Shown piece after piece: positions 1 through 64,000 of a stretch of DNA of 64,000 nucleotides. This DNA is from an uncultured Solirubrobacterales bacterium. Its GTDB lineage: Bacteria > Actinomycetota > Thermoleophilia > Solirubrobacterales > Solirubrobacteraceae. Within the stretch, counting starts at the first letter, position 1, and every line of letters starts with the position of its first letter. The translations under genes were made by a program, and so were the position numbers. The stretch lies in the NCBI GenBank assembly GCA_963718545.1, contig CAVQZO010000003.1, positions 591,187-655,186 on the forward strand, given 5' to 3'. The notes beneath the pieces were generated by a model. That model did no database searches and was not told the DNA's origin. It saw only the letters and a list, made by a program, of their open reading frames with translations.

Positions 1-1
1 G

Positions 2-2257
2 ATTTTCTGGTCCGGCGCCTGGGGAATCATCGGCGGCACCTCGTCGGCCGCGCCGATCTGGGCCGCGATCATGGCCGAGATCAACGGCTCCACATACTGC
101 ACATCCCCGGTCGGGTTCGTGTCCCCGATCCTGTACGAGATCGGGTCATCGTCCGGCTACGCCAACGCATTCAACGACGTCACGAGCGGCAACAACGACA
201 ACCTGGGAGTCGGCAACGGGACCGACTACCCGGCCGGTTCGGGCTACGACCTGGCCACCGGACTGGGGACTCCGCGCGTCACCGATGGCAACGGTTCGCC
301 TGGTTTGGCGCAGCAGCTGTGCGCGGATGCCGCGACGAACACGGGGTCATCCGCACCGGCCGTGACGGCGATCGCTCCGAGCAGCGGACCGAGCGCCGGT
401 GGCACGGTGGTGACCATCACGGGGAGCAATTTCGGAGGCACCCAGGGATCTGTGTACTTCGATTCGACGCCCGCCCATGTCGTCACCTGGAGCCCGCTGG
501 GAACCACCATCACGGTTGATGCTCCGGCCTACACAGCCCCGCCGGGCACCTCCTCGGGCGCGCCGGGACGGGCGCTGATCACTGTGGTGCCCAGTGGCTC
601 AACTCCATCCAGCTCGCCGAGCCGGAAATCGATCTTCGACTACACCGCGACGGCCGCGACCGGTGCCCCGGTGGTCGACTACGTCAGTACGCCGTACGGG
701 CCTAACGGGGGTGCCAACAAGGTCGACATCGTAGGCGCCAACCTGACCAACGCGACCCTGGTGAAGTTCGGGGATGTCTCGGCCACGATCGACGGCACGG
801 CCGACAGCGGTGCCCAGGAGGAGCTGCAGGTGACCGTGCCGGCAACGGACCAGGTCTGCGCTTACGGCAGCGAATCCGCCGACGGAATCTGTGCCGTTCA
901 GGTCACGGTCACCAATCCGACCGGACCCAGCACCGGTCCGGTGCCCCTCCCTGCGTACACCGGCCCGATCGTGTTCAACCAGGACGGCTCCTTCGCCGCC
1001 CCGGCCAGCTGCGGGTGCGAGGTGGTTCCGGCATCCGACGAGTACGACTACGCGCCGACTCCGCACATCACCAGCGTGAGCCCGTCGTTCATGGATGAGG
1101 GCGGAACGTCGACGGCGACCATCACCGGCACGGGCTTCAACCTCCTCACGTACGAGTGGACCAACATCGGTGATCCCACGCAGGAGGCCAATCAGGACCT
1201 CCAGCTGGAGGGCATCAGCGCTACCTCCGTCACCGTCGGCGTCCTCTCTGACCCGAACCTCACCATCGAGCCGGATCCCTGGCCATGGACCGTCCTCAGC
1301 GCGGGACAGTTGTCGAACACCCAAGAGGTCAACTACGCCGGAATCCCGGAGCTGGATTCGATCTCCAAGCACATCACGTCCCAGTCGAATCCCGGCTCAC
1401 TGACGATCACCGGGCAGGGCTTGTCCGACGTCAACATGGTGCTGTTCCAGGACCAGAGCGGCAGTATCGGGCCGGCCATGTCAACGGAGATCAGCGGCCA
1501 GTCGGACACTCAGCTGACCGTGGCGATCCCGTCGTACTTTGCGATCCCGACCGACGTGATCGTGTGCAGCGTAAGCGGATGCAGCACTCCCAACCCGAGC
1601 ATCGATGGTCTGACCTACGCCTATCCGGGACAGCCGACCCTTACCTCCAGCAGCCCCAAGTCGGGGCCCGCGGCGGGCGGCACGCTGGTCACGCTGAACG
1701 GGACGCTTGACTCCAATCTCACCGCCGTGCACTTCGGCACTCGGGCGGCCGAGGTGCAGTCTGAGCCGCTGGCCAGTCCGAGCGGTCAGGTGACCGTGAA
1801 GGCGCCACCAGGTACGCCCAACTCGAAGGTGAACATCACGATCTCCACCGTCGGCGGCCAGCTGGTGGGCAAGTCGACGAGCGCGGTGACCTCCAGCGCG
1901 ACGTTCACCTACGGGCCGCCCGCGCCGACGGGAGCGTTCACACTGCCAGCGCCAAAGGTCAGCAAGACCGGCACGCTGACGTTCAAGCTCCACGCCCCGC
2001 AGGCGGGCCGGTTCGCCGGAGCGGCGGTCACCACGGTCAAGCGCAGCGGCAAGCGCAAGAAGATCAGCTTCGGCAAGGCCTCCCGGGCGACCTCAAAGGC
2101 GGGATCAGTGACGTTGGTGATCAAGCCCTCCAAGGCGGCCCGGAAGGCGCTGGCGGCCGGCGCCAAGCTGAAGGTCCGAGTCACCGTGAAGTTCGCCCCG
2201 CATTCGGGCTCGGCGGTCACGCACCGGCGGACGGTAACGGTCAGGCGCCGCACCTGA
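2..2257 (+). CDS. S53 (sedolisin/kumamolisin-like) serine protease with IPT/TIG repeats, 5'-truncated by window edge
   Basis: Frame open from base 2 reads IFWSGAWGIIGGTSSAAPIWAAIMAEIN (GGTSxAxP catalytic Ser motif, upstream of the ORF-track ATG at 71). It also has the S53 C-terminal GYDLATGLGTP motif and repeated IPT/TIG starts (P.VT.I.P.SGP..GGT.VTITG). Confidence 0.85.
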   Translation: MFWSGAWGIIGGTSSAAPIWAAIMAEINGSTYCTSPVGFVSPILYEIGSSSGYANAFNDVTSGNNDNLGVGNGTDYPAGSGYDLATGLGTPRVTDGNGSPGLAQQLCADAATNTGSSAPAVTAIAPSSGPSAGGTVVTITGSNFGGTQGSVYFDSTPAHVVTWSPLGTTITVDAPAYTAPPGTSSGAPGRALITVVPSGSTPSSSPSRKSIFDYTATAATGAPVVDYVSTPYGPNGGANKVDIVGANLTNATLVKFGDVSATIDGTADSGAQEELQVTVPATDQVCAYGSESADGICAVQVTVTNPTGPSTGPVPLPAYTGPIVFNQDGSFAAPASCGCEVVPASDEYDYAPTPHITSVSPSFMDEGGTSTATITGTGFNLLTYEWTNIGDPTQEANQDLQLEGISATSVTVGVLSDPNLTIEPDPWPWTVLSAGQLSNTQEVNYAGIPELDSISKHITSQSNPGSLTITGQGLSDVNMVLFQDQSGSIGPAMSTEISGQSDTQLTVAIPSYFAIPTDVIVCSVSGCSTPNPSIDGLTYAYPGQPTLTSSSPKSGPAAGGTLVTLNGTLDSNLTAVHFGTRAAEVQSEPLASPSGQVTVKAPPGTPNSKVNITISTVGGQLVGKSTSAVTSSATFTYGPPAPTGAFTLPAPKVSKTGTLTFKLHAPQAGRFAGAAVTTVKRSGKRKKISFGKASRATSKAGSVTLVIKPSKAARKALAAGAKLKVRVTVKFAPHSGSAVTHRRTVTVRRRT

Positions 2258-2262
2258 GCTCA

Positions 2263-2309
2263 ACTCTGGGAGAGAAATCCACCGTATAGGTGGAAAACCC
2301 TCCCAGAGT
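2263..2309. repeat. Intergenic palindrome (REP-like element or bidirectional terminator)
   Basis: ACTCTGGGAG (2263-2272) pairs with CTCCCAGAGT (2300-2309); inner TCCACC (2278-2283) pairs with GGTGGA (2289-2294). Lies between convergent genes. Confidence 0.75.
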
Positions 2310-2338
2310 GCGCTCTCACGGCCTCGAGGTTGGTGCGG

Positions 2339-2998
2339 CTACTCCCCGTCCAGCGGACGATGGCCCAGCTGGTCCATAACCTGCTCGAACACCTCGTGCG
2401 GCTGGGCTCCCGGGATCAGCACGCGCTCATCGATCACCCATGCCGGGACCCCACCGGCGCCCAGCTGGATCGCCCGCTCGGTCTGCCTCACGACCTCCTC
2501 GAGGTAGCGGTCGTCCCCCAGCGCCCGGGCGATCTCCTCATCCGGTAGTCCCACGGCCAGACCCTCCTCCCGGAGGACGTCGTCTGAACCGATGTCGAGC
2601 CCGCGGGCCCAGTAGGCGTCAAACAGTCGCGGGTGGAGCTGAGCCAGCCGCCCCCGCTCGCGCGCCAGCTCGCCCAGCATCTGCGCTCGGCGGGAGTTGG
2701 GCACCCGGTCCAGGCGCCCGCCTCGAGGCAGCCCCGCCTCCTCGAACATCGCGTTCAACCGGTCGCCAAACCGCGATCCGTAGCGGGACTCCAGCTCAGA
2801 CCGGGAAATCCCCTCCGGCGGATACTCCGGGTGAAGGTCGAACGGCCGCCACTCGATCTGCGCGCCGTACCGGCGCTCAAGCCACGCCGCCCGCTCCAGG
2901 CCGACGTAGCAGAACGGTCATATGTAGTCGCTCCAGACGAGAATCCGAGGCGCGGCGTCGGCAGAGTCGGAAGCGGAGGCGGACACCGCCTCAACCAT
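2339..2998 (-). CDS. DsbA/FrnE-family thiol-disulfide oxidoreductase, probable selenoprotein (UxxC)
   Basis: ATG at 2998 gives MVEAVSASASDSADAAPRILVWSDYI-TGA-PFCYVGLERAAWLERRYGAQIEWRPFDLHPE, in frame with ORF 2339..2758, which ends with the GAGGVPAWVID and IPGAQP motifs. The TGA (2920-2918) occupies the first Cys of the family's DxxCPFC motif. Confidence 0.88.
2881..2910 (-). promoter_or_regulatory. Putative bacterial SECIS element
   Basis: Minus strand GCTACGTCGGCCT-GGAGC-GGGCGGCGTGGC folds into a ~12-bp stem (several G.U pairs, one bulged G). The apical loop starts with G, is preceded by U and lies 20 nt after the UGA. Confidence 0.7.
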
Positions 2999-3030
2999 AG
3001 CCCGCCGAGACGGGTTGCACCCGCCCAAGC

Positions 3031-4077
3031 TCAGGTGGTCAAGGTCACCTTGCTGAGCCCATGCGGCCGGTCGACGTCGACGCCGGCAAGCTCACCCAGC
3101 CGCAGAGCCGCCGCCTGTCCCGGAATCACGGCCAGCAGGGGCGCCAGCCACTCCGGAACCTGCGGAACAAGCACGCCAATGTCAGCTGCGCGCAAAAGGT
3201 CAGCGCGGTCGGTGACCGCGACCGTGAGACCGGAGCTGGCGCCGATCACTTCCAGATCACGGCGGTCCGGCTGGTCACGACCCGACGTGCCGATCAACCA
3301 CAGCGCCCCGGCCTTACTCAGCCCCGCGATCGGTCCGTGGATCAGGTCGGGCAACGAGAACGCCTCGGCCACCACACCGCCCAGCTCGCGGAGCTTCAAC
3401 GCAGTCTCGTATGCAGTTGCCATCTCCAGCCCGCGCCCCACAGCGGTAATCACACCGCAACGGGCCAGGCGGTCGAAGCGCCCACGCTCGCCCAGCTGAG
3501 ACGCGACCATCGACTCCACCAGGCCAGGCAGGGCCCCGAACCATTTGCGCCGATCGGCGTCCGGAGACAGGCACTCGGCGATCTGAGCCATCGCGTGCAG
3601 GGAGGCCAGGTAGGTCTTCGTGGCCGCCACGGAACGCTCCTGGCCGGCCAGCATCTCCACCACCACATCGGCCCGGTCGGCGAGCCGCGACTCCGGGTGG
3701 TTGGTGACAACCACGGTCGGGCGCCCCTGTTCAGCGGCCGCCTCGACGACCGAAGCGATGTCCGGGGAGCCCCCCGACTGGGAGATGGCTAGAACTGCGC
3801 CACGCGAAAGGAGCGGCGGCGAGGCGCCTCCGAACAGCCAGGGCGCGGCAAGGCCGACCGGAAGCCGGGCCTCCACCCCCAGCAGATATTGGGCGTACCG
3901 GGCGGCGTTGTCTGACGTCCCGCGGGCGACGATCATCAGGTAGTCGACGTCGCTTCGGCGCAGCAGCGCCGCCGCCTGCTCGGCGCTCCGCCAGCCCGGG
4001 CCCTCGCGGGAACCGAGCACCTCGGCCTGCTCGCGGATCTCCTGCTCCAGGTAGCTGGGTGTGGCATGACCAGGCAC
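3031..4077 (-). CDS. SIS-domain protein, GlmS C-terminal-like; probable glucosamine-6-phosphate deaminase (NagB-II type)
   Basis: ARGTSDNA, ISQSGGS, ATKTY, ALKLRE, HGP and terminal LSKVTLTT motifs; no glutaminase domain; divergent from a sugar ABC operon. Confidence 0.8.
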   Translation of the reverse strand: MPGHATPSYLEQEIREQAEVLGSREGPGWRSAEQAAALLRRSDVDYLMIVARGTSDNAARYAQYLLGVEARLPVGLAAPWLFGGASPPLLSRGAVLAISQSGGSPDIASVVEAAAEQGRPTVVVTNHPESRLADRADVVVEMLAGQERSVAATKTYLASLHAMAQIAECLSPDADRRKWFGALPGLVESMVASQLGERGRFDRLARCGVITAVGRGLEMATAYETALKLRELGGVVAEAFSLPDLIHGPIAGLSKAGALWLIGTSGRDQPDRRDLEVIGASSGLTVAVTDRADLLRAADIGVLVPQVPEWLAPLLAVIPGQAAALRLGELAGVDVDRPHGLSKVTLTT

Positions 4078-4131
4078 GACAACAGAGGTTAGTCTCTAGT
4101 TAGGTATCTTTACAAGATCTGCAAGATGCCC

Positions 4132-4161
4132 TTGACATACCGACCACAGACCGCATAGGTT
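4132..4161 (+). promoter_or_regulatory. Housekeeping-sigma promoter of the sugar ABC operon
   Basis: TTGACA (4132-4137), 18-nt spacer, TAGGTT (4156-4161). Confidence 0.6.
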
Positions 4162-4169
4162 CCCCAATC

Positions 4170-4184
4170 TAGGAAACCTTCCTA
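4170..4184. promoter_or_regulatory. CsnR-type ROK operator
   Basis: TAGGAAACCTTCCTA is a near-perfect palindrome, one mismatch from the Streptomyces CsnR box AGGAAANTTTCCT, just downstream of the -10. Confidence 0.75.
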
Positions 4185-4245
4185 ACCACCTGGCGTGGAT
4201 CGACCCCAAACAGGTGGAGCCGTCGGAGCAACGGAGGGAGACGGG

Positions 4246-5604
4246 ATGAGACGCGGTACGGCCGGCACAGTGGCGGTGGTCTTGGCGCTGGCGGTGGCTG
4301 CCTGTGGCGGCTCCTCCGGGGGAGGCTCCGGAGGCTCCGCCAAAGCGATTGCTCCTGCCACCTACAACGGCAAGCCGGTGACGATCACCTTCTGGAACCC
4401 GTTTACGGGCCGTGAGGAAGGCGTGATGAAGAGCGTCGTCGCCGGCTTCGAGAAGGCCAACCCGAACATCAAGGTGACCAGCCGCGGCGGGATCTCCGAC
4501 AGCAACATCATCGCGGCGATCCGCGGCGGGAGCCCGCCGGACCTGGCCATGTCCAACTCGGCCGACAACCTCGGCGAGTACTGCGGCACTGGCGCCTGGA
4601 TCAACCTCGGTTCCTACATCCAGCGCGACCAGGTCGACGTCAGCCAGTTCCCCAAGGCGGTCCAGGACTTCACCGCGTTCAACGGCGACCGGTGCGCGCT
4701 GCCGGACCTGGCCGACACCTACGGTCTCTACTACAACAAGGCGCTGCTGGCCAAGGCGCACATCACGAGCCTGCCCAAGACGTTCACCCAGCTGACGGCC
4801 GACGCCAAGAAGCTCACCCAGTTCAACCCCGACGGCTCGATCAAGGTGGCCGGCTTCGTGCCCACCAGCACGTTCTACGAGAATGCCGCCGCCCACTACG
4901 CGCCGCTGTGGGGCTTCCACTGGGTGCTTAACGGCAAGGCGGCGATGGGCACCGACCCCAACTGGGCCGCGTACCTGCGCTGGGAGAAGTCGCTGATCGA
5001 CTGGTATGGAGCCAGCAAGCTATCCCGCTTCCTGTCCGCCGCGGGCGAGGAGTTCTCGCCCACCAACGACTTCGAGGCGGGCAAGATCGCCATGCAGATC
5101 GACGGCGAATGGCGCACGCAGTTCATCAAGTCAGATCACGCGAAGATCACCTACGGCACGGCTCCCATGCCCGTCAACCCGGCTGACCCCTCGCTCTACG
5201 GCGGCGGCTACACGACCGGCAATGTGATGGGGATCCCCAAGGGGGCGGCGCACCCGGCGGCCGCGTGGCTGCTGGCCAAGTACCTGGCCACCAACGAGTC
5301 CGCGGTGGCGACATTCGCCAACGGGCTCGGGAACGTGCCCACGCTCACCTCGGCGCTGGGTGACCCCACGCTCACGAAGAACCCCGAGTTCGACACGTTC
5401 CTGAAGATCTTCGGGAATCCCAACACGGCCACCGACCCGATCACCGCGATCGGCTCGGCCAACCAGACGATGGAGGGCAACTGGCAGCAGAAGTGGGAGG
5501 CCGGCTCGATCTCCGCCGCCGGGCTTCCGTCGGCGCTGAAGAACCTGTCCCAGCAGATCAACGCCCAGGAAGCCAACTCCACCCAGGGCAGCGGCCCCCC
5601 GTGA
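4246..5604 (+). CDS. Sugar ABC transporter substrate-binding lipoprotein (CsnE-like)
   Basis: GGAGG RBS; lipobox LAVAAC; family-1 SBP features (ITFWNPF, PPDLA, LYYNKALL). Confidence 0.9.
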   Translation: MRRGTAGTVAVVLALAVAACGGSSGGGSGGSAKAIAPATYNGKPVTITFWNPFTGREEGVMKSVVAGFEKANPNIKVTSRGGISDSNIIAAIRGGSPPDLAMSNSADNLGEYCGTGAWINLGSYIQRDQVDVSQFPKAVQDFTAFNGDRCALPDLADTYGLYYNKALLAKAHITSLPKTFTQLTADAKKLTQFNPDGSIKVAGFVPTSTFYENAAAHYAPLWGFHWVLNGKAAMGTDPNWAAYLRWEKSLIDWYGASKLSRFLSAAGEEFSPTNDFEAGKIAMQIDGEWRTQFIKSDHAKITYGTAPMPVNPADPSLYGGGYTTGNVMGIPKGAAHPAAAWLLAKYLATNESAVATFANGLGNVPTLTSALGDPTLTKNPEFDTFLKIFGNPNTATDPITAIGSANQTMEGNWQQKWEAGSISAAGLPSALKNLSQQINAQEANSTQGSGPP

Positions 5605-5620
5605 TCAAAGGCCGGGCGGC

Positions 5621-6640
5621 GTGAGCGTCCTGCCGGTCAGGGCGGGCGAGGCGGCGCGCGCGCTGCCGCCGCTCTCGCCCGCGCGCAAGCAGGCCAGGCG
5701 CCGCGCGGGCTGGCGCCGGCGGCGCACGGTGCTCCTGTTCATGAGCCCGTGGATCGTCGGCTTCGCCGTGTTCTTCGGCTATCCGATGCTGGACAACCTG
5801 TACCTGTCGTTCAACCACTATGACCTGCTGTCCAGCCCGCGCTGGATCGGCCTGGCCAACTACAAGTACCTGTTCAGCGGTGACCAGGAGGTGTGGCCGG
5901 CGGTCCGGAACACGCTGTGGTTCCTGGGGATCGCCGTGCCCCTGCAGGTCCTGTTCGCGTTCGGCATCGCGATGATGGTCACCCGGGTCAAGCGCGGCGT
6001 GAGCATCTACCGCACGATCTTCTACCTACCGACGCTGGCCCCCACCGTGGCCGCCACGCTCGGCTTCGTGTTCATCTTCAATCCGGCCACGGGCCCCGTG
6101 AACAGCCTGCTCTCGAAGATCGGGGTCACCGGGCCCCTGTGGTTCCAGTCGCCAACCTGGGCCAAGCCGTCGCTGACCCTGCTCAGCCTGTGGGGGATCG
6201 GCAACGCGATGATCATCTTCCTGGCCGCCATCCTCGACGTCCCCGCCCAGTTGCACGAGGCGGCCGAGATCGACGGCGCCGGCGCCTTCAGGCGCCTCTG
6301 GCACGTGACGCTGCCCAGCATCAGCCCGGTGATCCTGTTCTCGATCGTGATCGCCGTGATCGCCGGGCTTCAGTACTTCGATCAGGCCTACGTCGCCAGC
6401 ACCGTGGCCGCCCCCGGCAGCCTGGGCAACGCGGGAGACAACTCCGCCATCAGCCTCGGCTACCCCCAGGGCTCGACCCTGTTCTACCCGCTGCTCCTCT
6501 ACCAACAGGGCTTCAGCTACTTCAACATGGGCTACGCCGCCGCCCTGTCGATGCTGCTGCTGGTCGTCTCGCTGGCCGTGACGCTGATCGTCCTGCGCAA
6601 CTCGCGCCGCTGGGTGTTCGTCCAAGGGGGAGCTAACTGA
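5621..6640 (+). CDS. Sugar ABC transporter permease
   Basis: Multiple TM segments; EAAEIDGA EAA motif; MGYAAALS. Confidence 0.92.
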   Translation: MSVLPVRAGEAARALPPLSPARKQARRRAGWRRRRTVLLFMSPWIVGFAVFFGYPMLDNLYLSFNHYDLLSSPRWIGLANYKYLFSGDQEVWPAVRNTLWFLGIAVPLQVLFAFGIAMMVTRVKRGVSIYRTIFYLPTLAPTVAATLGFVFIFNPATGPVNSLLSKIGVTGPLWFQSPTWAKPSLTLLSLWGIGNAMIIFLAAILDVPAQLHEAAEIDGAGAFRRLWHVTLPSISPVILFSIVIAVIAGLQYFDQAYVASTVAAPGSLGNAGDNSAISLGYPQGSTLFYPLLLYQQGFSYFNMGYAAALSMLLLVVSLAVTLIVLRNSRRWVFVQGGAN

Positions 6641-7545
6641 TGGCCACAGCCGTCGAGTTCCCCCAAACCCAGCCACCCCTCAAGCAGCCACTGGTCCGGC
6701 GCACAGTGCCCTGGCAGGTCAGGCGCCGGCGGCTGCTCGTCGCCACCGCCGAGCACAGCCTGCTGATCGTCCTGGCGATCATGTTCATCGCGCCGTTCGT
6801 GTTCATGCTGCTGACCGGGCTGATGACCAGCGCGCAGTCCCTGACGCCGCGCATCTGGCCCTCGCCGTTCGACCTCCACAACATCGTGCAGGTGTTCAAC
6901 ACCGCGCCGATGTTCCGTTACGCGACCAACACGTTCATGTACGCGGGACTGGCCACGCTCGGCCTCGTCCTCTCCAGCGTGCCGGTGGCCTACGCCCTGG
7001 CCTTCCTGCGCTGGCGGGGACGGAACCTGGCGTTCCTCGGCGTGCTCGTCTCGATGATGCTGCCGCCGCAGGTGACGGTCATCCCGGTCTACGTGATGTT
7101 CTCCCACCTGCATCTGGTCGGGACGATCTGGCCGCTGATCATCCCCAACTGGTTCGGCGACGCGTTCTCGATCTTCCTGCTGCGCCAGTTCTTCCTGACG
7201 ATCCCGTTCGAGTACGTCGACGCGGCGCGAATCGACGGCTGCGGGGAGTTCAGGATCATGCTCCAGGTGATCGCCCGGCTGGCCAAGCCGGCGATCGCCG
7301 CTGTGGCCCTGTTCAGCTTCCTGCTGTGCTGGAACGACTTCTGGGGCCCGCTGCTGTACACGCTGCCCAATCCGGCCCACTGGACGCTGTCGGTCGGCCT
7401 GGCCCAGTTCCGCAACCTGTACGAGGTCAACTGGAACCTGGTCATGGCCGGGACGGTCGTGTTCATGGCGCCGGTGATCATCCTGTTCTTCTTCGCCCAG
7501 AAGGCGTTCGTCGAGGGCATCACGCTGACGGGGGTGAAGGGATGA
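6640..7545 (+). CDS. Sugar ABC transporter permease
   Basis: DAARIDGC EAA loop; FLLRQFF; WNDFWGPL. Confidence 0.92.
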   Translation: MATAVEFPQTQPPLKQPLVRRTVPWQVRRRRLLVATAEHSLLIVLAIMFIAPFVFMLLTGLMTSAQSLTPRIWPSPFDLHNIVQVFNTAPMFRYATNTFMYAGLATLGLVLSSVPVAYALAFLRWRGRNLAFLGVLVSMMLPPQVTVIPVYVMFSHLHLVGTIWPLIIPNWFGDAFSIFLLRQFFLTIPFEYVDAARIDGCGEFRIMLQVIARLAKPAIAAVALFSFLLCWNDFWGPLLYTLPNPAHWTLSVGLAQFRNLYEVNWNLVMAGTVVFMAPVIILFFFAQKAFVEGITLTGVKG

Positions 7546-9893
7546 AGCTGGCGGTGATCGGCGCCGGTTCCACCTACACACCCGAGCTGGTGTCCGGCTT
7601 CATGCGCGAACGGGAGCGGATCGACCTGAGCGAGCTGGTGCTGCACGACATCGACCCCGAGCGCCGCGAGATCGTCGGCGGGCTGTCCCGGCGGATCCTC
7701 GAGCGCCAGGGCTACACCGGCGAGCTCGAGATCACCGACGACCTGGACCGCGCGCTCGAAGGCGCCGACGCGGTGCTCATCCAGATCCGGGTGGGCGGAC
7801 AGGCAGCCCGGCTGCACGACGAGACGATTCCGGCGGCGTGCGGATGCGTGGGCCAGGAGACGACCGGCGCCGGCGGTCTGGCCAAGGCGCTGCGCACGGT
7901 CCCGGTGGTGCTCGACATCGCCGCCCGGGCTCGCGCGCTGGCCGACCCCGACGCCTGGATCATCGACTTCACCAACCCGGTCGGGATCGTCACCCGCGCG
8001 CTGCTCGACGCCGGGCACCGCGCGGTCGGTCTGTGCAACGTGGCGATCAACTTCCAGCGCCAGATCGCCGCCCACCTGGACGTCGCACCCGACCGTGTCC
8101 TGGTCGATCAGGTCGGCCTCAACCACCTCACTTGGATCCGCGCGGTTCACCTCGACGGCCGCGACGTCCTGCCTGAGGTCCTCGACTCCTATGGCGACGC
8201 GCTCGCCCACGAGATCGGGCTGTCCCGGGCGCTGCTCGACCAGCTCGGGGCGATCCCGTCCTACTACCTGCGCTACTTCTACGCCGAGCGCGAGGTGCTC
8301 CAGGAGCAGCGCATGGGTCCGCCCCGGGCCAAGGTCGTGGCCGACATCGAGCGCCGGCTGCTGGACATGTACCGGGACCCGCAGCTCACGGAGAAGCCCG
8401 CCCTGCTCGAGCAGCGCGGCGGCGCCTTCTACAGCGAGGCGGCGATCCAGCTGGTCGCCTCGCTGACCTCCGACAGCGGCGACGCGCAGGTGGTGGACAT
8501 CCGCAACAACGGGGCGCTGGCCGGACTCGCCGACGACGACGTTGTCGAGGTGCCCGCCCGGATACGCGCCTCCGGACCGGTGCCGCTGCCCCAGCGTCCG
8601 CTGGCCCCGGAGCTGCTGGGACTGGTTCAGCACGTGGCCGCCTACGAGCGCCTGGCCGCCACCGCGGCCCGCTCAGGCGACCCGGAGGCGGCGCGGATCG
8701 CGCTGCTCTGCAACCCGCTGGTGCGCGACTGGCGGCTGGCCGACGGGATGCTCGGAGATCTGTTGCCCGAGTCGACGCCGCGTCGGGGCGGTCGTACCGG
8801 TGCCCGCGGCTTGGGGCACGCGGGCACCGGCTCACGCGGTGAGCTCGTGCTGGCGGTCGACGGAGGCAATGTCAAGACCGATCTGGCGCTCGTCGCCGCC
8901 GACGGCGGGCTGCTGTCGCTGGCCCGGGGTGGGCGCAGCTCGCCGCACCACCTGGGGCTGGAGGGCTGCGTCGAGGTGCTCCAAGCCCTGCTGGGCGAGG
9001 CCATGGCCCGGGCGGGCCTGGGCGGCGACCCGGTGACCGCGGCGCAGATCATGATCGCCGGCGCCGACCTCCCCGAGGAGCTGGAGGCACTCCGGGCGGC
9101 GATCGCCCCGCTGGGCTGGACCCAGCGGCTCACGGTCGACAATGACACGTTCGCTCTGCTGCGATCGGGTACGGAGCGCAGCTGGGGCGTGGCGGTGGTC
9201 TGCGGCGGCGGCATCAACTGCGTCGGTGTCGCCCCGGACGGACGCCATGCGCGGTTCCCGTCGCTGGGACCGATCAGCGGCGACTGGGGGGGCGGCGGCG
9301 ACGTCGGGATGGCGGCGCTGAGCGCTGCCGCCCGCAGCGCGGACGGCCGGGGTCCCAGTACGACCCTCCAGACCGCTGTTCCCGCCTATTTCGAGCTGCC
9401 CGACGTCGAGGCCGTGACCCGGAGCGTGCACCTCCGGGAGATGCCGTATGAGCGTCTGGCCGAACTGGCCCAGGTGGTGTTCGCCGAGGCCGGCTCCGAC
9501 CCCGTGGCGGAGGGGATCGTCAGCCGCTTGGCCGACGAGGTGGCGACGTTTGCTCGCGTGGCGCTGCTTCGCTTGGAGCTGACGGAGACCGATGCCCACG
9601 TCGTGCTGGGCGGCGGACTCCTGCGCGCGGCACCGGAACCGATCATCGAACGCATCAGCGACGGCGTGCGCGAGGTGGCCCCCAAAGCCCATGTCCGCCT
9701 GGCCGAGCGCGCCCCGATCGTGGGCGCCGCACTGCTCGGCCTGGATGAGCTGGGAGTGGACGGTGAGGCGGTGACCCGGGCCACCCGTGAGCTGCAGGCT
9801 GCGTTCGTCGAGATCGAGGGGAACGGCGCTCGAGCCTCGAATGGGCGGCTGGTATCGGTGGGTCCGGCGATGGAGGGAGACGGGAATGGCTGA
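7542..9893 (+). CDS. GH4 6-phospho-beta-glucosidase-like domain fused to a BadF/N-acetylglucosamine-kinase-like domain
   Basis: ATGA overlap start. GH4 motifs MKLAVIGAGSTYTPEL, GQETTGAGG, FTNP, GLCNV, GLNH. After a Gly/Arg linker come the kinase motifs LAVDGGNVKT, NDT, VVCGGGIN, GDWGGG, VLGGG, with no intervening stop. Confidence 0.88.
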   Translation: MKLAVIGAGSTYTPELVSGFMRERERIDLSELVLHDIDPERREIVGGLSRRILERQGYTGELEITDDLDRALEGADAVLIQIRVGGQAARLHDETIPAACGCVGQETTGAGGLAKALRTVPVVLDIAARARALADPDAWIIDFTNPVGIVTRALLDAGHRAVGLCNVAINFQRQIAAHLDVAPDRVLVDQVGLNHLTWIRAVHLDGRDVLPEVLDSYGDALAHEIGLSRALLDQLGAIPSYYLRYFYAEREVLQEQRMGPPRAKVVADIERRLLDMYRDPQLTEKPALLEQRGGAFYSEAAIQLVASLTSDSGDAQVVDIRNNGALAGLADDDVVEVPARIRASGPVPLPQRPLAPELLGLVQHVAAYERLAATAARSGDPEAARIALLCNPLVRDWRLADGMLGDLLPESTPRRGGRTGARGLGHAGTGSRGELVLAVDGGNVKTDLALVAADGGLLSLARGGRSSPHHLGLEGCVEVLQALLGEAMARAGLGGDPVTAAQIMIAGADLPEELEALRAAIAPLGWTQRLTVDNDTFALLRSGTERSWGVAVVCGGGINCVGVAPDGRHARFPSLGPISGDWGGGGDVGMAALSAAARSADGRGPSTTLQTAVPAYFELPDVEAVTRSVHLREMPYERLAELAQVVFAEAGSDPVAEGIVSRLADEVATFARVALLRLELTETDAHVVLGGGLLRAAPEPIIERISDGVREVAPKAHVRLAERAPIVGAALLGLDELGVDGEAVTRATRELQAAFVEIEGNGARASNGRLVSVGPAMEGDGNG

Positions 9894-10977
9894 GGTCCGC
9901 TTCGAGCAGGCCACGCGGATCTTCCGCGGCAACGAGCTGGCGGCCGTGGACCAGCTCGATCTGACCTTGCAGGATGGCGAGCTGCTGGTGCTGGTCGGGC
10001 CCTCGGGGTCGGGCAAGTCGACCGCCCTGCGGATGCTGGCCGGCCTCGAGGAAGTGGACGCCGGCGCGGTCTACATCGGCGAGCGCGACGTCACCGACCT
10101 GCCGCCCAAGCGCCGCGACGTGGCCATGGTGTTCCAGAACTACGCCCTGTACCCCTACCTGACCGTCCGGGCGAACGTGGGGTTCCCGCTGAAGATGGCC
10201 GGCGTCGCCAAGCCCGAGCGCGAGCGCCGGGTGGCCGAGGCGGCTGAGCTCCTGGGGCTCACGCCGCTGCTCGACCGCAAGCCGGCTCAGCTGTCGGGCG
10301 GCGAGCGCCAGCGGACCGCGATGGGCCGCGCGATCGTCCGCAACCCGCAGGTGTTCCTGATGGACGAGCCGCTGTCCAACCTCGACGCCAAGCTGCGGGT
10401 GAAGATGCGGGTGGACATCGCAGCGCTGCAGCGCAAGCTTGGCGTGACCATGCTGTACGTGACCCACGATCAGGTCGAGGCGATGACCATGGGGCACCGC
10501 GTGGCCGTCCTGCACCAGGGCCGCCTTCAGCAGTGCGGGCCGCCCCGGGAGCTCTACAACCATCCGGCCAACATGTTCGTGGCCGGATTCATCGGCTCGC
10601 CGGCCATGAACCTGATCCCGGCCCGGCTGAACGGGGACGGGGTAGCCGAGGTATGCGGCATCCGTCTTGCGCTGCCCCGGGATACCGTCGCGTCGGCGGG
10701 CGAGCGCGGCCTGCACGAGGTGATGGTGGGGCTGCGCCCGGAGTCCCTGGAGATGAACGGCGGCGAGGGGATCAGTGCCGAAGTCGAGGTGGTGGAGGAG
10801 CTCGGTGCCGACGCCTACGCGTTCTGCAACGCCCGGCTGCCGGACGGCGAGACCAAGCTGATCGCGCGCACCGACTGGCGACAGCCGCCCAACCCGGGCA
10901 CCCGGGTCCACCTGTCCCCCACGGCGTCCGAAGCCCACGTCTTCGACCCCACCAGCGGCGAGCGCCTCGGTAGCTAG
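9886..10977 (+). CDS. msiK: Sugar ABC transporter ATP-binding protein (MsiK/MalK-like)
   Basis: Walker A GPSGSGKST, LSGGERQR signature, FLMDEPLSNLD, FIGSPAMN. Confidence 0.9.
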   Translation: MAEVRFEQATRIFRGNELAAVDQLDLTLQDGELLVLVGPSGSGKSTALRMLAGLEEVDAGAVYIGERDVTDLPPKRRDVAMVFQNYALYPYLTVRANVGFPLKMAGVAKPERERRVAEAAELLGLTPLLDRKPAQLSGGERQRTAMGRAIVRNPQVFLMDEPLSNLDAKLRVKMRVDIAALQRKLGVTMLYVTHDQVEAMTMGHRVAVLHQGRLQQCGPPRELYNHPANMFVAGFIGSPAMNLIPARLNGDGVAEVCGIRLALPRDTVASAGERGLHEVMVGLRPESLEMNGGEGISAEVEVVEELGADAYAFCNARLPDGETKLIARTDWRQPPNPGTRVHLSPTASEAHVFDPTSGERLGS

Positions 10978-10982
10978 CCCCT

Positions 10983-12146
10983 ATGACGGCCACCTCCTCT
11001 GCGCGCCCGGCCATGCTGCGGGCGCTCAACGAACGCACCGTGCTCGACGCGATCCGGGCCGACGCGCCGATCTCCCGAGCCGAGATCTCGCGGCGCGTGG
11101 GGATCTCCAAGCCCACGGTCTCGCTGGCCCTGCGCTCGCTGGTCGAGGCCAGCCTGGTGCGCGAGGTGGAGGCTTCCGGCCAGCGCGGCCGGTACGGGGC
11201 CACGCTGTTCGAGGCTGTTCCAGAGGCCCGGCTGGTGCTCGGACTTGACGTCGGGGCGCGCTTCCTGCGCGGAGCCATCTGCGATCTGGATGGCCGGATC
11301 CGGGCTCGTCAGGACATCGAGACGGCCGGCGCCTCCGCCGGTCAGCTGCTGGAGACGTGCACCGAGCTGCGCGGACGGCTGGCCGCCGACAGCGGGCTGG
11401 CCATGGAGGCCATCGACGGCGCGGTGATCGGGGTGCCCGGGGTGGTCGACCCGGACAGGGGTCGCGTGGGCCTGGCCGAGAACATTCCCGGCCTGGAGGG
11501 GATGCGGTTCGGCACGGATCTGCGCGCTCGGCTCGGCGTGGAGGTGACGGTTCAGAACGACATCAACCTGGCCGCGGTCGGGGAGCGGTCACGCGGCGTC
11601 GCGCGCGGAGTGGAGAACTTCGCGTTTCTGTCCGTGGGCACGGGGCTCGGCGCCGGGCTGGTGCTGCGCGGCGAGGTCGTCTCGGGCCATCGCGGCGCGG
11701 CCGGCGAGCTCGATTTCGCCCGGGCCGCCGAGGACCGCGCGGCCGACGATCCCTGCGCTCCGGCTCTGTCCGCGCTCGCGAGCCGGCTGGCTGCCGAGGA
11801 CGGTGCGAGCAGCCTCGAACCGCCGTTCGGCGTGCCGGCGGTGTTCGGGGGCGCCCGCGCCGGTGATCCGGTGGCCCGGCGGGTGGTGGCGGAGGCGGCC
11901 CGGCGGATCGTCGTGCACATCCTGCCGATCGCGGCCGTGGCCGACGTCGAGCTGGTCGTCCTTGGGGGCGGGATCGGCGCCAACGGCGATCTCCTGCTTG
12001 ATCCGATCCGCGGGCTGCTGGCCGAGCAACTGCCGTTCCCGCCCCGGGTGGAGGTCTCGATGCTCGGGGACGCGGCCGTCCTGACCGGCGCCCTGGCGGT
12101 CGGACTGGCCTCGGCGCTGGAGAACGCATTTCTGGACCGGGGTTAG
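10983..12146 (+). CDS. ROK-family transcriptional repressor (CsnR-like)
   Basis: N-terminal HTH (ISRAEISRRVGISKPTVS); GVPG, NDINLAA, GTGLGAG and GAAGE ROK motifs. Confidence 0.92.
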   Translation: MTATSSARPAMLRALNERTVLDAIRADAPISRAEISRRVGISKPTVSLALRSLVEASLVREVEASGQRGRYGATLFEAVPEARLVLGLDVGARFLRGAICDLDGRIRARQDIETAGASAGQLLETCTELRGRLAADSGLAMEAIDGAVIGVPGVVDPDRGRVGLAENIPGLEGMRFGTDLRARLGVEVTVQNDINLAAVGERSRGVARGVENFAFLSVGTGLGAGLVLRGEVVSGHRGAAGELDFARAAEDRAADDPCAPALSALASRLAAEDGASSLEPPFGVPAVFGGARAGDPVARRVVAEAARRIVVHILPIAAVADVELVVLGGGIGANGDLLLDPIRGLLAEQLPFPPRVEVSMLGDAAVLTGALAVGLASALENAFLDRG

Positions 12147-12150
12147 CGGT

Positions 12151-12807
12151 TTGACCGTCTCCCTGACCTTCGACGACGGTCCGGATGAGCGGTGGACCCC
12201 GCTCGTGCTCGGAGCGCTGGCGCGCGCTGGCGTCAAGGCCACCTTCTTCGTCGTGGCTGAGCAGATCGCCGAGCCCGCCGGCGCGGATCTGCTGCGGGCC
12301 ATCGCCGGAGGCGGGCACCGGGTGGAGGCCCACTGCTCCCGCCACCGGCCACACGACGAGCAATCGGGCGCGGACCTCGCCGAGGATGTGGCCCAGCTGC
12401 TGGCGGCGATCGAGGCGCTCGACCTCCCGCGCCCGGTCCTGTGGCGCCCGCCCTACGGCCGCCTCAACCGGCCCGCGTCCTTCGAGGTCGCCGATCAGGC
12501 ACAGCTACAGCTCGTGCTCTGGTCATCGGACCCGCGCGACTACCGGGACACACCGCCCCAGGCGATGCTGGACCACGTCGGTCAGTCGCTGCAAGAGGAC
12601 TCAGTTGTCCTCCTGCACGACTCCCGCCGCTATGCCTCCACCAGCGACAGCGCCGCGAACACTGTGGCGCTGCTCGAGCCGCTGGTCGAGGACGTCCGCC
12701 GCCACGGCTTCGAGATCGGGCCGCTCGAGGCTCCCGTGGCTCGTAGCATTCAGCCGCCGAGCGTCTGCACCGCGAAGTCGGCCGCGGCTCCCGAGAACTC
12801 GTCGTGA
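12151..12807 (+). CDS. NodB-type (CE4) polysaccharide deacetylase without signal peptide
   Basis: TFDDGP, HCSRH, RPPYG, DPRDY and VLLHD motifs. Confidence 0.88.
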   Translation: MTVSLTFDDGPDERWTPLVLGALARAGVKATFFVVAEQIAEPAGADLLRAIAGGGHRVEAHCSRHRPHDEQSGADLAEDVAQLLAAIEALDLPRPVLWRPPYGRLNRPASFEVADQAQLQLVLWSSDPRDYRDTPPQAMLDHVGQSLQEDSVVLLHDSRRYASTSDSAANTVALLEPLVEDVRRHGFEIGPLEAPVARSIQPPSVCTAKSAAAPENSS

Positions 12808-13376
12808 TGGGCCAGCATGGCGTGCTTGGCGCCCGGGATCAGCCGGAAGTCGACGCGGGCGCCGGCGACATCCGCCAGGCGCCGGGCCAGCTCGGCGGCT
12901 CGAGCCGGATCGGCCACGCGGTCCCGCGCACCGTGGATGATCAGGATGGGCTTGTCGCGGACCTCCGGGGGCCGGTCGGAGGGCTGCACCCACGGCGCCA
13001 GCGCGACCGCGCTCCTGACCTCGGGCGCGCCAGCCGCCAGGAGAGCCGCCCGGCCGCCCAGTGAGTGGCCAACCAGACAGCTCGGGACGCTGCGACTGAA
13101 CCGCTTGAACAGTTGCTCCAGCGCCCAGTCCGCGTCCTCCACCGGGGTGTGCGTGGCATCCCAGCCCCGTCGCGAGTTGAGCAGCCGAAACACGGCCAGG
13201 CGATTTCGACCGGCCCGCGCGATCCTCCGGGCGATCGGGATCATGCGCAGGACCGACAGCTGTGTCGGGCTGACCATCAGGTTCTCGCCGCGCTTCGCCC
13301 CGCCGTGAAGAACGAGCACGAGGCCCTCGGGATCGGCGGGCACGGCGACGGGGATCAGCTTGGGTTTCAGCTCCAC
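12750..13376 (-). CDS. Alpha/beta hydrolase
   Basis: LHGG oxyanion motif, GHSLGG nucleophile elbow, HGARD, C-terminal H in AKHAML. Confidence 0.85.
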   Translation of the reverse strand: MELKPKLIPVAVPADPEGLVLVLHGGAKRGENLMVSPTQLSVLRMIPIARRIARAGRNRLAVFRLLNSRRGWDATHTPVEDADWALEQLFKRFSRSVPSCLVGHSLGGRAALLAAGAPEVRSAVALAPWVQPSDRPPEVRDKPILIIHGARDRVADPARAAELARRLADVAGARVDFRLIPGAKHAMLAHHDEFSGAAADFAVQTLGG

Positions 13377-13434
13377 GGAGCTGCTACGGGGCGGCGGCCG
13401 GCTCGGATCACCGCCGCAACGCTACTTTGGGGCG

Positions 13435-14448
13435 CTACGACGCGGCGGCGGCGGACATGATCGTCCGCAGCGTGTCAGTGCCGCCGACCGAGGTGTACGT
13501 GGCCGTGACCGCGTCCCCGGCGAGCACGTTGCTCGCCACCAGACCGGACAGTGTTCCGGTCGACAGGGTGACCGAGGTCCCGGAAGCGGGCTGGATCGTC
13601 ATGCTGCTGGCGTCCGGCGCCACGCTCGTGACCGTGCCGGTCAGTGAGCTGGCGCCCGGATAGGCGACGCCGCTGGCCACGAGCGTCCCGTACCGGGTTG
13701 CCCGGTAGCTCACCGACATCGGCTCGCCGACCTGGAACTCCCCGATCAGGCTCTGCAGGGTACCCGGCCGGAAGGCGATGCTCTGACCGCTGATGCGGCC
13801 GTGCACGACCGAGCTGAGCAGGTGGTAGCGCTTGTACGTGCGGCTGAAGGCGTCGGGGGTCGAGCCGTCCAGCCAGCCGGGTCCGCCCTTGGAGTCGCCA
13901 TCGCCGCCGCCGGCGGATGTCCCGAAGAAGCGCCCGTTGATGCTCATGAAGATGTGGACGCCCGGATCGTCATACAGCGTCACCTGCGTCGGCCCCTGGC
14001 CGGCGCCCCGCGCGAGCATGTGCCGTGACTGGAGCTCGGAGATGACACCGGCGTCTCCCGGGACCCCGCCGCCCGCAGGCCAGAGGTCGGCGCCGGCCAG
14101 GACCGCGGCCACCGAGCCCGAGCAGTCAAATCCCCGGCGGCGGCCGTTGTAGCCCGGGCCCTTGCTGCCGACGCTCGGCACTCCGGCCTGTGCATGACCG
14201 CCGGCCCACACGTATGGGTAGTCCTTGGCGGCCAGCTTGTTCGCGGTGGAGATCAGCGCACGGGTCACGCCGCGGGGCCGTCCCGCGGTCTGCACGACGA
14301 AGTCGGAGGAACCGAGGAGTTGCAGCTTGCCCCGAACGGTCAGGGTGCCGGTGGTGGCGCCGGCGGCGGCGGGGAGACTCAGGCTGCCCAGCGAGACTGT
14401 GAGCAGGAGCGGGAGGAGATGGCGGACGTGGGGTCGGTTCAGCGGCAT
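13435..14448 (-). CDS. Secreted NlpC/P60-like cysteine peptidase with accessory beta-rich domains
   Basis: Signal peptide; YPYVWAGG, GFDCSG and GVHIFM (Cys/His dyad); C-terminal GTVTSV/GDAVT region resembling DUF5666. Confidence 0.7.
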   Translation of the reverse strand: MPLNRPHVRHLLPLLLTVSLGSLSLPAAAGATTGTLTVRGKLQLLGSSDFVVQTAGRPRGVTRALISTANKLAAKDYPYVWAGGHAQAGVPSVGSKGPGYNGRRRGFDCSGSVAAVLAGADLWPAGGGVPGDAGVISELQSRHMLARGAGQGPTQVTLYDDPGVHIFMSINGRFFGTSAGGGDGDSKGGPGWLDGSTPDAFSRTYKRYHLLSSVVHGRISGQSIAFRPGTLQSLIGEFQVGEPMSVSYRATRYGTLVASGVAYPGASSLTGTVTSVAPDASSMTIQPASGTSVTLSTGTLSGLVASNVLAGDAVTATYTSVGGTDTLRTIMSAAAAS

Positions 14449-14524
14449 GCCATATATGGCTCGGCCGCTGGCCGGGGTTCCCGTTAGCCCGGCGCCGGCA
14501 ACCTGGCCGTGCGTCCAGCCGTGG

Positions 14525-15262
14525 TCAGCAGACGGTTCGTTCGCTGACCGCCATCGTCTCCAGCTGCGCTGGGGACGGATCGCCGGTTAGCTGGCCGGCG
14601 ATCCGCTGACACGCCGGCTGCGTCAGCCCACCCACGAGGACGCTGTTCCCGCCCCGTCCCCGGATGCGCCAAACCCTCGGGAAGGCCGTGCCGAGGGCGC
14701 CGGCGACCGAGTTCACCACACGGCTGGCACGGTCATCGACGACGTTGACGAGCACCAGCGGCGCCACCCGGGCGGCCTCCTTGAGGGCATGCGGTGAGAC
14801 CAGCGCCGGAGGCACCGACGCACCCTCGAAGGCGTCGATCACCACCGCGTCAAAGCTCGCGGACGGCTGGCGGGCCAGGAAGGCGCCGCCCTCGGCGTGG
14901 CGGACGCGCAGTCCGGGCGATCGCCGCAGACCCAGATGCTCCCGGGCCATCGCCAGCACCTGGCCGTCGAGTTCGCACACCTCCTGGCGCCCTTCCGGAT
15001 CCCGGGCGGCCAGCGCTCTGGGCAGCGCGCAGGCGCCGCCCCCGATGTGGAGGTTGCGGCGGGCTCGGGTGGCCAGCAACACGATCCGCATCCATCGCAG
15101 ATAGTCGAACTCGAGGTGGGTGGGGTCAGCCAGGTCCACGTAGGAGGCGTCCATGCCCCGCTGGCGCAGCAGCCGGCCTGATGGGCGCTCGGTGTCGCGC
15201 TCGGCCACCAGCTCACCGCGCCGCGCCAGCTCGCGGGGTGCTGCTGAGCGCCTCCGACTCAC
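14525..15262 (-). CDS. Spermidine-synthase-like SAM-dependent methyltransferase fold protein
   Basis: SYVDLADPTHLEFDY, HIGGGACALPR, CELD, VIDAF motifs. Confidence 0.8.
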   Translation of the reverse strand: MSRRRSAAPRELARRGELVAERDTERPSGRLLRQRGMDASYVDLADPTHLEFDYLRWMRIVLLATRARRNLHIGGGACALPRALAARDPEGRQEVCELDGQVLAMAREHLGLRRSPGLRVRHAEGGAFLARQPSASFDAVVIDAFEGASVPPALVSPHALKEAARVAPLVLVNVVDDRASRVVNSVAGALGTAFPRVWRIRGRGGNSVLVGGLTQPACQRIAGQLTGDPSPAQLETMAVSERTVC

Positions 15263-15402
15263 GAAATCGAGGCGGCGGATAGGTTATGCACCGGCTGATT
15301 CTTCCAGGCATCCCGGGCTGGTGGCGGGTCGCGGGGTTCTACGGACTACGCCTTCGGGCGGAGATGCCGATAAATGCCGGTGAGGAAGAAAGTCCGACTC
15401 AA

Positions 15403-16431
15403 ATGACCGCGGTGAATGTGACAGCCGAGCTATGGGCCTCGACGCTTGACGCGCTGATGGACGCTGCGTCGGCTGTTCTGACCGCCGAGTCGCTCCAGCA
15501 GACGCTGCTGCAGGTGGCCCAGGGCCTGGGGGGTCTGGTCCCGTTCAACGACCTGACCCTGTACGAGATCGACCGGTCCGCCGGGCTGTTCGTGCCCATG
15601 TTCGCGTTCGGCAGCTACTCCGAGGAGGTCATGGCCCAGCGCTTTGCGCTGACGCGCGGGATCACCGGGGCCACCCTGCGGGAGGGTCGGATCCGGAACG
15701 TCCCCCGTAGCGACCTGGATCCGTGCGCTGAAACCGTGCCCGGCACGCCGGACGAGCCCGAGGCGATCGTGTGCGTGCCCCTGGAGGTGGCCGGTCGCAC
15801 GATCGCCATGCTCAACGTCTACCGGTATGGGGAGGACCCGGCCTTCTCCGACTTCGAGGCGCTGATCATCGAGCGCTTCGGGATCATCGTGGCGCTGGCG
15901 CTCGACTCGGCGCGCCAGCGGGATCTGCTCCGTACCCAGGCCGACACCGACGAGCTGACGGGTCTGCTCAACCGCCGCGCATTCAACCTGCGACTGGACA
16001 CCCTCCTGCAGCGGGCGCGGCTGAGCTCCCTGCCGCTCACCCTGGTGGAGGTGGACATCGACGGCTTCAAGCTGATCAACGACCGGTTCGGCCACGCCGC
16101 CGGCGACTCGGCGCTTGTGGCGGTCGCCGAATCTCTGCGGGCTTCCGTGCGAGAGGGGGAGTTCGTGGCCCGGATCGGGGGGGAGGAGTTCGCGCTTCTC
16201 CTGCCCGGCGCCGACCATCAGGCCGGGCTCAAGGTGGCCGATCGCTGCCGACGGCACCCGACGGCCGAGTGGTACACGGGCGCTCCGCTCACCCTATCGG
16301 CCGGCGTGGCCACCTACCCACTGCACGCCACCGACGCCGAGGAGCTGCTGCACGCGGCCGACAGGGCCCTGTACGCGGCCAAGACCGCCGGGCGCAACCG
16401 GGTGGTCATAGCGCCCGATCCGGTCGCCTGA
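15403..16431 (+). CDS. GAF-GGDEF diguanylate cyclase
   Basis: GAF region followed by DELTGLLNRR, DIDGFKLINDRFGHAAGD, RIGGEEF, LYAAK. Confidence 0.92.
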   Translation: MTAVNVTAELWASTLDALMDAASAVLTAESLQQTLLQVAQGLGGLVPFNDLTLYEIDRSAGLFVPMFAFGSYSEEVMAQRFALTRGITGATLREGRIRNVPRSDLDPCAETVPGTPDEPEAIVCVPLEVAGRTIAMLNVYRYGEDPAFSDFEALIIERFGIIVALALDSARQRDLLRTQADTDELTGLLNRRAFNLRLDTLLQRARLSSLPLTLVEVDIDGFKLINDRFGHAAGDSALVAVAESLRASVREGEFVARIGGEEFALLLPGADHQAGLKVADRCRRHPTAEWYTGAPLTLSAGVATYPLHATDAEELLHAADRALYAAKTAGRNRVVIAPDPVA

Positions 16432-16573
16432 GAACCGTTTTCTATTGCGGCGGGCTGAGCCCGGGGGTGATCGTCGACTGGTTCGGCGCCAGCGATTACG
16501 CCAAGTCCGGCTGACACCCGCGCGCTGACATCTCCCGCGCGCCCGTCTCGGGGCGGGCGTAAGGTTCGGGTTC

Positions 16574-16861
16574 GTGTATTTCGCGGTCCGGCTCAAGCGC
16601 GGCGGTCCGTGGGACTGGTCGCGTGATCTCCGCCAGCAGGACGGCTTCGAGGAGCACGCTCGTTTCATGGACTCGCTGGTCGACGACGGCTTCATCGTCG
16701 TCGGCGGCCCACTCGAGGGCGAGCGGGAGATCCTCCACCTGATCGACGCGCCCTCCAAGGACGCCGTTCGCGAACGGCTGGCCGAGGACAACTGGCATCA
16801 GAACGGCATGCTGACGATCTCCTCGATCGACGCCTGGACGATCCTGCTCGACGGTCGGTAG
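16574..16861 (+). CDS. YciI-family protein
   Basis: EHARFM...GGPL pattern; ~95 aa. Confidence 0.7.
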   Translation: MYFAVRLKRGGPWDWSRDLRQQDGFEEHARFMDSLVDDGFIVVGGPLEGEREILHLIDAPSKDAVRERLAEDNWHQNGMLTISSIDAWTILLDGR

Positions 16862-16864
16862 CTC

Positions 16865-17080
16865 GTGCTCACCGCCTTCGGGGCCACCGCCGTCACGTTC
16901 ATGATGGTGATGTACGCACTCGAGCGCCGCCACCGCGGATTCGTGTTGGCCTTCGCCTGCGGCTGCGCGCTCTCCAGCGCCTACGGCTTCCTGGCCGGAA
17001 CCTGGCCGTTCGGAGTGGTGGAGGCGATCTGGTCACTGATCGCCATTCAGCGGTACCGGTCGGGCGGGCAGGACGCGTAG
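16865..17080 (+). CDS. Small membrane protein
   Basis: 71 aa with hydrophobic helices and YGFLAGTWPFGVVEAIW; coupled to its neighbours. Confidence 0.7.
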   Translation: MLTAFGATAVTFMMVMYALERRHRGFVLAFACGCALSSAYGFLAGTWPFGVVEAIWSLIAIQRYRSGGQDA

Positions 17081-17364
17081 TGCAGTTCAGCCGGGAGTTG
17101 CGCGACGACGTCCTGGCCGGAGACATCACCGTCTCGGTGCGCCTGTGGCAGCGGTCGCAGGTGAAGGAGGGCGGTCGTTACCGGGTCGGGCTCGGGGAGA
17201 TCGAGATCGATGCCATCGAGCTCCTCCCGTTCGGGGCCATCGGCGATGACGACGTGCGGCGTTCCGGGGAGGTCGATCGCGAGACCCTCCGGCGTCGCGC
17301 CGCCCACGCGGGTCCGATCGACGAGGACACACTCGTGTACCGGATCGAGTTCCACGCGGTTTGA
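17080..17364 (+). CDS. ASCH/PUA-like domain protein
   Basis: G.IT.S.R.W...VK.GGRY pattern; 1-nt overlap with the upstream stop. Confidence 0.65.
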   Translation: MQFSRELRDDVLAGDITVSVRLWQRSQVKEGGRYRVGLGEIEIDAIELLPFGAIGDDDVRRSGEVDRETLRRRAAHAGPIDEDTLVYRIEFHAV

Positions 17365-17396
17365 GCCGCCGAGTTCACCGCGGTGACCCGGGTGGC

Positions 17397-17514
17397 ACGT
17401 GCTCCAGCGAGCAAATCGTGCTCGGCAGCGCCGGTTTGCTCGCCCAGACGCGAAAAACCGCTCGGGGCGAGCAAACCGCTGACTACGCGGAGCGGATTGC
17501 GCGCTGGAACACGT
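17397..17514. repeat. 118-nt imperfect inverted repeat (REP/MITE-like)
   Basis: ACGTGCTCCAGCG (17397-17409) pairs with CGCTGGAACACGT (17502-17514) with 1 mismatch; CGGTTTGCTCGCCC (17432-17445) pairs perfectly with GGGCGAGCAAACCG (17464-17477). Confidence 0.8.
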
Positions 17515-17562
17515 CCGGAAACTAGAGAATCATCGTTCGCGGAGGCGCCTGCGGTGCGATCC

Positions 17563-17868
17563 TCAGCTCCGCTGATCAGCCCAGGCGAAGATGTCTCGCG
17601 TGTGCGTGATGACCCTGCCATCTGGCAGCTTCAGCGCGGGAAGCTTGGTGTCGCCGGTGGCGGCGCGCAGTTCCTCGCGCGAGCCCTTGCGCAGGAACGG
17701 GATTGGGCTCCCGTGAGCGGCGACGACCTTCTCGTAGGCGATGCCGTCCGCGCGGAATCTCTCCTGCACTCGCCGGCACGGATGCATGCGGGGGCCGCCG
17801 TCGTCTCCGTGGCAAACGAACAGAGTCGGAAGCTCTCCGTCGGGCGTCCGTGGCTGGTCAGAACTCAT
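17563..17868 (-). CDS. Glutaredoxin/GST N-terminal domain protein
   Basis: HPCRRV motif, TGDTKLP (cis-Pro region), LPDG; thioredoxin-fold size. Confidence 0.7.
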   Translation of the reverse strand: MSSDQPRTPDGELPTLFVCHGDDGGPRMHPCRRVQERFRADGIAYEKVVAAHGSPIPFLRKGSREELRAATGDTKLPALKLPDGRVITHTRDIFAWADQRS

Positions 17869-18000
17869 GCTTGCTCCTTGCTTGTGGATTGCTGTTCACC
17901 GCCAGCGAGAGTGCTGACCCACTCCGCGACGGAGACTACCTGTGCCTGCCTGGGGAACACCTTCTCGCACAGCGCGGGCGTCTGTTTGACTGGATGCCGT

Positions 18001-18735
18001 ATGGCGATCGGCCCGCACCTCCAACTCGCCGACGTCAGCCGGGCTCGGCGAACGCCGGGACTCGTCGTGCTGGAGGGCTTCCACGCGATCAAGCACGCGC
18101 TTCGGTTCGGGGGAGAGCTCCTGGGCGCCTGGACGGCTGATCCGGAGGCCCTGGAGGAACTCCGCGGCCGGCTGGCGCCGGATGTCCAGCTTTCGGCTGA
18201 GGTCGTGGACGCCGCGGCGCTCAAGCAGGTGGTGCCGCGAGGTCAGGTGGTCGCTGTCGCCCGAAGGCCGGCTCAGCCGGATCCGGACACCGTGCTGGCC
18301 GGGCCGGGTCATGTGGTTCTGCTCGAGGACCCCAGGCACCTCGGCAATCTGGGTGCGGTGATTCGTGTCGCCGCAGCCGCCGGTGCCGCCGGGGTCATGA
18401 CGACCGGTCGCTTGAACCCGTGGCATCCGGATGCCCTGCGCGGAAGCGCGGGTCTGCACTTTGCGCTGCCCGTCCACCGCCTGCGCGCGCTCAGAACTGG
18501 GGGCCGTGAACTGGTGGCGCTCGACCCGGACGGGGAGCCGCTGGCGCCCGAAGCACTTCCCCGTGCGGCGATCCTGGCCTTCGGAACCGAGCGAGATGGA
18601 CTCAGCGATGAAGTCCTGTCCCAGGCGCAGCGACGGGTCGCGCTGCCGATGGCTCCTGGGGTGTCATCGCTGAACTTGGCGACGGCCGTCGCCGCCACGC
18701 TTTACGCGCTGCGGTTCGCGGGCCGTGTAAAATAA
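18001..18735 (+). CDS. TrmH/SpoU-family RNA methyltransferase
   Basis: LEDPRHLGNLGAVIR, FGTERDGL, SSLNLATA SPOUT motifs; ATG at 18001. Confidence 0.9.
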   Translation: MAIGPHLQLADVSRARRTPGLVVLEGFHAIKHALRFGGELLGAWTADPEALEELRGRLAPDVQLSAEVVDAAALKQVVPRGQVVAVARRPAQPDPDTVLAGPGHVVLLEDPRHLGNLGAVIRVAAAAGAAGVMTTGRLNPWHPDALRGSAGLHFALPVHRLRALRTGGRELVALDPDGEPLAPEALPRAAILAFGTERDGLSDEVLSQAQRRVALPMAPGVSSLNLATAVAATLYALRFAGRVK

Positions 18736-18771
18736 CCAAAAGACAGTCGGCTTTTAGGAGTTTTTCTCTCT

Positions 18772-18945
18772 GTGACCCGCTTGCCCGACGACGAATTCGA
18801 TACTCCCTCAGGACAGGTCTGCTGGCTGTGGTGGGCCGCCGAGTCCGAGGAGGCGCGGCAGAGGCTCCTGGAGGCGATGACCGGGGAGGCTGGTCAGCCG
18901 CTGGACGCAGGCGCGGCGCGCCAGGTACTGGCCGCGGCGCGTTGA
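18772..18945 (+). CDS. Possible 57-aa small protein (not in ORF track)
   Basis: AGGAG 11 nt before GTG; MTRLPDDEFDTPSGQVCWLWWAAESEEARQRLLEAMTGEAGQPLDAGAARQVLAAAR; its 3' part overlaps the antisense pabB end. Confidence 0.3.
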   Translation: MTRLPDDEFDTPSGQVCWLWWAAESEEARQRLLEAMTGEAGQPLDAGAARQVLAAAR

Positions 18946-20987
18946 CCCTCCGCAAGCGCCCGGCAGATCTGGACGGCCTGAGGCGGCAATGGCCGCCCCG
19001 CCAGCGTGGCGGGGTGGGGGCCCCGCAGGCTCGAGGTGAGCACGATCGCGTCTGCCCCCGCCAGCTCCGATAGAGAGAGATCGCGCAGACAGGTCTCCCA
19101 GCCGGCGCGGCCGGCGGCGGTCAGCAGGCGCTCGCGTGACAGCGAGGGCAGCAGCCGGCCGTCCAGCGGCGGCCCGAGGATGCGCTGACCCGTCACGACC
19201 AGGACTGCGGCGTAACCGGCTTCGAGCACGCTGCCATCGCTGTCGCAGATGAGCGGGGTCACGCCCGCTCCGGAGTGGCTCTCGATGAGCCCGCGGTCGG
19301 CCCACTTGTGCCGGCCGAGCCCCCCGGGCACGGCCACGGCAAGCAGTTCCATCGGCACGGCCTGCGGCAGCGGCCTGGTGGCGATGCGCAATCCAGATGG
19401 GTCGACGGTGATCCGCAGACCGCCGTTGCTCAGCTGCGCGGCTGCGCCGGCGATTCGGGCTTCGATCTCGCCAGGCAGGCTCAGTCCGAGCTCGCCGCAA
19501 CTGGCCGCCAGCCGGGTCAGATGGTCGGGCAGATGAATCGTGTGGCCGCCCGCGACCAGGATCGTCTCGATTACGCCCTGCGCCGGGTCCGGCCGGTCCG
19601 CCCGGTTGAACGGAATCCGCGCCGGCGTTGCTGCCATGTGCTCGCCTCCGAGCGCCAGGCCGGCGGCATCCGCCACACCGCGGGCCTTGGTGAGCGCTTC
19701 GGTCACCTCGGCCTCGGGCGAGGAGTCGGACACGATTCCTCCGCCGACGCCCAGCCAGAGTCGTCCGCGGGCCAGCTCCAAGGTCCGGATCGCCACGTTG
19801 AGCTCGAGCCCGGCGACCGGCGAGCACAGGCCCACCGCGCCGCAGTAGGTCTCGCGGGCGCTGCCCTCCAGCTCGTGGATCGTTCGCAGCGCCTGGACCT
19901 TCGGTGCGCCGGTCACCGAGCCGGGCGGGAAGGTGGCGCGCAGCAGCTGTGAATCGGTCACCTTCGGTCTGAGCTCCCCGTGCACCGACGACTCGAGCTG
20001 CCAGACGCCGGGGGCCTCGCGAAGGGCGCACAGCTCCTCGACGGTGATCGAGCCGTACCGGCACACCCGCCCGAGGTCGTTGCGCATCAGGTCGACGATC
20101 ATCACGTTCTCCGCCCGGTCCTTCTCGCTGGAGATCAGCAGCTCCGGGTCGGACGCGATCGGCGCGGTGCCCTTGATGGGGCGGGTGAGGACCCGGCGAC
20201 CGGTTCGCTTCAGGAACAGCTCGGGCGAGAGGCTCACCACCGCGTGGCCGGCGTCGCCGGGCGCGACGTACGCCGCATACGCCGTCCGGCCGGCGGTGGC
20301 CGCCGTTGCCCACAGGTCCAGCGGATCGCCCTGGAACCGAGCTTCGAGGCGCAGACACAGGTTCGCCTGCGAGTGCTCGCCCGCGGCGATCCGCTCGATC
20401 GTCTCGCTGACCACCGCGCGATGACCGGCGAGCCCGGCCCCGACCGGCGTCAGCGGCTCCGCCTGGAAGCTCCGGACGGGTGGCGCGTCACCGGCCAGGC
20501 GTGAGCGCCAGCAGGCCAGACGCTCGCTCAGCAACTCGTCGCGGGCATCTGTCCACAGCGCTTCGAACCACCAGCTCCCATCCGCCTTCCGGAGCACCAC
20601 GTGGTCGTGAAAGGCCAGATCGAACGACGGCAGCACAATCTGTTGCGGCGGCGCCGGAGGCACTCGCTCCACGGAGCGCGACAGACCGAAGCCCAGCCAG
20701 CCAAACCAGCCCCCGGCCACCGTGACACCGCGGTCGGCGCCGTCGAGCTCGAGCCCGAAGGGCAGCGAGTCAAGCGCGGCGAATGGATCATCATCCGCCG
20801 CTACCGACAGAAGCGGGTGGGAGGAGAGGATTGTCGTGGCGCCTAGCCAGGCGCCACTCAGCGCCACCCCCCGGGGCTCGTCGCGCAGCCAGCCCGCCGC
20901 ACGTATGCCATCAACGTCGCCGGGCAGCCGCTCGCGCAGTACACGAGCTGTCGGGCGGCGCCCATGGCGGTCCCTGACGACTGACAC
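18894..20987 (-). CDS. pabB: Aminodeoxychorismate synthase component I fused to a class IV aminotransferase/ADC lyase domain
   Basis: SLSPELF, RPIKGT, KDRAENVMIVDLMRND, FPPGSVTGAPK, then RHKWADR (PLP Lys) and LLPSLSR. Confidence 0.88.
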   Translation of the reverse strand: MSVVRDRHGRRPTARVLRERLPGDVDGIRAAGWLRDEPRGVALSGAWLGATTILSSHPLLSVAADDDPFAALDSLPFGLELDGADRGVTVAGGWFGWLGFGLSRSVERVPPAPPQQIVLPSFDLAFHDHVVLRKADGSWWFEALWTDARDELLSERLACWRSRLAGDAPPVRSFQAEPLTPVGAGLAGHRAVVSETIERIAAGEHSQANLCLRLEARFQGDPLDLWATAATAGRTAYAAYVAPGDAGHAVVSLSPELFLKRTGRRVLTRPIKGTAPIASDPELLISSEKDRAENVMIVDLMRNDLGRVCRYGSITVEELCALREAPGVWQLESSVHGELRPKVTDSQLLRATFPPGSVTGAPKVQALRTIHELEGSARETYCGAVGLCSPVAGLELNVAIRTLELARGRLWLGVGGGIVSDSSPEAEVTEALTKARGVADAAGLALGGEHMAATPARIPFNRADRPDPAQGVIETILVAGGHTIHLPDHLTRLAASCGELGLSLPGEIEARIAGAAAQLSNGGLRITVDPSGLRIATRPLPQAVPMELLAVAVPGGLGRHKWADRGLIESHSGAGVTPLICDSDGSVLEAGYAAVLVVTGQRILGPPLDGRLLPSLSRERLLTAAGRAGWETCLRDLSLSELAGADAIVLTSSLRGPHPATLAGRPLPPQAVQICRALAEGQRAAASTWRAAPASSG

Positions 20988-21069
20988 TGCCGGCGACGCT
21001 ACTTGATCGGCTTCATGGTGATGCGGGAGTCACGGCGATCTTGCGCGCGATCACATAGTGTCTGCGCTC

Positions 21070-21507
21070 ATGTCGACCTCCGAACGCGTCTTCCACATAG
21101 TCCTCCGGGTACAAGCCTTCCTCTACGAGCGCAGCAACGGCTGGGTGGGACATCGGATGCTGGGTGTGCCCTCTCTGATGCTCCGAACGACCGGGCGTAA
21201 GAGCGGCCAGACCCGTACCAACTCGCTCAGCTACGCCAAGGACGGGGACCGCTACCTGGTGGTCGCCTCCAAGGGTGGCGCTCCCACGGCCCCGGCCTGG
21301 CTGCTCAATCTACGCGCCAAGCCCGACGTAGAGGTCCAGGTCGGGCGAGACCGATTTCAGGCGACCGCCACCGAGATGGGGCCGGACGACCCGGACTACG
21401 CCCGCGTGTGGAAGCTCGTCAACGAGAACAACAGCGACCGCTACTCGGCGTACCAGAGGAAGACCACGCGGCCGATTCCCGTGGTCGCGCTAAGCCGCAC
21501 GTCCTAG
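21070..21507 (+). CDS. Deazaflavin (F420)-dependent nitroreductase family (Ddn-like)
   Basis: TTGRKSGQ.R, VASKGG.P..PAW.LNL.A.P, YQ.KT.R.IP motifs. Confidence 0.92.
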   Translation: MSTSERVFHIVLRVQAFLYERSNGWVGHRMLGVPSLMLRTTGRKSGQTRTNSLSYAKDGDRYLVVASKGGAPTAPAWLLNLRAKPDVEVQVGRDRFQATATEMGPDDPDYARVWKLVNENNSDRYSAYQRKTTRPIPVVALSRTS

Positions 21508-21812
21508 TCCTGCTCAGACCCCCGGACGTGACCGGCGGCCATCCTTCCGAACTCGAAGACCGCCGTTCCGGTGGTGACGACCGGGTCGTGCGCCGCGAAC
21601 TCCCGGAGTGCCTGCTCGTCGTCGGTTTCCACGACGGCGACGCCGTACGAGTCCTCGTCGGTGAGCACCGGTCCGAATACGACCATCTCGCCGCGTTCCA
21701 GGTACGGACCCCAGTGAGCCGCATGGCGGCCCATGATCTCCCGCTCCGAGTCGGTGATGGTCTGGGCGAAGTTCGGGCGCGGCGCGATGAGTCGCAGGAC
21801 GAAGGTCGGCAT
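21504..21812 (-). CDS. YciI-family protein
   Basis: MGRHAAHW, FGPV, DP motif; ATG at 21812. Confidence 0.8.
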   Translation of the reverse strand: MPTFVLRLIAPRPNFAQTITDSEREIMGRHAAHWGPYLERGEMVVFGPVLTDEDSYGVAVVETDDEQALREFAAHDPVVTTGTAVFEFGRMAAGHVRGSEQD

Positions 21813-21876
21813 GCGTGATCGATGAGTTTGACGTACGCCGGCCGTCATTTGGAGCAAACCCGACAGGAGGTGTGCG

Positions 21877-22443
21877 ATGGGCAAGCTGGTGGTCACCGAG
21901 TTCGTCTCGATCGATGGCGTGTTTGAGGACCCCGGAGGGGCCGAGGGCTACGAGCACGGCGGTTGGACCTTCGAGTACAACCGGGGCGAGGAGGGCGACC
22001 GGTTCAAGCTCGACGAGCTGATGGAGGCCGAGGTTCAGCTCCTCGGTCGGGTGACCTACGAGGGCTTTGCCGCCGCCTGGCCCTCCCGTGAGGGGGAGTT
22101 CGCCGACAAGATCAACAACGCTCCAAAGTACGTCGTCTCGAACACGCTCAAGGATCCGGAGTGGCAGAACACCACAGTCATCTCCGGGGACGTGGTGGGA
22201 GCGCTCGCCGAGCTCAAGGACCGGACCAACGGCGCCATTCTGGTTGCCGGCAGCGGCGCCTTGGTCGGCACCCTGCTGGAGTCCGACCTGGTCGACGAGC
22301 TCCGCCTGATGGTGTTCCCGACCGTGCTGGGGCGGGGCAGGCGCCTGTTCCCTGACGGGATCAACCGGCTGAAGTTCAAGCTCACCGACTCCAGACGGGT
22401 TGGTCCCGACGGCGTTCAGGTGCAGGTCTACGAGCGTGCCTGA
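21877..22443 (+). CDS. Dihydrofolate reductase-like (RibD C-terminal) protein
   Basis: FVSIDG, LLGRVTYE, GSGALV, LVDELRL, LGRG motifs. Confidence 0.9.
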   Translation: MGKLVVTEFVSIDGVFEDPGGAEGYEHGGWTFEYNRGEEGDRFKLDELMEAEVQLLGRVTYEGFAAAWPSREGEFADKINNAPKYVVSNTLKDPEWQNTTVISGDVVGALAELKDRTNGAILVAGSGALVGTLLESDLVDELRLMVFPTVLGRGRRLFPDGINRLKFKLTDSRRVGPDGVQVQVYERA

Positions 22444-23071
22444 CGGACGCGCGACGGAGGGGCTGACCCGCGGAGACGACGGCATCGTCCGTTGCTGGTG
22501 GGCGGGCACGACGCCGGAGTACCGCGCATACCACGACGACGAATGGGGGTTCCCCGTTGCCGGCGACGTGCGCCTGTTCGAGAAGCTCTGCCTCGAGGGC
22601 TTCCAGGCCGGCCTTTCGTGGCTGACGATCCTCCGCAAGCGCGAGGCGTTCAGGTCCGCATTTGCGGGTTTCGACTTCGCGCAGGTCGCCCGGTTCGGTG
22701 AGCGAGATGTCCGGCGGTTGCTGGCCGACGCGGGCATCGTGCGCCACCGCGGAAAGATCGAGGCGGTGATCAACAACGCTCGGTGCGCCGTCGAGCTGGT
22801 CGCGTCCGAGGGCTCCATCGCTCATTACATCTGGAGGTTCGAGCCCGCCGCGAGGGTTGGGCGATTGGACCATGCAGGCCTTGCGGAGCTGTCCGTCACC
22901 GCGGAGTCGAAAGCGCTCGCCAAGGATCTCAAGCGCCGAGGGTGGAAGTTCGTCGGACCGACCACGGTCTACGCGTTCATGCAGGCGATGGGTCTGGTGA
23001 ACGATCATCTGGACGGCTGCGACATCCGCCCGCGGGTGGACGATGCTAGGGCGGCCTTCGAGCGGCCCTAG
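22436..23071 (+). CDS. tag: DNA-3-methyladenine glycosylase I
   Basis: RCWW, YHDDEWG, LEGFQAGLSW.TIL.KR, FVGPTT.YAFMQA.G.VNDH. Confidence 0.95.
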   Translation: MPDGRATEGLTRGDDGIVRCWWAGTTPEYRAYHDDEWGFPVAGDVRLFEKLCLEGFQAGLSWLTILRKREAFRSAFAGFDFAQVARFGERDVRRLLADAGIVRHRGKIEAVINNARCAVELVASEGSIAHYIWRFEPAARVGRLDHAGLAELSVTAESKALAKDLKRRGWKFVGPTTVYAFMQAMGLVNDHLDGCDIRPRVDDARAAFERP

Positions 23072-23089
23072 CCGCAGATATGCTCGGCG

Positions 23090-23932
23090 ATGATGGCCCG
23101 TCAGCCCGCCGGTCCGCGCCGTACCGCCTCTCTCCGGACATACAAGCGCGCGACTCGGGTCGCTGGCGGCGTCAGTGTGCTCGTGCTCTTCGGTGCGATC
23201 GCATGGGACCTCGCCAACGATTCGTTCTGGGTGCGTCACACGCTGTTCGCGGGCCTCGTCGGGAGCTTGATCGTGGTGGCGGTGACCGCGGCGGTGCTCA
23301 ACGAATTGCTGGAGCGCCGGCAGCGCGAACGCTGGTCGGTGCTCGCGCAGTACGCACTGTTCGACCTCGTCCGGACGGCGCGGCTCGTGTGGACCAGCCT
23401 GCTCGAACTCGCCGGTCTGGCCCCGGATGGCGAGCTCGGGGACGACGCGCTGGCGGCCGCCACCGAGGCGCTGCATGACACGCCGCGTCTCGCCGCGGCG
23501 ATCGACGAGATATTTGCCAGCGGTGAGCGCCGGGAAGAGCTCCACCGCCTGATCACCGGCCTGGAGCGCGACGGCCAGGAGGTGCTGGGACGCTGGGCTG
23601 ACGTGATGGTCAACTCCGGCATGTACGCCGAGGTCGTTGATCGCAACGTCGAGCTCTACACCCGCCTGTACTGGTGGGGCAGCGTGCTCGACGAGGCCGA
23701 GCCGCTGCAGGAGCATCTGAACCGGCCGAAGCTGAGCCGCGTCAGCCCGGCGACGCAGGCCTCGGGGCCGGTCGAGGACGAGTGGCTGCGCGACAATCTC
23801 GTGGCCATCGCCCAGCTCGCGGAAGCGCTCGACCGGGGATCGTTCGAGCTGGCGATGCGGATCGTTCCCTATGACTGGTGGGTTGCGCGGCTGCCAGACC
23901 GGCCGTCGGCGGCTGAGACGGTGGAAGGCTAA
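23090..23932 (+). CDS. Hypothetical membrane-anchored protein
   Basis: Two N-terminal TM helices followed by an acidic helical domain; coding-like GC3. Confidence 0.7.
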   Translation: MMARQPAGPRRTASLRTYKRATRVAGGVSVLVLFGAIAWDLANDSFWVRHTLFAGLVGSLIVVAVTAAVLNELLERRQRERWSVLAQYALFDLVRTARLVWTSLLELAGLAPDGELGDDALAAATEALHDTPRLAAAIDEIFASGERREELHRLITGLERDGQEVLGRWADVMVNSGMYAEVVDRNVELYTRLYWWGSVLDEAEPLQEHLNRPKLSRVSPATQASGPVEDEWLRDNLVAIAQLAEALDRGSFELAMRIVPYDWWVARLPDRPSAAETVEG

Positions 23933-25245
23933 GTGGCGGAGGAGGCGGTTCCGGCCACCGGCTCTCCCAGCTGCAGAACGAGCCAGATGCGGCTCGGATC
24001 GAGCATCAGTTCGGGGTGCGCGACGGCGTCACCGTCGATCACCAGCAGATCGGCGAGCCGCCCGGGCGCGACCATGCCGACGTAGTCCTGCAGCCCCAGG
24101 GCCGTGGCCGCCACCGACGTCGCCGCGCACAGCGCCTCGGTGGCGCTCAGACCGTGATGGATCATGCGGACGAGCTCGAGGCCGGCGTCACTCCCCGAAA
24201 CCCCTTCGCGGTCCGAACCCAGCGCGATCATCACGCCGGCGTCGCGGGCTGCGCGCAGGCTGCGGCTGCCCTGCTCCAGGTTGTGGTGGGCGAGCTCCAC
24301 GAGGCTCGGCAGCATCTCCGGATCGATCGCCGCACCATCGGGATCGACCGCTTCGCCCAGGCCGCCCATCCAGTAGTAGCCACTCAGCGTCGGCACGAGC
24401 ACCTGCCCAGCCGCGGCCATCTGTTCGAGCAGATCCGGCCGCTGGTTGAGGTACATCCCGTGCTCGATCGTATCCATGCCGTGGTTGATTGCCGCCGCGG
24501 TGCCGTCCAACCCCTCGACGTGCGCGGCGACTTTGACGCCCATCCGGTGCGCCTCGTCAACCAGCGCGGCGAACTCCGCGTCCGTCAGCTGCGTCGGATC
24601 GGGGTCCTCGAGCTCGTTTGACCGCGCCCCCGTGGTCATCACCTTGACGAAGTCCGCCCCCTCTCTCAGCTGCTCGCGAACCGCCTTGCGCATCTCATCC
24701 GGGCCGTCTGCCTCGCGGTACATGGCACCGTAGAAGCGTCCGCCGGGGGCCGTGGCCGAGATGATCAACCCGCAGGTCAGCAGTCGCGGACCGCGAAACG
24801 CTCCGTAGCGCATTGCCTGGCGCGCCTCCTGCGGTTGCAGATTCTGCGAGCCGACGTTTCGGAGTGTCGTGACCCCCATCGCCAGCGTCTCCCGCAACGC
24901 GGCGTGCAGGAAGTGGGCGCTGGTTCCGGTCAGTATCGGCTCAGCGCCGCGCGCGCCCGTCGGCCGCTTCCCCTGGACGTGAACGTGGGCGTTGATGAGT
25001 CCTGGCATCAACATCCGGTCCTGGAGATCGAGCACGCGGGCGCCCTCGGGCACGGGGTCGCTCGCGCGTCCCACACGCTCGATGATCCCGTCCGAGATCA
25101 GCACTGCCGTCTGGTCGCGAACCGGGCCGCCGCTTCCGTCAAACAGCCGGGCGCCCGTCAACCACAGCCGACCCTCGGAGGCCGGCGGGGCAGCCAGCAG
25201 CGATGGGTGACGGTGGGGCACGCTGGGATTATGCAGCGTTTCCAT
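23929..25245 (-). CDS. Metal-dependent amidohydrolase (prolidase/imidazolonepropionase-like)
   Basis: MPGLINAHVH, VKVMTTGA, VAAH, IEHG, LGSD, GRLADL motifs. Confidence 0.92.
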   Translation of the reverse strand: METLHNPSVPHRHPSLLAAPPASEGRLWLTGARLFDGSGGPVRDQTAVLISDGIIERVGRASDPVPEGARVLDLQDRMLMPGLINAHVHVQGKRPTGARGAEPILTGTSAHFLHAALRETLAMGVTTLRNVGSQNLQPQEARQAMRYGAFRGPRLLTCGLIISATAPGGRFYGAMYREADGPDEMRKAVREQLREGADFVKVMTTGARSNELEDPDPTQLTDAEFAALVDEAHRMGVKVAAHVEGLDGTAAAINHGMDTIEHGMYLNQRPDLLEQMAAAGQVLVPTLSGYYWMGGLGEAVDPDGAAIDPEMLPSLVELAHHNLEQGSRSLRAARDAGVMIALGSDREGVSGSDAGLELVRMIHHGLSATEALCAATSVAATALGLQDYVGMVAPGRLADLLVIDGDAVAHPELMLDPSRIWLVLQLGEPVAGTASSAT

Positions 25246-25287
25246 ATCGCCCCCCGGAGTCGCCTGGCTCCCAGGTATCGTGCGCCG

Positions 25288-26253
25288 ATGGGCGCTACCG
25301 GGAAACTGTTAGCCGCGGCGCAGCGGCGGCTCGGGCTCGGCCTTCGGCGGGCGGGCCTTGCCACCCGGCGGGACATCAACGAGCTGCGCGAGGAGCTGCG
25401 GCAGTTGGGTCCGAGCTCGACGAGGCTTGACGAACTCGGCGCTCAGATTCGGTGGCTGGACGATGCTCGCAGTGGGTTCTCCGAGCGCATCTCTTCACTG
25501 GAGCAGCTGACGGCACTCGATGCGGTCACGCGGTTCGTGCGCCAGGTTCGCCTGGGCGACGAGCCTCTCGTGTCGGTCGTGCTGCCCACGTTCGACCGGC
25601 CCGAGCGCCTGAATCGCGCGATCGCTTCGGTGCTCGACCAGCGTTACGAGAACTGGGAGCTGCTTGTTGTGGACGACGGTGGCACCCGGGACCTGCAGGC
25701 TGTGGTGGTTGCGGATGATGACGAGAGGATCCGCTGGAGCCGGATTGATCACGGCGGCGCCTGCGCGGCTCGGAATCATGCCTTGCGAATGGCCAGAGGC
25801 GACCTGATCGCCTACTTGGACGATGACAACGTGATGGATCCGGACTGGCTGTTTTCCGTGGTGTGGGCGTTCGGGCAGCGCCCTGACCGGGACGTGCTCT
25901 ACGGCGCCTTCGTGATCGACGATCTCTCGCGGGTCAGCGACAAGGCTGCCTCGGGAGAGCTCCCGCGCGTGATTCTGTATCCGTTCAGCCGTGACGGCCT
26001 GCGCAAGTCGAACCTTGCCGACACCGGGTCGATCGCCCACCGTGCCGGATTGTCCGCGGCGGTGTGGGACGAGAGCCTTCGAGAGATGGGGGACTGGGAT
26101 CTGCTGCTGCGGCTGACCGCTGACCAGGATCCGCTGGTGCTTCCGGTGATCGCTCACTACTACACCACCGATGCACCGGACCGGCTGACGAACGGTCCGA
26201 CACACGCGGCGGACCTGGCGAAGATCCTCAGTCGCGGAGCGGTGTCATCCTGA
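25288..26253 (+). CDS. Glycosyltransferase family 2 with N-terminal coiled coil
   Basis: VSVVLPTFDRP, VVDDG, ARN.AL..ARGD.IAYLDDD, DWDL. Confidence 0.9.
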   Translation: MGATGKLLAAAQRRLGLGLRRAGLATRRDINELREELRQLGPSSTRLDELGAQIRWLDDARSGFSERISSLEQLTALDAVTRFVRQVRLGDEPLVSVVLPTFDRPERLNRAIASVLDQRYENWELLVVDDGGTRDLQAVVVADDDERIRWSRIDHGGACAARNHALRMARGDLIAYLDDDNVMDPDWLFSVVWAFGQRPDRDVLYGAFVIDDLSRVSDKAASGELPRVILYPFSRDGLRKSNLADTGSIAHRAGLSAAVWDESLREMGDWDLLLRLTADQDPLVLPVIAHYYTTDAPDRLTNGPTHAADLAKILSRGAVSS

Positions 26254-26273
26254 CCAGCCGCGGCACCCGGGTC

Positions 26274-27905
26274 GTGATGCTCGGGTTCGACGCGATGGAT
26301 CCGGCTCTGACGATGCAGCTGGCCGCCGCGGGTCGTCTGCCGACGTTCGCGCGGCTGCTGGGGGAGAGCTCTCGGCGCCCGACTCAGAACCCGCCGGGCC
26401 TGTTCGTCGGAAGCCTGTGGTCCACGTTCTTCACCGGACGGACTGCGGCCGAGACCGGCTTTCACTGCTGGGAGGAGATCGTTCCGGGCGGTTATGACAG
26501 GCGCGTCACGACCGCGGCGTCGATTCGCGGCAAGCCCTTCTGGGAGGCGCTCAGCGAGGCTGGGCGGCGCGTCGCCGTTCTGGACGTTCCGCACTCGCGG
26601 GCCGGAGCGTCACTGAATGGCGTACAGGTTTCGGAGTGGGGCTGCCACGACCGCCACTTCGGGCTGCGCAGTCACCCGCCCGGGCTCGCGGAGGAGCTGG
26701 TCGCGCGCTACGGGATCCACCCGGTCCTCAGCGTCGATCCCTTTGCCGAGCGCGAGTGGGCGCCCGACGACTATGTCTTCCGCGACGGCCGGCTGCGGAC
26801 CACCGCCGAGGAGCGGCAGCTGCTCGAAGCGCTGCTGGCCGGGGCCGATGCAAAGCGCCGGATGGGCGTGGATCTGCTCGCCGACGGTCCGTGGGATCTG
26901 TTCTTGAGCGTGTTTGGCGAGACGCACAGCGTCGGCCATCAGTCCTGGCATCTTCACGACTCGTCGCACCCCCGCTTCGACCCTCGCGCGCGTGATGTGG
27001 TTGGCGATCCGGTTGTCCAGGTCTACGAGAAGATGGACGAGGCGCTGGCCGCCCACGTCGCACACATCGACCCGGACGCGACCCTGCTCGTGCTGCTCAG
27101 CCACGGGATGGCGGCGCATCATGACGGCACCCATCTGCTCCCGGAGATCCTGCGCCGGCTTGACGCCATCCACCGGGCGGTGGGCCTGGGGCGCTCTCGG
27201 GGTGGACGTGCGCTGGGCAGCGCGTGGAACGCGATGCCGCCCGGGCTGCGCGCCGCGAGCCGGAAGCCACTCGCGGCATTGCTGCGCCGGCATCGCGGCG
27301 AGCGTGAATTCGAGGCTCCACCGGAGTACGAGACACCGGAGCAGCGTCAGACCCAGGCCTTCTTCATGAGCCCGAACAACTACGCGGTCGGCGGCGTGCG
27401 CTTCAACCTCGCCGGCCGTGAGGCGAGTGGGCGCGTTCAGCCCGGGCGCGAGCTCGGCGAGCTGTGTCGTCGTCTCCAGGACGATCTGCTGGCGCTCGTC
27501 AACGTCGATACCGGTACGAGCGTGATCGATCGTGTCGAGCGTTCGGATGCGCATTACGAGCGCGCGGCGCTGGATGGGATTCCGGACCTGTTCCTGCAGT
27601 GGAATCACCAACATCCGATCGAGACCGTTTGGTCGCCCCGCTTCGGGATGATCGGCGGTAGATACACCCACTGGCGCACGGGGGATCATTCACCGGAGGG
27701 GCTGCTGCTGGAGCGATCTCCTCGGGTGGCGGCGGGCTCTGAACTGCCACCCATCGCGATCCATGAGCTCGGTGCGATGATCTCAGCCGAGCTGGGCGTT
27801 ACATCGGTGTTATCGACCGTCCAGTACAGGCCGGGCGGACCGCCGCCAGCCAGGCCGGGGGCCGCTACCCGTAGACCAGTGATCCCTGGGCCTGAGCGCG
27901 GGTGA
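26274..27905 (+). CDS. Alkaline phosphatase superfamily / type I phosphodiesterase-like protein
   Basis: LGFDAMD, WSTFFTG, ETHSVGH, SHG, GDH metal-binding-type motifs. Confidence 0.8.
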   Translation: MMLGFDAMDPALTMQLAAAGRLPTFARLLGESSRRPTQNPPGLFVGSLWSTFFTGRTAAETGFHCWEEIVPGGYDRRVTTAASIRGKPFWEALSEAGRRVAVLDVPHSRAGASLNGVQVSEWGCHDRHFGLRSHPPGLAEELVARYGIHPVLSVDPFAEREWAPDDYVFRDGRLRTTAEERQLLEALLAGADAKRRMGVDLLADGPWDLFLSVFGETHSVGHQSWHLHDSSHPRFDPRARDVVGDPVVQVYEKMDEALAAHVAHIDPDATLLVLLSHGMAAHHDGTHLLPEILRRLDAIHRAVGLGRSRGGRALGSAWNAMPPGLRAASRKPLAALLRRHRGEREFEAPPEYETPEQRQTQAFFMSPNNYAVGGVRFNLAGREASGRVQPGRELGELCRRLQDDLLALVNVDTGTSVIDRVERSDAHYERAALDGIPDLFLQWNHQHPIETVWSPRFGMIGGRYTHWRTGDHSPEGLLLERSPRVAAGSELPPIAIHELGAMISAELGVTSVLSTVQYRPGGPPPARPGAATRRPVIPGPERG

Positions 27906-29016
27906 TCGGCCGCTTGCCCCAGCGGCTGTGCGTGGCGAAATCCAGCAGCCGATCCAGGTAATCGCTAAGAGGCGTGGCGTGTATCCCCAGAGGCTCGAGC
28001 AGGGCCCGGGTCTGGCGGTTGTCGAACCTGGTCTGCACTGAGAAGTACGGGAAATACGCGGCGGCTTCGGCGAACACCCGTTGGCGCACCGGGTCCACGG
28101 CGCCCAGATCGAAGTCCGCCGGGGGGATGAGCTGCGGGGTCGGCTGGTCGAAGTAGTCGCTGGCGATCGAGGCGATCTCGCCGAGGGTGGTCGTGGCCGC
28201 TCCGGCCGTCAGGTGGTAGGTGTGACCGGCAGCGTCCGGGTGGCCGGCGAGGGCGTGGATCGCATCGGCGACGTAGTCGACAGGGACGACATCCACCGGC
28301 GACGTCGGGACCGCCGGTACCGCGCTGAGCAGGCCCTTCGAGAAGGCGCGGAGGGGCCAGTAGATGACGTTGAAGGCGGCCGTCCAGCCAGTCGCGCGGT
28401 CGCCGACGACGATGCTCGGGCGCAGAACGGTTACGGGCAGGCGCTGGGTTGCCCGCAGCAGCAGCTCTGCCTCACATTTGGACTGCTCGTAGGGGTTGCG
28501 GAATCCCTGACCCAGATACAGGTCCTTCTCGAAGAAGCGGCCGGGATGCGTTCCGGACACGAACGCCGTCGAGACGTGGACATACCGCTCCAAACCTCCA
28601 CGCTGCATTGCGCTCTGGGCGAACGAGAGCATTTCGCTCGTGCCGCCGACGTTGACCTCCCGGGCGCACGCAAGCGACTGGGCGAACGAGACGGATGCGG
28701 CACAGTGCACGACGGTTCGGGTGCGCTCAGCCAGCTCGCGCAGCTTCTCGTCAGGTAGTCCAAGGCCCGGCCGGGAAACGTCCGCTGCAATCGCCTGTAC
28801 CCGTCCTTCGTGGTCGGCCGCGGGGTCGCCCAGGGCGTCCGCGATCGTGTCGTCGATCCGCTGCTGAGCCCGCTCGTCATCAGGGGCGCGGACCAGGGCG
28901 ATGACGTCCCGCGTGTCCTGCTGGAGGCAGCGAACCAGCACTTCGATGCCCAGGAAGCCGGTTGCCCCGGTGAGGAGAAGCTCGCCCCCTGGATCGGTGT
29001 GAGGTCCTGGCGTCAC
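27865..29016 (-). CDS. Thioester reductase / fatty acyl-CoA reductase-like extended SDR
   Basis: TGATGFLG, HCAASVSF, HVSTAFV, YEQSK (YxxxK), RPSIV. Confidence 0.85.
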   Translation of the reverse strand: MTPGPHTDPGGELLLTGATGFLGIEVLVRCLQQDTRDVIALVRAPDDERAQQRIDDTIADALGDPAADHEGRVQAIAADVSRPGLGLPDEKLRELAERTRTVVHCAASVSFAQSLACAREVNVGGTSEMLSFAQSAMQRGGLERYVHVSTAFVSGTHPGRFFEKDLYLGQGFRNPYEQSKCEAELLLRATQRLPVTVLRPSIVVGDRATGWTAAFNVIYWPLRAFSKGLLSAVPAVPTSPVDVVPVDYVADAIHALAGHPDAAGHTYHLTAGAATTTLGEIASIASDYFDQPTPQLIPPADFDLGAVDPVRQRVFAEAAAYFPYFSVQTRFDNRQTRALLEPLGIHATPLSDYLDRLLDFATHSRWGKRPITRAQAQGSLVYG

Positions 29017-29945
29017 GCGGCGGCGCTCGTGAGGTCGGGCAGGTCGCGGTTAGTGGAGACCTGCTCGCGAGCAGCTTGCCGCGTCGGGCTGATCTCGATC
29101 ACGTTCCATGCCAGGTGAGTCCGGCGCATCAGGCGGATCACCCATCCGGTCGGGTCGAGCAGAGCCTCCGAGGGCCTGAGCCCGTGGAAGGCGGAGCGGG
29201 CGAAGGCGTGATGGTTGTGGTGCCAGGCCTCGCCCAGCGATGGCAGGGCCAGCCAGATCACATTGGTGGAGTGGTCATCGATGGCGAAGCGCCGGCCACC
29301 GAAGAAGTGGCAGACGCTGTTCACCGACCAGGTCAGGTGGTGGATGAGGAAGACGCGGACCAGGCCGCCCCAGAGCAGGGCGGTCAGCGCGCCGACCCAG
29401 GTGCCGGTCAGCGCCAGCCCAAGCAGGAACGGGAGCACGAACGTCCCCAGGGCCAGCCAGTGATAGTGGCGATGGAGGCCCCGCATGAACGGGTCCTCGT
29501 AGAGCTCAGGCGCGTACTTGCGCCCGTCAGCCTGCCCCTGGGTCCGCCACAGCCAGCCCACGTGGGCATGCCACAGGCCACTCAGGCTGCCGCGCAGTCC
29601 GGCGCCGCGACCGACGTGGGGGCTGTGGGGATCTCCGTCGCGATCTGTGTGCGCGTGGTGCTTGCGGTGGTCGGCCACCCAATCCGACGGCGAGCCCTGC
29701 AGGGCGAGTGCGCCGGCCAGCGCCAGGCCGCGCTCCACGGTGCGATAGGTCGCAAACGCGCGATGTGTCATGAGCCGGTGGTAGCCGACCGTGATCCCGA
29801 ACCCCGTGATCAGGTAGAGCGCCAATCCGATCAGCACGTCATACAGATGCAGGGCACTGCCCCACAGGATCGGGACGCTGACGGCGATCCCGAGCGGAGG
29901 GATCAGTACCGCGGCGAGGTTGACGTTTCGTTCAAGCCGAGTCAC
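29013..29945 (-). CDS. Membrane acyl-CoA/acyl-lipid desaturase (delta-9 type)
   Basis: His boxes GYHRLMTH, DHRKHH, WHHNHH; DPHSP; NSVCH. Confidence 0.92.
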   Translation of the reverse strand: MTRLERNVNLAAVLIPPLGIAVSVPILWGSALHLYDVLIGLALYLITGFGITVGYHRLMTHRAFATYRTVERGLALAGALALQGSPSDWVADHRKHHAHTDRDGDPHSPHVGRGAGLRGSLSGLWHAHVGWLWRTQGQADGRKYAPELYEDPFMRGLHRHYHWLALGTFVLPFLLGLALTGTWVGALTALLWGGLVRVFLIHHLTWSVNSVCHFFGGRRFAIDDHSTNVIWLALPSLGEAWHHNHHAFARSAFHGLRPSEALLDPTGWVIRLMRRTHLAWNVIEISPTRQAAREQVSTNRDLPDLTSAAA

Positions 29946-30019
29946 GAAACCTAGACTACGAAACAAATTCGACTGCTTCTCGGTCAGATATAGACAGATG
30001 CCAGGTCATTTCTTATGCT

Positions 30020-31162
30020 GTGGACATAAGACCTGGCCTTCATCCTGCGGCCGCCGCCGCAATCGAGCCGCACCTGTCCGAACTCGCCGAGGAGATCATC
30101 GCGGCGATCCGAGAGGAGGTGCCCGTCTATGCGGGTCCGCTGAAGGGGCCGTTCGGCGAAGGGATCCGTCAGGGTGTGGTCCAGGCGCTGACCCGGTTCC
30201 TGGCCGGCAACGAGCCCGAGGCAGACTCCGGCCGCATCAATCGGGCACTCGGGCGCGGCGAGCACCGGGCCGGCCGTAGTCTCGATGCCCTCCAGGCGGC
30301 ATACCGGGTCGGGGCGCGGGTCGCCTGGCGGCGAGTGAGCCGGCTGGCGGCCGAAGCCGGCGTTCCTGTCGAGAGCCAGCACGAGCTGGCCGAAGCGATC
30401 TTCGCCTACATCGACCAGCTCTCGGCCGAATCGGTGGAGGGTTACGCACAGGCCCAGGCCGCCCAGGCCGCCAGCCTCCAACGGCACCGAGAAGAGATGC
30501 TGAGGCTGCTCACCGCAGAGGCCCCGGCCCCGCTGCAGAAGCTGCAGGACGCAGCGGCACGAGCGGAGTGGCGACTTCCGCCCCGGATCGCGATGATCGC
30601 CTGCGAGCCGGATGCCACGGCGAGGATCACCCGCCTCCTCAGTGGCCACGCGATCCACTCCGCGGACCAACTCCAGGGCCACATCTGCACCCCGGAGTCC
30701 GGACGCCTGGACCAGGAACTGACCGCCGCAGCGCGCCGGCACCACGTGGCGATCGGGCTCGGACCAACCGTCGCGATCACCGAAGCCAATCGCTCCGCGC
30801 GCTGGGCACTGTTGGCCATGCGGAGCGCTGAACCCGGCGGTGTCGTCCAAGCCGACCAGCAACTGGAGCGGCTGATCCTCGGCGCCTCCCCGGAGATCGC
30901 CACCGCGCTCCGTCTGCAAGCCCTCCAGCCACTCGACCATGAGACCCCGGCCAGCCGTAAACGCCTCGAAGGAACTCTGCTCGCCTGGCTTCGCCACCAC
31001 GGTGCCCAGGCCGCCATCGCGGCCGAACTCGGCATCCACCCGCAGACGGTTCGTTACCGGATGGGCCGGCTGCGCGAGTTGTTCGGGCCGGACCTGGACA
31101 ACCCGGACAAGCGCTTCCAGCTACAGCTGGCCCTGCACGCAGCCAGCCAGGCGGGCGGTTGA
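30020..31162 (+). CDS. PucR/CdaR-family transcriptional regulator
   Basis: GRSLDALQAAYRVGAR; C-terminal HTH AAELGIHPQTVRYR. Confidence 0.92.
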   Translation: MDIRPGLHPAAAAAIEPHLSELAEEIIAAIREEVPVYAGPLKGPFGEGIRQGVVQALTRFLAGNEPEADSGRINRALGRGEHRAGRSLDALQAAYRVGARVAWRRVSRLAAEAGVPVESQHELAEAIFAYIDQLSAESVEGYAQAQAAQAASLQRHREEMLRLLTAEAPAPLQKLQDAAARAEWRLPPRIAMIACEPDATARITRLLSGHAIHSADQLQGHICTPESGRLDQELTAAARRHHVAIGLGPTVAITEANRSARWALLAMRSAEPGGVVQADQQLERLILGASPEIATALRLQALQPLDHETPASRKRLEGTLLAWLRHHGAQAAIAAELGIHPQTVRYRMGRLRELFGPDLDNPDKRFQLQLALHAASQAGG

Positions 31163-31186
31163 TCTTTTCGAGTACCGCTCACGTCC

Positions 31187-31513
31187 TTGGGCGACAATCC
31201 GCTCATGGTCTCGCGCCGGGGCAGAGCCACCGTGGTGGGCCTCATCGTGGTCGTGGCGGTCGTCGCCTTCCTGTATACGAACGGCCGACTCGATCCGCTG
31301 CTGTACCGCTTCGGCCTCAATCACAACCCGTGCACCCACTCCGTCTCCGGTTCGGTCGTGTGCGGCCCGAACATCACCGGAACGCCCTTCAGCACCAATC
31401 AGGCCGGGGGAGGCGGTGGAGGCGGCTCTTCCGGCAACCCGGCCAGTGCGGCGGGCAGCGTCGGGCAGAGCGACAACAACTCCGTCGGGAAGTCGGGCAG
31501 CTCCGTTCCGTAG
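31187..31513 (+). CDS. Small membrane-anchored/secreted hypothetical protein
   Basis: N-terminal TM; Cys pair PCTHSVSGSVVCG; Gly/Ser-rich tail. Confidence 0.55.
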   Translation: MGDNPLMVSRRGRATVVGLIVVVAVVAFLYTNGRLDPLLYRFGLNHNPCTHSVSGSVVCGPNITGTPFSTNQAGGGGGGGSSGNPASAAGSVGQSDNNSVGKSGSSVP

Positions 31514-31517
31514 CCGG

Positions 31518-33197
31518 TCAGGGGATGCTGACCGCCAGTGGGCTCGATGCGCCGGGCGCGTTGGTTCTATCGCGGTGGCTGCGGGCGACGACGGTGAAGC
31601 TTCCGGTCTGGCGGATCTCGACCTTCCCCTGGAAGGAGCCGTTGGTGACAGCCAGGCGTTTGTGAGCGATGGGCTTGCCGCGGTGCCTTGAGCCGGGGTA
31701 GACATCGATCGTTACGTGGGATCTGGGAGGTGAGATGGTCCCGCTGACTCGCAGGGGCGACGTTGACACGAGCTCGAGCGTGATCGCCGGAGCGATCTCG
31801 ACCTCCCGCCAGTCGCTGACCGTCGCCGGATAGGGCCGGTGCAGCGCCCGGAGCGCAGTGTTGTGTCGGAGAGTGATCGCGGTGCTCCAGGACCCCAGTG
31901 AGTCCGTCGTGGTGGCCAGCACCGTTCGTGCCCCGCCGCGCTCGAGTTGCTGCAACTCGATCGGAGCTCCCGCGAGCGGCGCATCCGTGAGCAACGCCAG
32001 CCGGCCGGAGACAGGAATAGCGACGCCCGCAGTCGCCACCTTTTGTGCAGAGTCGAGCTTGATGCGTGCCGGCGTGCCGGCCAGCCGGGTGATCCGGGGC
32101 CGGATCGACGGGAGCTTCGCGTAGAACGCGTTGCCTGGGCAATCGGTGGTATCGCCTTGCCGGTGACCGGCCACCCGCGGGAGCGAGACGTGCGCTCCGG
32201 GCCGGAAGGGCGTATAGAAGGCGGAGGCTGGATCGACGACCACCGTGACGTGGCCACTCGTCGGCGCCCCATGCAGGGAGAGCTTCCAGGCCAGCAGCCG
32301 CTCGAGCGCTCCACGGGCTGCCTTTGAGGGCACCACGTTCATGAAGTCGCCGAGCACCGCCACGCCCGTCGACTCCGCGTTATATCCGCCCGCCTGCGCG
32401 CCGATCACCGGCATGTCGATGCCTCCGGCCCGCGCCTCCCAGATCCGCCCGAACCGGTCGACCGCGAAGTTGTAGCCGATGTCCCACCAGCCGCGGACGT
32501 GAACGTGATAGGCGTAGATCGCCATCAGCATGGCCGGCACCTCGCGCGCGCCGTAACCGTTCGGGCTGGCGGTGTGGTGGACAAACGCCAGCTTGATCGA
32601 CCCGTACTCGGGCCTGTGATGCGGCCGTGCGTGGCCGCGAGCCCACGCCTTGCGCGCGATGATCGGCGGCTGCCCGGGGCCCGCCTCCAGCACCGGAAGC
32701 GCTTGCGGTAGGGCTCCCGCCGCGACGGCCGCCGTCACCGCCGGGGAAGCGGCGGGATCGGCCAGGCTGATGAGAGCCAGCCTTACGCCGTGAACTGGGC
32801 GATCGCTGCGCAACTGCACCCGGTCAGCCGTGCCCGTCCAGATCGGCTCTCCGAACAAGGAACCCGTGCGCCCGCCTTCGCTTGAGCTGTCAGGATCGTG
32901 TCCCAGGGTCGAAGCCATCGCCCAGGGACTCCAACGCCCATCACGCGCCTTGGCTCGCAGCTCTATCCGCGCCTCGCGGGGACCCTGCCATTCGACTCCC
33001 GCCAGTACGAACCGGCCGGTCGCGATAACCGGCTCCGACCCTCCCGACAGCGACCCGATCCACCGCCTCGACACCGCTGTCCCCGTAAGCGCCGCCGCGA
33101 CACCTGCTGCCGGGCGAACCAGCGAGACGGCACCCGCCGCCGCCAGCGCGCCAACCATGGTGCGACGGGTGATTTCCGGCGGCTCCCCCACCCCCAC
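31518..33197 (-). CDS. Tat-exported N-acetylmuramoyl-L-alanine amidase (PGRP/amidase_2)
   Basis: TRRTMVGA twin-Arg leader; FVHHTA, WDIGYNF.VD.FG.I.E.R, GHR...TDCPG. Start position approximate. Confidence 0.88.
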   Translation of the reverse strand: MGVGEPPEITRRTMVGALAAAGAVSLVRPAAGVAAALTGTAVSRRWIGSLSGGSEPVIATGRFVLAGVEWQGPREARIELRAKARDGRWSPWAMASTLGHDPDSSSEGGRTGSLFGEPIWTGTADRVQLRSDRPVHGVRLALISLADPAASPAVTAAVAAGALPQALPVLEAGPGQPPIIARKAWARGHARPHHRPEYGSIKLAFVHHTASPNGYGAREVPAMLMAIYAYHVHVRGWWDIGYNFAVDRFGRIWEARAGGIDMPVIGAQAGGYNAESTGVAVLGDFMNVVPSKAARGALERLLAWKLSLHGAPTSGHVTVVVDPASAFYTPFRPGAHVSLPRVAGHRQGDTTDCPGNAFYAKLPSIRPRITRLAGTPARIKLDSAQKVATAGVAIPVSGRLALLTDAPLAGAPIELQQLERGGARTVLATTTDSLGSWSTAITLRHNTALRALHRPYPATVSDWREVEIAPAITLELVSTSPLRVSGTISPPRSHVTIDVYPGSRHRGKPIAHKRLAVTNGSFQGKVEIRQTGSFTVVARSHRDRTNAPGASSPLAVSIP

Positions 33198-33378
33198 CAA
33201 GCTACCGCGCGTGGAGGCTATTTCAAGACGGGGGCGCAGTACTGCGGATAGGGACCATTCGGGCTCGTGCACGGGTGAGTCGGAATTAGTGCCCGGCTCC
33301 CGCACATGGGAGCTAGTGTCGCAGGGCGTCTGCGTACGGGCAGGCGAAATCCCCAACGCAAACTAAGGGAGGCTCGTG

Positions 33379-33768
33379 ATGAGCACGACCCTGAAGGGCG
33401 CCTGCTTGTGTGGAGGCGTGGAGTATGAGGTCCGCGACCCTGAGGCGATGGGCACATGCCACTGCACGCGATGCCAGCGATGGACGGGCTCGAGTCTGAC
33501 CGGCGTCGTCGTCGACGCAAGCAACTTCAAGATCACAAAAGGCGAGGATCTCGTCAAGCGCTACGAGAGCGAGTTTGCTCCGCGGCACTTCTGCAGCAAC
33601 TGTGGCTCGAGCCTGTACGACGATCTGGGTGGGAAATACTTTGTGGCCGCAGGGCTCATGCGCGAGCTCGATCTCGAGCCGGCCTTCCACCTTCAGGTCG
33701 CCTTCAAGGCAGACTGGGAGCAAATCGGTGATTCCGCGCCGCAGTTTGCTGAGGCGGCCCCGTCCTAG
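33379..33768 (+). CDS. GFA-family (CENP-V/Gfa) protein
   Basis: G.CLCG, CHCTRCQR, FCSNCGSSL. Confidence 0.92.
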   Translation: MSTTLKGACLCGGVEYEVRDPEAMGTCHCTRCQRWTGSSLTGVVVDASNFKITKGEDLVKRYESEFAPRHFCSNCGSSLYDDLGGKYFVAAGLMRELDLEPAFHLQVAFKADWEQIGDSAPQFAEAAPS

Positions 33769-33789
33769 CCGCTCTCGAAGCTTCCGCAG

Positions 33790-33925
33790 CACACTCATAT
33801 CCCGCGGCGGAACGCTCGAGCAACTCGCCGCTGAGCTGCGTAGCGACGGGCCTGAGATCGAGGCGGTGGCCGCAGACATCGATGATCTGGATGGCTACCG
33901 TGCGACGCTCGACACCGCGACGTAA
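33790..33925 (+). pseudogene. Probable SDR oxidoreductase internal fragment
   Basis: ISRGGTLEQLAAELRSDGPEIEAVAADIDDLDGYRATL resembles the SDR beta2-beta3 region; no start or Rossmann N-terminus. Confidence 0.45.
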
Positions 33926-34023
33926 CGGAGTGGTTCACACGGCGTGGGCGCTGGGTCCACTATGCGGCGCGCTGCAGGGCCAGCTCGAGCCGCTTGGTAA
34001 TGGGCTGACTTAGAGTTTCTGGT

Positions 34024-34782
34024 GTGAACCCGATCTCGACAGAAGGTCAGGAGTCCCAGGTCGAATTGCCTGGCTCATTCAAAAACGTCCGGCTGCTCGG
34101 TCCGCCAATCGTCGACGGTGAGTACGTCGCGCTCGGCAACGAGGACATCGTTCACCTGCACGACTACACCCGGATCTACGCCGTGCCCGGCCTCTACGAG
34201 CATGTCGTACAGGAACGGCTGCAGTGCCGCTCGCCCCAGGTTGCGGTCGAGGGATTCCTGCTGATGGTCGCGCGGCTAGGTTTGGAGGCAAGCTCGATGA
34301 CGGTTCTCGACGTCGGCGCCGGCACGGGTTTGGTTGGCGAGCTGTTGCGTTGCCGTGGGGTGGGCCGAGTGATTGGTGTTGACGCTTTGCCGGCGGGGCG
34401 CACTGCCTGCATACGCGACCGCCCGGGTGTTTATGCCGACTACGTCGTCGGCGATCTCGCCTCGCGCGACTCGGCGTTTTGCACGGCGCTCCACGAGCAC
34501 GTGCTCGAAGGGCTTGTGTCGGCCGGAGCGTTCGGCGGCACTCACGCGCCGCCCACCGCGCTTGCCAGTGCGCTGGCGACCCTTCCCGCCGGCGCCCCGG
34601 TCGCTCTGACGATCGACGAACGGTGGCTTGAGCCCTCGGACCGGGATGGCTTCGGCGCTGCGCTCCAGCAGTTGATGACTACGGGTGCTCTCAAAGTGAT
34701 CGAACGGACACGGTTTCGACATCGGATCACGACTACCGGGCGGCCGATCTTCTACGAGCTGCTGTTGGGCATGACCGGGTAA
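34024..34782 (+). CDS. Class I SAM-dependent methyltransferase
   Basis: VLDVGAGTG motif I; GVD; GDL. Confidence 0.85.
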   Translation: MNPISTEGQESQVELPGSFKNVRLLGPPIVDGEYVALGNEDIVHLHDYTRIYAVPGLYEHVVQERLQCRSPQVAVEGFLLMVARLGLEASSMTVLDVGAGTGLVGELLRCRGVGRVIGVDALPAGRTACIRDRPGVYADYVVGDLASRDSAFCTALHEHVLEGLVSAGAFGGTHAPPTALASALATLPAGAPVALTIDERWLEPSDRDGFGAALQQLMTTGALKVIERTRFRHRITTTGRPIFYELLLGMTG

Positions 34783-34831
34783 GGGTGGGCTCCCCGGGTC
34801 GCGCGGTCGGGCACCCAGCTCGGTCCGGTCC

Positions 34832-35794
34832 TCACCGGCGCGGAATCCGGCGCAGCAACGGCATCCGGACCAACCGGTCTCGAGCGCGCCAGGTTCGGGA
34901 GGCTTGGATGGCACCGAGTCGGGCTCTGAGGTCGGCCGCCTCGGCGCGTGCCTGCTGTTCGGACGCCCTGAGTTCCTCCTCTCGATCGGCCTGCGCGTCG
35001 GCCTCGAGGCGCAGACGGACGGCCGCTCGCCAACCGGCCGCCGCCGCCGCGGCGGCCAACTCGGCCTCGAAGCCGGGCTCCCGAGTGCGCTGCAGCCAAG
35101 CTATGACCTCCGCCCGGCGCTCGCCAGGAGTCATATCGCCTCGCGCTGCGGCCTCGAACTTGAGCACCGTCAAATGGTCTCCAGTCGCATAGCGAAAGCC
35201 GCGATGAGCGAACCACTGCTGCCACATATAGTGGTCCGACCAGCGCCCGGGCGGGGCTTCGCGCCAACCGTGACGAAGCTGGCGATAGGCGTCGAGTCGA
35301 TGACCGACGCCCGACAAGGACACAGCATTGCGAGAGGGGTGCTGGTGCCAGAGCCGGCACCGCGGGTCGGCCAGATCGGTCACGTGCGCAAGGAGTTCTC
35401 CCCGCCGGTCAATGAACACCGGGAGCGGATGAAAGAAGTCGACGGCCTGCAACCGGTCCACGGTCCTCGCCACATGATCGGGCAGCATGATGTCGTCGTC
35501 GCCCAGGTAGCAGATGTACGGCGAGGTCGCTTGTGAGAGCACCTCGTGACGGACCAGCTCGGCACGGCTCCGCGTCTTCGGCCGGTCGATGAAACGCACG
35601 CGCCCGTCGCTCAGTAGAGGGTCCAGGGCCTTGCGCACATCGTTCGAGGCGCCGTCTCCGATGACCACGAGCTCGAGTGACCGAACTGACTGTTCGAGAA
35701 CGCTTTGACACGCCAGGTCGACCGTGCTGGCGTGGCTGTGGGTGGGAACGATTACCGTGACCAGGGGACCGTCCGGCCGGGTCGCGTCAGTCAC
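34832..35794 (-). CDS. Glycosyltransferase family 2/A with C-terminal coiled coil
   Basis: VTVIVPTH, VIGDG, CYLGDDD; GTGA overlap with the upstream gene. Confidence 0.85.
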   Translation of the reverse strand: MTDATRPDGPLVTVIVPTHSHASTVDLACQSVLEQSVRSLELVVIGDGASNDVRKALDPLLSDGRVRFIDRPKTRSRAELVRHEVLSQATSPYICYLGDDDIMLPDHVARTVDRLQAVDFFHPLPVFIDRRGELLAHVTDLADPRCRLWHQHPSRNAVSLSGVGHRLDAYRQLRHGWREAPPGRWSDHYMWQQWFAHRGFRYATGDHLTVLKFEAAARGDMTPGERRAEVIAWLQRTREPGFEAELAAAAAAAGWRAAVRLRLEADAQADREEELRASEQQARAEAADLRARLGAIQASRTWRARDRLVRMPLLRRIPRR

Positions 35795-36339
35795 CAACGA
35801 AACGGCACTACCTCCCCGGCCTCCGGGGAGTCGTAGGGCATGTCCAGAGCGTCCGGATGCTCGTAGGTGTACGCCTCGGAGGGCATGTTGACAATGAAGG
35901 CCTCATCGATTCCCAGATTCTTCCAGCCGTGATAGAGGTTCGGCGGAATGACCAGCAGCCCGGGGTTGCGTTCGCTTACGCGGAACTCGTTGAGGCTGCC
36001 CACCGTCGGCGAGGCCGCCCGTCCGTCGTAGACGATGATCGACACCAGTCCGCGGACGACGAACAACCGGTCGGTGGAGCGCCTGTGCAATCCCCACGCT
36101 CGCACCCGTCCGGCCATCGTGGTCGTCAAATGCACCTGGACGATCGGCTGATCGAGCTCATCCCATCCGGCACGCGCGATCTCGGTCAGCGTGCCGTCCT
36201 CGTGAGGGACCGGGCGCGACGGCCGAAATTCAACGCCGTCGATCGGCTCCTGCCGCAACCCTCCACCGTGATCCACCGCGGATGATTTATTAACCAGCCG
36301 CTCCAGCCCGATGACCTCATCCGGGTTGGGCTCGACCAT
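35791..36339 (-). CDS. RmlC-like cupin (dTDP-4-dehydrorhamnose 3,5-epimerase family)
   Basis: HEDG.LTE, VRAWGLH, IPPNLYHG motifs. Confidence 0.82.
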   Translation of the reverse strand: MVEPNPDEVIGLERLVNKSSAVDHGGGLRQEPIDGVEFRPSRPVPHEDGTLTEIARAGWDELDQPIVQVHLTTTMAGRVRAWGLHRRSTDRLFVVRGLVSIIVYDGRAASPTVGSLNEFRVSERNPGLLVIPPNLYHGWKNLGIDEAFIVNMPSEAYTYEHPDALDMPYDSPEAGEVVPFRW

Positions 36340-36402
36340 CGGCCAAATGTACCGCCGTCAACCGAGGGGGAACCGAAACTCGGGGCGCCCCAGCGGTGCT
36401 CG

Positions 36403-36768
36403 TTAGCCGACGTGCCCGAGTTGGCGCAGCATGCCGAGGTCGTCCCGGGCGGCCCAGTGTTCGGCGATCCGGTCGCCTTCGAGGCGGTATATGTGGATGT
36501 GCTCGACCGCGAACGACTTGCCGGTTGGCTGGTGGCCCATCCATTCGCGCGTGCTGGTGCCGCGGAAGCCGCAGCGCATGACGACCTTGTCATCGCTCGC
36601 GAATGCGTCCTTGACCTCGTAGACGAGGTCGTCCAAGCCGGAGTGGATCCAGCGGATCGTGTCCTTGAGCGCTTCGCGTCCGCGCGTGCCCTCTGGCCCT
36701 TGCCCGTGGTCGATCACATCCGGGGTGGTGAGCTCGTCGACGAGCTCGAGGCGCGCGCCGCCGAACAT
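36403..36768 (-). CDS. SnoaL-like ester cyclase
   Basis: GT....WMG..PTGK, YRLEGDRIAEHWAARDDL. Confidence 0.85.
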   Translation of the reverse strand: MFGGARLELVDELTTPDVIDHGQGPEGTRGREALKDTIRWIHSGLDDLVYEVKDAFASDDKVVMRCGFRGTSTREWMGHQPTGKSFAVEHIHIYRLEGDRIAEHWAARDDLGMLRQLGHVG

Positions 36769-36789
36769 CTCGAGCCGGGCTGAAGGCCA

Positions 36790-37404
36790 CTATCGGTATG
36801 CGGGCTGTTCGCTGTCGGGGTCAGCGGCGACTGCGTCTAGGCGTCGATCAGCGATCAGTCGTTCGATCGTACGGGCGGTCGCTCCTATTCCGGCCCAGTG
36901 TGGGTCGATGTCTGCAGCCACGCACCACGTGTGGTCAGACGGCCACACGAAGGCGGGCGTGCCGCCCCGCGAGAACTCCGGCCGGCCCCAGATCCCGGCC
37001 TCTGCCGGCTGACCCCAGATCTCAGCCTCCGAGAGCGCCCCGTGAAACAGGAAGAAGGAGCGGGCTGCGATCTGGGCGCCGCGAGGAACACCGAAGGTGG
37101 GCCATCGGCGGGCCGACTCTGGAAGGGGCCACCCGTCCCATAAGCCGAAATAGCAGTCCGAAGGATCAGAGGTCCCTATGGCAAGTAGCTGCAGCAGAGC
37201 ACGCCACTGTTGAACCTCGCTGGGCGATGCCTCGAGATCGGCTTCGGTCTCCCGCTGGCCCGAGTGCGTCGGGTCGGGGATAAACCGCACACGCGCGTAG
37301 GCCGCGAATCCCGGCGGTCCGAACTCCACCAGCCGGGCCCACGGCACCTCGCTCGTCACGATCCAGCTGGCCGGCGAAAGGTCTGAGCAGATGGCGAGCG
37401 ACAT
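36790..37404 (-). CDS. Conserved hypothetical protein
   Basis: GPPGFAAYARV, CYFGLWDGW, FVWPSDHTWCVA pattern; coding-like. Confidence 0.7.
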   Translation of the reverse strand: MSLAICSDLSPASWIVTSEVPWARLVEFGPPGFAAYARVRFIPDPTHSGQRETEADLEASPSEVQQWRALLQLLAIGTSDPSDCYFGLWDGWPLPESARRWPTFGVPRGAQIAARSFFLFHGALSEAEIWGQPAEAGIWGRPEFSRGGTPAFVWPSDHTWCVAADIDPHWAGIGATARTIERLIADRRLDAVAADPDSEQPAYR

Positions 37405-37415
37405 CGTTTCGGAGC

Positions 37416-37443
37416 AAAAAACCCGCCGTTACCAGCGGGTTTA
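37416..37443 (-). terminator. Intrinsic terminator after tRNA-Arg
   Basis: Minus strand AAACCCGC-TGGTAACG-GCGGGTTT followed by a T run. Confidence 0.85.
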
Positions 37444-37447
37444 GAAG

Positions 37448-37521
<74 letters not shown>

Positions 37522-37632
37522 GTGCCGGCGATCTGCCGGACAACAGGCCGGACCCCCGACGCAAAACCGGGCTGAGCGACCAACGCGCATCCTAGCGACC
37601 CCCGACCCGCCCGGACGAACCACGACCAGGGC

Positions 37633-38106
37633 CTACATGACCCCCCATGCATACGTCTGCTTGGCCAGGCGCAGGTACATGAAGGTCTCGGTGCTGCGTA
37701 CCCCTTCGATGGCTCGCACCTTCCCGTTGACGACCGAGATCAGCTGCTCGTCGTCCTCGCAGACCAGCTCGACGATGATGTCGAACGAGCCCGCACAGAT
37801 GACGACATAGTCGATCTGCGGGAGTGCGCTCAACTTCCCCGCGATCTCCTCCAGGTCGCCCTCGGCGGTGATCCCGATCATCGCCTGCCGGCGGAAGCCC
37901 AGCATCAGTGGGTCGGTGACCGCCACGATCTGCATCACGCCCGCCTCGCGCAGCTTGTGCACGCGCTGACGCACGGCGGCCTCCGAGAGCCCGACGGCGT
38001 CGGCGATCGAGGCGTACGAGCGTCGCCCGTCCTCCTGGAGCTGTTCGATGATCCGCTTGGACATCTCATCCAGACGGACCGCCCTGCCACCTCTTCCTGA
38101 AGCCAT
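37633..38106 (-). CDS. Lrp/AsnC-family regulator
   Basis: LDE....II..LQEDGR.SYA.IA..VGLSEAAVRQRV HTH plus RAM domain. Confidence 0.95.
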   Translation of the reverse strand: MASGRGGRAVRLDEMSKRIIEQLQEDGRRSYASIADAVGLSEAAVRQRVHKLREAGVMQIVAVTDPLMLGFRRQAMIGITAEGDLEEIAGKLSALPQIDYVVICAGSFDIIVELVCEDDEQLISVVNGKVRAIEGVRSTETFMYLRLAKQTYAWGVM

Positions 38107-38142
38107 CCGAGGGTGATGATGCCCCCTGGGAGCGCCAAACAC

Positions 38143-38219
38143 AACTGATTCCGTTGAAAGAACGGGCCGGACCAGCCTGTTTGCAACAAAAGCGCAGATC
38201 GTGTTAACTGATTCCGTTG
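38143..38219. promoter_or_regulatory. Two exact 14-bp direct repeats (putative Lrp operators)
   Basis: AACTGATTCCGTTG at 38143-38156 and 38206-38219 (63-bp period), between divergent genes. Confidence 0.7.
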
Positions 38220-38278
38220 CCGAGTTCGGTAAGGGATGAGAGTCTCCGCGCCGGGCCAAGCGTCCTGGAGAGGAGCCG

Positions 38279-39673
38279 ATGGCAGTCGCACAGCCCCACA
38301 CGCCCACGGACCTTCAACGTGCCGCCCGGGATCACCTGTGGCTGCATTTCAGCCGGGTAGGCGGCTTCGCCGACCGAGAGATCCCGATCATCGTTCGGGG
38401 TGAGGGCTGCTATCTGGAGGACGACCGCGGCCGCCGGTACCTCGACGCGCTGGCCGGCCTGTTCGCCGTACAGATCGGCTACTCCTATGGCGATGAGATG
38501 GGGGAGGCGGCGGCCGAGCAGATGCGCGAGCTGCCGTTCTACACCAACTGGAGCTACGCGCATCCTCGCTCCATCGAGCTGGCTCATGAGGTCGCACGCC
38601 TGGCTCCAGGAGACCTGGAGCGCGTGTTCCTCTGCTCGGGTGGCTCCGAGGCGGTGGAGAGCGCGTGGAAGCTGGCCCGCCAGTACCACACCCTCAAAGG
38701 CGAGCGGCGCTGGAAGGCCATCTCCCGGGACGTGGCCTACCACGGAACCACGATGGGCGCCCTGTCGATCAACGGCGTCGCCGAGCTGCGCACCCCGTTC
38801 GAGCCGCTCGTGCCGGGCGTGAGCCACGTGTCGAACACGGACCGCTACCACCGCCCCGAAGGCGAAACCGAGCAGGAGTTCACCCAGTTCCTCCTGGCCG
38901 AACTGCAGCAGGCGATCGAGCGCGAGGACCCGGCGACGGTGGCGATGGTGATCATGGAGCCCGTCCAGAACGCCGGCGGCTCGTTCACTCCGCCGGCAAA
39001 CTATTTCCAAGGGGTCCGCGAGATCTGCGACCGCTACGGCGTCCTGCTCTGCGCGGACGAGGTGATCACCGGGTATGGGCGCCTGGGAGCGTGGTTCGGC
39101 TCGGAGCTGTACGACATCCGGCCCGACCTGGTCACCTGCGCCAAAGGGCTCTCCTCCGCCTACGCCTCGATCGGCGGCGTGATCGCTAGCGAAAAGGTGG
39201 CCGAGCCATTCCTCACCGATCCCAACTCCTTCTCCCACGGGATCACCTTTGGCGGTCACCCGGTGCAGTGCGCCATCGCGCTGCGCAACCTCCAGATCAT
39301 GCAGCGCGAACAGATCGTGGAGCACGTGGCCGCCCACCAGGACGATTTCCGCAACACGCTCGCTCCGCTCCTGGACATTCCGATCGTCGGGGACATCCGG
39401 GGCACCGGCTTCTTCTGGGCGCTGGAGCTGGTCCGCGACAAGGACACCAAGGCTCCGTTCACCGCCAAGGAGCAGGATTGGCTGCTGCGGGACTTCCTGT
39501 CCAACCGCCTGTTCGAGGCGGGCCTGATCTGCCGGGCGGACGATCGCGGCGAGCCGGTCGTCCAGATCTCTCCACCGCTGATCGCGGGTCAGGCCGAGTT
39601 CGACAAGATCGCCGGCATCCTCGGCGACGCGCTGGCCGAGGCCGCGCGACGGCTGGGTCGCCCGACGGCCTGA
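38279..39673 (+). CDS. Class III PLP aminotransferase (polyamine/omega-amino)
   Basis: YLDALAGL, GGSEAVE, YHGTT, EPVQNAGG, DEVITGYGR, CAKG (PLP Lys). Confidence 0.93.
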   Translation: MAVAQPHTPTDLQRAARDHLWLHFSRVGGFADREIPIIVRGEGCYLEDDRGRRYLDALAGLFAVQIGYSYGDEMGEAAAEQMRELPFYTNWSYAHPRSIELAHEVARLAPGDLERVFLCSGGSEAVESAWKLARQYHTLKGERRWKAISRDVAYHGTTMGALSINGVAELRTPFEPLVPGVSHVSNTDRYHRPEGETEQEFTQFLLAELQQAIEREDPATVAMVIMEPVQNAGGSFTPPANYFQGVREICDRYGVLLCADEVITGYGRLGAWFGSELYDIRPDLVTCAKGLSSAYASIGGVIASEKVAEPFLTDPNSFSHGITFGGHPVQCAIALRNLQIMQREQIVEHVAAHQDDFRNTLAPLLDIPIVGDIRGTGFFWALELVRDKDTKAPFTAKEQDWLLRDFLSNRLFEAGLICRADDRGEPVVQISPPLIAGQAEFDKIAGILGDALAEAARRLGRPTA

Positions 39674-39674
39674 C

Positions 39675-40808
39675 ATGGCCGCGTCCGCGCCCTCGGCCGG
39701 GTCACCCCCCGTGAGCACCCGGCCGATGACCGGCACCGGGAATCCTGATGTTCGCCTCGAACGGGTGACCAAGGAGTTCGGAACCACGGTCGCCGTGGAC
39801 GACATCACCCTGGACATCGCGCACGGCGAGTTCTTCAGCCTGCTCGGTCCCTCCGGGTGCGGCAAGTCCACGACGCTCTCGATCATCGGCGGCTTCGAGG
39901 AGCCGACCGAGGGTGCGGTCCTGCTCGGTGGCCAGGACGTGGCGCGGATCCCGGCCTACCGGCGCGACGTCAACACCGTGTTCCAGTCCTACGCGCTGTT
40001 CCCTCATCTCTCCGTGTTCGAGAACGTCGCCTTCGGATTGCGGCGCAAGCGCCACCGCAAGGAGGAGATCGCGCAACGGGTGGACGAGACGCTCAACCTC
40101 GTCGACCTGCCGGGCATGGCTCAGCGGCGTCCCTCACAGCTCTCCGGAGGCCAGCAGCAGCGGGTGGCGCTGGCCCGCGCCCTGATCAACCGGCCGCGAG
40201 TGCTCCTACTCGACGAGCCGATGGGGGCGCTCGACGCGAAGCTCCGCAAGCAGATGCAGGTGGAGCTCAAGCGCATCCAGAACGAGGTCGGGATCACCTT
40301 CCTGTATGTCACGCACGACCAGGAGGAGGCGATGGCGATGTCCGACCGCCTGGCCGTGATGAATCTCGGGCAGATCGAGCAGGTCGGCCCGCCCCAGGAG
40401 GTCTACGACCACCCGTCCACCGAGTTCGTGGCCGGCTTCCTGGGCGCCTCCAACCTCCTGGCCGGCACTGTCCTCAACCGCAACCAGGGCGAGGTCAAGC
40501 TCGATGGCGGGACCACGGTCCGGGTCCCGCCGGATCGCATTCCCGATGGCCGTGACCGGATCAAGGTCGGCGTCCGGCCGGAGAAGCTGGTCCTCCAGAG
40601 ACCGCAGGAGATCCCGCCCGAAGGTCGCAACAGCCTGGATACCAGGGTGCAGATCGCGACCTACCTGGGGGTCAGTCACCAGTACATGCTCGAAGAACCC
40701 AGTGGAGCCACGCTCACCGCGTACGTGCAGAACGTCGACGCCGATGCACCCGGCCCGGGTGCGGCGGTTCGCGTCGTCTGGCGGCCCGAGCACAGCTTCG
40801 TCGTCTAG
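39675..40808 (+). CDS. potA: Polyamine ABC transporter ATP-binding protein
   Basis: [31 protein letters not shown]. Confidence 0.9.
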
Positions 40809-40820
40809 GAGGCGACCCGC

Positions 40821-42074
40821 ATGAGCGAAAACAGTTCAGAACCAGCCGACCATCTCGACCCGGCGCTCGTGCGTGGTCTCACCGAGCCGCGGATGTCCCG
40901 GGGTCAGTTCCTGCGCTCCGCCGGAGCCGGCGCCGCCGGGCTCACCCTCTCCAGCCTGCTCAGCGCGTGCGGCATCGCTGGAACGCGCACCGCGGCCAAC
41001 AGCGCTCCCAAGAAGAATTGGCCAGCATGGTGGGCCAAGCAGAAGAAGGAGGGCGTGCTGGACTTCGCCAACTGGCCGCTGTACATCGACACGGTCCACG
41101 GCAAGCATCCCTCGCTAAAGCAGTTCGCCAAGGCCACGGGCATCCAGGTCAACTACACCGAGCCGATCCAGGACAACCAGAGCTTCTACGCCACGATCGC
41201 ACCGACCCTCCAGGCCGGGCAGCCGATCGGCTACGACATCATCGTCATCACCAACGGCTGGCAGCTCACTGAGCTGATCTCGAACAACTGGCTGATCCCG
41301 CTCGATCAGTCCGGCATCCCCAACTTCTACGCGTACGCCGACCCGGCCTTCAAGAACCCGAACTACGACCCGGGCAACCAGTTCACGGTGGCATGGCAAT
41401 CGGGTTTCACGGGGATCGCCTACAACCCGAAGCTGACCGGGCGCGAGATAACCAGCCTCCACGACCTGTTCGACCCCAAGTTCAAGGGGCACGTGGGAAT
41501 GATGAGCGACAACACCGAGCTGGGCAGCGCCGGATTGCTTCTGATGGGCAAGGATCCGGCGACCTCGTCGGTCGCTGAGTGGAAGCAGGCGGCTGAGCTG
41601 ATGACCAAGCAGCGCAGCCAGGGCCTGGTGCGCCAGTACTACGACCAGAGCTACATCAAGGCGCTGGAGAGTGGCGACACCTGGATCTCCCAGGCCTGGT
41701 CGGGGGACATCTTCCAGGCCAACGCATCGGGTTACCCCGACCTGAAGTTCGTCGTCCCCAAGGAAGGAATCATGCAGTGGATCGACAGCATGATGATCCC
41801 GATGCACGCCGCCCATCCGCTCGACGCGATCGACTGGATGAACTTCTACTACCAGCCCAAGATCGCCGCTGAGATAGCCGACTGGGTCAACTACATCACC
41901 CCGGTCCCGGACGCCAGGCAGCTCCTCCTCAAGTCGGATCCGGCGGTCGGGAAGAGCCCGCTGGTGTTCCCCACGCCGCAGATGAAGTCCGCCGCGCACC
42001 AGTACTACGTGTACAAGACCTACAGCGAGTTCAACCAGTGGAACAACATCTTCAACCCGGTCATCCAGGGCTGA
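40821..42074 (+). CDS. Polyamine ABC substrate-binding Tat lipoprotein (PotD/PotF-like)
   Basis: SRGQFLR leader, LSAC lipobox, NWPLYID, QAWSGD, PKEG, YITPVP. Confidence 0.9.
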   Translation: MSENSSEPADHLDPALVRGLTEPRMSRGQFLRSAGAGAAGLTLSSLLSACGIAGTRTAANSAPKKNWPAWWAKQKKEGVLDFANWPLYIDTVHGKHPSLKQFAKATGIQVNYTEPIQDNQSFYATIAPTLQAGQPIGYDIIVITNGWQLTELISNNWLIPLDQSGIPNFYAYADPAFKNPNYDPGNQFTVAWQSGFTGIAYNPKLTGREITSLHDLFDPKFKGHVGMMSDNTELGSAGLLLMGKDPATSSVAEWKQAAELMTKQRSQGLVRQYYDQSYIKALESGDTWISQAWSGDIFQANASGYPDLKFVVPKEGIMQWIDSMMIPMHAAHPLDAIDWMNFYYQPKIAAEIADWVNYITPVPDARQLLLKSDPAVGKSPLVFPTPQMKSAAHQYYVYKTYSEFNQWNNIFNPVIQG

Positions 42075-42079
42075 AGCGG

Positions 42080-42973
42080 TTGAATCTCCCGGGCGCAGGC
42101 GCCGCCCGGACCAGGAAGCGCCGCGGCCGGGGGGCGCCCTACGGTCTCTCGGCGCCGGGCGGATCCTGGCTGCTGGTCTTCTTCCTGATCCCGATCGTGT
42201 CGGCCCTGTCGGTCTCGCTGATGACCGGCAACCCGGTGACCGGTTATCGGCTCACCTGGCACTTCGGTGAATATTCCAACGTCTTCTCCGCCTACGGGTC
42301 CGAGTTCGCGCGCTCCTTCGAGTACGGCGTCATCTCCACGATCGCGGCGTTCGTGATCACCTATCCGATCGCGTACTGGATCGCCTTCCACGGGGGCCGG
42401 TACAAGTCGACGCTGCTATTCCTGCTGCTGCTGCCGTTCTTCGTGTCGTTCGTGATCCGCACGTTGAGCTGGCAATTCATCCTCTCCGACCAGGGCTTCG
42501 TCCTCAGGACGCTGGAGAACCTGCATCTGCTCCCGCGGGGAACCCACGTGCTCTCCACCACCTTCGCGGTGCTGGCCGGCCTCACCTACAACGCGATTCC
42601 GTTCATGGCGCTGCCGCTGTATGTGGCGATCGAGAAGATCGACCGGCGGGTCGTCCGGGCGGCCACGGACCTGTACGCGCGGCCGTCCACCTCCTTCCTG
42701 CGGGTGATCCTGCCGCTGTCGGCGCCGGGCATCTTCGCCGGCTTCCTGCTGGTGTTCGTGACGAACGTCGGTGACTACGTCAACGCCCAGATCCTGGGTG
42801 GCCCGGGGACGACGATGATCGGCAACATCATCGAGAACGCCTACCTGAACAACCTCGACTATCCGACTGCAGCGGCCCTGTCGACCGTCCTGATGGCGCT
42901 CCTGCTGGTCGTGATCTACCTGTACGCGCGGTTCTTCGGGACCGAATCACTTCAGGAGTACGCGACGGCATGA
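42080..42973 (+). CDS. Polyamine ABC permease (PotB-like)
   Basis: LPFFVSFVIRT; PFM.LPLY..IE; LPLSAPG. Confidence 0.9.
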   Translation: MNLPGAGAARTRKRRGRGAPYGLSAPGGSWLLVFFLIPIVSALSVSLMTGNPVTGYRLTWHFGEYSNVFSAYGSEFARSFEYGVISTIAAFVITYPIAYWIAFHGGRYKSTLLFLLLLPFFVSFVIRTLSWQFILSDQGFVLRTLENLHLLPRGTHVLSTTFAVLAGLTYNAIPFMALPLYVAIEKIDRRVVRAATDLYARPSTSFLRVILPLSAPGIFAGFLLVFVTNVGDYVNAQILGGPGTTMIGNIIENAYLNNLDYPTAAALSTVLMALLLVVIYLYARFFGTESLQEYATA

Positions 42974-43821
42974 GCGCGGTCACGATGCCCAGGACCGCCC
43001 AGGCCCCGGCCGCGCCGGCGCAGAACCGCCGCCGGAGGCGGCCCGCGCGGGCGATTCTGCCCGTCTGGTCCGCCCTGGTGATCCTCTACACGCTCGTCCC
43101 GATCGGCGTGATGATCGCCTACGGCTTCAACCAGGCGCCGTCAGGCCGGCTGACCTTCGCCTGGCAGGGGTTCACCACCCAGTGGTACCAGCAGGTGTTC
43201 GCGATCGCGAACCTGACCGGCGCGCTCGTGCACTCACTCGAGCTGGCCTTCAGCTCCACGGCCATCTCCCTGGTCCTCGGCACTCCGCTCGCGCTCGCCC
43301 TGGCGCGCTACCGATACCGTGGACGCGGGGCCACCGACGCCACGATCTTCCTGGACATCGCGGCCCCGGAGGTCGTGGTCGGCGCTGCACTGCTGTCCTT
43401 CTTCCTGTCGCTGAACATTCCCCGGGGTCTGGTGACGATCCTGATCGCGCACGTGGCGTTCAACATCGCCTTCGTGACGGTGGTCGTCCGGGCCCGGGTG
43501 CTCGGGCTGGACCGAGCCCTGGACCGCGCGGCGGCCGACCTCGGGGCGAACCCGTGGACGGCCTTCTGGAAGGTGATGTTCCCGCTGATCCTCCCCGGGA
43601 TCATGGCCGGCGGGATGCTCGCCTTCGCAATGTCGATCGACGACTTCATCATCACCGAGTTCGTCGCCGGGCAGACCGTGACGTTCCCGCTGTGGGTCTA
43701 CGGCGCGGTCAAGGTGGGTATCCCGCCGCAGGTGTTCGTGATGGGCACGCTGATCTTCGTGGGCGGCATCATGCTGGCCGTCATCAACGCCGTGTTCCAG
43801 CGCCGCCGCTCGTTCGCGTGA
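42970..43821 (+). CDS. Polyamine ABC permease (PotC-like)
   Basis: AADLGA; SIDDF; TFPLWV. Confidence 0.9.
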   Translation: MSAVTMPRTAQAPAAPAQNRRRRRPARAILPVWSALVILYTLVPIGVMIAYGFNQAPSGRLTFAWQGFTTQWYQQVFAIANLTGALVHSLELAFSSTAISLVLGTPLALALARYRYRGRGATDATIFLDIAAPEVVVGAALLSFFLSLNIPRGLVTILIAHVAFNIAFVTVVVRARVLGLDRALDRAAADLGANPWTAFWKVMFPLILPGIMAGGMLAFAMSIDDFIITEFVAGQTVTFPLWVYGAVKVGIPPQVFVMGTLIFVGGIMLAVINAVFQRRRSFA

Positions 43822-45239
43822 TTTCGACCCGCCGCCGGACCGAGCTCGCACCCCAGCTGCGAGACGCTGAGCCACGCGCGTTCTGGCTGGCCAACCCCAC
43901 ACATCCAGCGCCGCCTGCCCGGCCGCCGGTGGCCGGCCAGGTCGAGGCGGATCTGCTGGTGGTGGGCGGCGGGCTCACCGGCCTGTGGACCGCGCTCCAG
44001 GCGCTCGAGCAGGATCCGGCGGCATCGGTGGTGCTCGTCGAGGCGACCCGGATCGCCGATGGGGCTTCGGGCCGCAACGGCGGCTTCCTGAGCGCCTCTC
44101 TGACCCACGGGATCGCCAATGGCCTCAGCCGCTGGCCGGAGGAGATGGATGCGCTGGAGTCGCTCGGCCGAGCCAACTTCGACCAGATACGCACCGCGGT
44201 CGGGCGCTACGGGATCGACTGTGGCTGGGCCGAGACCGGGGAGCTGGAGGTGGCCACAGCCGCCCATCAGCTTCCCTGGCTGGACGAGGATGCCGCCGAC
44301 GCTCGCCGCTTCGGCTGGGACGCCCAGGTCCTGGATCGGGAGCAGCTGCACGCCGAGGTGAGCTCACCCACCTACCAGGGCGGGCTGTTGCGCCGGGACG
44401 GCCTCGCGCAGGTCGATCCAGCCCGCCTGAGCTGGGGCCTGGCCGACGCGATCGAGTCGGTCAGCGGGCACGTGCACGAGCACACCGCCGTCACGGAGCT
44501 GACCTCGACGGGCGCTCGAGTGCGCGCGCGGACCGACCAGGCCGAGGTCCTGGCGAAGCGGGTCGTGCTGGCCACCAGCGCGTTCCCCCCGCTCCTGCGC
44601 CGGATCCGCCACTACGTCATCCCGGTGTACGACTACGTGCTGGTCACCCAGCCACTCAACGCCGAACAGCTCGGCCCGATCGGGTGGGCCCACCGCCAGG
44701 GCATCTCGGATCTCGGCAACCGCTTCCACTACTACCGCCTGACCGAGGACAGCCGGCTGCTATGGGGCGGCTACGACGCGATCTACCACTTCGGTGGCGC
44801 CACCGGCCCCGCCCGCGAGCAGCGCGCGGCGACCCACAACCTGCTGCACGAGCAGCTGATCGAGACGTTCCCGTCGCTCGAGGGCGCCGGCGTCACCCAT
44901 CGTTGGGGCGGGGCGATCGACACCTGCAGCCGTTTCTGCGTCACGTTCGGCACCGCGATGTCCGGCCGGGTCGCCTACGCGGTCGGGTTCACGGGACTGG
45001 GCGTCGGGGCCAGCCGGTTCGGTGCGGCGGTGGCGCTGGATCTGGTGCACGGCCGCGACACCGAGCGCACGCGGCTCCGCATGGTCCGCGAGCGCCCCAT
45101 CCCGTTTCCCCCGGAGCCCGCCCGCTACCTGGCCGTCCAGGCGACCCGCGCTGCGCTGGCGCGAGCCGATGAGCGGCAGGGACGCCGAGGTCCGTGGCTC
45201 CGGTTGCTGGACCGGATCGGGGCCGGGTTTGACAGTTGA
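43818..45239 (+). CDS. FAD-dependent oxidoreductase (PuuB/DadA-like)
   Basis: GTGA overlap start; VVGGGLTG, GASGRNGG, GFTG.GVG. Confidence 0.9.
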   Translation: MISTRRRTELAPQLRDAEPRAFWLANPTHPAPPARPPVAGQVEADLLVVGGGLTGLWTALQALEQDPAASVVLVEATRIADGASGRNGGFLSASLTHGIANGLSRWPEEMDALESLGRANFDQIRTAVGRYGIDCGWAETGELEVATAAHQLPWLDEDAADARRFGWDAQVLDREQLHAEVSSPTYQGGLLRRDGLAQVDPARLSWGLADAIESVSGHVHEHTAVTELTSTGARVRARTDQAEVLAKRVVLATSAFPPLLRRIRHYVIPVYDYVLVTQPLNAEQLGPIGWAHRQGISDLGNRFHYYRLTEDSRLLWGGYDAIYHFGGATGPAREQRAATHNLLHEQLIETFPSLEGAGVTHRWGGAIDTCSRFCVTFGTAMSGRVAYAVGFTGLGVGASRFGAAVALDLVHGRDTERTRLRMVRERPIPFPPEPARYLAVQATRAALARADERQGRRGPWLRLLDRIGAGFDS

Positions 45240-45265
45240 GGCGGCCGGCCAGCCGCCTCAACCAG

Positions 45266-45673
45266 TTAGGTGAGATCCGCCGCCACGTCGGCGTAGCGCG
45301 CCACGGTGAACCCGACCAGCGCCGGCACGTGGATCGCGAACAGCACCAGTGACAGCGTCAGCACGACCAGCGGCCCGCCGCTCAGGTGGTTCTGCAGGAA
45401 GACGTACTCGATCAGGCCGGCGATCACCACGTAGGCGAGGAGCGACCAGCGTCCCACCTGCCAGAAGCGATCCCAGTCGAAGCGGCGGATCCGGGTCAGC
45501 GACCCGAGGTTGAACACCATCAGCGCGCCCGACAGGACGAGCAGAATGACCGCCGGGGCCAGCGAGACGTGCTGGGGCAGGTGGGCCGACAGGTAGATGC
45601 CGCCGGCCACGATCAGCGCCAGCGAGAGCATCGCCAGCTGCGTGAACGGGGGGTATTTCTCGGCCTCGTTCAT
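45266..45673 (-). CDS. Hypothetical 4-TM membrane protein
   Basis: MNEAEKYPPFTQL...; four hydrophobic helices; ATGA coupling to the upstream gene. Confidence 0.75.
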   Translation of the reverse strand: MNEAEKYPPFTQLAMLSLALIVAGGIYLSAHLPQHVSLAPAVILLVLSGALMVFNLGSLTRIRRFDWDRFWQVGRWSLLAYVVIAGLIEYVFLQNHLSGGPLVVLTLSLVLFAIHVPALVGFTVARYADVAADLT

Positions 45674-46305
45674 GAGCTGGCCAGGTGGGTCATGATCACG
45701 AACGTCGCCACCTGCATGATGCCGAGGACCCCGGCGCAGTAGACGAACCGCTTCATCAGCGTCTCTATCACCTGGCCGTTGGGGCGAGGCTTCTTGAGCT
45801 CGATCAGGACGGCGATGTTCGCCGGCTCCAGCAGCCCCAGGGCGAGGACGGCCATCACGCCGACGACGATGAAGCTGGCCACCACCCACCCGTGATTGGG
45901 ATCGCTGGTCAGGTTGGTGCCCGTGTGGGAGGCCAGCTGCCAGCCGGCCGTCAGCGTGACGGCCACCAGGATCGGCATCAGCACGACCATCTTCGGCATG
46001 AACCGGGTGGTGAAGTCGAGCCGCGACTGGAGGGGAAGCCGGCCGAGGATCGGGCCGATCAGCAGCCCGACGAACAGGTCGACGATCGTCCAGCCGGCGC
46101 CGCCCACCACGTGCAGGAACATCAGCGGCCACAGCTTGTTGGCGGCCACGGCCACCACGAGCAACACGAGCACGACCCCGGCGATCGCCAGCCCGACACG
46201 CGGGACGATCTCGAACTCCGGGATCACGGGCGGTCCGGCCGGATGAGCCTGTTCGGCGGCAGGGGCCGGCGGCGAGCTCAGGGGAGGAGCGGCGATATCG
46301 GTCAT
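45670..46305 (-). CDS. Hypothetical multi-TM membrane protein
   Basis: MTDIAAPP...; about 5 TM helices with His residues (FLHVVGG, HGW, MTH). Confidence 0.75.
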   Translation of the reverse strand: MTDIAAPPLSSPPAPAAEQAHPAGPPVIPEFEIVPRVGLAIAGVVLVLLVVAVAANKLWPLMFLHVVGGAGWTIVDLFVGLLIGPILGRLPLQSRLDFTTRFMPKMVVLMPILVAVTLTAGWQLASHTGTNLTSDPNHGWVVASFIVVGVMAVLALGLLEPANIAVLIELKKPRPNGQVIETLMKRFVYCAGVLGIMQVATFVIMTHLASS

Positions 46306-46359
46306 ATCAGCGCACCTTAAAGGCGAGCGCGGACGTGCGCAATGCGGATTAGTACGGAG

Positions 46360-46446
46360 CGGAGGGGGCGGGATTCGAACCCGCGGTCCGCTTGCACGGA
46401 CTCTGGTTTTCAAGACCAGCGCATTCGACCGCTCTGCCACCCCTCC
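46360..46446 (-). tRNA. tRNA-Ser(TGA)
   Basis: GGAGGGG acceptor, anticodon arm CTGGT-CTTGAAA-ACCAG, long variable arm, GTTCGAATC. Confidence 0.96.
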
Positions 46447-46510
46447 GGGCTGTGGCGCGATGCTAATGATCTGGAAATCGTCAGGGGGTCTCTAGCATGA
46501 GTAGCCGACC

Positions 46511-47041
46511 GTGAGCCTGCTCTCGACACTGAAGATGTACTCCAAGAGGACGGACAAGTTGAGCGAACCGACCGATCTCTACAGCCACCAGGTCACGCTG
46601 CTGGACGGCCACGAGCTTGACCTGAACACCCTGCGGGGACACCCGACGCTGATCGTCAACACGGCCAGCAAGTGCGGCTACACCCCTCAGTACGCCGGCT
46701 TGCAGCATCTCTACGAGCGCTACCACGACCGGGGACTGGAGCTGCTGGGGTGCCCGTCCGGGGACTTCGCCGATCAGGAGTACGACGACAACCAGGAGAT
46801 CGGCGCCTTCTGCCAGCGCAACTACGGTGTCGGGTTTCCGCTCACCGAGCGCATGTCGGTGCGCGCCGATCCTGCGCCGCTGTGGGCGGATCTGATCCGG
46901 CAGCCGGGCTCGGCGCCTCCGGCCTGGAACTTCACCAAGTACCTGGTGGGATCCGACGGGCGGCTCGTCGCCCGCTGGGCCACCAAGACCGACCCCGAGG
47001 ACCCGGAGATCCTCGAGGCGGTGGAGAACGCGCTCAGCTGA
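46511..47041 (+). CDS. Cys-type glutathione peroxidase family protein
   Basis: NTASKCGYTPQY, QE, WNFTKYLV. Confidence 0.92.
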   Translation: MSLLSTLKMYSKRTDKLSEPTDLYSHQVTLLDGHELDLNTLRGHPTLIVNTASKCGYTPQYAGLQHLYERYHDRGLELLGCPSGDFADQEYDDNQEIGAFCQRNYGVGFPLTERMSVRADPAPLWADLIRQPGSAPPAWNFTKYLVGSDGRLVARWATKTDPEDPEILEAVENALS

Positions 47042-47045
47042 AGCG

Positions 47046-48059
47046 TCAGGATGGCGCGTCCAATAGCGCGATCTTGGCCGCAGCCGGGGCTCGATCGTGC
47101 GCCGGAACGCGAAGCTGGTTCCGGGTGGGGAACCAGGCGATCAGGCCGCCGAGGCCCGGAACCCACACGGAGATGGCGTGATAGACGAGCACCGCGCCGA
47201 CCGACGCGGCCGGCGAGAATCCGTACAGGACGAGCGCTCCGGCCAGGCCGGAATCCAGGACGCCCAGACCGGCGGGCATCGGGATCATCGTGGCCAGATA
47301 GCCGATGAAGTAGGCCACCGCCAGCGCCAGCACGCCGATCGGATGGCCGGTGGCCCGGCACGCCGCCCACAGCGCCGCCATGTCGAACAGAAGGAACCCG
47401 ACCGCGCCGAGCATCCGCCAATGGGGGCGCGTGACCGCCCGCCAGGCGCTCTCCAGCGACGTGGTGACGGACCGGATCAGCTTGGGTGCCCGCCGGTCAT
47501 AGCGCCGCCCGGCGATCAGTGCTGCGGTGGCCGCGCCCAGCACGAACAGCGAGACCAGGATCGGCACGCCCGCGTGCTCCAGGTCGTGCGGTCCGGCGCC
47601 AATACCGATCAGCAGACACGCTCCGGCCACGCCGTTGACGAAGAAGCCAAACAGCGTCAGGAAGCAGAGCATCGCCCCGCAGCGCTCGGCCAGCCGCCGC
47701 GCGCCGATGCCGTGATGGCGGAGCAGCCACGCGGAGGCGGCCGCCGAGGAGAAGTTACCGCCGGGCAGAACGGCGCCCGCGCCCATGGAGATCCAGGCCA
47801 CCTGCCGGCTGACGGCGCGAGGCGGCTCGGGAAAGAACCGCCGGAAGACCACCGGATAGCTGAAGCACGAGACCAGCTCGAAGGCCACGGCCCCGGCGAG
47901 CCAGGCCGGGTTCATGTCGCCGAGCGTGTGCAGGACCTGGCTGGGGGAGGCCACGCGCAGGAGCACCGCCACCGACACGGCGACCACAAGCAGCCCGCCG
48001 AGCCATCGCAGGACCCGTTTCCGGTCCCCGGGCAGCTGTTTGCGTTCGCTCTCCTCCAC
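47046..48059 (-). CDS. Lysylphosphatidylglycerol-synthase TM-region (YbhN/UPF0104) flippase-like protein
   Basis: About 8 TM; P.P.GLG..D, A.A.VL.Y..I..W.P. Confidence 0.82.
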   Translation of the reverse strand: MEESERKQLPGDRKRVLRWLGGLLVVAVSVAVLLRVASPSQVLHTLGDMNPAWLAGAVAFELVSCFSYPVVFRRFFPEPPRAVSRQVAWISMGAGAVLPGGNFSSAAASAWLLRHHGIGARRLAERCGAMLCFLTLFGFFVNGVAGACLLIGIGAGPHDLEHAGVPILVSLFVLGAATAALIAGRRYDRRAPKLIRSVTTSLESAWRAVTRPHWRMLGAVGFLLFDMAALWAACRATGHPIGVLALAVAYFIGYLATMIPMPAGLGVLDSGLAGALVLYGFSPAASVGAVLVYHAISVWVPGLGGLIAWFPTRNQLRVPAHDRAPAAAKIALLDAPS

Positions 48060-48227
48060 CTCGTCCTCAGTGCGACCTTGTCGGCTCGTGATTAGCGGAC
48101 GATAAGCACGAGCCCGGAAGCATCGAAGTTCGTTCGGCAAACCGTGAGCTAGGCTGGCCTTCGCCGCTCCGCAGAGGTATGGTTCCGCGTGAGAGGGCCG
48201 GCACGGATGGCGAGGCAGGTGAAGCTG

Positions 48228-49721
48228 ATGCGGGTGCGAGGGTTGACTGGGGCGATTGCGATGGCGCTTACGATGGCTGCGCCCGCAGTGGCGCACGCCA
48301 CCGTGAAGCCGGTTAACCATGTGCGGCCTCGGATCAGTGGCCGGCTCGGCGAAGGACGGATTGTGACCGCCTCCCATGGCGCCTGGACGCATGCGCCGTC
48401 GTCGTTCACCTACCGGTGGCAGCGCTGCACGAAGGCAGGCCGTTGCTCGACGATCGCGCACAGGACGACCCGCCGGTACAAGATCGGTGCCGCCGATGCG
48501 AACCACCGCATCAGGGTCGTGGTCACAGCCAGTGACGGCGTGCGGAGCAGGCCTGCTCGCAGCAAACTGACGGCCCTGGTCGGCAAGCCGTCGTCGACTC
48601 AGCCGACGACGACCTCACCTACCCCGTCGTCATCGGACGGCGGGACGCCGGCGACGGCGTACCAGCTCAATGCGCAGCACACGGGGGTCTCCGGAGACAG
48701 CTTCTCCACCACAGCGACGGAGGCTTGGTCAGCTGATCTGGGCGCCAGCATCTCCTACCCGCTGATCGTCGACGGCCAGGTGTTCGTAATCGCCGGCGAC
48801 GACAATTCCCGCGATCCCGAGCTTTACGCCCTCGATGCGAACACTGGCAATGTCAATTGGGGCCCGGTGCAGCTTGGAGGTAGTTATCCGTGGGCCGATC
48901 TGACGTATGACTCGGGGAAGGTATTCATCGTCAACAGCAGTGGGACGATGGAGGCGTTCGACGCCGGTACGGGCACGCTCGACTGGGCGACGCAGCTCCC
49001 TACGCAGTGGTCCTTCAGTGCGCCACCCACCGCCTCGAACGGCATCGTGTACACGTCCGGGGCCGGCGACGGAGGGACCGTCTATGCGGTCAATGAGGCC
49101 GACGGTTCGCTCGCCTGGACTCAGTCTGTAGAAAATGGGGATACGAGTTCGCCGGCCGTCTCGTCCAGCGGCGTGTACGTGAGCTACGCCTGCGGGCAGA
49201 GTTACGACTTTGACCCCAACACGGGCGACCTGATCTGGCACCGCGCCACCGCCTGCGAGGGTGGTGGTGGGAAGACGCCAGTGCTGGCCAATGGCCTGCT
49301 TTACGTTCGCGACAGCTCGTTCCCGGCTGTACTGGATGCGGGCTCTGGCGTCTTGCAGAGCTCCTTCCGCAGCTCTGGCCCCGCTCCCGCAGTCAGCTCG
49401 TCGATGATCTTCAACCTTGAGGGCGGCGTGCTGTACGCGGCTCCGTCCACGCCGGGATCCTCCGTCACCTGGACGTTCAGCGGCGACGGCACACTGAGCT
49501 CGGCTCCGATCGTCGCCGGCGACGAAGTGATCCTGGCCGGCACCTCCGGCGAGGTCTACGCGCTCTCGTCCTCGAACGGGAGTGTGCTTTGGCAGGGCAG
49601 TGCCGGAGCCTCGGTCCCGGCCCCCGACGAGCAGAACGTGTCCCAGCCGTTGACCGGCCTGGCCGACTCGGGAGGCCTGCTCGTGGTCCCGGCCGGCGAC
49701 ACCCTCGTCGCCTTCCGCTGA
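48228..49721 (+). CDS. Secreted protein: Ig-like domain plus PQQ-like beta-propeller
   Basis: Signal peptide; P.ISG...G..W....YRWQRC domain; Ser/Thr linker; repeated A.DA.TG...W and SSP motifs. Confidence 0.82.
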   Translation: MRVRGLTGAIAMALTMAAPAVAHATVKPVNHVRPRISGRLGEGRIVTASHGAWTHAPSSFTYRWQRCTKAGRCSTIAHRTTRRYKIGAADANHRIRVVVTASDGVRSRPARSKLTALVGKPSSTQPTTTSPTPSSSDGGTPATAYQLNAQHTGVSGDSFSTTATEAWSADLGASISYPLIVDGQVFVIAGDDNSRDPELYALDANTGNVNWGPVQLGGSYPWADLTYDSGKVFIVNSSGTMEAFDAGTGTLDWATQLPTQWSFSAPPTASNGIVYTSGAGDGGTVYAVNEADGSLAWTQSVENGDTSSPAVSSSGVYVSYACGQSYDFDPNTGDLIWHRATACEGGGGKTPVLANGLLYVRDSSFPAVLDAGSGVLQSSFRSSGPAPAVSSSMIFNLEGGVLYAAPSTPGSSVTWTFSGDGTLSSAPIVAGDEVILAGTSGEVYALSSSNGSVLWQGSAGASVPAPDEQNVSQPLTGLADSGGLLVVPAGDTLVAFR

Positions 49722-49751
49722 CCCACCCGAGTCGCTGATCCGGCGCCCCGC

Positions 49752-49778
49752 TGTCACAGGCGGGGTCGTTGTCTTGTC
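49752..49778 (+). promoter_or_regulatory. ECF41/SigJ-type promoter
   Basis: TGTCACA (49752-49758), N16, TGTC (49775-49778); resembles the ECF41 consensus TGTCACA-n16-CGTC. Confidence 0.7.
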
Positions 49779-49808
49779 TTAAGGGGTGGAGACGAGACGA
49801 CGAGGCGG

Positions 49809-50792
49809 ATGATTGGGAAACCTGCGATGACCGAGAATGAAGTTCAACTCGAGCAGCTGCGCCGGTCGGCGTTTGCCATCGCCTACCGGATGCTGGGCAG
49901 CGTCTCCGAAGCCGAGGACGTGGTGCAGGAGGCGCTGCTGCGCGTGCATCAGGCGGAGGAGAGGGGAGAGGGGATCGACTCACCGCGGGCCTATCTCGCC
50001 ACAGTGACCACCCGGCTGGCGATCAACGAGCTGCATTCGGCGCGCGCCCGGCGCGAGCAGTACTTCGGCGAGTGGCTGCCCGAGCCGATCCTCACCGATG
50101 GCGAGGATGATCCGCTCCGGCACGCCGAGATGGCCGATTCGCTGTCGGTGGCGATGCTGGTCCTGCTCGAGAGCCTGTCTCCCGAGCAACGCGCGGCGCT
50201 GCTCCTGCACGACGTGTTCGACTACGGCTATTCCGAGGTCGCCCAGATCATCGGCAAGAGCGAGGACGCGGCGCGCCAGCTCGCCAGCCGGGCCCGCCGC
50301 CAGGTTGGCGAGCGCCGGCCGCGGTTCCAAAGCTCACGGGAACAGCGAGACGAGCTCGTGCAGACGTTTCTGGCCGCCGCCCAGCAGGGCGACATGGACG
50401 GTCTGGAGGCGCTGCTGGCCAACGATGTCGTGTTGAGCGGCGACGGCGGCGGGAAGGTTCCGGCACTGGCGCGCTCGCTGACCGGGCGCAACCGGGTGGC
50501 GCGGACGCTGCGCAGCTGGATGCGGATCGCCGGACGGCTTCCCGGCTTCACGTTGCGGCCGACCGAGGTGAATGGCGGCGCCGGTGTTCTGGCCACGGAC
50601 GGGCAGGGCCGGCTGATCAGCGTCTGGTCAGTGGAGATTTCGAGCGGCCAGATCCGCAGCATCCGCTCGGTGGTCAACCCGGACAAGCTCGCGCACCTCG
50701 GGGCCGTGGCCGACTTCGCGGCAATGGTGGGCCGGGGCACGACCGATGACACATCCGAAACAGAGCCTGACGACCCAGGAGGAACACCATGA
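49809..50792 (+). CDS. sigJ: ECF41 (SigJ-family) sigma factor with SnoaL-like C-terminal extension
   Basis: AYRMLGS..EAED.VQE, WLPEP, DGGG and NPDKL ECF41 motifs. Confidence 0.9.
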   Translation: MIGKPAMTENEVQLEQLRRSAFAIAYRMLGSVSEAEDVVQEALLRVHQAEERGEGIDSPRAYLATVTTRLAINELHSARARREQYFGEWLPEPILTDGEDDPLRHAEMADSLSVAMLVLLESLSPEQRAALLLHDVFDYGYSEVAQIIGKSEDAARQLASRARRQVGERRPRFQSSREQRDELVQTFLAAAQQGDMDGLEALLANDVVLSGDGGGKVPALARSLTGRNRVARTLRSWMRIAGRLPGFTLRPTEVNGGAGVLATDGQGRLISVWSVEISSGQIRSIRSVVNPDKLAHLGAVADFAAMVGRGTTDDTSETEPDDPGGTP

Positions 50793-51280
50793 CGAAGGCC
50801 AGGATTCAGAACCCCGCGCTCGTGCTGCCGGAGGCGCTCGACGCCTTTCAGAAGCTCGGCCATCTCCCGAAGCAGACGGGGGTGCCCGAGAGCACGCTGG
50901 CGCTGGTCACCCTGCGCGCCAGTCAGATCAACGGCTGCAGCGTGTGCGTGGACATCCACACCCGAGAGCTCGAGCATCTGGGCGAGAGCCCAGAGCGGAT
51001 CCACCTCGTGGCCGCGTGGCGGGAGGCGCCGTACTTCAGCGACGCTGAGCGCGCGGCCCTGGCGCTCACGGAGGCGGTCACCCGACTGGCGGACCGGCCC
51101 GATTCGGTGAGCGATGAGGTGTGGGACGAGGCCGCTCGCCACTACAGCGAGCGAGAGCTCGCCGGTTTGGTGGTGGCGATCGCGACGATCAACGCGTTCA
51201 ACCGGGTCAACGCCACCACCCGCCAGATCACCGGCGACTGGGTGGCGCGGATCGTGGAAGCGGCTTCCGCCGCCGCGTGA
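50789..51280 (+). CDS. Carboxymuconolactone decarboxylase/AhpD-family protein
   Basis: LRASQINGCSVCVDIH, WREAP.F...ERAAL, INAFNR. Confidence 0.92.
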   Translation: MTKARIQNPALVLPEALDAFQKLGHLPKQTGVPESTLALVTLRASQINGCSVCVDIHTRELEHLGESPERIHLVAAWREAPYFSDAERAALALTEAVTRLADRPDSVSDEVWDEAARHYSERELAGLVVAIATINAFNRVNATTRQITGDWVARIVEAASAAA

Positions 51281-52861
51281 TCAGCGGAGCAGCAGCATGC
51301 GATACACCACCATCCGCTGGCCGCGGGTCACCGTGATCGTGTAGTAGCCCTTGGCCGGCGTCTTGCCGGCGACCTTGAGCACGACCCGGTGCCAGGCGGT
51401 GGTCAGTCGCTTGATCCGGGTCGTCTGGACGGGACTCTCCAGGTGCCGGACCTGTAGCACGGGCCCACGCATCCTGCCGCGCCGCGTCCGCATCTTGACC
51501 ACGACCCCGGGACCGTGCTTGTTCAGCCCGAGGGAGCGGAACTCCACGTTCGTCCGGCCCGTCGGCAACGGGGCGAACGAGTTGCCCTCGGAGATCGAGC
51601 TGCAGCCGTTCGTGGGCGTTCCGCCACTGAGGACCTGATTGATGAACGCGAATGCGCCGGTCTCGAACGGCACCGCGGCGTTGGTGTGGGTGAATCCGCT
51701 GCCCTTGTACTCGTTGAACTGCACGGATACCCCGCGCCTGCAGTACGTGTGGGCAAGCGTCTCGTCATCGGCGGCGACCATCACGCTATCGCCGGTGCCG
51801 TCGGCGTTGCCCACCCCCATGAACAGCGGCTCCTTGGGCGTTCCGGTGCGGCTCATGATCATGTGGTTGTTGATCTTGGCGAAGCGCCGCACCGCAAAGA
51901 AGTCCTTGTAGCGCCGCTTGAGCAGCTTCTCGATCGTGAGCCCGGGATAGGTGCCGAGGAACGTGTTGATGCACCCGCCCGATACCTGCCGGGCGATCTT
52001 GCGACCGTAGGCCGACTCGTACTTGACGCCGTTGATGTGGAACGCCCGGGACGTTCCCACCAGTACCGCGGGAATTACCCCGGACCAACTCGAGCTGCCG
52101 TTGATGTAGGCCAGGTTGTGGGCGAAATAGGCGGGGATCCCGCCTGCGGCGGCGCCGACGATATCCAGGCTACTGGCGTACTTGGGCTGCAGCTCGGCGG
52201 CGAACTCAGTCGCGATCGAGCCTCCCGAATAGCCCACCATCGTCACTGGTGTGGACTTCTGCGCGAGCTTGAGCCACTGCTCGGTGGCGCGGATGCCGTC
52301 CAGCGTGCCGTAGCCGGATTCCTGCCCGGCCCCCCAATCCAGGTGCACGCTCTCGTAGTCCGGGACGATCACGGTGTAGCCCTCCTCGCGCGCGTACTGC
52401 ACGAGGAACTGCTCCTCGTCCGCGGCGGTCGAGTAGCTGCGGTTGCCACCCTGGAGCGTGTAGGAGGGGTCGCAGATGGGTCCGAGCGCGTCGTAGGCGG
52501 TCTGGTAGGAGACGATCTTGCTCGCGTTCGGGCCCGCGATCAGCGGCCGAATGGCTGTGACCACGGTTATCGTGGGCCTGCGCAGCTCGGTCGTCGTTCG
52601 GTAGAGGAGCTGCTCCCCGGTGACGCCAGGCTCGGGCAGCCCGGTCGCGTCATCGACGATCGTGACCTGGCGCTTCTTGAGGACCGTGCCCGGCTTCACG
52701 TTCTTCAGCGACCCGCCATAGCTGTAGAACGGGTCCTTCGACGGGAACTGCGGCCCGCTGGCCGACGACGCGAAGGCGCCGGAGACCAGAACGAGCGCGA
52801 CAACGACCGCACTCAGCCCGAGCAGGACCGCGCCAAGATTGCGATTCAGTCTCCCGATCAT
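51281..52861 (-). CDS. Secretory lipase (LIP family) with C-terminal extension
   Basis: Signal peptide; SYQ.AYD, VPDYE, GYSGG nucleophile. Confidence 0.85.
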   Translation of the reverse strand: MIGRLNRNLGAVLLGLSAVVVALVLVSGAFASSASGPQFPSKDPFYSYGGSLKNVKPGTVLKKRQVTIVDDATGLPEPGVTGEQLLYRTTTELRRPTITVVTAIRPLIAGPNASKIVSYQTAYDALGPICDPSYTLQGGNRSYSTAADEEQFLVQYAREEGYTVIVPDYESVHLDWGAGQESGYGTLDGIRATEQWLKLAQKSTPVTMVGYSGGSIATEFAAELQPKYASSLDIVGAAAGGIPAYFAHNLAYINGSSSWSGVIPAVLVGTSRAFHINGVKYESAYGRKIARQVSGGCINTFLGTYPGLTIEKLLKRRYKDFFAVRRFAKINNHMIMSRTGTPKEPLFMGVGNADGTGDSVMVAADDETLAHTYCRRGVSVQFNEYKGSGFTHTNAAVPFETGAFAFINQVLSGGTPTNGCSSISEGNSFAPLPTGRTNVEFRSLGLNKHGPGVVVKMRTRRGRMRGPVLQVRHLESPVQTTRIKRLTTAWHRVVLKVAGKTPAKGYYTITVTRGQRMVVYRMLLLR

Positions 52862-53029
52862 CCGAGTTCACCCCTGTCTGTTGCCGACTCTTGATCCCGG
52901 ACTGAGCGGGACACTAGCCCGGCGGGGGCGAGGGTGCGCCGGTAGCGGGGGCGCCGACCCCCGCGGCGCACGCCTTCTAGCATCGTGTCGGTGACGAGTG
53001 GCGGCGCCGGGGAGGCTGGGGCAGACGTG

Positions 53030-53629
53030 ATGGATGTCATCCTGCTCGCCGAGTGGCGCCGGAACATGTTTGCCATTTACCGGGAGGTACGTGAGGCGGC
53101 CTCGCCGGACGTCGCCCACGCAATCTGGCGCGCGCGGCGCGACGAGCTCTTCAGCACCCACCCGAGCACCCCGCTGCCAGTGGGCGATCCCCTGAGGACC
53201 ACCGGCCTTCCCTGCTGGCCATATGACCCCCGGTGGCGATTCGAACTAGAGATCGCCCCAGCGACCACGGCAACGAACCTCGCCGTGAATACGGGGGACG
53301 CGCAGAGCACGAATATGCGGCAGCTTGGGTCGGTCCAGTTGCCGGCGCCGCTGGACAGCACGTTGGACGTCTGGTGGCTCGAGCAGTACGGCGGTGGGCT
53401 GTTCCTACCGATTCGGGACGGAACCGCGGGGGAGACGACCTATGGAGGCGGCCGGTATCTCCTGGACACCGCGAAGGGAGCCGACCTCGGCACGACGGGT
53501 CGCCGGTTGACCATCGACTTCAACTTCCTCTACCACCCGTCGTGCCGCTACGACAGCTCCTGGCTCTGTCCGCTCGCGCCGGCGGGGAACAGGATCGCCG
53601 CGGCGATCGAGGCCGGGGAGCGGATGTGA
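53030..53629 (+). CDS. DUF1684-family protein
   Basis: TYGGGRYL, DFNFLYHPSC.Y...W.CPL.P..N. Confidence 0.85.
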   Translation: MDVILLAEWRRNMFAIYREVREAASPDVAHAIWRARRDELFSTHPSTPLPVGDPLRTTGLPCWPYDPRWRFELEIAPATTATNLAVNTGDAQSTNMRQLGSVQLPAPLDSTLDVWWLEQYGGGLFLPIRDGTAGETTYGGGRYLLDTAKGADLGTTGRRLTIDFNFLYHPSCRYDSSWLCPLAPAGNRIAAAIEAGERM

Positions 53630-53632
53630 GGA

Positions 53633-54622
53633 TCAGTGCGTGAGCTCGTCCGGCACGACGACCAACTTGCGCTCGCGCTCGCCGCGCAACACCGTGAGGA
53701 TGATCCGGCTGCCGATGCTGTCGGCATCCATCGCCTCCTGAAGCCCGGTGATCCCACTGATTGGTCGCCCATCCAACTCGACGATCAGGTCGCCGGCCCG
53801 CAGGCCGGCGACATCAGCAGCTCCTCCGGATACGGCGCTCGTCACCTCGATGGCGTCGCTCTGCCCGTAGCGATCCCGCAGCGATGGTGGGATGGGACGC
53901 GGCGCGCCGGCGATCCCGAGGTATCCGCGGCGGACGCGACCGTCCGTGATCAGAGCGCCGATGATGCGCCGGGTGGCTCGGTTGATCGGCACGGCAAGCC
54001 CCAGCCCGAAACCGGCCAGCGCGGTGTTGATGCCGACCACCTTCCCGGCACTGGCGACCAGCGCTCCGCCGGAGTTGCCCGGGTTCAGAGAGGCATCGGT
54101 CTGGATCACGTTGTCGATCGTGCGCACCATCTCACCCTCCCGGGCGGGCAGGGAGCGTCCGAGCGCCGAGACCACCCCGGCGGTGACGGAGCCGGCGAAC
54201 CCGTGCGGATTGCCGATCGCGACGACCAGCTGGCCGACCTGTAGCGACTCGGCGTCACCGAGCGTGGCCGGATGGAGCCCGCCGTCCTCGGCGCGCAGGA
54301 TGGCCAGATCGGTCAGGCGATCACTCCCGACGGGGTCGAAGCGCAGCTCGCTGCCGTCGACGAACGAGGCCACGCCCCCCCGCAGCTGGCGGCCGCGGCG
54401 CCCGGTGATCACGTGGGCCGAGGTGAGGAGGAAGCCGTCAGCGGTCAGCACCACGGCGCTGCCGGCGCCGACCGGGACCTGCTCGCCGTCACGCCGGCGA
54501 CCGATCACCCGCAGGTTGGCCACCGCGGGCGACACCTCTTTGGCGATGCGTGACACGACCACGCTGTAGGCATCAAGCGCCTCCTCGTCGGTCGGCCTTG
54601 GTTCAGCTGTGGCGCTGATCAT
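53633..54622 (-). CDS. Trypsin-like (HtrA/S1C) serine protease with PDZ, no signal peptide
   Basis: LTSAHV (His), TDLA (Asp), NPGNSGG (Ser); PDZ region GDLIV.LDG. Confidence 0.93.
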   Translation of the reverse strand: MISATAEPRPTDEEALDAYSVVVSRIAKEVSPAVANLRVIGRRRDGEQVPVGAGSAVVLTADGFLLTSAHVITGRRGRQLRGGVASFVDGSELRFDPVGSDRLTDLAILRAEDGGLHPATLGDAESLQVGQLVVAIGNPHGFAGSVTAGVVSALGRSLPAREGEMVRTIDNVIQTDASLNPGNSGGALVASAGKVVGINTALAGFGLGLAVPINRATRRIIGALITDGRVRRGYLGIAGAPRPIPPSLRDRYGQSDAIEVTSAVSGGAADVAGLRAGDLIVELDGRPISGITGLQEAMDADSIGSRIILTVLRGERERKLVVVPDELTH

Positions 54623-55488
54623 GTCGGCAGCGCCACAGTCAGAGTCAGTTCGTCGGTGCCACGCATCACGCGAAGCTGAAGCTCGGAGCCGGCTGCGCGA
54701 TCAAGGGCCATGTACAGCCGATCGAGGTCGTTGAGTTCCGCGTCCCCCGCGGAGAGAAGGACGTCTCCGCGTGCGATGCCGGAGCGCTGGGCCGGACTTC
54801 CGGGGGCGACTCCCTGGACGAGCAGGCCAGTCACGGGCTCCAGCCCGACCGCGGCGCGCATGCGGCGCGTCTGCCTGGGTCCGGAAACGGCCACGCCCAG
54901 GTGCGCCGGAGCGGTGGACCCGCCGCTGGCCAGCGTCTCGGCCCGCTCGCGCAGCGCCGCTGCCGGCCAGGCGACGATCAGGCCACCGTCCCGGCGGATC
55001 GCGTTGAGCCCGAGGATGCGGCCGGCGGCGTCCACGAGCGGGCCTCCGCCCGAACTCCGGGGGAGCGGCGCCGTGTGCTCGATCGCGCCTTCGATCAGGC
55101 GTCCCGCAGGACCGCGGATCGCCCTGGGGTCACTGCAGACCACGCCGGCGGTTACCCGCAGGCCATACCCGGCCGGATCCGCCAGCGCGAACACCTCGGT
55201 GCCGATCCTCACATCTCCGGCCGGCGCCCAGGCGGCGCCCGGGTGGTCTGCGCTGTCATCAATGCGCAGCACTGCCAGATCGACCGATCGGTCCGAACCG
55301 GCCAGGCGCGCTGGGAGCTCGCGGTCGCCGATTCGGACCGTGAGCTCGTCCTGCCTCACGTTGCGGGCCAGGGTCACTGCCAGGCCGGGGGCGACCAGCA
55401 CGCCCGAACCCCCTCGCGATCCGTGTCTCAGGCCGATTACCGCCGGGCCGACATCGGCCGCGAGCTGAGAGATTATGGACCCCGTCAT
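54619..55488 (-). CDS. HtrA-like/PDZ protein lacking the catalytic His
   Basis: AVTLARNV where the paralog has LTSAHV; VDLAV and RSSGGPL retained; PDZ; ATGA overlap. Confidence 0.8.
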   Translation of the reverse strand: MTGSIISQLAADVGPAVIGLRHGSRGGSGVLVAPGLAVTLARNVRQDELTVRIGDRELPARLAGSDRSVDLAVLRIDDSADHPGAAWAPAGDVRIGTEVFALADPAGYGLRVTAGVVCSDPRAIRGPAGRLIEGAIEHTAPLPRSSGGGPLVDAAGRILGLNAIRRDGGLIVAWPAAALRERAETLASGGSTAPAHLGVAVSGPRQTRRMRAAVGLEPVTGLLVQGVAPGSPAQRSGIARGDVLLSAGDAELNDLDRLYMALDRAAGSELQLRVMRGTDELTLTVALPT

Positions 55489-55501
55489 ACAGCGACTCCT
55501 T

Positions 55502-55518
55502 ACTTGTAAGTTGCAAGT
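55502..55518. promoter_or_regulatory. Putative HxlR-family operator
   Basis: ACTTGTA-AGT-TGCAAGT inverted repeat in the 60-bp divergent gap. Confidence 0.6.
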
Positions 55519-55548
55519 CACTATACAGCGACCGATAAGCTGCTTGGC

Positions 55549-55998
55549 ATGGAAACCGTCTCGCTCGATGCGCTCGACCATGCTGTCGCCTCCGTCGGCG
55601 ACCGGTGGATGCTGCTGATCCTCGCCGCGCTGCTGGACGGCAGCCGCCGCTACGGCGAACTGCAGGAACGGATCGGCGGCATTTCCACGAGCGCGCTGGC
55701 GCAGCGCTTGGCGACCCTGGAGGCCGAGGGACTGGTTTTGGCCGAGCCCTACAGCCGGCGGCCCGTGCGGGTGCGCTACGCGCTGACCGCGGACGGCCGC
55801 GCTCTGTCGGACGCGCTGCTGGCGCTGTCGGCCTGGGGGGCCGACCGGCACGGCGAGGGCGAGGAGATCGGTCCGACCCATGCCGCGTGCGGCAGCCGGC
55901 TGGAGATCCGCTGGCACTGTCCGACCTGCGACATCGAGGTCGGGAGGCCGGGCGCGGCCACCGGCGAGATTGCCGAAGCCGCCACGTTCACCGCCTGA
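55549..55998 (+). CDS. HxlR-family winged-HTH regulator
   Basis: VGDRWMLLIL, RRYGEL...GIS...L..RL..LE..G, V.Y.LT..G; C-terminal HAACG...HCPTC. Confidence 0.9.
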   Translation: METVSLDALDHAVASVGDRWMLLILAALLDGSRRYGELQERIGGISTSALAQRLATLEAEGLVLAEPYSRRPVRVRYALTADGRALSDALLALSAWGADRHGEGEEIGPTHAACGSRLEIRWHCPTCDIEVGRPGAATGEIAEAATFTA

Positions 55999-56002
55999 GG
56001 CC

Positions 56003-56290
56003 TCAGGGCTGGATGAACCTGGCCTGGCGCAGGTCGACCCGCGCTCCGCGCATCGGTACCCCCTCATCGATCAGGCGCGACAGCTGCTCCGCGCCCTGGG
56101 TGAGGCTTCCGTCCGCGCGCACGACGCGATGCCAGGGCAGCTGATCCTCCGCACATTCCGACAGCACCCTGCCGACCAGACGCGGCGCGCGGGAATCGAT
56201 GTCCCCGTAGGTGGAGACAAACCCCTCGGGGATCGAGCGGATGCGCGCGATGATCCGCTCGCGCCGGGCGGAATCGTCCGGATCAGGCAT
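56003..56290 (-). CDS. Alkyltransferase-like (ATL) MGMT-family protein
   Basis: IPEG.VSTYGDI, R.VG, PWHRVV (Trp replaces the Cys of PCHR). Confidence 0.88.
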   Translation of the reverse strand: MPDPDDSARRERIIARIRSIPEGFVSTYGDIDSRAPRLVGRVLSECAEDQLPWHRVVRADGSLTQGAEQLSRLIDEGVPMRGARVDLRQARFIQP

Positions 56291-57418
56291 TCATCCGGCT
56301 CTGGCGGTGGCCGGCAGCTGCACAGACTCGATCGGCTCGGCGAGCGGCATACAGATCGCCGCCGGGTGTGTCTCCCGCTGCAGGGTTCGGCGCAACTGCA
56401 CGAACGCGACGCTGCCGAGCAACCCGGGAACCCACAACGCGATCACGTGATACGCGAGGACAGCAGCGGTCGTCGCGGCGAGCGGCTGATGGTAGAGGGC
56501 AAAGGTGCCGATCAGCCCCGCGTCCATGCCGCCGATCCCACCTGGGATCGGCAAGTTGCCCCCTAGCTGACCGATCAGGTAGCCAAGCGCGAGGATCCCG
56601 ACCGCCGGCGAATAGCCAAACGCCTTAAAGCAGACTCCGAGAACCACGAGGTCCAATCCCATCACTCCGAACGAACCCAACAGGATTCCGGTTGGCCGCG
56701 TGCGGAGCATCCGCAGCGCGTCGCGGATGCCCTGGCCCAGCGAGTTGCGGACAAACCAAACACCCTGCGCGACCCGCCTCGAATTAGGAGCGGGCGCAGC
56801 GAGCGGCGGTCGCAGCCTCGGGAGCCCAAACAGAACAACCGCACTAACGAGCACCGATGCGACACCGAACCCGTAGGTCAGCGCCGGGTTGCGATCGTGG
56901 TGCAGAACGCCAGCCGCGTACAGGACGGCGAACACGACCAGCACCGTCACATTGGCCAGGCTGGTGAGGAAGAAGAAGGCGACCGAGCGCCGGGCGATGT
57001 GCTCAGTACCCATTCCCGCGCGCCGTAGCGCCCACACCCCGAGTGCAAGTCCGCCGGCGCCGCTCACTGAAAGCACCGAATTGGCCCCCTGTTCCGCCAT
57101 GCCGATCTGATAGCTGAGCCGCCAGCTCATCGGGGCGCAGAACACGGCCCGAAATATCACGACGTAACACAGCGTCGAGAGAATCTCCAGCCCGACCCCC
57201 GCCACCAGCCATTCGACCGAGGCGTTGGCGAGTTCGTGACGCAGCCGGTCCAGGCTCGGTACGGCGATCACCACGGCGACGACAACCACGCCAACCAGTG
57301 CGAACTCGAACAACCGGCGCCACAGGCGTCTCGGACTCAGCTCGTCGGGGACCGCAGCCTCGAGATCGTCTCCAGCTGCCCGTGAGCTGACGCCCGGTCC
57401 GATCAAATCCTCTGGCAT
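56291..57418 (-). CDS. Second LPG-synthase TM-region (YbhN/UPF0104) flippase-like protein
   Basis: Multi-TM; LPIPGGIGGMD, AVLAYHVIALWVP. Confidence 0.82.
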   Translation of the reverse strand: MPEDLIGPGVSSRAAGDDLEAAVPDELSPRRLWRRLFEFALVGVVVVAVVIAVPSLDRLRHELANASVEWLVAGVGLEILSTLCYVVIFRAVFCAPMSWRLSYQIGMAEQGANSVLSVSGAGGLALGVWALRRAGMGTEHIARRSVAFFFLTSLANVTVLVVFAVLYAAGVLHHDRNPALTYGFGVASVLVSAVVLFGLPRLRPPLAAPAPNSRRVAQGVWFVRNSLGQGIRDALRMLRTRPTGILLGSFGVMGLDLVVLGVCFKAFGYSPAVGILALGYLIGQLGGNLPIPGGIGGMDAGLIGTFALYHQPLAATTAAVLAYHVIALWVPGLLGSVAFVQLRRTLQRETHPAAICMPLAEPIESVQLPATARAG

Positions 57419-57451
57419 GGTCCGCCCCACAGCGACGGCGCTGACATGCCT

Positions 57452-59482
57452 TTAGGCTACGCCTGCCTCCAGGTCGGCTGCCCGCAGAGGAACTCCTGCG
57501 GCGGCATAGGCCTCCGGGGCATCGAGCGTTTCCGCCTCCAGCAGGGCACGGGTGAGGCTCTCCAGTTGTTCGCGGTGGTCGCTGAGCAAACGCGTCACCT
57601 CAGCGTGGGCCTCGTCGACGAACCGCCTCACCTCCTCGTCGATCATGAACTGCATCTGCGGAGAGGTCTCGGCGGCGCCCGGCAGCAGGTACCCGCCGGT
57701 GCCCTCGGCCGGAAGCAGGGCGATCGGGCCGAGCTTGTCGCTCATGCCCCAGCGGCCGACCATCTGGCGGGCTATCTGAGTGAGCTGCTGGATGTCGGAC
57801 TCGGCGCCGGTGGTGATCTTCTCGTAGGTGAGCTCCTCGGCCACTCGGCCGGCCAGGGCGACTCGGATCTTCGCCTCGAGCTGTTCGCGGCTGTAGCCGA
57901 CGGGGTCCGTGTCGGGCGTGGCCAGGGTGACCCCCAGGGCTTGGCCGCGCGGAATGATCGAGACCTTGCGGACGGGATCGGCGTCGGGGGTGAGCATGCC
58001 GACCAGGGCGTGGCCAGACTCGTGGTACGCGGTCCGCTCCCGGTCGGCCTGGCTCAGGATGATCCCGCGCGGGGCACCGAGAATGATCTTCTCGAGCGAG
58101 TCGGTGAAGTCGGCCATCTGGACGGTGCGGTGACTGCGCCGAGCGGCCAGCAACGCCGCCTCGTTGCACAGGTTGGCCAGGTCGGCGCCCACCATCCCGG
58201 GCGTGGTGGCCGCGATCGTCTCGAGCTTGACACTGTCGCCGAGCGGCATCGAGCGGGTATGGACCTGGAGGATCTTCAAGCGCCCCTCCTTGTCGGGCGG
58301 CTGAACCGCCACACGGCGGTCGAACCGGCCTGCGCGGAGGAGGGCTGGATCGAGGATCTCCGGGCGGTTGGTCGCGCCGAGCACGACGACCGCCTCGTTG
58401 GAGTCAAATCCGTCCATCTCCGTGAGGATCTGATCGAGCGTCTGCTCGCGCTCGTCGTTGGCGCCAGTTATCCCAGCCGAGCCCTGACGTGAGCGTCCAA
58501 TCGCGTCAAGCTCGTCGATGAAGATGATCGACGGCGCCGCCTCCTTGGCCTTGGCAAACAGGTCGCGCACGCGGGCCGCACCGACGCCGACGATCGCCTC
58601 GATGAACTCCGAGGCGGCGATCGAGAAGAAGGCGGCGTGTGCCTCGCCCGCCACCGCCCTCGCCAGCAGCGTCTTGCCAGTTCCGGGCGGGCCATACAGC
58701 AGGACGCCATGGGGCATCCGGCCGCCGAGCGCCTGGTAGCGCTCGGGGGTCTTCAAGAAGTCGACGATCTCCGTCAGCTCTGCCTTCGCCTCGTCAATCC
58801 CGGCCACGTCATCGAAGGTGACGCGGATCTGCTCGGGGTTCACGCGACGGGCCTGGGAGCGTCCGAAGTTGCCAAGCCCCCCGAGACCCCCGCCGCCGGC
58901 AGCGCTCGCGGCGCGGCGCGCCAGGAAGACGAATAGCACCACGAGCAGGATCGTCGGCCCGAACCCGAGCAGGATCTCGGACAGCACCGAGCCCGCGCTC
59001 GGGGACTTCGCGTTGACCTGCACGCCGTGGCCCTGGAGCAGCGAGGTGAGTTCCGCGCTGCTCCAGAACGCCGGCACCTGCGTGGCGAACAGCGTCGTCG
59101 CCGTGGCGTTCTTGCCATCAGCGGGGTACTTCAGCTTGATCGTGAACGTGCCCTGGACCTGATCGCCCTTGGTCGAGATCGACTTGACGTGGCCCTGTTC
59201 GACCTGGCTGATGAAGTACGGGCTGAACGGCACAGTCACCCGCGGCTGTGCCCCCGGGTGGACCAAGAGGACCGACAGCCAGTTGATGGCCAGGAGGACC
59301 AGAACGAAGATCCAGAAACTGCGCAGGCGGTGGGGAGGCCGCGGCTTGTGCTCGTCGGGCATGCCACGGCCATCGGGAGCGGGAGCCACCCGCCACCCCC
59401 GCCGGTCATGGGACAGCGGCGCGCGCGGCTCGGGCCCGGCGGAGGAACGCTGACCAGCGGTGTCGGATGTCGTCTCAGTCAC
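57452..59482 (-). CDS. ftsH: ATP-dependent zinc metalloprotease FtsH
   Basis: Two TM; [36 protein letters not shown]. Confidence 0.97.
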
Positions 59483-59726
59483 CTAACTCGCCAACGTCCG
59501 GATCGTGGGAGACGAGTGCGCCGCGGGGCCATGGAAGGAGTATCTACGAATTTCTTGTGGAAACCTGAAGAGGATCCACCGCACCACGGCTGAGCATCCT
59601 TCCCGCACAGAGCAAGACCTTCGAGCTCCGCGCCGCGGTGAGCGTCGGCTCACCGAAGGAGGACACCGCGGTTGGTTCCTGCAATCCGGCCTCCGGTACG
59701 GCCTGATAGGTGATGGAATGCGTCGT

Positions 59727-60008
59727 ATGACCGACGACGCCGATCCTCCCCCCGCCGCGCCCGATCCCGACGACCACGTCGCCCGCCTGCAGGCGCAGAT
59801 CGACGCCGCCAAGGCCCGTCGTGCTGGCTACCGTGCGCAGTCGGCCGAGACGGTCGCCCGAGGGGGCCCCGAACGTCCGACCGACGCGGAGTTGGGGATC
59901 ATCAAGACCGACGATACGGTCGGCAGGATCGCTGCTGACGCCAGTCAGGAGGTCCGGAGTAGGCTGAGCCGCCTGACGTCGCGGTTCGGGCGGCGCGGGA
60001 AGGAGTAG
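59727..60008 (+). CDS. Hypothetical small helical protein
   Basis: MTDDADPP...RLQAQIDAAKARRAG...; coding-like GC3; start uncertain. Confidence 0.5.
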   Translation: MTDDADPPPAAPDPDDHVARLQAQIDAAKARRAGYRAQSAETVARGGPERPTDAELGIIKTDDTVGRIAADASQEVRSRLSRLTSRFGRRGKE

Positions 60009-60110
60009 GCGAACGGTAGCCGACAGCCTCGTTGGTCAGGCGCGTGTTTGAACTCTGCCGACTCTCGGAGTGGGTGACGCTTGCAGACGCTGCGCGGGCT
60101 GAGGGCAAGA

Positions 60111-60158
60111 GCCGCCACATCCAGCAGCGCCCGCCCCGGCGCTGCTGGATCTGGCGGC
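60111..60158. repeat. 21-bp-arm inverted repeat
   Basis: GCCGCCACATCCAGCAGCGCC pairs with GGCGCTGCTGGATCTGGCGGC, 1 mismatch, 6-nt loop. Confidence 0.8.
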
Positions 60159-60765
60159 GCGTGTCGCCCGTCAGACACGCGCCTGGCCGCCGGAAGCGCC
60201 CCTCCGGCGGCCAGGCCTCCTTACCCCCTGAGCGGACCGGTGCGATCCATCACCCACCCCGCTGGCCGAGCGGCAGCGGCAGGGCGTAACTCCGCCCATA
60301 CCCGGTTCCCGTTGAGACTGCTTCTCTCCACAGCCAACCATCACTTCCCGCGGTAGTCCGATACGGAAAGGTGGTCAGCAACCCGGCAGCCACAGCGCGT
60401 CCGCCAAGCGTCCAACGACCTCGAGAGCAGCCTTGCCGGGCACCCGCAAAAGGAACCCGGTCTCGTCCGCCGCCCCAAAACCTATTACCTAGGTCAAGTC
60501 CGTGCCCGATCGGCGCTGCGGCAGGGAGGCGTCGACAAACCGATGTCGGACAACCCCAGGTGCAGCCTTATCTGCAGCCCACTGTGTTGGCCAACGAAAG
60601 CGGGAGCCAGGCGCATATGCTCGTGCGACGACGCCGGGGGCTGTGCAGAACGTCGGCGTAGTCAACGATCACATCCACGGCTGCCTCCGAGCCTGCGACT
60701 ACACCTAACCTCCAACCAAGGCCTGACAGGCGGCGTGCCCCGCGACCCATAGGAGAAATCGACAG

Positions 60766-61116
60766 ATGCCAGAGCAACTCGTTGGAACCGTTGAGGAGCT
60801 TGGACCCGGATCGGTCCGCGGAATCGGAGACTGGGCGGTGCTCAACGTCGACGGCGAGCGCTACGCCGTCTCGCGGCGCTGCCGGCATCTGCGCGCCGAT
60901 CTCGCGAACGGCAACATCGACGAGGACGGTTGTCTCGTCTGCCCGTGGCACCAATCCCGCTATGACCCTTCAACCGGCCGGATGCTCGTCGGGCCCCAGG
61001 CGGGATTCCAGAAAGTGCCGGGGCTCGACGCCGCGTTCATCCAGCTAACGAAGCTCTGGCCGCTCCGCCGCGCTCAGGTCGTCGAGCGTGGCGGCAAGGT
61101 CTACGTGCGCAGCTGA
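60766..61116 (+). CDS. Stand-alone Rieske [2Fe-2S] ferredoxin
   Basis: AGGAG RBS; CRH and CPWH boxes. Confidence 0.9.
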   Translation: MPEQLVGTVEELGPGSVRGIGDWAVLNVDGERYAVSRRCRHLRADLANGNIDEDGCLVCPWHQSRYDPSTGRMLVGPQAGFQKVPGLDAAFIQLTKLWPLRRAQVVERGGKVYVRS

Positions 61117-61181
61117 TTTGTGTTGCTGTCTGATCGGGGACCGACAGCGCCGGCTCGACCAGCTCGCCGAAGCATCGTGGT

Positions 61182-61634
61182 TCAGGCGTGCCTGTGCACG
61201 ATCAGCACGGTACGTCCCGAGTGCGCCGCGACGGCGGCCGCCACGCTGCCGAGGAAAACGCCTGCGAGACCGCTCTTGCCGTGGGAACCGAGCGCGATCA
61301 GGCTCGCGTCGCGGTCGTCGGCGACGCGGGCGATCCCCTTCCACGTTGGCGCTTCGGTGAGCTCGAGACTCTCGGCGTGGAAGCCTGCTGCCTGTGCCAG
61401 CGATGCTCCGTGCGCGGCGGTTTGCTCAGCAGCTCTTTTGACCTCGTCGCTTGCTGCCGCGTTGAACTCGACCCCCGGCGGCGCAATGAACCCGACCACG
61501 AACGGACGCCATACGGTCAGCACGATGGCGTCCCGTCCGCCTGCCAGCTGGCGGGCCGCCTCTTCGATCGCGAGCCCGGCCAGTTCCGAGCCGTCGTAGG
61601 CGAACAGCACCGGGCCAAGGTCGCCGGCGCTCAT
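61182..61634 (-). CDS. Universal stress protein
   Basis: FAYDGS; LIALGSHG.SG...FLGSV. Confidence 0.92.
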   Translation of the reverse strand: MSAGDLGPVLFAYDGSELAGLAIEEAARQLAGGRDAIVLTVWRPFVVGFIAPPGVEFNAAASDEVKRAAEQTAAHGASLAQAAGFHAESLELTEAPTWKGIARVADDRDASLIALGSHGKSGLAGVFLGSVAAAVAAHSGRTVLIVHRHA

Positions 61635-63193
61635 GCCGCTGTGCCGGCCCGATCGGCAGCGGGCTCCGCCGAGTCGCCGTTCCGCGGGCCGCCATAGCGT
61701 CCGGCCGCGTCACATGCGAGCGGCTCGGTCAGAACCGTCGCCCTGGAGGAGTCACGGATTCGGGCGAGCAGCGGCGGCGAGTACCAGGCCGGCGCCTCGC
61801 CGCTCTGCCATGTCTCGAGTGCCGGCGCCGGCGGGCGTACCCCGCCGAGCGCATAAAGGGAGACCGCGAACAGCGTGCCGGCGCTGGCGATCCCGAGGCA
61901 GATCCACAGCGCGGTCCGTGTGCCCGCCGCCGGGCTCCCTCCGGCGGTCGTGGCCACATGTACCAGCACCGGCCCGACCGCGAATGCTGCAACTGCTCGC
62001 AACAGCTCGATGATCGCGAACACGCGCTGGAGGGCGTTGTTGCGCAGCGAGAAGCCGGCGATGAACAGCGCCGGCGCCACCGAGCCGCCGACGCCGAGTC
62101 CGACCAGTCCAGAGCCGATCGCCATACGCAGCGACGTGGGCGGGAGGTGAGACAGAAGCACCAGGATCCCAACGATCAGCGAAAGCATTCCTCCGAGCAC
62201 GAGGTAGTGGAGACCCCGGGTACGGAAGACCACGCCGAGCAGAACCGCGGTGATCAGCGCAGCGATGAACTCGGGGAACTGAAGCAGGCCCAGGTGCACG
62301 GGACTGAACTTGCCTGCGAGCAGGACGGCGGCCAGCGCGATCGCGGATATGGAGCTCGCCGCGGCGCACATGGCAACCAAGATCCCGCTCACCGGCAGCG
62401 TGCTGCCGAGCGGGCGAATGCACAGCAGCGGACGCTTGGCGCGGTACTGGTACATCAGGAGAACCACGATCAGCCCGAGCCCACATGCCAGCGGCACGAG
62501 CGTCATGACGTCCACGAACGGGTGGGTGAGCAGCTCCGATGCGCCGTAGAACAGGGCCACGCAGCCGGCGGCAGCCAGTGCGACGGGGAGAGGGTTGCGA
62601 GTGGCGCTGCGGTCAGCCGGCGGCGCGTCCTGAAAGGTCAGCAGCGACACGACCAGCGCCGCGGCCGCGATCCCCGCGATGATCCAAAACAACGGACGCC
62701 ACCCGTTGGCTTGCGCCTGGATGCCGCCCACCAGCGGCCCTAGCGCGACTGCTCCGAAGATGCAGACATTTAGGATCATCGCCGTCCAGCGCAGCTTCGA
62801 GAGCGAAAACGAGACGACGAGCGGGGGCACGGCCGCGATCAGCAGGAGGCTCGTGCACAGACCCTGCAAGACATGGCCGGCGATGAAGAAGCCCGCGTCG
62901 GGCGCGGCCGCCGCGAGCACGGAGCCGAGTACCAGCAGCGCGCCATAGAGGACCAGCATCCGGCGCTGGGGGAGGTGCTGAGCCAAGAGCACCGCCAGGA
63001 CCGTGCCCACGGCATAGCCGGCGTTGGCCATGCCCGAGCTCAGGCTCATGGCCTGCAGACTCATGTGCAGGTCCCTGGCGATGATCGGGGTGATCGGCGC
63101 GAGCGCCGCTGAGAGCGCCAGGTACGGCACGAGGGCGAAGATCACCATCGCCGCAGCCGCCGGATAACGGCCGGCCCAGGGACCCTGTCGCAT
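61631..63193 (-). CDS. MFS transporter (DHA2-like, ~14 TM)
   Basis: Many TM segments; GHVLQG, LGPLVGG, WRPLFW. Confidence 0.88.
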   Translation of the reverse strand: MRQGPWAGRYPAAAAMVIFALVPYLALSAALAPITPIIARDLHMSLQAMSLSSGMANAGYAVGTVLAVLLAQHLPQRRMLVLYGALLVLGSVLAAAAPDAGFFIAGHVLQGLCTSLLLIAAVPPLVVSFSLSKLRWTAMILNVCIFGAVALGPLVGGIQAQANGWRPLFWIIAGIAAAALVVSLLTFQDAPPADRSATRNPLPVALAAAGCVALFYGASELLTHPFVDVMTLVPLACGLGLIVVLLMYQYRAKRPLLCIRPLGSTLPVSGILVAMCAAASSISAIALAAVLLAGKFSPVHLGLLQFPEFIAALITAVLLGVVFRTRGLHYLVLGGMLSLIVGILVLLSHLPPTSLRMAIGSGLVGLGVGGSVAPALFIAGFSLRNNALQRVFAIIELLRAVAAFAVGPVLVHVATTAGGSPAAGTRTALWICLGIASAGTLFAVSLYALGGVRPPAPALETWQSGEAPAWYSPPLLARIRDSSRATVLTEPLACDAAGRYGGPRNGDSAEPAADRAGTAA

Positions 63194-63263
63194 CAGTCGA
63201 TTTCCGCGTTCACGCCTGCCATCTCATGATAAGCCCAACGCCGCCCGACGAATCGAGCCGCCC

Positions 63264-63431
63264 TCAGCTGCGGATGGAACCGACCTCTCTGTGGGACAGC
63301 CCGGGCGACTCGCAGCGAGCGGTGTCGCACACGAACGGCCGGCCTTCGGAGTCGAGGTGGAAGTGGACGTCTTCGTGCTCCGGTCTCGCAGAGACGGCGC
63401 GTGCGATGGATTTTGCGACGCGGTGTTTCAT
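63264..63431 (-). CDS. 55-aa small protein with HxH and CxxxxC (not in ORF track)
   Basis: MKHRVAKSIARAVSARPEHEDVHFHLDSEGRPFVCDTARCESPGLSHREVGSIRS; the ATG overlaps the HAD stop (ATGA). Confidence 0.65.
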   Translation of the reverse strand: MKHRVAKSIARAVSARPEHEDVHFHLDSEGRPFVCDTARCESPGLSHREVGSIRS

Positions 63432-64000
63432 GTCGGTGTCTGCACTTTCGTCGGTGTTGGTGTAGCGGGTGTCGTGGTTAGCGAGGCAAGGTTGTCGACG
63501 ATCGCGTGCGCTTCACGCAGCTCGTAATCGGAATGAGTGGTGCGCAGTGCGATCACGGTGGCGCCGGCCGCGCGGCCGGCACGGATCCCGGCGGGTGCGT
63601 CCTCGAGGACGACGCAACGCGCGGGCTCGGTGCCGAGGCGACGTGCGGCGATCAGGAAGCACGCGGGATCCGGCTTACCCCGCTTGAGGCCGTCGGATGA
63701 GACGACCACTCGAGGGGCGGGGAGACCGGCAGCGCGCAGGCGCGCCCGCGCGAGCCCGCTGGAGCACGAGGTCACGATCGCCAGCTGCCGATGCCCGGCC
63801 AGCAGCGCGTCGGCGCCCGGCAGCGCGATGACCCCGTCCGTGTCGTTGGCCTCGGCGTCCTCGACTGTGGCCGCCTCGAGATCCTGGTCGGCGCGCGGCG
63901 CGAGCAGGCCGATCGTCTCACGCGAGGGGCGACCCTGAGCGAACCGGAAGACGTCCTCCGGGTCGAGGCCGTGGCGAGCGGCGAACGCGCTCCAGGTCCG
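63428..64000 (-). CDS. HAD-IA hydrolase (sugar/glycerol phosphatase-like), 5'-truncated by window edge
   Basis: Frame open from 64000: RTWSAFAARHG...IVTS...RGKPDPACF...LEDAPAGIRAG. Confidence 0.9.
   Translation of the reverse strand, partial: RTWSAFAARHGLDPEDVFRFAQGRPSRETIGLLAPRADQDLEAATVEDAEANDTDGVIALPGADALLAGHRQLAIVTSCSSGLARARLRAAGLPAPRVVVSSDGLKRGKPDPACFLIAARRLGTEPARCVVLEDAPAGIRAGRAAGATVIALRTTHSDYELREAHAIVDNLASLTTTPATPTPTKVQTPT

Follow-up and report, generated by a model that had tools for sequence, protein, structure and literature searches.

We conclude, with a probability of about 0.6, that a single gene in a 64,000-nt stretch of DNA (hereafter the window) from an uncultured Solirubrobacterales bacterium, a soil actinobacterium, is a genuine, inherited fusion of csnH and csnK of an actinobacterial chitosan-oligosaccharide uptake cluster and that its product most likely acts first as a kinase and then as a family 4 glycoside hydrolase (GH4). 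The gene and its parts are located as follows.

7542..9893, + strand: fused csnH-csnK gene (P0001), 783 aa; a single ORF with three Pfam domains above cut-off
7542..8756, + strand: GH4 half, residues 1-405, assigned to the 6-phospho-beta-glucosidase branch by PDB matches, Foldseek, and motifs
8757..8840, + strand: Gly/Arg-rich linker, residues 406-433, of low pLDDT and flat codon-position GC
8841..9821, + strand: BadF/NAGK-type (ASKHA) sugar kinase half, residues 434-760, assigned by Pfam PF01869, MurK/NAGK matches, and motifs

Translation of the ORF revealed no internal stop codon, and its ATG overlaps the stop codon of the preceding permease gene (ATGA). In agreement with an earlier note on this DNA, which had described one ORF combining an intact GH4 N-half with an intact BadF-type kinase C-half, Pfam identified Glyco_hydro_4 (PF02056; residues 2-180; 161.7 bits for a cut-off of 23.2), Glyco_hydro_4C (PF11975; residues 191-394; 154.8 bits for a cut-off of 24.1), and BcrAD_BadFG (PF01869; residues 439-733; 75.5 bits for a cut-off of 31.5). 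Since both halves retain all catalytic motifs (see below), the product is predicted to be a bifunctional enzyme. The AlphaFold2 model (mean pLDDT of 81) comprises two folded domains, with confident predicted folds for both halves; its pTM of 0.59 and the disordered linker gave no hint of a fixed domain-domain interface. The linker, for which ~25 Gly/Arg-rich residues without a stop had been claimed, is indeed stop-free and comprises 28 aa, including 9 Gly and 5 Arg, with predicted disorder (pLDDT <50) at residues 410-432. The GC content at codon positions 1/2/3 is flat in the linker (0.75/0.79/0.75), which separates a GH4 half (0.78/0.45/0.93) and a kinase half (0.80/0.51/0.88) encoded in the identical frame.

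Two separate genes might have been merged by an erroneous indel in a metagenome assembly built from long reads. The source genome (G000) has just 4 contigs, as is usual for long-read assemblies, G003, G004, and G020 of the same genus have this locus split into many frames, and several database "fusions" (P0032-35, P0048, P0050, P0063, and P0107) have garbled GH4 C termini resembling frameshift read-through. However, two independent metagenome proteins (85-86% identical), P0002 (JGI) and P0003 (Logan), have an in-frame junction and a linker motif that match those of P0001, and the gene is fused without a stop in the genomes of six further species from this GTDB genus. Several of the fused species genomes are highly fragmented assemblies (110 to 370 contigs), and one identical fused protein was found on 13 Logan contigs, alongside NCBI entry HEY3943811.1. 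Split relatives have a different gene structure, with a net difference of 16 nt from the fusion, indicating that the junction did not result from a one-base slip. The close relatives that share the junction had neither a stop nor a frameshift in the linker, either of which the earlier note would have taken as a sign of an assembly artifact. In the main fused clade, the linkers are 25 to 35 aa long and variable in sequence, and the frame is kept in every case. Together, the codon-position GC frame shared by the two halves, the same junction in independent relatives, and the conservation of the frame in variable linkers confirm, at the level of sequence comparison, that the fusion is genuine. 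A sequencing or assembly artifact was rejected on the basis of the junction common to P0002 and P0003 and of the six fused genus genomes, and we regard this origin as very improbable.

A search for other GH4-BadF fusions recovered ~28 fused protein clusters overall. The genomes of the fused species surfaced in the full genus search only, and a search of 400 genomes of the family gave no additional fused form; the tallies of both searches include two genomes flagged as unpublished (G274 and G534), and no claim depends on either of them. The GH4-BadF kinase fusion is already present in public databases, yet it is apparently undescribed, and our literature search found no description of such a protein. 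Two separate genes were found in all other relatives examined, comprising ~66 congeneric species and members of groups such as Gaiellaceae, Streptomyces, and Kribbella. The GH4 stop codon of these split relatives overlaps the kinase start codon by 4 nt (ATGA/GTGA). For Streptomyces, csnH and csnK have been reported as separate adjacent genes (PMC6097792, PMC5635096), and the statement to this effect in the earlier note extends to nearly all other relatives.

Three trees placed 24 fused clusters in one clade. The AU test did not reject a single clade for P0001 to P0028 (p-AU = 0.44) and rejected a single clade of all 31 fused forms (p-AU = 5e-64), ruling out one event for all fusions. The Fitch count of six independent fusions is only an upper bound, since a single event for P0001 to P0028 was not rejected. 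P0029 to P0031, which fall outside the main clade, could be artifacts, since each of them is one single sequence. Judged from these comparisons, the fusion is vertically inherited among relatives. The ancestral state would have consisted of two genes with a stop/start overlap of 4 nt (ATGA/GTGA). A small rearrangement of the GH4 tail, amounting to a net gain of 16 nt relative to the nearest split relative compared, would have brought the kinase in frame, and the former tail would have become the disordered linker of ~28 aa. The initial part of the linker is homologous to the C-terminal GH4 tail of the split relative L093 and is followed by ~11 additional residues.

A real fusion could nevertheless be selectively almost neutral, in which case it would say little about channeling. 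Because the genes overlap by 4 nt and stop codons are few in a genome of 72% GC, any minor indel that restores the frame within the GH4 tail would yield a harmless fusion. The ATGA/GTGA overlap is ancestral and ubiquitous, the split form is kept by most species of the genus, the linker sequence is unconstrained, and no fixed interface is predicted between the domains; the position of P0029 to P0031 outside the main clade and the rejection of a single 31-form clade point in the same direction. We grant near-neutrality an appreciable, if less than even, probability. The fused state has, however, outlasted the divergence of the kinase half to ~56-60% identity, and the linker indels are all in frame. 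This persistence and the conservation of the frame indicate that, at least, selection opposes breaking the fusion. The mutational ease of the fusion, which could be nearly neutral, counts against our main reading.

The GH4 half is nearest, across its full length, to characterized 6-phospho-beta-glucosidases. Full-length matches were obtained with 5C3M (E = 3e-94), 1S6Y (2e-92), and BglT (4.5e-64), whereas E values were 1e-33 to 1e-37 for 6-phospho-alpha enzymes and 1e-12 for the non-phospho enzyme AglA, with a partial alignment only. The Foldseek ranking of GH4 subtypes agreed with the ranking by sequence E values, with TM scores of 0.89 to 0.92 and identities of 42% and 35% for solved 6-phospho-beta-glucosidases. 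NCBIfam returned no equivalog for either half. Alignment with BglT and 1S6Y revealed the residues of the GxGS, GLCN/GLNH, and SYY motifs (G7/G9/S10, C165/N166, H195, and Y241/Y242). We take G7/G9/S10 to be the dinucleotide motif and the Cys and His of GLCN/GLNH to be the metal site, and we likewise assume a role for the Tyr of SYY. Along with R83, Q105/E106, N145, R262, and R292, these residues show no variation among the 31 fused forms (except for one N-terminally gapped row) and are kept in almost all 95 split forms. By their conservation, R83, R262, and R292 are candidates, and candidates only, for binding of the 6-phosphate. Geobacillus Gan4C (5C3M), 1S6Y, and Thermotoga maritima BglT (1UP4/6/7), whose conserved motifs are kept in the GH4 half, are in contrast stand-alone proteins of ~410 to 450 aa without a kinase domain.

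The kinase half matched MurK (8ZO3; E = 4e-24) and human NAGK (2CH5; E = 3e-9) and shares with these enzymes the fold (Foldseek TM scores of 0.89 and 0.70, respectively) and the ATP and catalytic motifs. Alignment with both proteins identified phosphate-1 (DGGxxKT), catalytic (ND), phosphate-2 [GGG(I)N], and adenosine (GGG) motifs. Residues D440, G442, K445, T446, N534, D535, G555, G557, G580, D581, and G690-692 do not vary among the 31 fused forms and are shared by almost every one of the 95 split forms. Identity with MurK and NAGK is only 27% and 20%, and the sugar-site motif, GDEGS in these two proteins, is GDWGG in the kinase half and in nearly all CsnK orthologues. Among the substrate-specific NCBIfam equivalogs (NagK, MurK, and GlcN kinase), none was matched above its cut-off, the best score being 56 bits for NagK_SO3507 (cut-off of 370). 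MurK and NAGK, the closest solved kinases, use monosaccharides, an observation that counts against a kinase-first order.

The fusion lies in an operon of the order csnEFG-(H-K)-msiK-ROK, with a divergent gene upstream.

3031..4077, - strand: divergent SIS-domain gene (Pfam SIS, two copies), NagB-II-like, candidate GlcN-6P deaminase
4171..4183, no strand: palindrome AGGAAACCTTCCT, candidate CsnR operator, in the AT-rich divergent promoter region
4246..5604, + strand: ABC solute-binding lipoprotein, CsnE-like (Pfam SBP_bac_1 and SBP_bac_8)
5621..7545, + strand: two ABC permeases, CsnF/G-like (5621-6640 and 6640-7545; Pfam BPD_transp_1 in each)
9886..10977, + strand: MsiK/UgpC-type ABC ATPase (Pfam ABC_tran, OB_MalK, and TOBE_2; NCBIfam UgpC subfamily, 434 bits)
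10983..12146, + strand: ROK-family regulator with an N-terminal winged helix, CsnR-like (Pfam ROK and HTH)

According to Pfam, the gene content of csnREFGHK is complete at positions 4246 to 12146 (ROK, binding protein, two permeases, GH4, and saccharide kinase). The gene for the CsnE-like binding protein starts with the ATG at 4246, with GGAGGGAG upstream, and the start of the MsiK-type gene overlaps the stop of the fusion by 8 nt. The Streptomyces csnREFGHK cluster, led by csnR (SCO2657) and represented in our comparison by locus L057, encodes an orthologous CsnH (GH4; ~60% identity) and CsnK (putative saccharide kinase; ~47% identity) and shares the ABC binding protein, the two permeases, and the ROK regulator. 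In Streptomyces, H and K are separate and the ROK gene is at the 5' end, whereas in the window H-K is one polypeptide, the ROK gene is at the 3' end, and the MsiK-type ATPase gene is inside the operon; the host, a member of the Solirubrobacteraceae (Thermoleophilia), yielded no GH46 chitosanase gene when its genome was searched. The palindrome AGGAAACCTTCCT fits AGG-N7-CCT, the form quoted for CsnR (bioRxiv 10.1101/2023.09.20.558697), this loose pattern occurring in the window at chance level (15 found, 15.5 expected). The NagB-II-like gene scored 164 bits with NCBIfam NagB_SO3506, which is under the cut-off of 430. This gene, the ROK regulator, and the palindrome suggest an amino-sugar context. 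A PTS EIIC (PF02378) was not found in the genome, which is 95% complete; the genome contains an EI-like gene, so a PTS remnant is possible. A search for GH75 gave no match in this genome, and the control genomes were without a match as well, which deprives this negative result of weight.

Instead of chitosan oligomers, the same bifunctional enzyme might use another beta-linked disaccharide, for example cellobiose, gentiobiose, or a dimer of GlcN and GlcNAc. No GH46 chitosanase gene having been found in the genome, the substrate is perhaps not chitosan derived. The binding protein shares only 35% identity with that of the Streptomyces fildesensis csn-type cluster, the regulator only 31% identical to the ROK regulator heading the Streptomyces cluster, and Gan4C, the nearest solved GH4 enzyme, belongs to a galactan cluster. 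Nonetheless, the gene order is that of csnEFGHK, the NagB-II-like neighbor indicates an amino sugar, both tree and identity mark the GH4-kinase pair as orthologous to its Streptomyces counterpart, and a candidate CsnR-box-like palindrome is present. A substrate other than chitosan oligomers is in our view unlikely.

In the order that we prefer, the ABC importer (binding protein, two permeases, and MsiK-type ATPase) would import GlcN di- or trisaccharides in unphosphorylated form, the kinase half would use ATP to phosphorylate O6 of the nonreducing GlcN, and the NAD+/Mn2+-dependent GH4 half would split the resulting GlcN-6P glycoside to release GlcN-6P and GlcN, the former going to the neighboring NagB-II-like deaminase. 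The kinase would thereby take the place of the PTS, by which ChbF, the GH4 enzyme of E. coli, is primed. This enzyme, found with the PTS ChbBCA and the deacetylase ChbG, belongs to the same 6-phospho-beta-glucosidase branch, and its cleavage of GlcN-6P glycosides (PMC12791066) is the reaction proposed here. In E. coli, the phosphate is acquired by PTS uptake, whereas the system in the window relies on ABC uptake, and the attached ATP-dependent kinase would supply the phosphate. Klebsiella pneumoniae BglK, a kinase producing 6-phospho-beta-glucosides, offers a precedent for the priming of a phospho-beta-glucosidase by a kinase (PMC10628242), although BglK is a separate ROK-family protein acting on glucosides, whereas the kinase described here is of the BadF type and fused, with glucosaminides as the proposed substrates. 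The kinase-first idea is not new, since CsnK has already been termed a "putative oligosaccharide kinase" (PMC5635096).

The fusion could also unite the two consecutive steps in the reverse order, with GlcN oligosaccharides cleaved by the GH4 half in unphosphorylated form and the released GlcN converted to GlcN-6P by the kinase half. The GH4 enzymes AglA (1OBB), alpha-glucuronidase, and LplD, which are weak matches here, lack phospho-specificity and use unphosphorylated sugars, and the monosaccharide specificity of MurK and NAGK would also fit hydrolysis first. This order, with CsnH hydrolysis and CsnK phosphorylation afterwards, is assumed in a preprint (bioRxiv 10.1101/2023.09.20.558697). It is, however, rather unlikely, as the GH4 half is far nearer to 6-phospho-beta-glucosidases (1e-94, 1e-64) than to non-phospho GH4 enzymes (1e-12 or weaker, partial), and characterized members of its branch need the 6-phosphate (PMC10628242, PMC12791066), BglT and GlvA both requiring 6-phospho substrates (PMC10628242). 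The claim of the earlier note that GH4 enzymes need phosphorylated substrates thus stands for characterized members of the BglT/ChbF branch and not for GH4 as a whole. Together, the position of the GH4 half in the 6-phospho-beta-glucosidase branch, the EIIC not found, and ABC uptake favor a kinase-first order.

The fusion implies a functional linkage of the two enzymes, from which neither reaction order nor channeling follows. It would ensure proximity and 1:1 amounts of both activities, and true channeling, which the earlier note proposed as the way in which phosphorylation and hydrolysis are coupled, is possible. That the protein is a self-priming glycosidase, one polypeptide performing ATP-dependent hydrolysis of unphosphorylated GlcN oligosaccharides with the 6'-phospho intermediate passed directly from the kinase to the GH4 site, seems doubtful to us.

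GH4 phospho-glycosidases are common in ABC-importing bacteria without a matching PTS. The csn literature is divided between CsnK as an "oligosaccharide kinase" and CsnH hydrolysis preceding phosphorylation by CsnK. A stably inherited natural CsnH-CsnK fusion provides Rosetta-stone evidence for joint action and a single protein suited to direct assay of reaction order and channeling. Gene pairs overlapping by 4 nt in high-GC genomes readily give both real fusions and look-alike database frameshift artifacts. If the protein were indeed self-priming, the occurrence of fusions in more than one lineage would imply that unfused CsnH and CsnK also form a physical complex across Actinomycetota, and the manner in which PTS-independent bacteria supply GH4 phospho-glycosidases would be settled.

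Translation of the window revealed a single open frame of 783 codons at positions 7542 to 9893 of the forward strand, encoding a protein (P0001) with Pfam GH4 domains at residues 2 to 180 and 191 to 394 and a BadF/BcrAD ATPase domain at residues 439 to 733, all well over the curated cut-offs. The linker (residues 406 to 433) comprises 28 amino acids, including 9 Gly and 5 Arg. The GH4 half had a GC content of 0.93 at third codon positions and the kinase half one of 0.88, in an identical frame, so that one reading frame for both halves is evident from the sequence itself; in the linker, GC was flat across the codon positions (0.75/0.79/0.75). These results confirm the single fused frame reported in the earlier note. 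An AlphaFold2 model contained two confident domains (mean pLDDT, 81), with pLDDT values of <50 at residues 410 to 432 and 761 to 783, and its pTM of 0.59 gave no hint of a fixed domain-domain orientation.

The genes around the fusion are packed or overlapping in an operon-like arrangement. The ATG of the fusion overlaps the stop codon of the upstream permease gene (ATGA), and its end (TGA, 9891 to 9893) is overlapped by the next gene, starting with the ATG at 9886.

Genes at the fusion locus
3031 to 4077, reverse strand, SIS-domain gene, divergent
4246 to 5604, forward strand, ABC solute-binding lipoprotein
5621 to 6640, forward strand, ABC permease
6640 to 7545, forward strand, ABC permease
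7542 to 9893, forward strand, GH4-kinase fusion
9886 to 10977, forward strand, MsiK/UgpC-type ATPase
10983 to 12146, forward strand, ROK regulator with winged helix

The SIS-domain gene most closely resembles NagB-II GlcN-6P deaminase (164 bits, under the equivalog cut-off). The AT-rich divergent promoter between this gene and the binding-protein gene contains a perfect 5+5 palindrome, AGGAAACCTTCCT, at 4171 to 4183. It fits the CsnR operator form AGG-N7-CCT as cited in bioRxiv 10.1101/2023.09.20.558697, a loose pattern that by itself occurs at chance level, and is a candidate CsnR-type operator outside Streptomycetales. Upstream of the locus, positions 71 to 2257 (forward strand) encode a 728-residue IPT/TIG-domain protein.

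The Streptomyces locus L057 displays the published csnR-E-F-G-H-K order with separate adjacent H and K genes, as the earlier note had stated for this genus; its binding protein shares 35% identity, and its regulator 31%, with the counterpart in the window. [quoted passage not shown] A preprint classes CsnK as a ROK-family kinase (bioRxiv 10.1101/2023.09.20.558697), whereas Pfam identified the Streptomyces orthologue (L057:8287-9252) as a BadF/BcrAD-type ATPase and not as a ROK protein.

The GH4 and kinase genes were separate in all 80 species genomes with related loci that were fetched and in the same-genus genomes compared. In these split relatives, the GH4 stop codon overlaps the kinase start codon (ATGA or GTGA), so that the kinase consistently lies in the −1 frame with respect to GH4. 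This overlap (loci L002 to L121; for example, L093:2700-2800 and L014:8215-8290) spans Streptomyces, Kribbella, Actinomadura, Gaiellaceae, and Solirubrobacteraceae and couples the translation of the two genes in a strikingly conserved way.

The source genome (G000; 3.86 Mb, 4 contigs) is a 95% complete metagenome-assembled genome, of Solirubrobacteraceae type as indicated by the closest named relatives, and is probably a long-read assembly, making an indel error a serious rival explanation of the fusion. The difference between the window and the split relative L093 is a net 16 nucleotides, unlike a homopolymer slip: the two share the GH4 tail (the "RGG-RTGA" stretch), and the window has about 11 additional residues ahead of the kinase motif "ELVLAVDGG". 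Two close relatives, P0002 (JGI) and P0003 (Logan), retain an identical in-frame junction, also with a 28-residue linker, and share the motif "RG(L/F)GHA.TGS" with the window; identity is 94% and 91%, respectively, for the GH4 half and about 80% for the kinase half in both. Of 345 further species genomes searched within the same GTDB genus, 74 carried the locus, and in six of these the frame runs through the junction with no stop codon (G453, G631, G514, G593, G680, and G494; three are fragmented assemblies of 110 to 370 contigs). Their open reading frames correspond to, or are similar to, the fused clusters P0008, P0014, P0024, P0021, and P0025. The fused sequence P0128 was seen on 13 Logan contigs, and one of its cluster mates is an NCBI protein from a Solirubrobacteraceae genome (HEY3943811.1). 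Together, the gene structure, the shared junction, the fused genomes, and the repeated sightings make an assembly artefact very unlikely, and both the search for other fusions and the comparison of close relatives called for by the earlier note came out in favor of the fusion. Separately, several database "fusions" with scrambled GH4 C termini (P0032 to P0035, P0048, P0050, P0063, and P0107) look like frameshift read-through, and in three genomes of the genus (G003, G004, and G020; loci L008 to L010) the locus is broken across many frames; such cases look like long-read assembly indel errors. Fused architectures in data of this type require a junction check.

Separate trees for the GH4 and kinase parts and a tree of the two concatenated were built from 31 fused and 95 split forms with a near-full single match for each half; sampling was uneven, since fused forms came from the protein database and split forms from species genomes. 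Twenty-four fused clusters, including the window's protein, formed an all-fused clade (FastTree support of 0.81 for the concatenation and 0.975 for GH4; SH-aLRT of 62 in a quick IQ-TREE tree). Fitch parsimony required six changes between the fused and split states. The AU test rejected the grouping of all 31 fused forms in one clade (lnL difference, 962; p 5e-64) and did not reject such a grouping for P0001 to P0028 (p 0.44). Read cautiously, these results point to one old fusion in this Solirubrobacteraceae lineage and to at most three separate Gaiellaceae-like cases (P0029 to P0031), each of which is a single sequence and could be an error. Linkers of the main clade (25 to 35 residues, rich in A/R/G/P) are barely alignable. 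Every change in their length keeps the frame, and identity in the kinase half has meanwhile fallen to about 56 to 60%, indicating that the fused state has been maintained. One fused relative, the 828-residue JGI metagenome protein P0023, has a 68-residue linker with a tandem peptide repeat (RDSADEPAS-like units), showing that the linker can expand greatly in frame. Fusion is the minority state, about 66 of the 75 locus-bearing species of the genus being split, and no further fused form was found among 400 family genomes drawn.

The GH4 half aligns over its full length with the Geobacillus 6-phospho-beta-glucosidases 5C3M/Gan4C and 1S6Y (E about 1e-94, 42% identity) and end to end with Thermotoga BglT (E 4.5e-64, 35% identity), and it retains the motifs GxGS, Q-I-R-V-G-G, GQETTG, FTNP, GLCN, GLNH, SYY, and RGG..YS. 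The kinase half can be aligned to MurK (8ZO3, E 4e-24) and to human NAGK and retains DGGxxKT, ND, GGG(I)N, and GGG. The motif residues of both halves show no variation among the 31 fused forms, except in one N-terminally gapped row (G7 to S10), and are kept in nearly all 95 split forms. Where MurK and NAGK have the sugar-site motif GDEGS, P0001 has GDWGG. This Trp (residue 582, window about 9285 to 9287) is present in 31/31 fused and 90/95 split CsnK orthologues and may, judging from this distribution, mark the specificity of the CsnK-type kinase group.

The earlier note proposed that the fusion couples phosphorylation to hydrolysis by channelling, the kinase priming GH4. Its structural part stands, since the protein is bifunctional, with intact GH4 and kinase halves, and lies within an ABC-type amino-sugar operon. 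The kinase half would act first and the GH4 half second, an order to which we assign a probability of roughly 60%, because characterized members of the GH4 half's branch (BglT and GlvA) need a 6-phosphate (PMC10628242) and the chitobiose GH4 enzyme of E. coli hydrolyzes GlcN-6P glycosides (PMC12791066). This order is also favored by the precedent of BglK, a kinase producing 6-phospho-beta-glucosides (PMC10628242), and by the failure to find PTS EIIC (PF02378) in the 95%-complete G000 despite an EI-like gene (C3:901551-901922, L142). Hydrolysis by GH4 followed by phosphorylation is the order assumed in the rokL6 preprint and agrees with the action of the nearest solved kinases on monosaccharides; we regard it as rather unlikely. 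The fusion guarantees equal amounts and proximity of the two halves and is no proof of channelling. A near-neutral origin is quite possible, since the linker is unconstrained and a fusion arises easily from a 4-nucleotide overlap.

A literature search found no paper describing a GH4-kinase fusion; the protein is already in public databases, unremarked, as "6-phospho-beta-glucosidase" or "BadF/BadG/BcrA/BcrD ATPase family protein". The fused architecture is new, the underlying gene pair is known, and this is no new kind of system. GH46 chitosanase was not found in the 95%-complete genome, and the organism may scavenge oligomers that other organisms' chitosanases set free. The fusion is useful as a Rosetta-stone clue to the unsettled order of the csn pathway and convenient as an object on which to test it.

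Follow-up and report, generated by a model that had tools for sequence, protein, structure and literature searches.

What would a bacterium gain from a membrane desaturase gene that is coupled to the gene of a stand-alone acyl reductase and faces a divergent regulator gene of the PucR family? The question is raised by a locus in the window, a 64,000-nucleotide stretch of DNA from a Solirubrobacteraceae bacterium (a soil actinobacterium), in which the desaturase and reductase genes lie on the minus strand and the regulator gene is divergent, exactly where these genes were first placed. The locus is a two-gene lipid operon that neatly rearranges enzymes of familiar types and does not amount to a novel system. 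In our preferred reading, to which we give a probability of roughly 0.55, the coupled desaturase and reductase would yield unsaturated fatty alcohols and, from these, wax esters, the reductase having been relocated under a MabR-type regulator. The locus consists of the following features:

27865 to 29016, minus strand: stand-alone thioester-reductase/FAR-type extended SDR, putative fatty acyl-CoA/ACP reductase (PF07993, fold)
29013 to 29016, minus strand: GTGA stop/start overlap of desaturase and reductase, read from the sequence; translational coupling
29013 to 29945, minus strand: membrane desaturase of the acyl-CoA type, SCD1/DesA3-like (PF00487, three His boxes, SCD1 structure matches)
29946 to 30019, between the divergent genes: control region of 74 bp with three conserved blocks in a six-locus alignment
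30020 to 31162, plus strand: PucR-family, MabR-type transcription regulator, start codon uncertain (HTH_30, MabR match, predicted fold)

The desaturase ORF (29966 to 29013, minus strand) encodes 317 amino acids when read from a mechanically assigned TTG at 29966. Because the desaturases of relatives align from residue 8 of this ORF, the GTG at 29945, which the sequence-only reading had assumed, is the likelier start and gives the 74-bp spacer. The protein is the three-His-box desaturase that the sequence-only reading had described: it passes the gathering cut-off of PF00487 (66 bits, cut-off 29.7) and matches the acyl-CoA desaturase 1 structures of mouse (4ymk, E = 1.6e-22) and human (4zyo, E = 4e-19). 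Its metal-binding motifs are:

29763 to 29780, minus strand: His box 1, HRLMTH, residues 63-68, aligned to HRLWSH of SCD1
29655 to 29669, minus strand: His box 2, HRKHH, residues 100-104, aligned to SCD1
29307 to 29321, minus strand: NSVCH (NxxxH) motif, aligned with the N/H ligands of SCD1
29208 to 29222, minus strand: His box 3, HHNHH, residues 249-253, aligned to SCD1

The di-iron set is complete (HX4H, HX2HH and HX2HH, plus the Asn/His of TM4), and every element aligns to 4ymk. The four-helix topology is also like that of SCD1; in a Kyte-Doolittle scan, a crude test, residues 14-63 and residues 168-211 each make up one hydrophobic hairpin, for four membrane helices in all. In some homologues the desaturase is joined to an acyl-CoA synthetase (PF00501), in keeping with acyl-CoA as the substrate. 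The regiospecificity is probably delta-9; the host's group typically has oleate-type fatty acids. Mycobacterial DesA3 is an acyl-CoA delta-9 desaturase with a ferredoxin-reductase-type donor, Rv3230c, whereas the window desaturase has no electron donor of this type next to it. The gene is one of four desaturase paralogues in the window's genome. We do not count it as a member of the NCBIfam DesA family NF049918, an equivalog model (88.5 bits against a curated cut-off of 400).

The reductase, a protein of 383 amino acids, matches the full PF07993 (NAD_binding_4) model (positions 1-258) at 195.9 bits against a cut-off of 20.1, with weaker matches to Epimerase (60 bits), RmlD_sub_bind and 3Beta_HSD. 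It does not reach the curated cut-offs of TIGR01746 (166.6 vs 213.35 bits) and PRK07201 (175 vs 549 bits), the latter match covering positions 3-351 of 657. Unlike the PRK07201-type enzymes Maqu_2507 of Marinobacter and Rv3391 (FCR1) of Mycobacterium tuberculosis, it is a single domain that matches the N-terminal half of this model only; Rv1543 (FCR2) and Acr1 are equivalents of the remaining, C-terminal portion of Rv3391 (PMC3522743). It also differs from Maqu_2220 and the eukaryote-type FARs in that the C-terminal "sterile" domain (PF03015) is absent from its Pfam matches at E <= 0.01. Its nucleotide-binding and catalytic motifs are intact, and the residues given in brackets are invariant in 27 homologues:

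28948 to 28971, minus strand: nucleotide-binding motif TGATGFLG (G17, G20, F21, G23)
28564 to 28572, minus strand: catalytic Ser/Thr in STA (S149, T150)
28477 to 28491, minus strand: catalytic YEQSK (Y176, K180)

When the AlphaFold model (pLDDT 85.7) was searched with Foldseek, the best match was the R domain of MxaA (4u7w; TM 0.75 over about 385 columns), and the other best matches were a PKS thioreductase (8v1x), the rice FAR (7eoz) and a CAR R domain. Ranks 1-26 contain nothing but thioester reductases and a FAR, the first epimerases come at rank 27, and the top matches include the C-terminal substrate subdomain besides the Rossmann domain. The R domains (MxaA 4u7w, S. coelicolor PKS TR 8v1x and CAR 5mso) resemble the window reductase over its whole length (TM 0.69-0.77) and share its TGxxGxxG and T/Y/K motifs, but at an identity of 24-25%, and the window protein has no carrier-protein, adenylation or synthase domain. 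R domains act on phosphopantetheine-bound acyl thioesters. The neighbours of the window reductase family are primary fatty-acid genes and do not form a natural-product cluster. The intact T/Y/K motifs, the R-domain-like predicted fold and the genomic contexts described below support the assignment of a putative fatty acyl-CoA/ACP reductase, in agreement with the acyl thioester reductase first proposed.

How did such a reductase come to stand behind a desaturase? We surveyed 40 loci with reductase homologues outside the clade that carries the triad, from about 25 genera, and found a desaturase within 6 kb of the homologue in none of them. The homologue (45-58% identity) is instead the last gene of a fatty-acid synthase (fab) operon in 17-18 of the 40 loci, as well as in most same-genus loci, and the ancestral-type order of this operon is fabH-fabG-acpP-fabF-accD-fabI-reductase. 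The window's own genome has a fab operon without a reductase and no other thioester-reductase-type protein, its next best PF07993 matches being GalE-like and HpnA-like sugar enzymes. The complete triad (divergent regulator, desaturase, reductase) recurs in five metagenomic loci (L021, L022, L024/L027, L030 and L031), which makes it more than a chance arrangement. The reductases of these loci are 72-91% identical to that of the window, their 4-bp junction is ATGA or GTGA in every case (6/6 of the clade with the window included), and in L030 the triad is retained although the flanking genes are entirely different.

In the reductase tree, the desaturase-linked enzymes form one clade (SH-aLRT 100) on a long stem branch (0.40), with a genus-level fab-linked group as sister (99), and the relocation of the reductase to the desaturase is a single event. 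The overlap coupling proposed from the sequence was confirmed at 29013-29016, whereas a desaturase-reductase system that is dedicated and conserved in general is not supported: the pairing is restricted to one narrow clade, the window plus the five metagenomic loci, and is not kept elsewhere. By the refuting outcome that the sequence-only reading had named, a lack of conserved pairing, its proposal is therefore refuted by half. What is widespread is the divergent regulator/desaturase pair: at least 20 of 40 relatives have it, and they span four of six sampled families of Solirubrobacterales. Regulator and desaturase are a conserved unit across this order, which the reductase joined late. In the history that we propose, the reductase gene would have stood at the end of the ancestral fab operon and would have moved once, in the window's clade, to a place behind the desaturase, where it would have come under the divergent MabR-type PucR regulator that would control the desaturase across the whole order. 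In two further arrangements, the same desaturase group lies near a reductase/fab cluster, at 4.3 kb in L004 and directly downstream in L034. A few loci have Zn-dependent alcohol dehydrogenase genes close to the reductase homologue (cl20; L052, L068).

The same move could amount to regulatory hitch-hiking, with a shared promoter and no shared pathway: the desaturase would tune membrane chains, the reductase would use the general acyl-ACP/CoA pool, and the relocation would have changed only the timing of expression. We consider this possible but rather doubtful. The reductase stands without an adjacent desaturase in 40/40 loci sampled outside the clade and presumably works there without one, so that it would not have to favour unsaturated substrates; its ancestral place in the fab operon and the frequent occurrence of the regulator/desaturase pair without it also agree with such a view, but the retention of the 4-bp overlap in 6/6 loci, across 72-91% identity and changed flanks, argues against it, as do the two further arrangements and the long stem branch. 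Known actinobacterial acyl-CoA reductases also speak for a common pathway, as mycobacterial FCR1 and FCR2 favour oleoyl-CoA and supply wax ester synthesis (PMC3522743).

In the common pathway that we prefer, the membrane di-iron desaturase would introduce a double bond, probably delta-9, and might channel unsaturated acyl-CoA to the soluble, single-domain, NAD(P)H-dependent reductase. This enzyme would take long-chain acyl-CoA or acyl-ACP as far as the aldehyde and then, most likely, to the fatty alcohol. The substrate signals differ, as the fab-operon ancestry points to acyl-ACP and the desaturase type to acyl-CoA. One of four wax ester synthases (WS/DGAT) encoded elsewhere would then esterify the alcohols to wax esters with unsaturated, low-melting chains. 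Wax esters are the most likely end product because the genome carries these four WS/DGAT genes, all outside the window; the copies are no proof of wax ester synthesis, as the enzymes also make triacylglycerol, and in the literature that we searched, neither wax esters nor fatty alcohols are reported from Solirubrobacterales. In five loci (L038, L041, L043, L048 and L073), the reductase homologue adjoins a co-directional WS/DGAT gene (PF03007 + PF06974), in both gene orders. These homologues belong to a different tree sub-clade, at about 47-50% identity.

The proposed role is like that of Maqu_2220, Maqu_2507, FCR1 and FCR2, namely NAD(P)H-dependent reduction of a long-chain acyl thioester to the alcohol followed by WS/DGAT. 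Genes of the two enzymes frequently adjoin each other, as they do in the five loci above and in marine scaffolds (PMC10351704). Unlike these bacterial FAR and WS/DGAT systems, the window has no WS/DGAT gene in its 64 kb, and its reductase is coupled to a desaturase. We know of no description of such a coupling for systems of this kind.

It is distinctly unlikely that the reductase frees an aldehyde or alcohol for a diffusible signal, for an envelope lipid or for ether lipids of the alkyl or alkenyl kind. In favour of this are the ability of R-domain-like enzymes to end the reduction at the aldehyde, with the CAR R domain among the best structural matches, and the alcohol dehydrogenase genes near a few homologues, but no ether-lipid gene (AGPS-like or otherwise) adjoins any of roughly 60 homologues examined, WS/DGAT is the only lipid-product enzyme that recurs beside them, and the best structural match, MxaA, is an enzyme that we take to carry out the full four-electron reduction to alcohol. 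Among the product classes first suggested, wax esters have held up as the most likely, and nothing in these data suggests ether lipids or a signal. That the protein is a sugar-nucleotide or sterol-type extended SDR with coincidental lipid neighbours is highly improbable, since its scores under the TIGR01746 and PRK07201 cut-offs, its weaker Epimerase, RmlD_sub_bind and 3Beta_HSD matches and the epimerases from rank 27 are set against a PF07993 score far above that of Epimerase, top structural matches that all belong to thioester reductases and extend over the C-terminal subdomain, and lipid contexts of three independent kinds (desaturase, WS/DGAT and fab operon) that it would hardly explain.

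The divergent gene had been read as a PucR regulator 74 bp upstream, and this holds: its 380 amino acid product matches PF13556 (HTH_30) at 73.5 bits (cut-off 27). It also matches Rv2242/MabR (9f80, E = 5.8e-8), with similarity detectable over the C-terminal half only. The predicted model (pLDDT 88.7) has 9f80 (MabR residues 161-414) as its first Foldseek match (E = 3.6e-7), and its N-terminal domain matches the globin sensor domains 5ohf and 4zvb (TM 0.65-0.73 on target). Precomputed domain tables list RsbRD_N and PucR-like_N in the L030 and L031 orthologues; a Pfam scan of the window regulator gave no match to RsbRD_N or GGDEF_2. The predicted architecture is MabR-type (globin-like + GGDEF-like + HTH), with the same three modules as MabR, and has been described as largely restricted to Actinomycetia (PMC11617747), whereas the host belongs to Thermoleophilia. 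Like MabR, the window regulator lies beside its presumed lipid target, which is here the desaturase instead of the fas-II operon. As DNA binding by MabR is modulated by C18-C24 acyl-CoA (PMC12845086), the window regulator probably responds, by analogy, to long-chain acyl-CoA; MabR is thus a precedent for the acyl-ligand sensing that the sequence-only reading had suggested.

A more far-reaching version of the proposal, which we regard as unlikely, would have the reductase specialise after relocation on the cis-unsaturated acyl-CoA from the coupled desaturase and form one defined unsaturated fatty alcohol or aldehyde that would serve in the envelope or as a signal, not bulk storage wax, under a MabR-type switch that would sense acyl-CoA, or redox/gas via the globin-like domain. 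The long stem branch of the relocated clade is consistent with an altered function. If true, bacteria would have in this operon their own version of the desaturase-to-reductase route of insects. In the moth pheromone route, enzymes of these two kinds, an acyl-CoA desaturase and then a fatty acyl reductase, work one after the other on acyl-CoA and yield unsaturated fatty alcohols; the moth route belongs to eukaryotes, its genes are unlinked and its products are signals, whereas the window has a prokaryotic operon and likely a storage lipid. An example of the desaturase side of insect pheromone synthesis is given in PMC8063362.

Finally, the alignment of the six loci delimits candidate control elements between the divergent genes:

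29953 to 29970, minus strand: conserved block with a -10-like TAGTCT (29958 to 29953), kept in 5/6 loci
29991 to 30019, plus strand: promoter-like site of the regulator, TAGACA, 17 nt, TATGCT, both hexamers inside conserved blocks
30011 to 30031, no strand: imperfect palindrome TCTTATGC-N5-(G/A)CATAAGA, candidate operator

By sequence geometry, TAGTCT sits 7 nt ahead of the desaturase GTG, a -10-like position which suggests that the desaturase mRNA may be leaderless. The promoter-like site of the regulator is the only such match in 27700-30200, with 0.1 expected by chance. The regulator probably binds the predicted operator TCTTATGC-N5-GCATAAGA, overlapping its own promoter; the conserved palindrome overlaps the -10 hexamer as well as the GTG that is annotated as the regulator's start codon, and it is a perfect 8-5-8 in L022 and 7/8 in the window, L021, L030 and L031.

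Our analysis identified a desaturase, a reductase and a divergent regulator that form a compact group in the window (G+C 66-73%), which lies in a four-contig, 3.86 Mb assembly of a Solirubrobacteraceae bacterium. The sequence-only reading had proposed a three-His-box desaturase, a stand-alone thioester-reductase-type SDR coupled to it through a GTGA overlap, and a divergent PucR regulator beside the desaturase, and all three were recovered with the following features:

29966..29013, minus strand: desaturase, 317 aa (PF00487 at 66 bits)
29013-29016, minus strand: GTGA overlap of the desaturase stop and the reductase GTG, read from the sequence
29016..27865, minus strand: reductase, 383 aa (PF07993 NAD_binding_4, whole model, 195.9 bits)
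30020..31162, divergent from the desaturase: PucR-family regulator, 380 aa (HTH_30 at 73.5 bits)

The desaturase boxes HRLMTH, HRKHH and HHNHH, together with NxxxH, line up with the residues that bind the di-iron centre in mammalian acyl-CoA desaturase 1 (4ymk, E 1.6e-22). Because relatives align only from residue 8, this protein probably starts at GTG 29945. At the other end of the unit, the reductase converges on a phosphodiesterase ORF, with 3' ends overlapping by 41 bp, and a scan found no intrinsic terminator 3' of the reductase.

The motif TGxTGFxG, the residues S149/T150 and the Y176xxxK180 pair are invariant among 27 reductase homologues. An AlphaFold model of the reductase (pLDDT 85.7) has as its best whole-length matches the terminal thioester reductase domains of MxaA (4u7w, TM 0.75) and of a Streptomyces PKS thioreductase (8v1x), followed by DPW, the fatty acyl reductase of rice, and the R domains of carboxylic acid reductases, with sugar epimerases appearing only from rank 27. 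The score against the thioester-reductase model TIGR01746 was 166.6 bits, below the cut-off of 213.35, and the 'sterile' domain of FARs was not found in the protein. Only the N-terminal half of the two-domain model PRK07201 was matched, and the score fell short of membership in that family. The length of PRK07201 suggests that it is of the same two-domain kind as Rv3391, to whose C-terminal part Rv1543 and Acr1 correspond (PMC3522743); since the window reductase matches the N-terminal half, it should not be equated with Rv1543. A two-domain homologue of PRK07201-like length (650-750 aa, 30-34% identity) is present in nearly all relatives, and none was found with the reductase query in the window's own genome, whose assembly is 95% complete. 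A PF07993 search of this genome found no second thioester-reductase-type protein, as the next matches were a tandem GalE-like protein and an HpnA-like protein, which we rejected as candidates. The protein is best described as a member of an uncharacterised single-domain clade of NAD_binding_4 reductases. Considering its motifs, its predicted fold and its independent association with lipid genes in three settings (fab operon, WS/DGAT and desaturase), the best reading is that it acts as a long-chain acyl-CoA/ACP reductase.

To survey conservation, 40 relatives were searched with each of the three proteins. At least 20 of the 40 genomes, from four of the six families sampled within the order, have orthologues of the regulator and the desaturase side by side and divergent, and fetched loci confirmed two copies of the pair in one genome (G015). 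The reductase orthologue is hardly ever close to this pair. Genomes of the same GTDB genus, in which its identity is 53-58%, carry it in the order fabH-(acpP)-fabF-carboxyltransferase-reductase-GAF histidine kinase-LuxR response regulator. In a wider sample of 40 reductase loci, drawn from some 25 genera in the family, fab genes adjoin the reductase in 17-18 loci and a desaturase was found within 6 kb in none. Pfam scans of recurrent neighbours showed that the gene directly upstream of the reductase is fabI, giving the full operon order fabH-fabG-acpP-fabF-accD-fabI-reductase, whose last junction is often a 4-bp overlap. Five loci (L038, L041, L043, L048 and L073) have a gene for a wax ester synthase/acyltransferase (WS/DGAT; PF03007 and PF06974) as co-directional neighbour, in either gene order. 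A reductase homologue is present in 58 of 151 family genomes, a tally that includes one unpublished genome (G043), which contributed no locus and on which none of the other results depends. The expectation of a conserved pairing was therefore borne out for the regulator and the desaturase, and for the desaturase and the reductase it failed outside one clade of six loci.

In these six loci (the window, L021, L031, L024/L027, L022 and L030) the regulator diverges from the desaturase, which is followed by the reductase across an ATGA or GTGA junction in every case. Reductase identity to the window is 91% in L021, 84% in L031, 78-83% in L024/L027, 73% in L022 and 72% in L030, the last of which has entirely different flanking genes. 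In L021 an amidohydrolase gene directly follows the reductase. In the window these two genes are separated (24835-27905) by a GT2 glycosyltransferase (about 25250-26253, with its true start probably close to 25250) and a phosphodiesterase of the AlkP superfamily (26274-27905). The GT2 and phosphodiesterase genes were rejected as members of the unit because L021 lacks them, and their presence in L027 and absence from L021 point to a recent insertion.

When 60 reductase sequences were placed in a maximum-likelihood tree, the desaturase-linked ones formed a single clade (SH-aLRT 100) with a long stem (0.40), the sister of which is a genus-level fab-linked group (SH-aLRT 99). This single clade indicates one relocation of the reductase. 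The fab operon of the window's genome (C2:1094690-1099553, fabD-H-G-acpP-F-I, in contig coordinates) contains no reductase. Two other arrangements bring the same desaturase group close to the reductase/fab cluster: locus L004, ordered desaturase-HK-RR-fabH-accD-reductase with desaturase and reductase 4.3 kb apart, and L034, where the desaturase lies immediately downstream of the reductase.

Apparent desaturase-reductase fusion proteins were rejected as 'Rosetta stone' evidence, since P0124 and P0126 are gene calls across frameshifts on error-prone contigs. A frameshift near 3733 interrupts the L022 desaturase (3026-3974), whose first 236 codons run in frame into the reductase, which yields the 693-aa call P0124; the cause is a sequencing error or else a genuine inactivation, in which His box 3 would be missing. 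P0126 results from read-through on the L034 contig, where nearly every gene is frameshifted. Both calls show adjacency of desaturase and reductase and no real fusion.

Both in sequence (E 5.8e-8) and, at rank 1, in predicted fold, the regulator matches the crystallised C-terminal fragment of MabR (Rv2242). A Pfam scan did not detect its N-terminal modules, so a fold search was used, which matched the N-terminal domain to globin sensor domains (5ohf and 4zvb). The predicted fold thus reproduces the globin/GGDEF-like/HTH architecture of MabR (PMC11617747). [quoted passage not shown] While the MabR-type architecture has been reported as largely restricted to one class, the regulator/desaturase pair lies outside that class.

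Alignment of the control regions of the six trio loci revealed three conserved blocks, which in the window correspond to the following:

29953-29970, desaturase strand: block 1, with a -10-like TAGTCT 7 nt before GTG 29945
29991-30019: promoter-like site TAGACA, 17 nt, TATGCT, coinciding with blocks 2 and 3
30011-30031: 8-5-8 palindrome TCTTATGC-N5-GCATAAGA, overlapping the -10 TATGCT and the regulator's annotated GTG

The geometry of block 1 suggests that the desaturase mRNA may be leaderless. TAGACA-17-TATGCT is the sole promoter-like site in the scan, with 0.1 expected by chance. The palindrome is perfect in L022, and in the window 7/8 positions match. It contains GTG 30020, which immediately follows the -10-like hexamer; this codon is kept only in the window and L021 and not in the other four loci, making the annotated start of the regulator uncertain. 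Such a layout would fit a single candidate site that serves both autoregulation and the divergent desaturase promoter.

The analysis establishes the gene identities, motifs, predicted folds, synteny and single relocation, and the mechanism that follows proposes substrates, products, channelling, an operator and a ligand. The desaturase would generate cis-monounsaturated acyl-CoA, and the coupled reductase, produced in fixed ratio to it, would turn long-chain acyl thioesters into alcohols. Esterification of these alcohols to wax esters could then fall to WS/DGAT enzymes, of which the genome encodes four, with the MabR-type regulator tuning expression to the acyl-CoA pool. The main rival explanation is that desaturase and reductase merely share regulation, which is favoured by the reductase clearly working elsewhere without a neighbouring desaturase. 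We rejected the idea that the reductase donates electrons to the desaturase, since the reductase is an SDR without a flavin or iron-sulfur domain.

All components are of known kinds, and none of these findings overturns current knowledge. Literature on PucR and desaturases, on Solirubrobacterales and ether lipids, and on bacterial acyl-CoA reductase and desaturase operons gave no account of the arrangement. Neither in the literature searched nor to our knowledge has a description appeared of a single-domain reductase clade ending a fab operon, of its clade-specific coupling to a desaturase, or of an order-wide MabR-type regulator/desaturase pair. Solirubrobacteraceae are abundant, rarely cultured soil actinobacteria, and the reductase is a candidate for their unstudied neutral-lipid metabolism. 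A compact single-domain acyl reductase whose normal place is in a fatty-acid synthase operon, and which was connected a single time to a desaturase and a MabR-type regulator, offers a clean natural experiment. The short soluble reductase and its coupled desaturase could serve unsaturated fatty alcohol production in engineered hosts, and the order-conserved regulator/desaturase pair, whose control region is 74 bp long and which has a single palindrome, provides a simple system for MabR-type lipid sensing.

Other observations concern the surrounding gene families. The GAF-domain histidine kinase and LuxR-type response regulator follow the reductase in most same-genus genomes (L001:8404-10188, L032:9513-11283), in L032 even though fab genes are not upstream, and in the window's genome they lie some 5 kb ahead of the fab operon (C2:1088629-1090423); they may provide dedicated two-component control of the fab/reductase cluster. 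This genome has three more desaturase paralogues with 47-52% identity (C2:1075990-1076865, C2:1936791-1937612 and C2:2395737-2396603), none adjoining a PucR gene, and a second PucR paralogue (C2:165237-166364) with no desaturase beside it. On several metagenomic contigs, proteins in the set P0133-P0142 are, as called, putative fusions of desaturase and AMP-binding acyl-CoA synthetase domains (~840-1020 aa), and other homologous desaturases of this set are called as putative fusions to TetR, radical SAM or methyltransferase domains. Finally, the window encodes a 697-aa fusion of chorismate-binding (PabB-like) and class IV aminotransferase (ADC lyase-like) domains at 18894-20987 on the minus strand.
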